A stretch of 62,762 nt of DNA, the filler included, from Sphaeroforma arctica JP610 (Eukaryota), in assembly GCF_001186125.1 (NCBI RefSeq). It is 6 parts of 3 records of this genome, joined end to end, with 100 filler letters (N's around TTAATTAATTAA, not from the genome) between each part and the next. Parts side by side here need not be neighbours in the genome. Positions count along the whole stretch, not along the records: positions 23,346 to 35,123 come from NW_014040520.1; 5 more parts are not named here. One strand, given 5' to 3'. The position numbers were made by a program, and so were the translations under genes. The notes below the pieces were generated by a model. The model made no database searches. It had not been told where the DNA came from and saw only the letters and a list, made by a program, of their open reading frames with translations. Below, piece after piece: positions 1-62,762 of this stretch (position 1 is its first letter; every line of letters starts with the position of its first letter).

Positions 1-29500: not shown

Positions 29501-30152
29501 CTGTATACATAGAGGAGAACGTCATACGTGCACAACACTGCTGGCGAGTGGGAGATGTCGGTAAATGGTGTCAGAATCGAGTGTGTAGTCGAGGCATAGC
29601 ACAACAAGGCACAGTTTGGACCCTGATACAACATCCGAAACAACTGCACTACAATACGACCCCAAACAGCAACCGACATTTCGAGACCAACAACTAGGCC
29701 ACTAACTCAAGAGGCAAGGTCACCTCAATGGCCTCACTCAGTATGACGACGCGGCAAATAGCACATCATGGGAAGACATAGGCATGACTAGGCATATCAA
29801 CCCATCCGTTTACAACGACACAATACGTATCTAAAGGGACTCTATATCTATCCCAAACGACCACATACGAAGACATAGCCATGACTAGGCATATCAACCC
29901 ATCCGTTTACAACGACACAGTACGTATCTAAAGGGACACTATCTATCCCAAACGACCACATACCCGTCTTCCCTCCGCTAGCACTTTAGCCACCAGCTCG
30001 GCAGACTTTTTGATCTGCGCATCGGCACTCTTATGCAACGCCAGTTTGGTGTACGGTCTAGCGTGCACATCCATGCTGTTGTGCTCAGAGGCCTCTTCCA
30101 CCACCATACGCATCATGGCCAGAGTCAGCTCCCCAGGTACCAGCTCAAGCAC
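26199..30152 (-). other. hutH: Histidine ammonia-lyase (HutH) moiety, ~554 aa
   Basis: Starts [10 protein letters not shown]. Contains [16 protein letters not shown] (His-specific SH), the MIO-forming ASG in [12 protein letters not shown] (28880-28888), [19 protein letters not shown] and [10 protein letters not shown], with C-terminal DRYMAPDI...LPSL. Confidence 0.95.
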
Positions 30153-33100
30153 GCCATTGCAGACACCCTCAGCCCCATCGGTTGACTTGACTGCAGACGA
30201 TTCGTTGGTGTCCTTGTGCTCTTGTTTGTGTGAGCGGATGGGCTTGTTGGGGGTGTGCAGCATAGGTAGGTCGAGGTTAGCTTCGATTGCGCACTCTTTA
30301 GCGATGTCGTAACCAGCGTCGGCGTGTCGCATGACACCGGTAGCGGGATCGTTCCTCAGCACTCGGCCCTGTATTAAAGAGGTGTGTGTGCATACATGTG
30401 AATATAAAGATGCATGTTGCACTGTGCAAATTGAGTTTTCAGAAACCTAAAACACTACTACGCCTGCAAGCTAGTACAGATAGAAAGACTAGAGCTTGAG
30501 CAACCTATAAGACTCTCATGCCTGCTCCACCACCATCATACCATGAAAGCCACCTCGTACAATTTCACACACATATGAACAAAGCGCATTCCCATAACCA
30601 CCAGTACATCTATCCGAAGTCATACCAGGCGTTCGTAGGCACTGTCTGTTCCATCCGCCACAATCACTACACCAGAGTGTTGGCTGAAACCCATGCCCAC
30701 ACCACCACCGTGGTGTAAGGACACCCATGTGGCACCGCCAGCTGTGTTGAGCATAGCGTTCAGTAGAGGCCAGTCACTGACTGCGTCAGAGCCATCCATC
30801 ATCGATTCCGTTTCACGGTTAGGGCTGGCCACAGATCCTGCAGAATGTGATAGTGGGGGTAGGAGGTCAGTTGTGGTGATATAGGACACGTGGAAATGTG
30901 TAGCCGCAGTATGTGTGGCATCCTGTAAGGTTCTAGGGTGGTTTGAGTAAGAATAAAGTGAAACGCCACAAGATAGAAAGCGAAAAATAATGTACTTGTT
31001 ACTCACCGGAGTCAAGATGATCACGGCCAATGACAATCGGGGCAGAGAGCTCTCCATTCTTCACCATTTCGTTGAAGGCCTGGCCCAAGCGGTATCGGTC
31101 CTTGACACCTACCCAGCAGATACGAGACGGCAATCCCTGTAGTCCAAGATAAAGCACAGATACAGTTCAGGATATAAGTTTCTACTCAACGGAAATTATC
31201 AACTAAAATCGAAATCGATGCACACTGAACATAGCGCGCCTCACACGTCGAATATCGTGTGTGTGGCACGCATTCCGTAACCCATACACGCTGTATCACG
31301 TACCTGGAAGGCGATGCGTTCGCGGGCCATGTCCAACCAATTGTGCAGGTGCTTGTCCTCGGGGATCAATTCCTTCACTTTAGCATCGGTCTTGTAGATG
31401 TCCTCGGGATCACCGGACAGGGCCACCCAGCGGAAGGGCCCAATGCCCTGACAGAATAGGGGGCGGATGTATGCGGGAACAAACCCGGGGAAGTCGAATG
31501 CGTTGGCTACACCCTCGTCGAGCGCCACCTGGGATTAGAGCGTTATAGGCTTGTTACTTACAAGACAGTGCCAATAGAAGTCTCGATGGACAAAGTACGC
31601 ATTTAGTATACCTATGTTTGTTTGCGGGAACTCAGTCATAGATCGGGCCAACAGCGAGCGCAACATAGGAATAGTTATTGGCATATATTATCAATTAACC
31701 TAATACAAGTGCCAATCCATCCTGAACCATGTACGTACTCTTGTACATACCCAGTGCGATATGATTCTTACATACCTGTCGGATATTGTTTCCGTAGTCA
31801 AGTGTAGCTGCTCCTCGACTCTGCAGGGTGATCATGGACTTCACCTGTTGCGCCATGCTCTTCTTGGCCTCCTTGATAACTGTTTCTGGAGAGTCCGCTT
31901 GTGCATCCTTCCATTGCTTTACAGTCCATCCGTGGGGTAGGTATCCGTGAGTGGGATCGTGAGCTGAGGTTTGATCTGTAACAACGTCGGGAAGGATGTT
32001 TCTATCGACCACCTGTGTGTTGTAAATGTGTGCACGGTATCTAGTGTGTGAGTCGGTGTCGAATAAAGATGACGCACTACAAGTAGCATACGTAAGTTCA
32101 CTCATTGTATCGAAGTTCTTTCACAACGATCATCAAGAAAGCCATACAACACAATGCGACATCAACAATGATCCGATAACCCAACAATCTGAAATCATAA
32201 GAGCTATATATCACGTACCTCTGCGAACACGTCACAGGCGTTGCCTAGCAATCCAACGCTAATAGCCTTTCCCTCTTTCTTGGCAGTCTCAATTCGTGCT
32301 AGAGCTTCATCAAGTGTGTACGCTTTGTAGTCGACATAGCGAGTCTTCAGCCGGAAGTCAATGCGACTCTCATCACACTCAACTGCAATCATACAGAAAC
32401 CAGCCATAACCGCCGCAAGTGGCTGAGCACCACCCATACCACCCAGGCCACCTGTCAGAATCCATCTTCCTGTAATGAAAGAGAAACACAGGATCCAGGC
32501 GACTTGTTTAGGTGGCTGTCGGTAATTCTTTGTACAATTAACATCGCCACCATCTACATGCAATTCCTCGGGAAAGAAGAGCCCAATTCAGACATTGCAG
32601 GGAATACTACACCGGATAATTTCTACTCATCGTCAGTTATTTAAATCAAGTACAATAAAAGACAGATAGTACAGCTCCGAAAGGACTCATCGAAGCAAAA
32701 CCGCGCCTATTAACGGCACCATATAACTTATACTTTAGATGAAACCTATTGGAGTCATCTATGAAATGAATATAATGTAAGATCGACTACGACATGAACC
32801 ACCTACCGTCGGCCTTTCCATCGAAGTGTGTCTTCGCTACAGATACAAACGTTTCGTAGGTGCCCTGCACGATGCCCTGAGACCCTATGTAAATCCATGA
32901 TCCCGCTGTCATCTGGCCATACATCATCAGTCCCTCTTTGTCTAGTTTGCTGAAATGTTCCCAATTGGCCCAGTGTGGTACCTGGATACGAATGCACATG
33001 CGAAGTGTCAATTATATGACCAAGTACAGTAGTACATGTATGCAATAAGTCTACAGAGCAGTTTAAAAGAAACAAGGGTAGTTTGCAACCGAACGGGAGA

Positions 33101-33894
33101 CAGAAGATGCTACTATGAAGTAGAGCCACTCAATAAAACCGAGTTTCATAGAATCAAGGATTGCCACCCGCTTTGAGTGCAGACGGTTCGAGTGAACATC
33201 TTCAAACTGATGAAGCTTGCATGAGACGTCAAGCAGATTGCATCTTCTGCTATTATTCCATACCAAATTGGAATTTGCAATGAGCACTCTCGGCGTTTCG
33301 GGATGAGTCTTGAATACGCCCACTGGTTTACCGCTCTGTATCAAAAGTGTTTCATCACCTTCCAGTCGCTTGAGGGTTTCGATGATCTTATCGTAGCTCT
33401 CCCAATTACGAGCTGCCCGTCCAATCCCACCATACACCACAAGCGCTTGAGGATGCTATGGTCGTAAAATAGAGTAACATACAGGATATGAACATATTAG
33501 AAGTGGGTCTGGGTGAATGAGGATGTGAGTGAGCATCAGAACCAGTAAATATATTGAAGTGTCATATGTACGTTGCTTGAAACCTCACAGCATCATGTTA
33601 GTATAAAATAACGAAGTACTTGTGCAGTATAAACCTCGGATATCTTAACTCAGGTATAGGAATACCAGGTGCAACTGTACTTCAATCCGAAAAACGACTT
33701 GATCTCGAGCTGGTCTCATGATACGGCAGTTTTAACTCGAACTAGCATATCACAACCCCTACCTCTGCTACTTCAGCGTCCAAGTTATTCTGGAGCATGC
33801 GGAAAGCTGCCTCCGTTAACCAGCTCTTACAGTTTAGAGTTGTCCCTCTGGGAGCGCTGACGTTGCGAGAGGGGTCATTGCGGGAGGTATCCAT
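26199..33894 (-). CDS. hutU-hutH: Bifunctional urocanate hydratase - histidine ammonia-lyase fusion protein (HutU-HutH), 17 exons, ~1144 aa
   Basis: Exons: 33894-33763, 33455-33264, 32981-32807, 32469-32219, 32012-31776, 31528-31304, 31136-31007, 30837-30626, 30368-29964, 29395-29162, 28924-28694, 28498-28401, 28163-28004, 27652-27538, 27263-27055, 26822-26620, 26424-26199. All borders are GT-AG and the total is 3435 nt in frame. The two domains meet without a stop inside exon 9. Confidence 0.95.
30258..33894 (-). other. hutU: Urocanate hydratase (HutU) moiety, ~555 aa, proteobacterial type
   Basis: Motifs [90 protein letters not shown] and RHADAGY, ending NLDLPML. Confidence 0.95.
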
Positions 33895-34489
33895 CTTTTT
33901 ATCGTTGAAATTAGGCTTGACTTGTGGCTGAGCTGATCCAACAAATAGGCTGTGCAATTCAAAATTCATCGCACATAATTTAGTGGCAAGGATAGATTAG
34001 CGAGCAACTATGAACAAGCGATAAAACCTCAAAACCATAATTCTTCGACACGCTGACAAATGCTATATCAAATGAGTATAGTAAGGAACAGCATACTTTT
34101 TAATATCGGCCGTGGAGAGTGAAGGGTTACAATTTAGTCTTGGATTAAAGAAAACACAGTAAAGTTTTTGAGTTCACAATTGTAAAACTGTATTGTCTAC
34201 TGTAACATTTGTTAGGGACCTCACTACTTATAGGTCTCGTTCGGAGCAGCCAAAAGCACAAGCTTGCAAACAATAGAGTGCAAAAATCGTCGAACAATAG
34301 CCACCATACGACAATCATGTGGTGGAATCCCATATGATGTTTGCTATTTGCATAACAATCCCCTTCTCCAATGACAATCGTTGTTTGTATTTATCAGAAT
34401 GAGTAAAGCAGTGTGTATGTATTGTAAAATGTAAATAGTGTTGTATATTGTATACTCAATTACTCAATGTACTATGCCAAAAAAAAGCG

Positions 34490-37400
34490 CAAACAGCCAA
34501 TAGAAAAGAGAAAACTACTCCAAATATTCGAAAATGAGTATAGCATGCCAAAGGTCGGCGTTATGATGTTGAATTTTCAGAAATCTGACGAAAAAGAGTC
34601 CATACCAGTCCCTACTGCGGGTATTTATAGAAACAAAGAGATTCTAAAAAAAAACACCGAGAAAGATTCAAAACAATGCTCACTGCGGGGAACCTTGAGG
34701 ATACTTTTCAGGAGGAGAAAACTCAATAAAAGCCTCTTAGAGCCCACTTGGATACCGTTGCTGAATTGGCAATCGTGGACTACCTGGGAACAATAAAATA
34801 ATAAAAGTACTTTATTATGTATGTATAGCTTTAGATATTATTGAATATGTGTATAATATTTGTTCGGTATGTGTGTGGATTGTGTCATGTGGGCTGTTGT
34901 AGACTGTGGAATGTAGAGGGCTGAGCGTAGACTGTAGTCCGACTATTTATTAAGAATATCCTGCGAAGTCAGACTCTCTACTAGTAGAGTACTATAATAG
35001 TGAGAGAGAAGTTAAAAGGAAAATTTATTCAAATACGGATACCACAAGCCCACACCACATAACGGAGTGAATGAATTATTAAAAGCCCGTAGGACGCAGA
35101 TTTTGAGAGTTTGTGTGCATATANNNNNNNNNNNNNNNNNNNNNNNNNNNNNNNNNNNNNNNNNNNNTTAATTAATTAANNNNNNNNNNNNNNNNNNNNN
35201 NNNNNNNNNNNNNNNNNNNNNNNATATATATATTTAAATAGGCTGCTTTGATCTGATGCCAGTGTATTTTCAATGGATGCGAATTAGTTACTACTGAGGA
35301 AATACTACTCTGCTCTATTGAAACACTTCTGTCTTTACTGGGCATATTTTATGTAGGTGTATAAACTTCAAGCCACCAGCATCTCCACGATGTGATCCTC
35401 TACAATATAACAATATCCAACTAGCTTGTTGAAGTCACCAGCTAGTTTCTTCATATATGTGGTATTCAAGCAATATATTGCTTTGTACTCGCGGTACGTG
35501 ATTTAAATTGTCGACGTATACCTTTGAGCATCTTTTACTTGTTATAATTTAATTCATTAATCGCGCAGTATCAAAGTGACATTTACTTGTTGTGGAATTA
35601 CCTTGTTTTCAGGAATATTCTTTAAGGACATGTCGCAAGCAAGACCTTATCAATACCAAGGTTGGGGCCTCGCTGTGATAAAACCCCATACTGCCCGGCA
35701 GAGCAAAACTACAAGTTGGAATCGATGTCGAGTTCATTCGTAGATAACCAATGTAAAGTAATACATGAGTATGTGTTCCTGATGCTGGATATATAAATAC
35801 AAGCAGTTGTTATTGATACAGAAGCGTAAAAGCTGGGTAGCGGCAAGTCAGGCGGACGTCAAAGACCGGCGGGTGATTTGATACTCTAATATGCGTGAAG
35901 GCTACCAGCTTATCAAACAGTGTCTGGCGTATATATATCGGTCTCCATGGCAACACATCAAGGAATTTTTACAGCGCCATACTTAATTTCTTGATCAGAG
36001 AATTTCATACTGAGATCTTTTCGACACTGCTGACCACACTAAAACAGCGTCCTATTTACAAATACAGTAGTAGAATTTATATTTGGCGAGCTAAGTGTAG
36101 AACTGAGATTGATGTTGCAATGCGCACGAGAGATGGTTACCTATAGTCACCGCAATTGCGGTCCTTGAAAAATGTATTCCGAAATAGCAACACACAAATT
36201 ATATCGCGATCCCAATAAACGTTTTTTATTTCATGAATTATGTGGTAAATTATCATGTGATCCTCTGTCTTGTGAAATAAAAATCAAATTCAACAAGATA
36301 GCCATGAGAATATCCGAACTGATCTTCGTTCTTTACACTTCTTTTTAACCCCACTTCTTTTTACTATCCCCTTGATTTTCTCACCATTCTCATGGACTTA
36401 TATATGGTGAAATGTGATATCGTAAGCCCCTGTGTAAAGTGCAACCAAATATGAGCTTGATACTCGAATACGTACAGTTTACGGCATCCGCTCGTTGATT
36501 TTGAATTCATATGCATTGAATAGGCGATCTCACATATTTGTTTTGATATCTTTTTTTAATATCACCTTGATTATCTCACCATTCTCATGGGTTCATATAT
36601 GATAAAAAGTAAGATCGTAAGCCCCAGTGTAAAGTGCAACCAAATATGAGCTTAATACTCAAATACATACAGTCCACGGCCTCCGCTCGCTGATTCTGAA
36701 TTCATTTGCATTGAATAGGCGATGTCACTTGTATGTTTTGACATACTTCTCTAAAGCGAGAGAGAGGGCCCTGTAGTCTGTAGGGTAGAGCAGGCTAATG
36801 AGATGACATCACTGATGTCTGACGGAACAATTCTAATAATCGGACACTCTACGTTGACCAAAAAACACTGACAACTTCAAGAGTTGAAGATATTGACATC
36901 ACTGACACAGTGACATCACCCATCATAATTCTTTTTCACAGCCATCAGCCCATCACGCATTAAAAATAAATACGGATGAATACAAAATTCATTTTTAAAG
37001 AAATATTTATAATAATAAAAATACTATTTATCAGAATGAGTCAGGACAGAATTCGATGCCAAATTAGTCGAAACTACCAACAGAGAATGAGAGTCTACTC
37101 CAAATATTCGAAAATGAGTATAGCATACCAAAGGTCGGCGTTATGACGTTGAATTTTCAGAAATCTGACGAAAAGAGTCCATACCAGTCCCTACTGCGGG
37201 TATTTGTGGAAAAAAAAGCCTAAAAAGGGATTCTAAAAATAAAACACCGAGAAAGATTCAAAACAATGCTCACTGCGGGGAACCCTGAGAATCTCTGAAT
37301 CTGAAATACTTCTCATTTTCTCGCGCGAGAGGAATACTCCGCCATGTAAATGCTAAATATTTAGACTTTCAAAGCTCACTTGGATACCGTTGCTGAATTG

Positions 37401-38700
37401 CTGATTTGTTGGGGAATGTTTTTGTTTTGAAAAATAAACAAAAACTATACGGAACACCGAACAACATGGGAAATGTTTTTGTTTTGAAAAAAAAACAAAA
37501 ACTATGTGGAACAACATGTCTGGTCATGATCTTCTGGGGAGAATCCATTTCTCATCCAGCGACAATATCTAGAGAGGGTCATGGGAACAAATATGCTTTT
37601 ATATCATTGGACATTCGTATTTGTTCGGTATATATGTATTTTAAAATATGTGGATTGTATATGTGCCACTCGCCGATGCCTGGCCGATGCAGTCTGTAGA
37701 CTGTAGACTATAAGAGTGTAGAGTGTATCTATTTAAAAGGTGTATTTAAACTGTAAACTATAGTTTGTAGTCGGACAGTCAAGAAAATTATGAGCGTATT
37801 CTGATCTAGAGAGACTAGAGAGAGAGGGGAAAGGACAAATATACCACAACCTAGAGTATTAGGATTTCGAGTTTGAGAATTCGAGTACATGTTATTCTTA
37901 AAAATACGATGCTTTGATCTGATGACAGTGTATTTTAATGGTTTTCCTGTAAGTTACTACACAGTACTGTTCTGCTGTGATGATACACTCTTTCCTATAC
38001 TGGGCACACTATCTTATGTGGGCGTACGAGCTTCCAACAACCAGCATCTTCACAACGTGATCTTCCACAATATTACAATACCCAACTCGCTTGTTTAGTA
38101 TACTACTTGGAACTAACGGTAAGTAAATTAAAATGTCGATGTATAACTTAGCATCTGTCACCTATAATATGTTTTATCGTGTAGCACTATGGTGATATTT
38201 ACTTGGCATGGAATAACCTTCTGCTAGAAAGCAAAGCAAAACTGCACGTTGGAATCAGTGTTTAGCTCATTCGTAGATAACCCACGTAAAGCAGCACGAT
38301 GATAATTTTACTGAAGAAAAAAATATTCTTCTCTATACTGCGACAAATATAAGCAGTTGTCGTGTGCGTTTCTTGATAGAAGAGTGTCAGCTAGGCAGCG
38401 TCACGTTACGTGAACCGACACAAAGCCGGCGCGATATTTGTAGGCTGATTGTATTACGCGTCAGGGGTGAAAGCTAATTAAACAATATCTAACTTATATA
38501 CACTGTTGACCACTACGCTAGACTACATCCAATTTACAAATTCGATAATAGAATTTAAACTCAGCTAGATCGATGTTACGATGCACACGAAATGTGATTA
38601 CCCAAAGTCACCTACGATAGCGATCCTCGAAAACGTGTTCCGCAATAGCATTTTACAACTTAAATCGCAATCCCTCCCAATGAGCGTATTATATTATTGA
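34490..38700. repeat. Diverged direct duplication of a ~1.7-kb unit (about 34490-36230 and 37070-38700)
   Basis: Blocks shared in the same order: TACTCCAAATATTCGAAAATGAGTATAGCAT..CAAAGGTCGGCG, CACTTGGATACCGTTGCTGAATTG, GCTTTGATCTGATG..AGTGTATTTT, CATTCGTAGATAACC and GATGTT.C.ATGC.CACGA. Confidence 0.75.
36370..36745. repeat. ~190-bp direct repeat, 2 copies
   Basis: TCACCATTCTCATGG...CGTAAGCCCC.GTGTAAAGTGCAACCAAATATGAGCTT...TGCATTGAATAGGCGAT occurs twice. Confidence 0.85.
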
Positions 38701-39068
38701 AATTTGGGATGAATTACTTGCTGATTTGTACTTTTTTTTGTTTGGATGCACTCATTTTTTACACATTTAAACATTGAATCACCTTAAGCATAACATGGCC
38801 TCGCTAGTCATTTAGACGCAGTCCACGCTCGTTGTTATTCATATACTATGTATGGGCGATACATATATACTTCGTTATCTCGAGGCTTGTGAGATGGCAT
38901 ACAGGCCAATATTCAAATGTACGTAAATACATTTAATTCCTTCTAAATTAAAAATTTGATCGAAAAGTCTCATTGTATGTAAAAACATTTAATTCCTTCT
39001 AAATTAAATGAATTATATTTATAAATGACCCAGACATAGTACAAGACCTTCTATTTTGTAGCACTTGT

Positions 39069-41581
39069 TCACGGTGGTGATGGATTACCGGCGACGCTCA
39101 CAAGGTTGATACAATATCTGTTCCCATTTCTATCGGCTGCAAAGTGATGCAATATTTGTGTCTTAGTGCAACCCGCTCAGTATCATAAACCAACTTCATA
39201 TGGCCGTTACGAACATGATTTATGTGCACAAGATATCTTCGCTGGTATACAGACTAAGCAAACTGATTTTGTATGTACCAAAGACATACACAAAATACTT
39301 GTGCGTAGTTTCACGGGGCGTTCCCGCACAATAAGAGACAATCCACAGCAAAACAAAAACAGCAACCAAGATTCCATTCTTGAATAAGTCTAACCACAGG
39401 CACAGTCCACAAACATGTTAGTGCGAGTCATAATCATCTGGTTTTAAAACACTTTTCCTTCAGCGTCAGCTAAAAAAAATAGAACACGTATAACCCGTTA
39501 TACTCCTCTTACTGCACGTCACATTCAGAATTCAACGCACAAACAGCTAGGCCTGTATAGCCCGGGTGCATTGCTTTGCATTCCATGCCTACATAGTATA
39601 CAAACTTTCAAAACAGTACTTTAGGGGCCACCAATCACACACAATGGAATCTAATCAATATGAATGACACAGCGGCCGCCACCAAACCTCTGAGCTAAAC
39701 ATTGATTTTGCACCGAAAATGATATAGCATCCTTGTAAAACATGAACAGTTAGTTATTTCGGCAATGATACACGTGCACGGCAAACTTACGTAGGTTGTG
39801 TCCGAGATGAGTACCCTCTAAGCTGACTGTTTCGCCGTCGCTTAAAACCCTCACATTCTCTTTGACAACCTCATCATCCCTGAAACTCGGCCAACCATGA
39901 GCTCTGCTCTCGCTTATAAAGTCCTGCATAGTCCTATTCCTAGGGGCTATAAAAAGTGGTTTTCCGGTCACAGAGTCGTAGAACGTCACTTCGGTGTTAT
40001 CGCCTTCTTTTGCCATTTTTTGCACCTCTGTTGCAAATGCGGTGTGTTGCCAATAGCCGCTATTCTCGGCATATCTTCGATTGAAACAGCAGATGCGGTC
40101 TGCCAAACTCTGATGGCACTTCCAGCGCAGGTGGTCCTAAATATTTGGCAAGGACGGCAAAAAGCGAAGTTAATGCAGACAAACACTTTTGCACCAGCAT
40201 CAATCATACCATATTTACGAAGAAATGCCGTGCTACTACTTGAGACGCAATGAACAACTACTACTATGGTAGAAACGACGGTGACAACAAATCCCTGGCT
40301 CGATCAGAGTACAAGTCAGGTGTATATATGCGAAAATCACGGGAAGTCATCCTTCAGAAAGACTATCCTTCACGAAGTCCCGCATATTGTAGCCCAATGA
40401 TACAGCTAAATGCATACGTCCGTCTTCGTGATATATTTTAAACGAACGCATCACATACCAATAAAATATAGTAAGGAACAATTTTTATTTGAGTTGGTCT
40501 ATGCAGTAAACACAAAATGTCAGAGCTTCCCTTCTAGTAGGAAAAAACAAACAATCATAAGGTCAATTGGTCAGAACATACAGAGCTAATATATTATCAT
40601 GCGACGGATAGAATTTGTACATATTGCAAAACAGCCACACTCAAGTCGCGCAAACTGCTACCCCACACAAGCCAAGACAACTACAAGCTATACTCGCACG
40701 ACGATAAAACTGATGACTCCCGCATAAGGCCTACTGAAAGGCGCAGGAATGGAGTCTGGGTACCACAATGATAATGAACACGTGCATGGCTGGAACATGG
40801 ACATATCAACATGCTCACATCACGGCAGAAAATAGAAATAAATCGACTGATATGGAGAACCCCTTTCGATGATCGCGTACATCAGACACCGACAGTACAA
40901 TATAATAGTGCTCAATCGATGGAATATACTCCCAAACGTGTATAACTACAACTATACGTGTTTCGTTATAAATTAGAAATACCTGCCTCTCCAACATGTG
41001 CAAGTTAAGTTTACATATATATGTATTGCTCGTTATACACTTTAACAAAGACATCTGCTTGAAAATGTGCATATATATATGTCAGTATGTACTTCTATGT
41101 ATCGTACACACGATACAAAGGAGTGTGACTCAAATATGTGCATAAGCACACATATGTGTTTACAAGTAACTTATACATGGTATAAATACGTGTGTCCTAC
41201 GCTACCGAACGGTAGTAAGTATTAACCTACCTGCACAGGCTGGCTGCAGGTTCCGTGCTCTTTTTTACTCATAATTGACTCCTCGCCAGCCAACTCTCCC
41301 AACTTTGGAGCAGCAATGCCCGTCCCTTTACTGTGAGACATCCCCATTGATATGAAGATCAACGCAAAACAGCTCAGTATCAACAGCAATCCCACCACAA
41401 AGCTTGTGACACAGTTGCAGTTTATAACAGTCCTCCCACACTTCCGGCTGGAAGGATTTTCTTGCTCTGTTGTTGTATCAGAATATATATTATCAGGATA
41501 TGTATCTTCTTCGTACTTGGATATATCGGGTACTAATCTCTCAGTATCCGAATCGGCGGTATTATACTTGTTTGTCATCAT
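39069..41581 (-). CDS. MsrB/SelR-like (methionine-R-sulfoxide reductase fold) protein with an N-terminal transmembrane anchor, 3 exons, ~254 aa
   Basis: Exons 41581-41231, 40136-39791 and 39136-39069 join in frame. MsrB-type motifs are FYDSVTGKPLF, HGWPSF, THLGH and RYCINL. The hydrophobic segment is FVVGLLLILSCFALIFISMG. Confidence 0.8.
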
Positions 41582-42238
41582 CTGCTGTTTAAGCAAAACT
41601 CTTCGAATTGCACAATATAAATATTCGTATCTACGTATATGCACATAAATCCATATATCTATTTACATTCATATATCATAGCCTTCTAAGATAGACACAA
41701 GGCTATGCATATATGCATATATTCATATTTTAACATTTTAGTGGTGTTTGTTCGTGTGATCTTTGACAAATAAATTTATGCCACAATGAATATGCACGGC
41801 GTCACAGAAAAACGAATGACTCATCGTCTCTTCATGATGTACAAATGATTTCTTTTGCTTGTGAAGTAAAAAATAGATATAATAACTATATAAAGGACGG
41901 AACGTGGGCAGCTTTGCTAGAGAGGGACGTGGGCAGCGTCGGCAGTGTGGAGCGTGGCTAGATTTGCATTACTTGTGTGACCTCGTCAATGAGCGAATTC
42001 GAAGTATAGGTGGGACAATAGATCTATTCCAAATTTTAACCCAGACAAGACCTTCGACGACATAAGTACAATTGTCTCCACTACTAAAATAGTAAGTTTA
42101 TGCAGCATACATATCTACATAGCAGATGTGTGTCAAAATATACGACTAAATTTTGGCGTGAGTATGATTGACTCTACAGAATGGATATCAGCAACTCGTG
42201 AAATATAATTGGTATACATATGTATAATAAATTACAAG

Positions 42239-42349
<111 letters not shown>

Positions 42350-42472
42350 NNNNNNNNNNNNNNNNNNNNNNNNNNNNNNNNNNNNNNNNNNNNTTAATTA
42401 ATTAANNNNNNNNNNNNNNNNNNNNNNNNNNNNNNNNNNNNNNNNNNNNATATATAGAATATATATATAAAC

Positions 42473-42503
<31 letters not shown>

Positions 42504-44060
42504 TATTATTATATTATTATATTATTATATTATTATTATTTGTTTACAATAGTTTATTTATGACTCTCCTAATGTACATATGTTTCTAAGTTAGTTACAA
42601 CGTCCTGATTGCCACGAGTATTAACCCTGTGATGCCAGAATGGGTGTTGTATATCTGAGGCAGGTCGATCGTACTAGTACTTAGCGCTCTTGGGCCCACG
42701 AGGCCAAGTGTTGAATCAGAAGGATGCGACTGACCTATGTGTGGGTAACTACCGGTAGTGGAGCGGGGCTGGCTTGATTAGTAATATATATTTACATGGT
42801 CCTGTTGCCTTTGGCGATTGGCGATGAGTAAGCTTATTATATAAACTGACATCCAACTTCGCAAACGGAATTCAAGATTATATTTATCTAAATATATATA
42901 TATATATTCATATTTTTATATTTATATATATATATATATATATCTATATATGAATATATATCTATATCTATATCTATATCTATGTCTATGTCTATGTCTA
43001 TGTCTACACGCACACGTGTGTATATACACACGTACATATGTGAGCGTATACGAATTTGGATGCGCATTAATACATATGTGTATATGCATGTTTGTATATA
43101 TTGTGAGTTTATGCAAGTGTTGTGTGTGTCTGCGTTTTGTTATGCGTTCTTGATTTATTGAATAAGTAGTTTTTGTTTTTCTCTTATTGTATATAGTTTG
43201 CGTTTGATCGACCTGTGAAGTGTGCTTTATAGTAATACTTGTATGTCATCATACACGTACACGGCTGTCTCAGTATACGAATACAGCGTATTGCTTGTTT
43301 TGTATCTTCTATTTGTATCAGATGATATAAAAAGCCCAGACCTAATTCATACGCATAGTTAGAATAGAGTACGTTTCTCTATTTGCGCTCTACACGTGTG
43401 CCTATGATTAAAATCAAAAAACTACTGGGGCATGGACAGTTGACTCTCTAAGACATTGTGTACATTAAGTTACTTGTATCATTATTTCGCTGATAGATTG
43501 CCTATAGATTTAAAGGCTACGCTCAGATGTGCTCATCTCCGATCTAAAGCATGCTATTTTATCCGAAACGTTGTTAATACATATCAAAAAAAACTATATT
43601 TCTTGCGTACGTATATATATATATGTACTGCTTTCGAACCCCCTTATCTTCTCAACTATATTGTATACACTCGACGTGAATTTGATCAATTTAATACACC
43701 TGCATCATATCTTTGATTTATTTGACACACTGTGTTTACCAGCGTGTAAATATCCTTTCCGTGAACGAAGGGAGGTTCAGGTATTTGGGTGTAATAAATG
43801 TAGCAACTTTGAATCAAAATGTACATTATGAACCTGTATAAACCTATAGCCAATGGAAAATTATAACCCATTTATCACTGTGTCGTCCATATTGAAAGAA
43901 ACCGGAAGTGAATCAAGAAGGATAAGACTGAACGATATTTTATTTATAACCATTCAGAAGGGCAATACTTTCTCGTAACGTATGGTACGTTAACTCCAGT
44001 CCCCTTACAAGGACTGCACTACACTACCGATGTCGGGGCGTGCATCCTGTACTCGGCTTA

Positions 44061-44522
44061 TTAGTCGAGGTTAATTAGTTTCTGCATCTCCTTGTATTCA
44101 AAGGTGCCAATGGCGGTCTTGCTCTTGCGACGCTCGCGGACCTCAATCTTGTTGCCCTGCTCCAGGTGAACCATTACTTCGCGCGTCATTACACACTGGT
44201 CGTGCTCGTTGACCTCCTCAGAGAACGTACGCAGGAGCAGATTTCCGTGGTTGTCTGTGGCCTCACTCTCAGGAGGCGCGAACACCGTACACTTACCGTT
44301 GCTGACCAGCAACTTGTCCTTAGAGTGGATGTCCTTCACAATTTTGCCTACGTTGTCCTTCACAACGCTGCAGATTCCTTCGAAGTTGTCGAGATATGCA
44401 TCATTAGTTGAACACATGGTCATCAAGGTCGAAGATCCGTCATTCTCAGCGAGATCGGTGTAACTCGACTTGCGGCGCTGCAATCTAAAGGGCTTCGCCG
44501 AAGTCGAGGTAGAGGATGCCAT
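44061..44522 (-). CDS. Intronless hypothetical protein, 153 aa
   Basis: Clean ORF with GC-rich third positions in an AT-rich background, an AAGATGG start context and an upstream TATA box. No family recognised. Confidence 0.75.
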   Translation of the reverse strand: MASSTSTSAKPFRLQRRKSSYTDLAENDGSSTLMTMCSTNDAYLDNFEGICSVVKDNVGKIVKDIHSKDKLLVSNGKCTVFAPPESEATDNHGNLLLRTFSEEVNEHDQCVMTREVMVHLEQGNKIEVRERRKSKTAIGTFEYKEMQKLINLD

Positions 44523-44601
44523 CTTGAATGATCTTTTGGGGGGAGGTTATTTAGCTTTCAAAACTTTTAGTTCTGTATTGAGTACAACCTTGTGCACAGT
44601 G

Positions 44602-44609
44602 CTTTTATA
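44602..44609 (-). promoter_or_regulatory. Candidate TATA box (TATAAAAG)
   Basis: The plus strand reads CTTTTATA, about 80 bp upstream of the ATG at 44522. Confidence 0.5.
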
Positions 44610-47600
44610 CACCTGGGATCGTCCTCACGGACACCCGTTATTAGCATTATATAGAACTATTTCTAGGAAGACCGAACAATTCTGGGACTATATCTGGCTG
44701 ACGGGCCCCTCACAGTCACTGACTCACAGCCAATTCGAGAACAGAATCTGTCCACGAAAGTTTCCCAACTGGGACGCCACCGTCTGTCCCATCAGCTGAT
44801 TACCCAAAAACGGACGTATTTCATTGCAACATAGTCAGTATTCCACTGTCATGGCTTTTCCGCTGATGGACTATGACGCTCAAAATACGCACTGGTTATG
44901 GCTTCTAATTGGACTTCCCGTTATGGCTTTTTGGAGTAAATGCCGTCCGGTCTTACTCTCATATATCAATTGCAGTGAATCTGGATTAACGAATCATCAT
45001 TCAGGACAACTGATGACACAAGTGATTCAGATTTGGAAACTTGAAATATATATATATTGTTTTGTTTTTTAAACAAAAATATTAAAAGTACTAAAATCAT
45101 GGACAGCTGCGGCTGCGCCTGACCCCGGTCCTGAAACAGGCCCTCGGGAGCCCAGCTGTTCGCGACGGTCCCGACTCCCGACAGTCTAAAAATATATATT
45201 TATAGGACTCTATTATTTTTACCCGTTGGAGTTCAGGCTGTTCGAACTGGCTACTCGGGTTTTAGCTTTTCCTCTCTCCGATTTTAGGCCTTCAAGACAA
45301 CTTCAGATTTTTAAGTTTTGTCACCATTTAGGGCTAGATTGACACCTGTAGAGATTTGTTGGGGCTAGTTTTGATAGGGAATTTTTGAGAGAACACAGGG
45401 TTTATTTTGGATTGTTTTGATAGAGTACTTGTAGTACGTAATTAAAAACATACATTTTCGGACTATGATACTCTTTGTTTTTAAGCGAAAAATATAAATA
45501 TACTTTTATAGAAATACTGTACAATTCTGAGGGCTACCCTACTACACAATCTACATAGTAAATAGTAGTACTTTTAGTAGTAAATACATAAGTGGCCAGT
45601 GGCTACTGGCCAAGCCTCAGAGAGACGATATTGCCGACAGCCTACAGGGCTACAGCCTACAGATACAGCAGGGCCGTCAGTCCGTCACTGTCACTCATGG
45701 TGGGTCACATTACCACAGTGGTTAAATAGTATTTTTACTCTATGTGCGAGACTGCGAGACTGCGAGTCGCATTGCTCAGACATTCACACCAATGCTCAAC
45801 TGCTCACTGCAGGATCCAGAGCCCATGAGTTCTGACTCCTTCGGCCCTTCGACCTGAGTCCTGAGTCCTGAGGGCTGATGGCCGAATGGCTGAGGCGCTT
45901 GAGGCTAAAAATCTGAGAGACGACCGAGACTTGAGACTGAGAGCCTGAAGTCCTGAAGTCCTGATTCCTGAACGCCCTGAAGATTGAGGGCTTCTGAGGC
46001 CCTGAGCCTTGAGCCTTGAGGGCTGAGGCTAAGTTTTGAGGTTCCTTACCTGACCAGAATCAATGTGATCTTCCATTAAAAAATATAAAGTCCCAGGAAC
46101 TCAGCTTTCTAGAATCCTCTATTGTAATCTTATTTGTCGTTGAGACGTATCAATATCTCGAACTATTCCGTCGGTTCACTATTTCTGAACCCTTTTTTTT
46201 TTGAATTTTTACCGTGCATTATTAACAATGAAGTCCGTTTTTGCTTTTGTACAAAACAAACATAAATAAAACCATGAAAACAATATCAATTCCTGTAGGT
46301 CGGGGCGCCGGACTGTAAATATGTATTTTTGTTTTATAAAAATGTATTGTGGAGTTTGGACTCAGGAGTGTCAGAACTCAGGACCAGCTCAGGCTTTTTT
46401 TTAAACCGCACTGTTGACAGTTTTCTGCGCACAGCGCAGTTCGCAACTCTCGAAAGCCACATAAAAGCCAAATGTTATTCAAAAATCACATTCACCACTA
46501 TAGAGTAGAGACTATAGAGTAGACTATAGACTATAGAGTAAACTGTATTAGTCTGTAACAGCGAACTATAATAGTAAATATAATAATATGCAGTATACAC
46601 TATACAGGATACAGTATATACTACAAGACAGACTATAGTCTATACTCTATAGTCTATACTCTCGCTTATCAACACTAAAAATAAATTTACACTCTATAGT
46701 CTATACTCTATACCCTCTCTCTATATAGTAGTGAGCGTATAGAGTGTATACTGTATACTGTATAGGGTTAATATTATTTATTTCAGAAATGGCAAGTATG
46801 TATGATACAATGTATGAACATATGGTATGGCTCTCATAGTCGCTGTAGTGGTTCAGGAAAGATTGATGGGAAGAAGTTGTATACGTACAGAGAGTCAGAG
46901 ACCTTGGAGTCTTAGACAAGTCTTTAGGATTGGATGCAGAGTCTGCGACTCTACGTCTTTGTTCTATTATTTTGTTTCGTTTTATATAAAAAATATAACA
47001 GTGACTTGCCACTAAAAGACTAAAAGTAGATATTGCAGCTCCTGTCCTAATATAAGCTCTGATAAATACTGTATTTTGCCTTTTCACTCTTGGGCTCTCA
47101 CCCAGAGAGTAGTTTAAGTTTGAGGTTTCCCTCTATGCGATTTTTTTTTGGATGTTTTCAGGTCTCTTGTTCTGTCCTATAATTCTTTGTTTTTATAAAA
47201 ATAAATGAAGACCAGCTGGTCTAGCCGGGGCCCAGAGGCGAGGGTCCCAGGCCGGGCCGCCAGGACTCCAGGAGTCCTCCTTCCAGTGAGGAGTCACTGA
47301 GGACTGAGGACTGAGGATTTAAAATTAAAATTAAAATAACCTCTGGGCCCTAATCTCTCTACAGTAGAGAGAGCCTAAGCTTAATCCGTTAATGGATTAC
47401 AGAATAAAAGTTGAACGGAAACTTATACTGATTCGTTTTGAAAACGTTAAAAAGGTTTCGCAGGTCAAAATAGAAAACGAAATTCTCAAATTTGCACTCA
47501 ACATGTAAACCTAAATTCTAACGAAATGGATTATATGGCAAATAGAGACCAATGAATATCTCGACTGACAGGCTGGCCCGCCGGGTTTAAGACAAATTGA

Positions 47601-48948
47601 TGGCCTGGAAATTGCACCATTTCAAATTCCATAGGGCTATAAACAGAATAAAAGTTGAAATGAAACGTTTCCCGATTCATTTTGAAAAAGTTAAAACGGG
47701 AACTGAATGAGGTTAGGAGGGAGCTCTCAGAGGTTAGGAGGGAGCTCTCAGTCTCAGACCTCTGGTCTCTTCTGGTCTCTGGATAGGCTGATAGGGTCTC
47801 GAGCGGAAATCAAAGTTATGTCGTAGCGGAAATCGAAAATTTAGCAGAGACACAAATCCAGAGGGCCGTGACTATTTGTATATACTATTTTTTTTTACAA
47901 AATCACACTAATACATATTTACTAGTAAATACTAAATATGCTAGGCTTGCACCTTTAGGCTTGGACAACGGGGCTGTATTTGGCCTTGGCCAGCGTCATA
48001 TTCCTAAATTTAGACGAAAAATCGTCATTTTGTACCTCAATATATTTTTATATTTTTATCACTAAAAGCTTTAGCTATTAAGTCCCTCAGAACTTTATTT
48101 ATTCCAAATAAGTAATTAAATGTAGCTTTTTATGCCCATTTGAGACCCTGTTCATGTACATACCAGCAGTGGAAGAGAGAAACGTTGAGGTTTGCTATAG
48201 AGAAAGAAGTACATGCCACAGTGTATGTGTAGCATACGTGGCTGTATACAAGAAGGTGACAGATATATTTTACTAGTGAAGTCAGTCAAACCTAATAACA
48301 AAACGCTCATAAAGGAGGCTGATGCACGCGCTCAAGATTGGCTGCACAGCGTACAACCAGGTATTGCATATGATGCTATAACGAAGGCCTTTTAAAAGAG
48401 ATATGGAAAGAAAACCCATGCTGCCATCAATGCCAAACACTTTCCTCTAGACGAGTTGACCTTCAAGGGTAACTGGCAGATCGCGGCATACATCAACGCC
48501 AAACATTTTCGTGAATTTCAATGGACAAAAGATTACCAGTTAGATCGAGTCACCAAATTACAGTCACACAAGCAACAAGTTGTTAAATGCATATGTTTCT
48601 TGGGAGTGAAATAAATGCAGCGAAAACATAACGTTCGAGAATGGTCACGACCTACCCCGTGATAAGAAACGTGCAAAACTCTGGATATCACGTGTGTGTT
48701 GTTTTAGACGTTAAGCTACAACGTAAACAGAACAAACAGATTGAGGATACTGACGGTTAAACAGGCTTACACGTGTATAGAAGACATTTTTCACCAGATA
48801 AGTTCAGATAATACACCAAGCAAGAAACGCAAACGTGTAACGCTAAAAGGAGATGCTGTACCTACATTTAGAGTAGTAATTTCTACTGTTATGAATGCTC
48901 GCAAGAGTCCGACTAAATGAACAGAGCGCCACGAGATACAGAGCTCAG

Positions 48949-49760
48949 TGTAAGATTTGGTCTAATAAAGACGATACTAATGCCTTAGAATAAATAACCG
49001 CGTAGGTAAATTCTATATATCGTGTAAATATCGATATAAATAAACGAAATGAGATGTTTAATAAAGTTAGGTTTGCCTCGTGAAAACAGCAATACTCTGA
49101 GGGATTGTGAGGCTGAAAAATTGCCTATATATAATCCTCTCAGTACTGTTTTCGCCGAAGGGATTTTATTTAGTGTTACGTCGTCGCTCACCTCTGGGGC
49201 GAATCCGAGAGACTCATAAAATCCCATCTTTAGAAAAATTAAAATTAAAATTAAAATACTCTTGACGTCTTTAGTTATTGTCTTAACCAATAACTTGATT
49301 ACCGACTTAGCCTTCATCAGACTGGCACATCTGATTGGCTTATCAGAGGATCAACTAGGTAACGTTAATAGTCCCTAGAAACCTATATTCGATTGAGCCA
49401 TCTCGCTACCGAAGTATTCCGATATAAATAAAATTGGAAAGTAAATAAAGCTCTACTAATAGAACTCGACCAACTCTTTTATGTTTGGTATTTTACTGAG
49501 GCCTTTTAATGGCCTCATCCAAATATCTGATATGTTAAATGGAAAAGGTTTAATTAATAAAACCATTAAAAACCATTTGAGGAAACTTAAGCTCCTCGTG
49601 CTATTAAGAGCACATTTAGGAGACTTAAGTTCCTCGTACTATTAAGAGTACATTTAGGAAACTTAAGTCCTTCGTACTATTAAGAGTACATTTATAATTT
49701 GCGTACTGCTTAAGAGTACGTTTATACATAGAGTCTAATGTGGAGGCCCGGCTTATTACA
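48949..49760 (-). mobile_element. 3' LTR (~812 bp) of a Ty3/Gypsy retrotransposon
   Basis: Bounded by inverted TGTAA...TTACA ends. On the minus strand it is immediately preceded by the purine-rich tract GCTGGGTGGGGGCTG (49761-49775). Internal ~37-bp tandem repeats lie at about 49580-49720. Confidence 0.75.
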
Positions 49761-49898
49761 CAGCCCCCACCCAGCTTTGAGACCCAATAGAAGCAAGTTG
49801 CTCACTCAAGCTAATTATAGGTCAAAAAGCGAGAAAGGAAAAACAGACCGAAACATTAAGTAGCATAACATATAGTTAATGTTTCTCAGGCGGAGAAG

Positions 49899-51143
49899 TT
49901 AAGTGTTCTCGGTTACCCTGTGAGTTTTGGTCTTAGGTCCAGTAGGTCCGTGGTGGTTGACTGGACGTTCCTTACGCTTCAGTGTCTTAAGCACATATGA
50001 AGGATGAGCATTAAGGCTCGGGATAAATGCTGTCGGCGGATAAGTTTTAACTTCCGTTCCTTCAGACGATGGAAACAGGTTATTTTTTTCAGCTTGTGAC
50101 TTATGCAGGCGTTTACGCCATTTTCGACTAAAGGCTTTTAAATACTTGGTTATCGAAAGCATCTGAAGTCAACTCAGCTATTGTACCGTCTATAAAGCGT
50201 GTACGATAGTATGTATAGCCTCCCCTATCCGTTCTCCATATAGTGTCTTTAAATTCAGAACGATCAAGAGGGGCATTAGAGTCATGTCTTCTTGCGAGTA
50301 CAATCTCTGTAATCGGAATACGACTTGTGCCTATATTAAGCGCACTAGAACCATCTGGGTTATTTACCTCGTATGTTCCACTTTTGGTGTTTACTACAGA
50401 GATTATGTATGGACCTATCCATTTAGATGTTAATACAGTAGCATAGGAATTACGTTGACGGATGTTAACTGTGTCACCAACCTGACACTCTGCTATCTTC
50501 TTGGTAGTGTTCCAACGCTTTTGCCTTTTTATTAAGGCTATACTTCGTATTTCTCGCAAACAAGGATATACAACGTTATAAAAACGTTGGACCTTCTCTA
50601 AGCATGATAACTCATGGTGATCGGGTTCGTCCTTGTTAAAAGGGATTTGTAACTCACTATATCTGCCACAAAAATAATGAGCGGGTGTCGTTCCTGTAAC
50701 CGGATAAGCACACACGTTCATCTGTGTTTGTACCCACTTAAGATGGTACGACCAATCATCTGCATCATCCGTTAATGCAGTGCGCAAGAAGAACTTAAGT
50801 CTTCTATGGCGCGTTTCATTTGCGCCTTGCGTTTGCGGCATATATGGCACACCTCTTTTATGGCATATGCCTGGTACTAGCGATTCCATAACGTCATCGC
50901 AGAACTCACTACCGTTATCAGTGCACATAATACCCGGCCACCCGTGGTCAGCAAAGACTTTGCAACATAATTCTGCCACGGTCTGCGTATTCTTATCCTT
51001 TAATGGATAGATCAAGTTAACCGTGACGCCACATCAATGAAGTGGCATACGTAACGGTCGCCTGTGTGCTCGGACGTGGGCAGGTCAACCAGATCAATGA
51101 TGACCCTGCGCCATGGAACATCTTGAGCCCGTAAACTTCGATG
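49899..51143 (-). mobile_element. Frameshifted retroviral-type DDE integrase of an LTR retrotransposon, with a possible chromodomain-like tail
   Basis: PWRRVIIDLVDLP...FIDVASR is followed by a frameshift near 51018, then LIYPLK...GWPGIMCTDNGSEF...PQTQGANE...KWIGPY. Integrase is the last domain before the PPT and LTR, which is the Gypsy order. RT and RNase H are not seen before the gap. Confidence 0.85.
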
Positions 51144-51547
51144 GAAATTACTAGGTTTCAAACTATATTAAACTAAAATACAATTTAGTCAGTTAGGATT
51201 TAGCAGTGGTAGCTTGTGTAAGAATGATCGGGACTGCCTCTTGTTAAGAGCCTAAATATCCTCGATCACACAGGGCGTACCTCTAGCTGTTCTTTATTAT
51301 GTAATTTTCACTAGAAGTACTNNNNNNNNNNNNNNNNNNNNNNNNNNNNNNNNNNNNNNNNNNNNTTAATTAATTAANNNNNNNNNNNNNNNNNNNNNNN
51401 NNNNNNNNNNNNNNNNNNNNNGTATATATATATGAGGGAATACAATTCATGCTTTCTGCTTTCTGTTATGATGGTTCCGTATACATCCTCGCGCACATAT
51501 AGATGTCGCCGTAGTTGCTCTTTTCCGCGTATATAGTACTATACGAT

Positions 51548-54002
51548 ATGTCTTCGAATTCCAGCCCCATTATGTACACAAATAGGTAACGAAACCAATA
51601 GCCAGACAAGGAACAACAAAAGCACTCACTTGCATTCGTAAACGTCTATGTCAAAGTACTGTGCGTATATCTCGTACATGTAAATAGTATGAAAAGCTTC
51701 TAACGAGGCATGGTCTTGCTTGTTCTGTGCTAAACTTTCGAGACCTATCATAAGGTAGCTCTTGTTTATCTAGCACAAAGCACGGGTATCGTATCAAATC
51801 CTAACACTTTCTGAACTCCATCTCCATAGCAACCACCCGCTCAAGCTTAGAGCACCGGACGAGAAGAGGAATCGGCGCAGCTCTGTATGTACTTTCTATA
51901 TGTTTCTAATTTTCGCAACCATGTATGAATATGTATATCATCTATAAATCTCACACATGTATAGATACGTATGGCATGTATTCGATTTATACATGTACGT
52001 ATATAGATATGTATTGTTATCTGTTCCCGAAGGATGCGTACGTCGATGCTGTGCGGCAGACATCTATGTGATGTGCACTGTTCCTCTACACAGAGTGCGT
52101 GCGCTAGTCACGAGCTGCGGGATTACCTCTAATTCACATACACCGCACCCGACAGGCTGTAAATGTCCCTATATATATATATATATATCATGTACATAGG
52201 TCATAGTCCAAGCCTTGAATGCATCTGACACATCTATGCCACCTGTTCTATTTTTAGATTCTGAAGCCTCCTAATTCGCGCCGGTCGATTGCCCTGGGTG
52301 AACTTAACGGCAACACACCAGACGCGCGCGATAGGAAAAAGTATGCGGCGTATCTCCTGTGTGTCTTTCTAGTTGTGTGTTGTGTGCTTTTCCTTTTTCA
52401 CTAGGGAATGCAAGTGCAGGGTATGTCTACCTACCGTACGTCTACCTACCACTTAGCTACATATAACACATCCACGTTGTATGCAAAGGTACTTTTGCAC
52501 TAGTTGAGTATCGAAACAGAACGATGGCTGCCTACTTTGCGTACACAGTCGTGTGTGTATAGTACTACGTGCCTGATCTCAACCAGACATACCAGGCGAT
52601 TGGGATAGTACACTCTCTCCTGTAGAAGATACTCACATGTTTACTACACCAGAGATGAATAGGAATACAATAAAGGATCTCATGGAAACAATAACAACAT
52701 ATAGGAACGTGTATGGTGATGTATGTATCTCCTTGCGTGTCGTGCTTCTCTGTGCCTGTGTGCTATAGATCGCTTCAACTTGATGGTCGTTGCTATGGCA
52801 ACGATACAGCTTTTAACTGTTCATTCTCTGGATGGGTGTAGAGCTTGATATAGCATGATACCCCACGGACTGGTTGGGTGCTCAGACCATTCAAACATCA
52901 CTTTATGTCCTTAATATCATACACAGTGTCATTCATATCACACACAGTGTCATACATAACACACACAGTGTCGTATATATCACACACAGTATCGTAAGTC
53001 TCAGCTGAATACAACCCTGACTTGAAAACTCACACGCATAAAACTGATTAAACTTGTAAAACTTGCACTCATAAACCCCGTGAATCTATTCTTAAACTCG
53101 TTTATGCTTCTGCTTGCGTAGGAAATCTGCCGGACGAAGGGTTAGCTTCGCCCCACAGGATGACTTCTGGTATGCTCTTTTAATAGAACTATTTTTTTAG
53201 TGCCTTGTATATATATATATCTTAAAAGCACGTCACACGCACATATCAAGGTTTTAGTTTTCTTGTGATATGTAATATAGGGGGGGTGTGTGACCTAAAG
53301 CCCTGTATGGGCGCTTTAACCCTAAATGAATAGGTGATGTAAGATATAGTGGCAGCGTGCACCGTTATAAACCTGATGGAATGGTTTATCTATATTGCAA
53401 GCGATTTCAAGTCATTTTACGTTATTATTATTCTTTTATTTTCAAGCCAGAGATCGTCTCGATTGAGATATTTTTTATTTATATACACAGATGTTTACTC
53501 AGTGCAATACCCTGCAATGGTTTATATTCTCTCTCTGAGGGTTTTATCATATAAACCTTGCGCCGGAGGGGTATATTCAAAATGGTTTCGTTTATTTTAA
53601 TATATTTTTCTGCGTTGCAGGATATTCAAAAAAGCCGATGCGCCGTCCAAGACCGATGGGCATGAGGCGGAGAAACTTCGGGTAGGTGCGAGTTTCAATA
53701 CTTGTAGAATGTACACATGTGTAAGTGTATGAATATATATATATATATANNNNNNNNNNNNNNNNNNNNNNNNNNNNNNNNNNNNNNNNNNNNNNNNNNN
53801 NNNNNNNNNNNNNNNNNNNNNNNNNNNNNNNNNNNNNNNNNNNNNNNNNNNNNNNNNNNNNNNNNNNNNNNNNNNNNNNNNNNNNNNNNNNNNNNNNNNN
53901 NNNNNNNNNNNNNNNNNNNNNNNNNNNNNNNNNNNNNNNNNNNNNNNNNNNNNNNNNNNNNNNNNNNNNATATATATATACTATATATATATATATATAG
54001 TA

Positions 54003-54093
<91 letters not shown>

Positions 54094-56859
54094 TATATAT
54101 ATCTCATTCTACATTGCTTGCTTATTCCCACTACAGTCCTCCAAACCGAACGTCAACTTCTCTGGCGGGTGGTCTAGTTTCTCTGATCTCAAAGAGGTTA
54201 GCGAATTGGCCCACACAGGCACTCGAGGTATGTTCATTGGTACGACAGTGATTACATCCGCGTCCTGTGCTGTTGAAGGCAGCTACATATGTATATCATT
54301 ATACTCCATGGTATTCATATATGTGTATGTGCTTGAATGGGTAATTTCGTCAGACATATACGGATATTTATACTAATAATCATACTAGCGAGATGTATAC
54401 TGGTATATAAACTAATACTAACGCTAGTGAGATGCATACTGATATATAAACTAATACTTATATACTGATATATAAACTAATACTTATGTATAAACTAATA
54501 CTTGTACACTGATATACAAACTAATACTTATATACAAACTAATACTTGTACACTGATATACAATCTAATTCTTATATACAAACTAATTCTTATATACAAA
54601 CTAATTCTCATATGCAAACTATTGCTTATATACTAATATACAAACTAATACTTCAATACTGATATATAAACTAATGCTTATATACAAACTTATATACTAA
54701 TATATAAACTAATACTTATATATAAACTAATACTAATCCTCGCGAGATTCAAACTAATGCCATCCTATATGCCATTACTATCCGACAGACAACGACATGG
54801 ACCCTGAGGATGCCGAGATGAACACAGACACCATATACGGTACCACTATCCTTCATTTGCATAGCTGCCATCCACATACATAACATGAAGGTCGATGTCT
54901 ATGTACTTGTCCTGGTGCACTTAGATGGTCTAGATGTTAATGTTCTGGTGTGATCGGGCTGTCTATATGTTGTTGCAGTATGTTCGTATTGGCATGCTTT
55001 GCTGCTCTGTGTGCATACAGCTATTCCCGGATGTTGCTAGTCTCGGAACGAAGCTTCACTATGTGAATGGTGGCATGTGTATTGGGAATATATATATTTA
55101 TATATATATATAATTATTTTTATAATTATAACAAGACAACATTTGAACCCCAAGTATGTTGCGAATCCATTGGCACTTGTCATGCACCTCACTCGGGTAG
55201 TGTTAGTGAGTTCTGACGTAGAGTCCGATGTAGAGTCTGGTACTCCCACACACTCTCACTTGTACCGACATGACAATGAGTACCAGCTGATTTATTGTCG
55301 GATTGTCGTACGGAATCTGGACTTGTTCCGAACTGACTTCCCATTTTTCCGCTGCTCTCAGAGGAAATGACCCGGCCCAGAGGCACTACCGACCCGAATG
55401 TGATCACACTGTCCATCGCCGAATCCGACATGGACATCTCAGACGCCCACGAGAAATCCGACAAACCCGACAGCCCTCCCCCAGGCCGTAGCCTGAAGGG
55501 TATGTCAAGCTAAACGCCACTGTACACGGAATAGGGAACTAGTTTAGTCATAGATACCTAAAACCCTAAACCTTAAACGCCATTGTACACGGAATAGGGA
55601 ACTGGTTTAGTTATAGATACACTCTCGGAAGGGCGCATTTTGGGGGGGGGGATAGTTGATATATGAATGATTCCTGAAGTCCAAAGCACAGTCTCAGGAG
55701 CGTGTAGTCGGTGTAAGGCACAGGCTGGGTTTTAGGGTTTGAGGTTGTTCAAGTAGGGTTGCGACGGACACCACAGCACACTCGTATTAAGATGTAAGAC
55801 GACCTAGTAAGATATAGGTGACGTACCAGGATATCGATGACATGGTATAGTATAATGACTAGATGATGTATTAAGACATAGCTGACGTATCAACATATCG
55901 ATGACGTAGTATAATACAATACTGGATGACGTAATATCATATCGATGACGTATCAACATATCGATGACGCATGGTAATCATCCGTCCTGGTAGGGCAGAG
56001 GTGCACCCCCAAGCCCTGGCCCGTCAACTGACTGGGCGTACCTGTATTCTTCCCAACTTGATTTCATGTCCTGTACAGACACAGCTGAGTTCCCGCCTTA
56101 GCTCTGTCCTCATCTCATCGCACCAATGCTCAGCACATAGCAGTACACCCACTTACACCTTGTCTGTATGTGACTGATATGGTGTGGGACATATTTGGCC
56201 CTTTTATTGACTCTCCCATACAATCACCGCAACGACCAGACGGCACCATGAGCCGAATTCCAGTCCCAATCACCCAGGTGAGTACGGCAGCAGATCATAC
56301 TGCAAGCCATTCCGAGTCTTTTGGCCCTCCTGTTTTGGACAGTACCGGTCCGAATCCAGTCGGCGATGGACAGGGCGATGCGATGGCTGCCCTGTTTGGT
56401 ATGTAGACGTACGTGGGTGATGCGTGTGGCATTGTGCTGAGCCCGTAGTGTGGACAGTTCATCTGTTAGGTTGTGCGCGGTAGCCTAAAACCCTAAAACC
56501 CTGAGTGTAATGTTGGTGTGTCAGTGTACGTGGGTGGCCTGTGGTGTCCAGGATTTTTGAAGTTTTTGGGTTTTAAATCGGGGACGTAGCTATGTGTGTG
56601 TGATGGTCACATGAGCAGAGTGTACGTTGTGGGAAGAAGCTGTTTGGGTTGAGTGTAGCAGTGAACTCGGTGTGGTGGGCGGAGAGGAGCTGACGCATAT
56701 GAACTGCGGATAGGAAGTTTTGGCATGCTGTTTTTGGTATAGATGTAGGTGTATTTTTTAGTAGGGTTAACATGCAGTTCTTAGTATATACATGTATATG
56801 TATATGTGTAGATATATGTATATGTATTATATATGCATATGTATATGTATATGGACATG

Positions 56860-56904
<45 letters not shown>

Positions 56905-57233
56905 GTGTGTGCATGTATATATGGATGGATGATATTGACCGGCTGTCATACATCGATTTGTGTTACTAAATATACAGAGATTGACACACCGAGTACCGCT
57001 CGTTATATAAGATACTATACAAAACATTTGTTACGATTTCTGATCTTAAAAACGAGATGCTATAACCAATAGTACCATATGAGTGCTCAATCTGTATATT
57101 AGCTCCCACAACCGGTGGATGTCATATAGAGTGTGTGTATATATACATACGCGCATGTATATCTTTCTGTAAGAATGCTCCAGCTTTATATTCGCACCCA
57201 CAACCGGTGCGATTTATACCTAAATATATATAA

Positions 57234-57264
<31 letters not shown>

Positions 57265-57585
57265 TATTCACATACATACGTATCTAGTTCCTATCACTCA
57301 TGGTCGGGTGCGCTTCCGCTCTATCCGCTTACATAACAGAGGGAGACAATTTGAGTGATGTGGATATGGAGGAAACCGTTGCCCTTCCTATTCGAGTGGA
57401 GACTTTTCCCGCCAATTTTAACCGACAGCCAAGCACATCATACCAAGATGGCAGAGCTACAGAGGTGCCTGAGAACGACACCTGCAATCTGGCAGAGGAG
57501 ATGGAATTAACCAAGTGCTTGCCGTCACTACTACCACAACGTATGTAGTTATACGTGCATGCATATATACATTTATATATATTAT

Positions 57586-57616
<31 letters not shown>

Positions 57617-59117
57617 GAGTAGATATATACATATATATATTATATATATATATATATTATATATAAATATATATATATATGAATATGTATGTGTTTGTTT
57701 GTGTGTTTGTGTTTGTGTTTGTGAATGTGCATGTATACATGTATATCCTAAAGGTGTGCGGGCTGTTTGGTGACCCATTGCTGTGAGGAGTAAGTGCTAT
57801 TCATGAGCCATCTTGACTCAGGAAACAACTTACTAGTACTGTGCTGGCTGCTTTTATCTTCTTATTTAAGTATCTCGTTATTCGTACAACTGCTATGGAT
57901 CTGCGACTCTTATTCCCATTCATTGGTCGGCTATTGCTTGTACTGCTTGTACAGTTTCTAAAGTGGTAGTAGAAATTAGCTTTGGCCACAAATTGAAGTC
58001 TCGGGGTTCACTTGTATTAAAGCTGTACAATATTGAGTATTGTCCGCTTGTTATTAGGACACATAAGCTAAAGTACATACGTATATGTCAATGCATACTC
58101 AATTCATATCATGAAAGTACTACTTGAAGCTGTAGACTATTCGGTATTGTCGCTTGCTATTACTATGACTATACTTAAAAAAGCTGTATAGTATTCAAGA
58201 TTGTCCGCTTTTTATTAGGATAAGTACGCAAGTCCGATATTTAGGGCTACCGGTGCACCTGTTGTATCTGACCTGGTGCCTGCTTCGCCACACAGACACA
58301 TCCACCTCAAAACCCAACTTTCCCGAATTCCAACGAGCCCCGATTCCCGCACCGAATTCAGTCAGCCACCAAAACCCCAATGCCAATTCCGGTGCAGATT
58401 ATGCGACCACCACCACAGGCGCAAGCATCCAAAACCCGGTGCAGGACTCGAACGCACCCGCAAGTTCGGTACCGGTCCCGCTTTCGGTCCCGGAATTCAC
58501 CACCGCTCCGACGGCTCGGGCAATGGCAGGTAGCGAAGATCCGTACGACCACCATGTACTGAATGATAGCTTTGAAGAGGACTTTGGGGATGGACGGGCG
58601 GACGCAACTGTGCGGATGGATATGACGGAGTTGGTAGGTAGGGGTATACTGCAGGCAAATGGGTTGCTAGCCAATGAGATTGCAGAGAATAGCAGCTCAC
58701 GGTCCAATGAGAACGGGGCTATGGCGTCGGGAGACCAGCTGACAGCCAATGAAAACACAGAGTTCATGGATTTTACGGAGGTGGTTGGTGGCGTGTTGTC
58801 AGCGTCTGGGGAGACGGGCAGTACCAATGCAAACACCGGTACAAACAGGAATATAAGCACAAAAAAGGTACATGTCGGCCCTAATTTGGGTGAACAGGAC
58901 AGCCATATCGCACCCCGTGGTAGGAATAAAGTGGACGAGAGATCTGTCAACACACAGGTGGATATGGACACTGACACGACAAACACTATGCGCATGGATA
59001 TGACTGAGGCAGTAGGGGGCATTCTGCATGCACTCCCGGCATCAGGAGACCATGCTGACAGGTCGGAACTTCAGCACAAACAGGCCACCGGAGATACAGG
59101 TATGCAATATATAGATA

Positions 59118-59158
<41 letters not shown>

Positions 59159-59172
59159 TACTATATATATTA

Positions 59173-59207
<35 letters not shown>

Positions 59208-59256
59208 TACTATATATATTATTAATATTATTTTATTTTTATTATATATATATATA

Positions 59257-59287
<31 letters not shown>

Positions 59288-59293
59288 TATTAT

Positions 59294-59326
<33 letters not shown>

Positions 59327-60473
59327 TATATTCTTATATATTCTTATATATATATATATATTGGCCCGCGAGTGCACGGATCATAGTTCGATGTATAATA
59401 AGACCGGGCATCCTCGGTTGTTGAACAGCTACACGTCGCCGATATACTCACACGTACATGTCACACATCACTTTGCTTTGCATACCTAAACAGAGCCACA
59501 GTCAACCGACACCGATCGTATGGATATGACCGAAGCGGTGGGCCGTATACTGAATGCCGACGAAGGTACTATAAAGATACCGAACTTCTTTCTCCCGGTA
59601 TTGGTATCAGATGACGTATCGGAATCATCCGGGAGACGTGATACGAGCTCACCACCTGGTAGTAAGCGAAGCTCCCCACGAGCCAATGAGAAGACCAATG
59701 AGAATGCAGAGAATGAGCGCGAGGATGTTGTCGCCAAAAGGCCGCGGCGGGAGAGCGAGCAGTTGGTCAGCACTCTGAACGACCTCAGCGTCCAACCCAG
59801 CGGCAGTGGAGGCGTTGCCATGGTTACGAACCAGCAGTTGGGTCGCCCCGACAATAGCGATAGGAATGGGACTACGAGCTCAAGACCGAGCGAAGTGGCT
59901 CGCACAGATACGCACCCCAACCCAGCCAATGGGACCGAACCGGGGCAGGACACAGATAGGGTGGTGCTGCACACGGATGTGGCCAACACCCACACCCACA
60001 CACCTGCACCTGCGCACTCGGGACAGGACTTGTCCTCGCACCACGGCGACGGCGAGCCCACCGAGGTCACCACACACTCCCACACCCAGAATCTGACCCA
60101 CACGCACACACACAACCTCACCACAGCCAGTACAACGGGCATGCTGGACGTGTCCTCTATCTCCCACAGCCCCACAACCGCCCGGTCACTGAACACCACC
60201 CGCGTGTTGGCGGCGACCCAGGCCGGTCTATTAATAGCACAATCGTCCGTTGCCATGGCGACGGCCGAGCCGCCGATCGAGGCCACCAGCACGGATCAGG
60301 ACCAGAATACACTCGTTGCCATGGCAACGCGGCGCGGGGGCTCGCGCTTGAGTGTGTCACGCGCGCCTACCCCTGTGAAGGATTTGGGACCCCCCCACTG
60401 TGAATCCAATCAGTGTACACGACTTCCTGTCTCTCTCACAGACCCATTTCATGGACAATTTGGTAACTCGAAG
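51548..60473 (+). CDS. KNL1: Kinetochore scaffold KNL1/Spc105/Spc7 homolog, 12 visible exons (~936 aa), 3' end missing at a gap
   Basis: Exons 51548-51585, 51830-51884, 52258-52340, 53122-53169, 53621-53681, 54137-54227, 54789-54839, 55362-55499, 56141-56398, 57340-57540, 58296-59099 and 59494-60473 stay in frame. The N-terminus has SILK and RRVSF PP1-docking motifs. MELT-type repeats follow (MELTK, MDMTE x3, MDFTE) in a disordered region. Confidence 0.88.
54380..54760. repeat. Intronic ~19-26-bp degenerate minisatellite
   Basis: TATAYAAACTAATACTTA recurs. Confidence 0.75.
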
Positions 60474-60532
60474 GTGTGTATGAGTGTATGGCGATACTGG
60501 TAGCGATTGTTTTTTGAGTACGTATATATATT

Positions 60533-60582
<50 letters not shown>

Positions 60583-61053
60583 GTAATTGTAATTGTATAT
60601 GTTATATGTTTATATATATATNNNNNNNNNNNNNNNNNNNNNNNNNNNNNNNNNNNNNNNNNNNNTTAATTAATTAANNNNNNNNNNNNNNNNNNNNNNN
60701 NNNNNNNNNNNNNNNNNNNNNTATACATATTTATAATATATATATCTATATACATCTACATATGTATATATATATATACATATGTATATATATAAACATA
60801 TACATATGTCTATATATGCCGATATATATATATATATATATATCTAAATCTAAATCTAAATCTATATCTACATCTATATACATATATATTTATATACATA
60901 TATATAATTTTACTGAGATCAAATATCTGCAGCCGTATCATTGACATTCTTGTGCTTGTAATGATCGGACAATACAGAATTATTGCCATGCCATTTGCAC
61001 ACTAAGCACTGCTCATGATAACACAATGTGGAGCTATTCTTGATTGCATATAC

Positions 61054-62009
61054 CTGTGTTGTTGATAATGGGTCCAGCACAAGCTAGACAGGCAGCCATG
61101 GGGGTGGTGGAAGAGCTCGACTCCTGCACACATCAAATACAGATGTAGATTTAAGATTAGGCAAGTCGTATATTGTTAACAGAGATTTCAGAATTGGCGA
61201 CAGACATAAACTGAAACTTTGGAAGCCATGTAATGATCAGGTACAACCTATATATTTAGATACCACAGTCAGATTCCTGCAAGGTAGGCCATAAATGGTC
61301 AAACTATGTACTACAAATAGATAGGCCATATACTGGTCAGGTACAACCTATATTTCAGATACCACCGACGCGTGCAGACTAGTCTCTTCGCCTTAATTAG
61401 TGGTCTTGAAATGATGCGTCATCAAGAAGTGCGAATACGAGCTGACTTAAACCCGAATTGTAGCTTAACGCATTCCCAGTACCGAACGGAATAGCATTTA
61501 TACTCGAGAAACACTACCAATCGCGGTATGAATAGGAAACTATAGCGCTCAGTACATACGTAAACCTGCGTCAAGAGACAACAATCAAAAACACAATACT
61601 GAGCATAGAAGCTATGTATATACCTTACTATTGAAACAAAGTCAGTCGTGTACATTAAAGAGGTACAGGTGGGAGAATGTGAGCCATCTGGGATGCACAC
61701 ATGTTTACACGGGGAAAACACACGCCGTTGATACCAGAGAGTATATAAGGTACATCAAATCGAAATCGCGCACCAATGAGCACAAAAAACCTCGTATATA
61801 CATTACTAGTAAGCACTCACCTCGATGAAAAGCTTGACAACAGATACAAAGTCCGTGTGCTTCTCATTCAGATACTTCTTGTCGAACACAAGTGTTCCGG
61901 GGGCTTTTTCAGTGCGTTTGGGCTTATCAGTGAACGAAGTGGGGATTTCCCATAGCGACAGACGGGTGTTTGTGCCCCCACAGTCACCGACAATAATGAG
62001 ATCAGACAT
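61054..62009 (-). CDS. glk: Bacterial-type (Glk family) glucokinase, 5' exons only; the rest is lost at a gap
   Basis: Exon 62009-61821 begins MSDLIIVGDCGGTNTRLSLW, the ASKHA phosphate-1 motif. Exon 61123-61054 reads ESSSSTTPMAACLACAGPIINNT with the Glk AGP motif. Confidence 0.82.
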
Positions 62010-62762
62010 ATTCAGTATAGTGAGTTATCCTTCGAGTGTAATAAGATTGTGCGGATGCTGCTTGTGTTGGTATCTTCTAAATAGGATAGGAACGACTCTC
62101 TCTCTGCCTGTGACTCGGTGTATACAAACCATCACAAAGCACTACACAGATACTACATTTTTTCGAGAAATATCTGCTGGAGGTGTTTACTGTTTACATG
62201 CACACAAATAACTCCGGGTATTTAATCATCGGAGAATGGTCGAGAAATTCCTATTTTTGGATAAAGTCTTCTGCTACCAAAATCAACAAAACTCTGGCAC
62301 CCTTTATCAGGCTCTATCCTGGATCCTCTCTGATGATTAATGATAAAATAGGAACTAATTTGGCTTTTTCTTGTTTTGAACTAATTTAGCGTAAGTAGGT
62401 GGTTATGCACTAATCAGACTATTGTCTATTTTGGTGACTATCTTGTTTTTGAAAAACAAAACACAGTCTGGCAGAAAGGTGATGACGTAAAACGTGTCAG
62501 TGACTTGTCACGTGAAATTTTGAATATCATCCCCTGCCAGGACTAGGCGTCAGGCCGTCCGCCGTGAAACATCGAACAGTAAATAAAGATATATATGCAT
62601 GTATGTATTTAGTCTGACAGAAACCTCTTGCAAAGATTCCAATCATTAATAAGGTACACTTGATCAACACGAGATTGTCAATATGGATGTTCAACGCTTG
62701 AAAGATGCTATAGTAGATTATCCCGATTTCCCACTGGTAAGCTGAGATACATAATTTGACGG

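What the first reader, a model, noticed from the sequence alone, without database searches (positions are those of the whole stretch)
30153..30257. The fusion junction is a 35-aa hydrophilic linker inside one exon
Seen: the HutU C-terminus (NLDLPML) runs into [35 protein letters not shown] and then the HutH start ([11 protein letters not shown]). There is no stop, no intron and no Met at the HutH start, so the fusion cannot come from a wrong exon join. Inference: the linker may derive from read-through of the former intergenic spacer.
Basis: partly seen in the sequence, partly recalled or inferred. Interest (0 to 1): 0.7.

Follow-up and report, generated by a model that had tools for sequence, protein, structure and literature searches.

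The report
Fused HutU-HutH enzyme from bacterial operon
A single-celled relative of animals, Sphaeroforma arctica, has a real, spliced gene that joins two bacterial histidine-breakdown enzymes through a 35-residue, predicted floppy linker, which likely grew out of the spacer between the two genes of a transferred operon.

Summary
Observation confirmed. The linker (30153-30257, minus strand, 35 codons, no stop, no Met) lies inside exon 9 of a 17-exon gene whose 1144-aa product equals Sphaeroforma arctica SARC_01050. DNA contigs from three studies match the junction letter for letter. Spliced contigs from four studies run unbroken from HutU exons through the linker into HutH exons. Both halves keep their catalytic residues, and the linker is predicted disordered (pLDDT 23-29). 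Both halves are closest to Chromobacteriaceae (83% and 66-71% identity), where hutU precedes hutH in 62 of 62 genomes; 21 of these have a 75-135-nt gap (the linker is 105 nt) and 6 differ from a fusion only by the hutU stop. So read-through of the spacer is the best origin (about 0.55), but no spacer sequence is recognisable, the donor is not pinned down by AU tests, and this protein also grew other hydrophilic loops. The reverse-order diatom fusion, noted before by this scan, arose independently. No paper on this fusion was found. Protein-level integrity and channelling are untested. A real but modest new variant of operon-to-fusion after gene transfer.

The parts
30153..30257 (-). 35-codon hydrophilic linker, residues 556-590, predicted disordered
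   Evidence: pLDDT 23-29 for residues 561-590; crossed by spliced contigs
29964..30368 (-). Exon 9 (405 nt): HutU C-terminus (30368-30258), linker, HutH N-terminus (30152-29964)
   Evidence: joints at 30367/30625 and 29393/29962 in 4 of 4 runs
30258..33894 (-). Urocanate hydratase (HutU) half, residues 1-555: exons 33894-33763, 33455-33264, 32981-32807, 32469-32219, 32012-31776, 31528-31304, 31136-31007, 30837-30626 and the start of exon 9
   Evidence: TIGR01228 948.5 bits against cutoff 375; matches 1uwl residues 9-555
26199..30152 (-). Histidine ammonia-lyase (HutH) half, residues 591-1144: end of exon 9 and exons 29395-29162, 28924-28694, 28498-28401, 28163-28004, 27652-27538, 27263-27055, 26822-26620, 26424-26199 (stop at 26201-26199)
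   Evidence: TIGR01225 643.9 bits against cutoff 539.15; 67% identity to Chitinivorax HutH
28880..28888 (-). Ala744-Ser745-Gly746, the triad that forms the MIO cofactor in this enzyme family (role recalled)
33948..34096 (-). Intron in the 5' untranslated region (ends approximate)
   Evidence: joint 33947/34097 in run X20; GT and AG ends seen
29767..29963 (.). About 97-nt tandem duplication at the start of intron 9 that copies the splice donor
   Evidence: no joint from the second donor

Best explanation
This is one spliced gene of Sphaeroforma arctica encoding urocanase, a 35-residue linker and histidase in a single frame; it likely came from an adjacent hutU-hutH pair of a Chromobacteriaceae-like bacterium, and the predicted floppy linker likely began as the read-through spacer once the hutU stop was lost. 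Shown: the frame, the splicing, both intact active sites, the bacterial gene order. Inferred: a eukaryotic ribosome would translate only the first gene of the operon, so loss of the hutU stop rescued hutH; introns were gained later and the linker drifted until no spacer sequence was left. Inferred function: the HutH half turns histidine into urocanate and ammonia, the tethered HutU half hydrates it; the linker is a passive tether long enough for HutH to form its tetramer and HutU its dimer, most simply a tetramer of about 490 kDa carrying two HutU dimers. The gain is co-expression at 1:1, with at most proximity, not a tunnel.
For: Junction intact in DNA and crossed by spliced contigs. Both halves pass their equivalog cutoffs and keep catalytic residues. 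Linker pLDDT 23-29 while the flanking HutH strand and helix (591-610) score 80-88. Highest identities: HutU 83% to Chromobacterium, HutH 66-71% to Chitinivorax/Chromobacterium. Trees: HutU in a 12-row clade with Chromobacteriaceae, Aeromonas and Burkholderia (SH-aLRT 99); HutH in a 16-row clade of Chromobacteriaceae, Chitinivorax and three unnamed rows (97). In the family search 63 of 68 genomes match; hutU lies upstream of hutH on one strand in 62 of the 62 with both on one contig; the gap between the same anchors is at most 300 nt in 48 and 75-135 nt in 21 (approximate). 14 of 63 are in frame, and in 6 of those 14 the hutU stop is the only in-frame stop (L070, L075, L076, L079-L081), giving 32-47-residue read-throughs. 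In most of these bacteria HutU ends 0-1 residues after the LPML anchor, so the linker is not a native tail.
Against: No similarity of the linker to 17 short spacers (DNA best score p 0.30, mean p 0.08; protein p 0.75). The length match is loose: family median 182 nt over all 62, 125 nt among the 48 short ones. The HutH half has lineage-specific hydrophilic insertions of 13 and about 16 residues and a 17-residue tail. Linker GC (0.56) is like the exons, so composition says nothing on origin. The donor is not settled: in smaller LG+G4 trees HutH has no supported set, the Chromobacteriaceae grouping is only not rejected (p-AU 0.39 and 0.48), and a Vibrionaceae-like HutU donor is not rejected (p 0.12) although it is for HutH (p 0.0098). 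Contigs cannot exclude overlapping transcripts. No protein-level data.
Confidence: 0.55

Rival explanations
1. The fusion is real, but it was made by a short deletion or frameshift across a tight hutU-hutH junction, and most of the 35 residues were added later by insertions, as elsewhere in this protein.
For: Own insertions of 13 and about 16 residues and a 17-residue tail, two of them as hydrophilic as the linker; no spacer similarity; many Gammaproteobacteria have gaps of 11-50 nt and HutU tails of up to 26 residues; an out-of-frame ATG with a ribosome-site-like stretch sits one base from the expected bacterial start (rank 8 of 68 ATGs, post hoc), which would fit a one-base frame fix.
Against: The best-matching family has mostly longer gaps that bracket 105 nt and nearly no HutU tail.
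Confidence: 0.27
2. The genes were already fused in the bacterial donor and arrived as one open frame.
For: A U-H fusion with an about 18-residue linker is held in three entries of one cluster from separate contigs (P0124, P0392, P0394), so bacteria-type fusions seem to exist.
Against: That fusion is rejected as sister for both halves (p-AU 2e-06 and 0.009). None of the 14 in-frame family pairs is fused, and 0 of 32 metagenome loci with both anchors are.
Confidence: 0.08
3. One frame, but two proteins in the cell: the linker is cut by a protease, or HutH starts at Met603, 604 or 607 from a shorter transcript.
For: The linker is predicted disordered and so exposed; three in-frame Met codons follow the HutH start; de Bruijn contigs would merge overlapping transcripts (tool note).
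Against: Residues 591-602, upstream of those Met codons, keep the family motif L.L.PG.LTL and fold with pLDDT about 80, so they are under protein-level selection; no 2A-like motif; no alternative joint in 4 of 4 runs (rare forms may be dropped).
Confidence: 0.07
4. Assembly or annotation artefact hiding a stop codon.
For: Most other database proteins with both domains have arginine-rich junk or truncated halves at the junction, typical of frameshifted gene calls.
Against: Identical DNA in three studies, spliced contigs in four, frame kept in a diverged relative.
Confidence: 0.01

Closest known systems
Bacterial HutU (Pseudomonas putida urocanase, PDB 1uwk/1uwl) and HutH (P. putida histidase, PDB 1gkm/1b8f), encoded as separate adjacent genes
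   Same: Both domains complete, collinear with the solved proteins, catalytic residues kept; same U-then-H order as in Chromobacteriaceae.
   Different: One polypeptide with a 35-residue linker, 16 coding introns, two loop insertions and a C-terminal tail; no separate HutH start.
Diatom HutH-HutU fusion (Amphora coffeaeformis P0131/P0411, Gedaniella P0396; earlier finding e1-7615364)
   Same: The same two bacterial-type enzymes in one eukaryotic polypeptide, both above cutoffs.
   Different: Opposite order; 57-59% and 41-45% identity only; common origin rejected for both halves once intermediate taxa are included (p-AU 3e-05 and 4e-11).
Eukaryotic beta-alpha nitrile hydratase fusion (PMC3323583, passages read)
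   Same: Two adjacent bacterial genes joined in one intron-bearing gene with a variable hydrophilic region between them; present in S. arctica too.
   Different: Those are subunits of one enzyme and are spread over several supergroups; here two consecutive pathway enzymes with different oligomer states, found so far only in Sphaeroforma.
Operon transfers into yeasts (siderophore and thiamine operons; recalled, paper not held) and read-through fusion in engineered yeast polycistrons (PMC11952965, introduction and passages read)
   Same: The barrier of polycistronic expression after transfer; that paper reports fusion proteins made by stop-codon read-through across a cistron boundary.
   Different: That is leaky read-through in a laboratory construct; here the stop is gone from the genome and the gene has gained introns.

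Membership tests
Urocanate hydratase HutU (TIGR01228) | Score above the equivalog cutoff over the full model, below the thiourocanate hydratase cutoffs | tested here: met
   948.5 bits against 375, model 2-545 of 545; NF058530 679.9 against 930 and NF058531 700 against 880
Urocanate hydratase HutU (TIGR01228) | NAD-binding glycine motif and active-site Tyr52, Arg362, Asp443, Arg455 (roles recalled) | tested here: met
   Same residues at the same numbers as 1uwl
Urocanate hydratase HutU (TIGR01228) | Homodimer with bound NAD+ that hydrates urocanate | not testable with these tools
   No assay; only a monomer was folded
Histidine ammonia-lyase HutH (TIGR01225, PRK09367) | Score above cutoff, below PAL/TAL/aminomutase cutoffs | tested here: met
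   643.9 against 539.15 and 696.2 against 524; all other lyase and mutase models below their cutoffs
Histidine ammonia-lyase HutH (TIGR01225, PRK09367) | Ala-Ser-Gly MIO triad, catalytic Tyr (Tyr53 equivalent), specificity His (His83 equivalent), and Asn195, Tyr280, Phe329, Glu414 equivalents (roles recalled) | tested here: met
   A744-S745-G746, Y655, H685, N797, Y897, F946, E1031
Histidine ammonia-lyase HutH (TIGR01225, PRK09367) | Homotetramer that deaminates L-histidine | not testable with these tools
   No assay; four copies exceed the complex tool's size limit
Operon-derived fusion gene after bacterium-to-eukaryote transfer | Both halves nest among bacteria, and the gene is eukaryotic (spliced introns, eukaryotic neighbours) | tested here: met
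   Trees; splicing; MELT-motif and TPT-family genes in the window. Animal-type UROC1 and HAL were not in the trees.
Operon-derived fusion gene after bacterium-to-eukaryote transfer | Both halves from one donor with the same gene order | tested here: inconclusive
   Order matches in 62 of 62; joint donor favoured by identity and C20 trees but only not rejected in AU tests
Operon-derived fusion gene after bacterium-to-eukaryote transfer | Linker homologous to the donor's intergenic spacer | tested here: inconclusive
   Length in range, no sequence similarity
Diatom HutH-HutU fusion family | H-then-U order and common ancestry of the halves | tested here: not met
   U-then-H order; grouping rejected
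2A-type polyprotein | 2A skipping motif in the linker | tested here: not met

The most novel reading that the evidence does not exclude
The linker is a fossil operon spacer made coding by loss of one stop codon, and histidase and urocanase have been fused at least three times independently (Sphaeroforma U-H, diatoms H-U, a bacterial U-H) because tying a tetramer to dimers builds a histidine-degrading particle or lattice that passes urocanate between sites.
Probability: 0.15. Interest if true: 0.7.

Novelty: new variant of a known kind. Interest (0 to 1): 0.42.

Why it matters
It is a clean case of how a eukaryote can keep two genes of a bacterial operon: remove the stop and translate the spacer. 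Living relatives of the likely donor are one point mutation from the same product, so the step can be copied at the bench. With the reverse-order diatom gene it gives a convergent pair for asking whether fusion of consecutive enzymes is only an expression fix or also a catalytic gain. The enzymes themselves are ordinary and the fused protein is already in databases as a hypothetical protein.

Tried and rejected
No whole genome is held for this window, so other hut genes or native HAL/UROC1 copies in S. arctica were not searched. ESM Atlas gave no usable hit. No run is on record as RNA; splicing shows which are RNA. Alignment A2 was misaligned and not used; in A3 the single HutH rows did not cover residues 591-648, so that part of the model rests on few rows. 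A first AU test did not reject HutH with diatoms (p 0.28); it did once five intermediate rows were added. Fossil ribosome site: an out-of-frame ATG 5 nt before the HutH anchor (bacterial start at 6 nt in 23 of 25) pairs at -7.1 kcal/mol, rank 8 of 68, but the test was post hoc, Asn-Gly codons give such an ATG by themselves and the bacterial sites are weaker: a hint only. Exonised intron: no GT start, GC 0.56 against 0.34-0.46 in introns. P0122, P0123, P0128, P0160 and P0215 (U-H order) have truncated or junk junctions and were treated as likely artefacts. No complex prediction was run. Literature: ten searches listed no paper on this fusion; subscription journals and supplements were not seen, and gene-transfer or fusion tables in supplements may list SARC_01050. 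PMC4739763 (passages) reports 163 bacterial-origin genes in Creolimax and has no mention of histidine or urocanate in its main text.

Full report
The observation. A model of 17 exons from 33894 to 26199, with 16 GT-AG introns, reads as 1144 residues with one terminal stop; the junction lies inside exon 9, 30368..29964. A search with that exon returned one full match, SARC_01050 of the ichthyosporean Sphaeroforma arctica, identical to the model. The fused protein is thus already annotated, as a hypothetical protein.

Is it real? Three runs from three studies hold unspliced contigs that cover 29890-34300 with no difference. Four runs from four studies, one of them flagged as a possible source of this DNA, each hold one contig of 3690-3940 bases that skips introns 7, 8 and 9 at the predicted sites and crosses exon 9 without a gap. 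In run X20, 14 of the 16 coding introns appear as joints in the rows shown; intron 6 is seen from loose ends; intron 5 was not among the rows shown, but the length of the X17 contig fits its removal. X20 is a coded relative with 5 substitutions in exon 9 and no indel; of 26 coding substitutions that I could see are synonymous, and the linker has one synonymous change and Gly586Ser (61 rows were not shown). Contigs cannot prove a single transcript or show rare forms.

The two halves. Residues 11-554 match TIGR01228 hutU and 621-1116 match TIGR01225 hutH, both above cutoff, with related families below theirs. The HutU half aligns without gaps to P. putida urocanase; the HutH half is 67% identical to Chitinivorax HutH, which aligns to P. 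putida histidase. Active-site residues are all present (their roles are recalled). AlphaFold2 on a 70-row alignment gave mean pLDDT 77, pTM 0.53, with the linker at 23-29 and the first HutH strand and helix at 80-88. The chain is 123.0 kDa. There is no 2A motif.

Origin of the halves. Among 67 bacterial loci the highest HutU identities, 80-83%, were in Chromobacteriaceae and close kin, with Aeromonas and Burkholderia at 79-81%; the best HutH hits were Chitinivorax and Chromobacterium. In C20 quick trees HutU fell in a 12-of-79-row clade with Chromobacteriaceae, Aeromonas and Burkholderia (SH-aLRT 99) and HutH in a 16-of-76-row clade of Chromobacteriaceae, Chitinivorax and unnamed rows (97). 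Smaller 31-row LG+G4 trees kept the HutU clade (97) but left HutH unresolved. Grouping with Chromobacteriaceae was not rejected (p-AU 0.39, 0.48); with Vibrionaceae it was rejected for HutH (0.0098) but not HutU (0.12). The trees are midpoint-rooted and hold no animal-type enzymes. A proteobacterial origin is firm; a Chromobacteriaceae-like donor of both halves is likely, not shown.

Origin of the linker. In the family of Chromobacterium, 63 of 68 genomes match. In all 62 with both genes on one contig hutU lies upstream of hutH; the distance between the anchors that bound the linker is at most 300 nt in 48 and 75-135 nt in 21, against 105 nt here (approximate, from match coordinates). Fourteen pairs are in frame, about what chance gives, and in six the hutU stop is the only in-frame stop, so one substitution would give a 32-47-residue mostly hydrophilic linker. 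HutU in most of these bacteria ends right at the anchor, unlike Vibrionales-type proteins, whose tails reach 26 residues. Against this reading, the linker is no more like 17 short spacers than shuffles are (25 of 30 loci gave anchors, 17 were 60-260 nt), and the HutH half shows that this lineage adds hydrophilic loops. I put spacer read-through at 0.55 and later growth at 0.27.

How it likely works. A eukaryotic ribosome does not normally translate a second cistron; PMC11952965 states this barrier and reports read-through fusion proteins across a cistron boundary in yeast. Losing the hutU stop would have rescued hutH in one step. In the cell HutH would make urocanate from histidine and HutU would hydrate it. 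From recalled structures HutH is a tetramer and HutU a dimer, so a rigid junction would be hard to accommodate, and a 35-residue disordered tether lets four chains form one HutH core with two HutU dimers (about 490 kDa), or cross-link cores. None of this was tested. The order U-H follows the operon, not the pathway, which favours an expression fix over design for channelling.

Other fusions. Of the 120 hits listed, 45 other proteins carry both domain types; 39 are H-U and 6 U-H. Most have junk or truncated junctions. Six H-U proteins have clean junctions, and their clusters include the diatoms Amphora and Gedaniella; earlier finding e1-7615364 describes such a gene. One U-H cluster (P0124, P0392, P0394) has a clean 18-residue junction and looks bacterial. 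Both are rejected as sisters of the Sphaeroforma halves, so the fusion arose separately two, probably three, times. The nearest described analogue is the eukaryotic nitrile hydratase subunit fusion (PMC3323583). Ten literature searches found no description of the Sphaeroforma gene.

Verdict. The fusion is real and expressed as RNA; the spacer origin is the best but unproven reading; the enzymes are ordinary. New variant of a known kind, interest 0.42.

Noticed in passing
window 29767-29963: An about 97-nt tandem duplication at the start of intron 9 copies the GTATGT donor; use of the second donor or retention of the intron would stop translation a few codons after exon 9 and give HutU without a working HutH. 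No such joint was seen.
   Followed up: partly
window 29434-29723: Low-depth contigs from the 3' half of intron 9 in 3 of 4 spliced runs (depth 2.7-14.5 against 26-1005 for the mRNA contig); other introns show such pieces in X20 and X13, so likely pre-mRNA or retention.
   Followed up: partly
window 30102-30116: Three in-frame Met codons (603, 604, 607) replace non-Met family residues just after the HutH start.
   Followed up: partly
window 58169-60503 (+): Low-complexity frames with repeated MDMTE-like motifs matching Pfam MELT_2 (E 1.6e-05): likely the kinetochore protein KNL1/Spc105.
   Followed up: partly
window 4471-7400 (-): Exons of a triose-phosphate/nucleotide-sugar transporter family gene (below cutoff as single exons).
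   Followed up: partly
window 50128-51033 (-): A 301-codon frame that looks by eye like a retrotransposon integrase; Pfam gave no matching hit.
   Followed up: partly
window 39750-41662 (-): Exons with a membrane anchor and an HGWPSF/GHNL stretch recalling MsrB-like proteins; no Pfam hit.
   Followed up: partly
P0124, P0392, P0394: An apparently genuine bacterial HutU-HutH fusion with an 18-residue Ala/Ser/Pro-rich linker in metagenome entries.
   Followed up: partly
P0123: A HutU-HutH protein filed under the fungus Astraeus odoratus looks enterobacterial and has a broken HutU end: likely a contaminant contig joined by a gene caller.
   Followed up: no
G039-G068: About 19 genomes of the Chromobacterium family carry a more distant HutU (69-72% identity) while 13 or so of them keep the close HutH type, which suggests hutU replacement inside the operon.
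   Followed up: no
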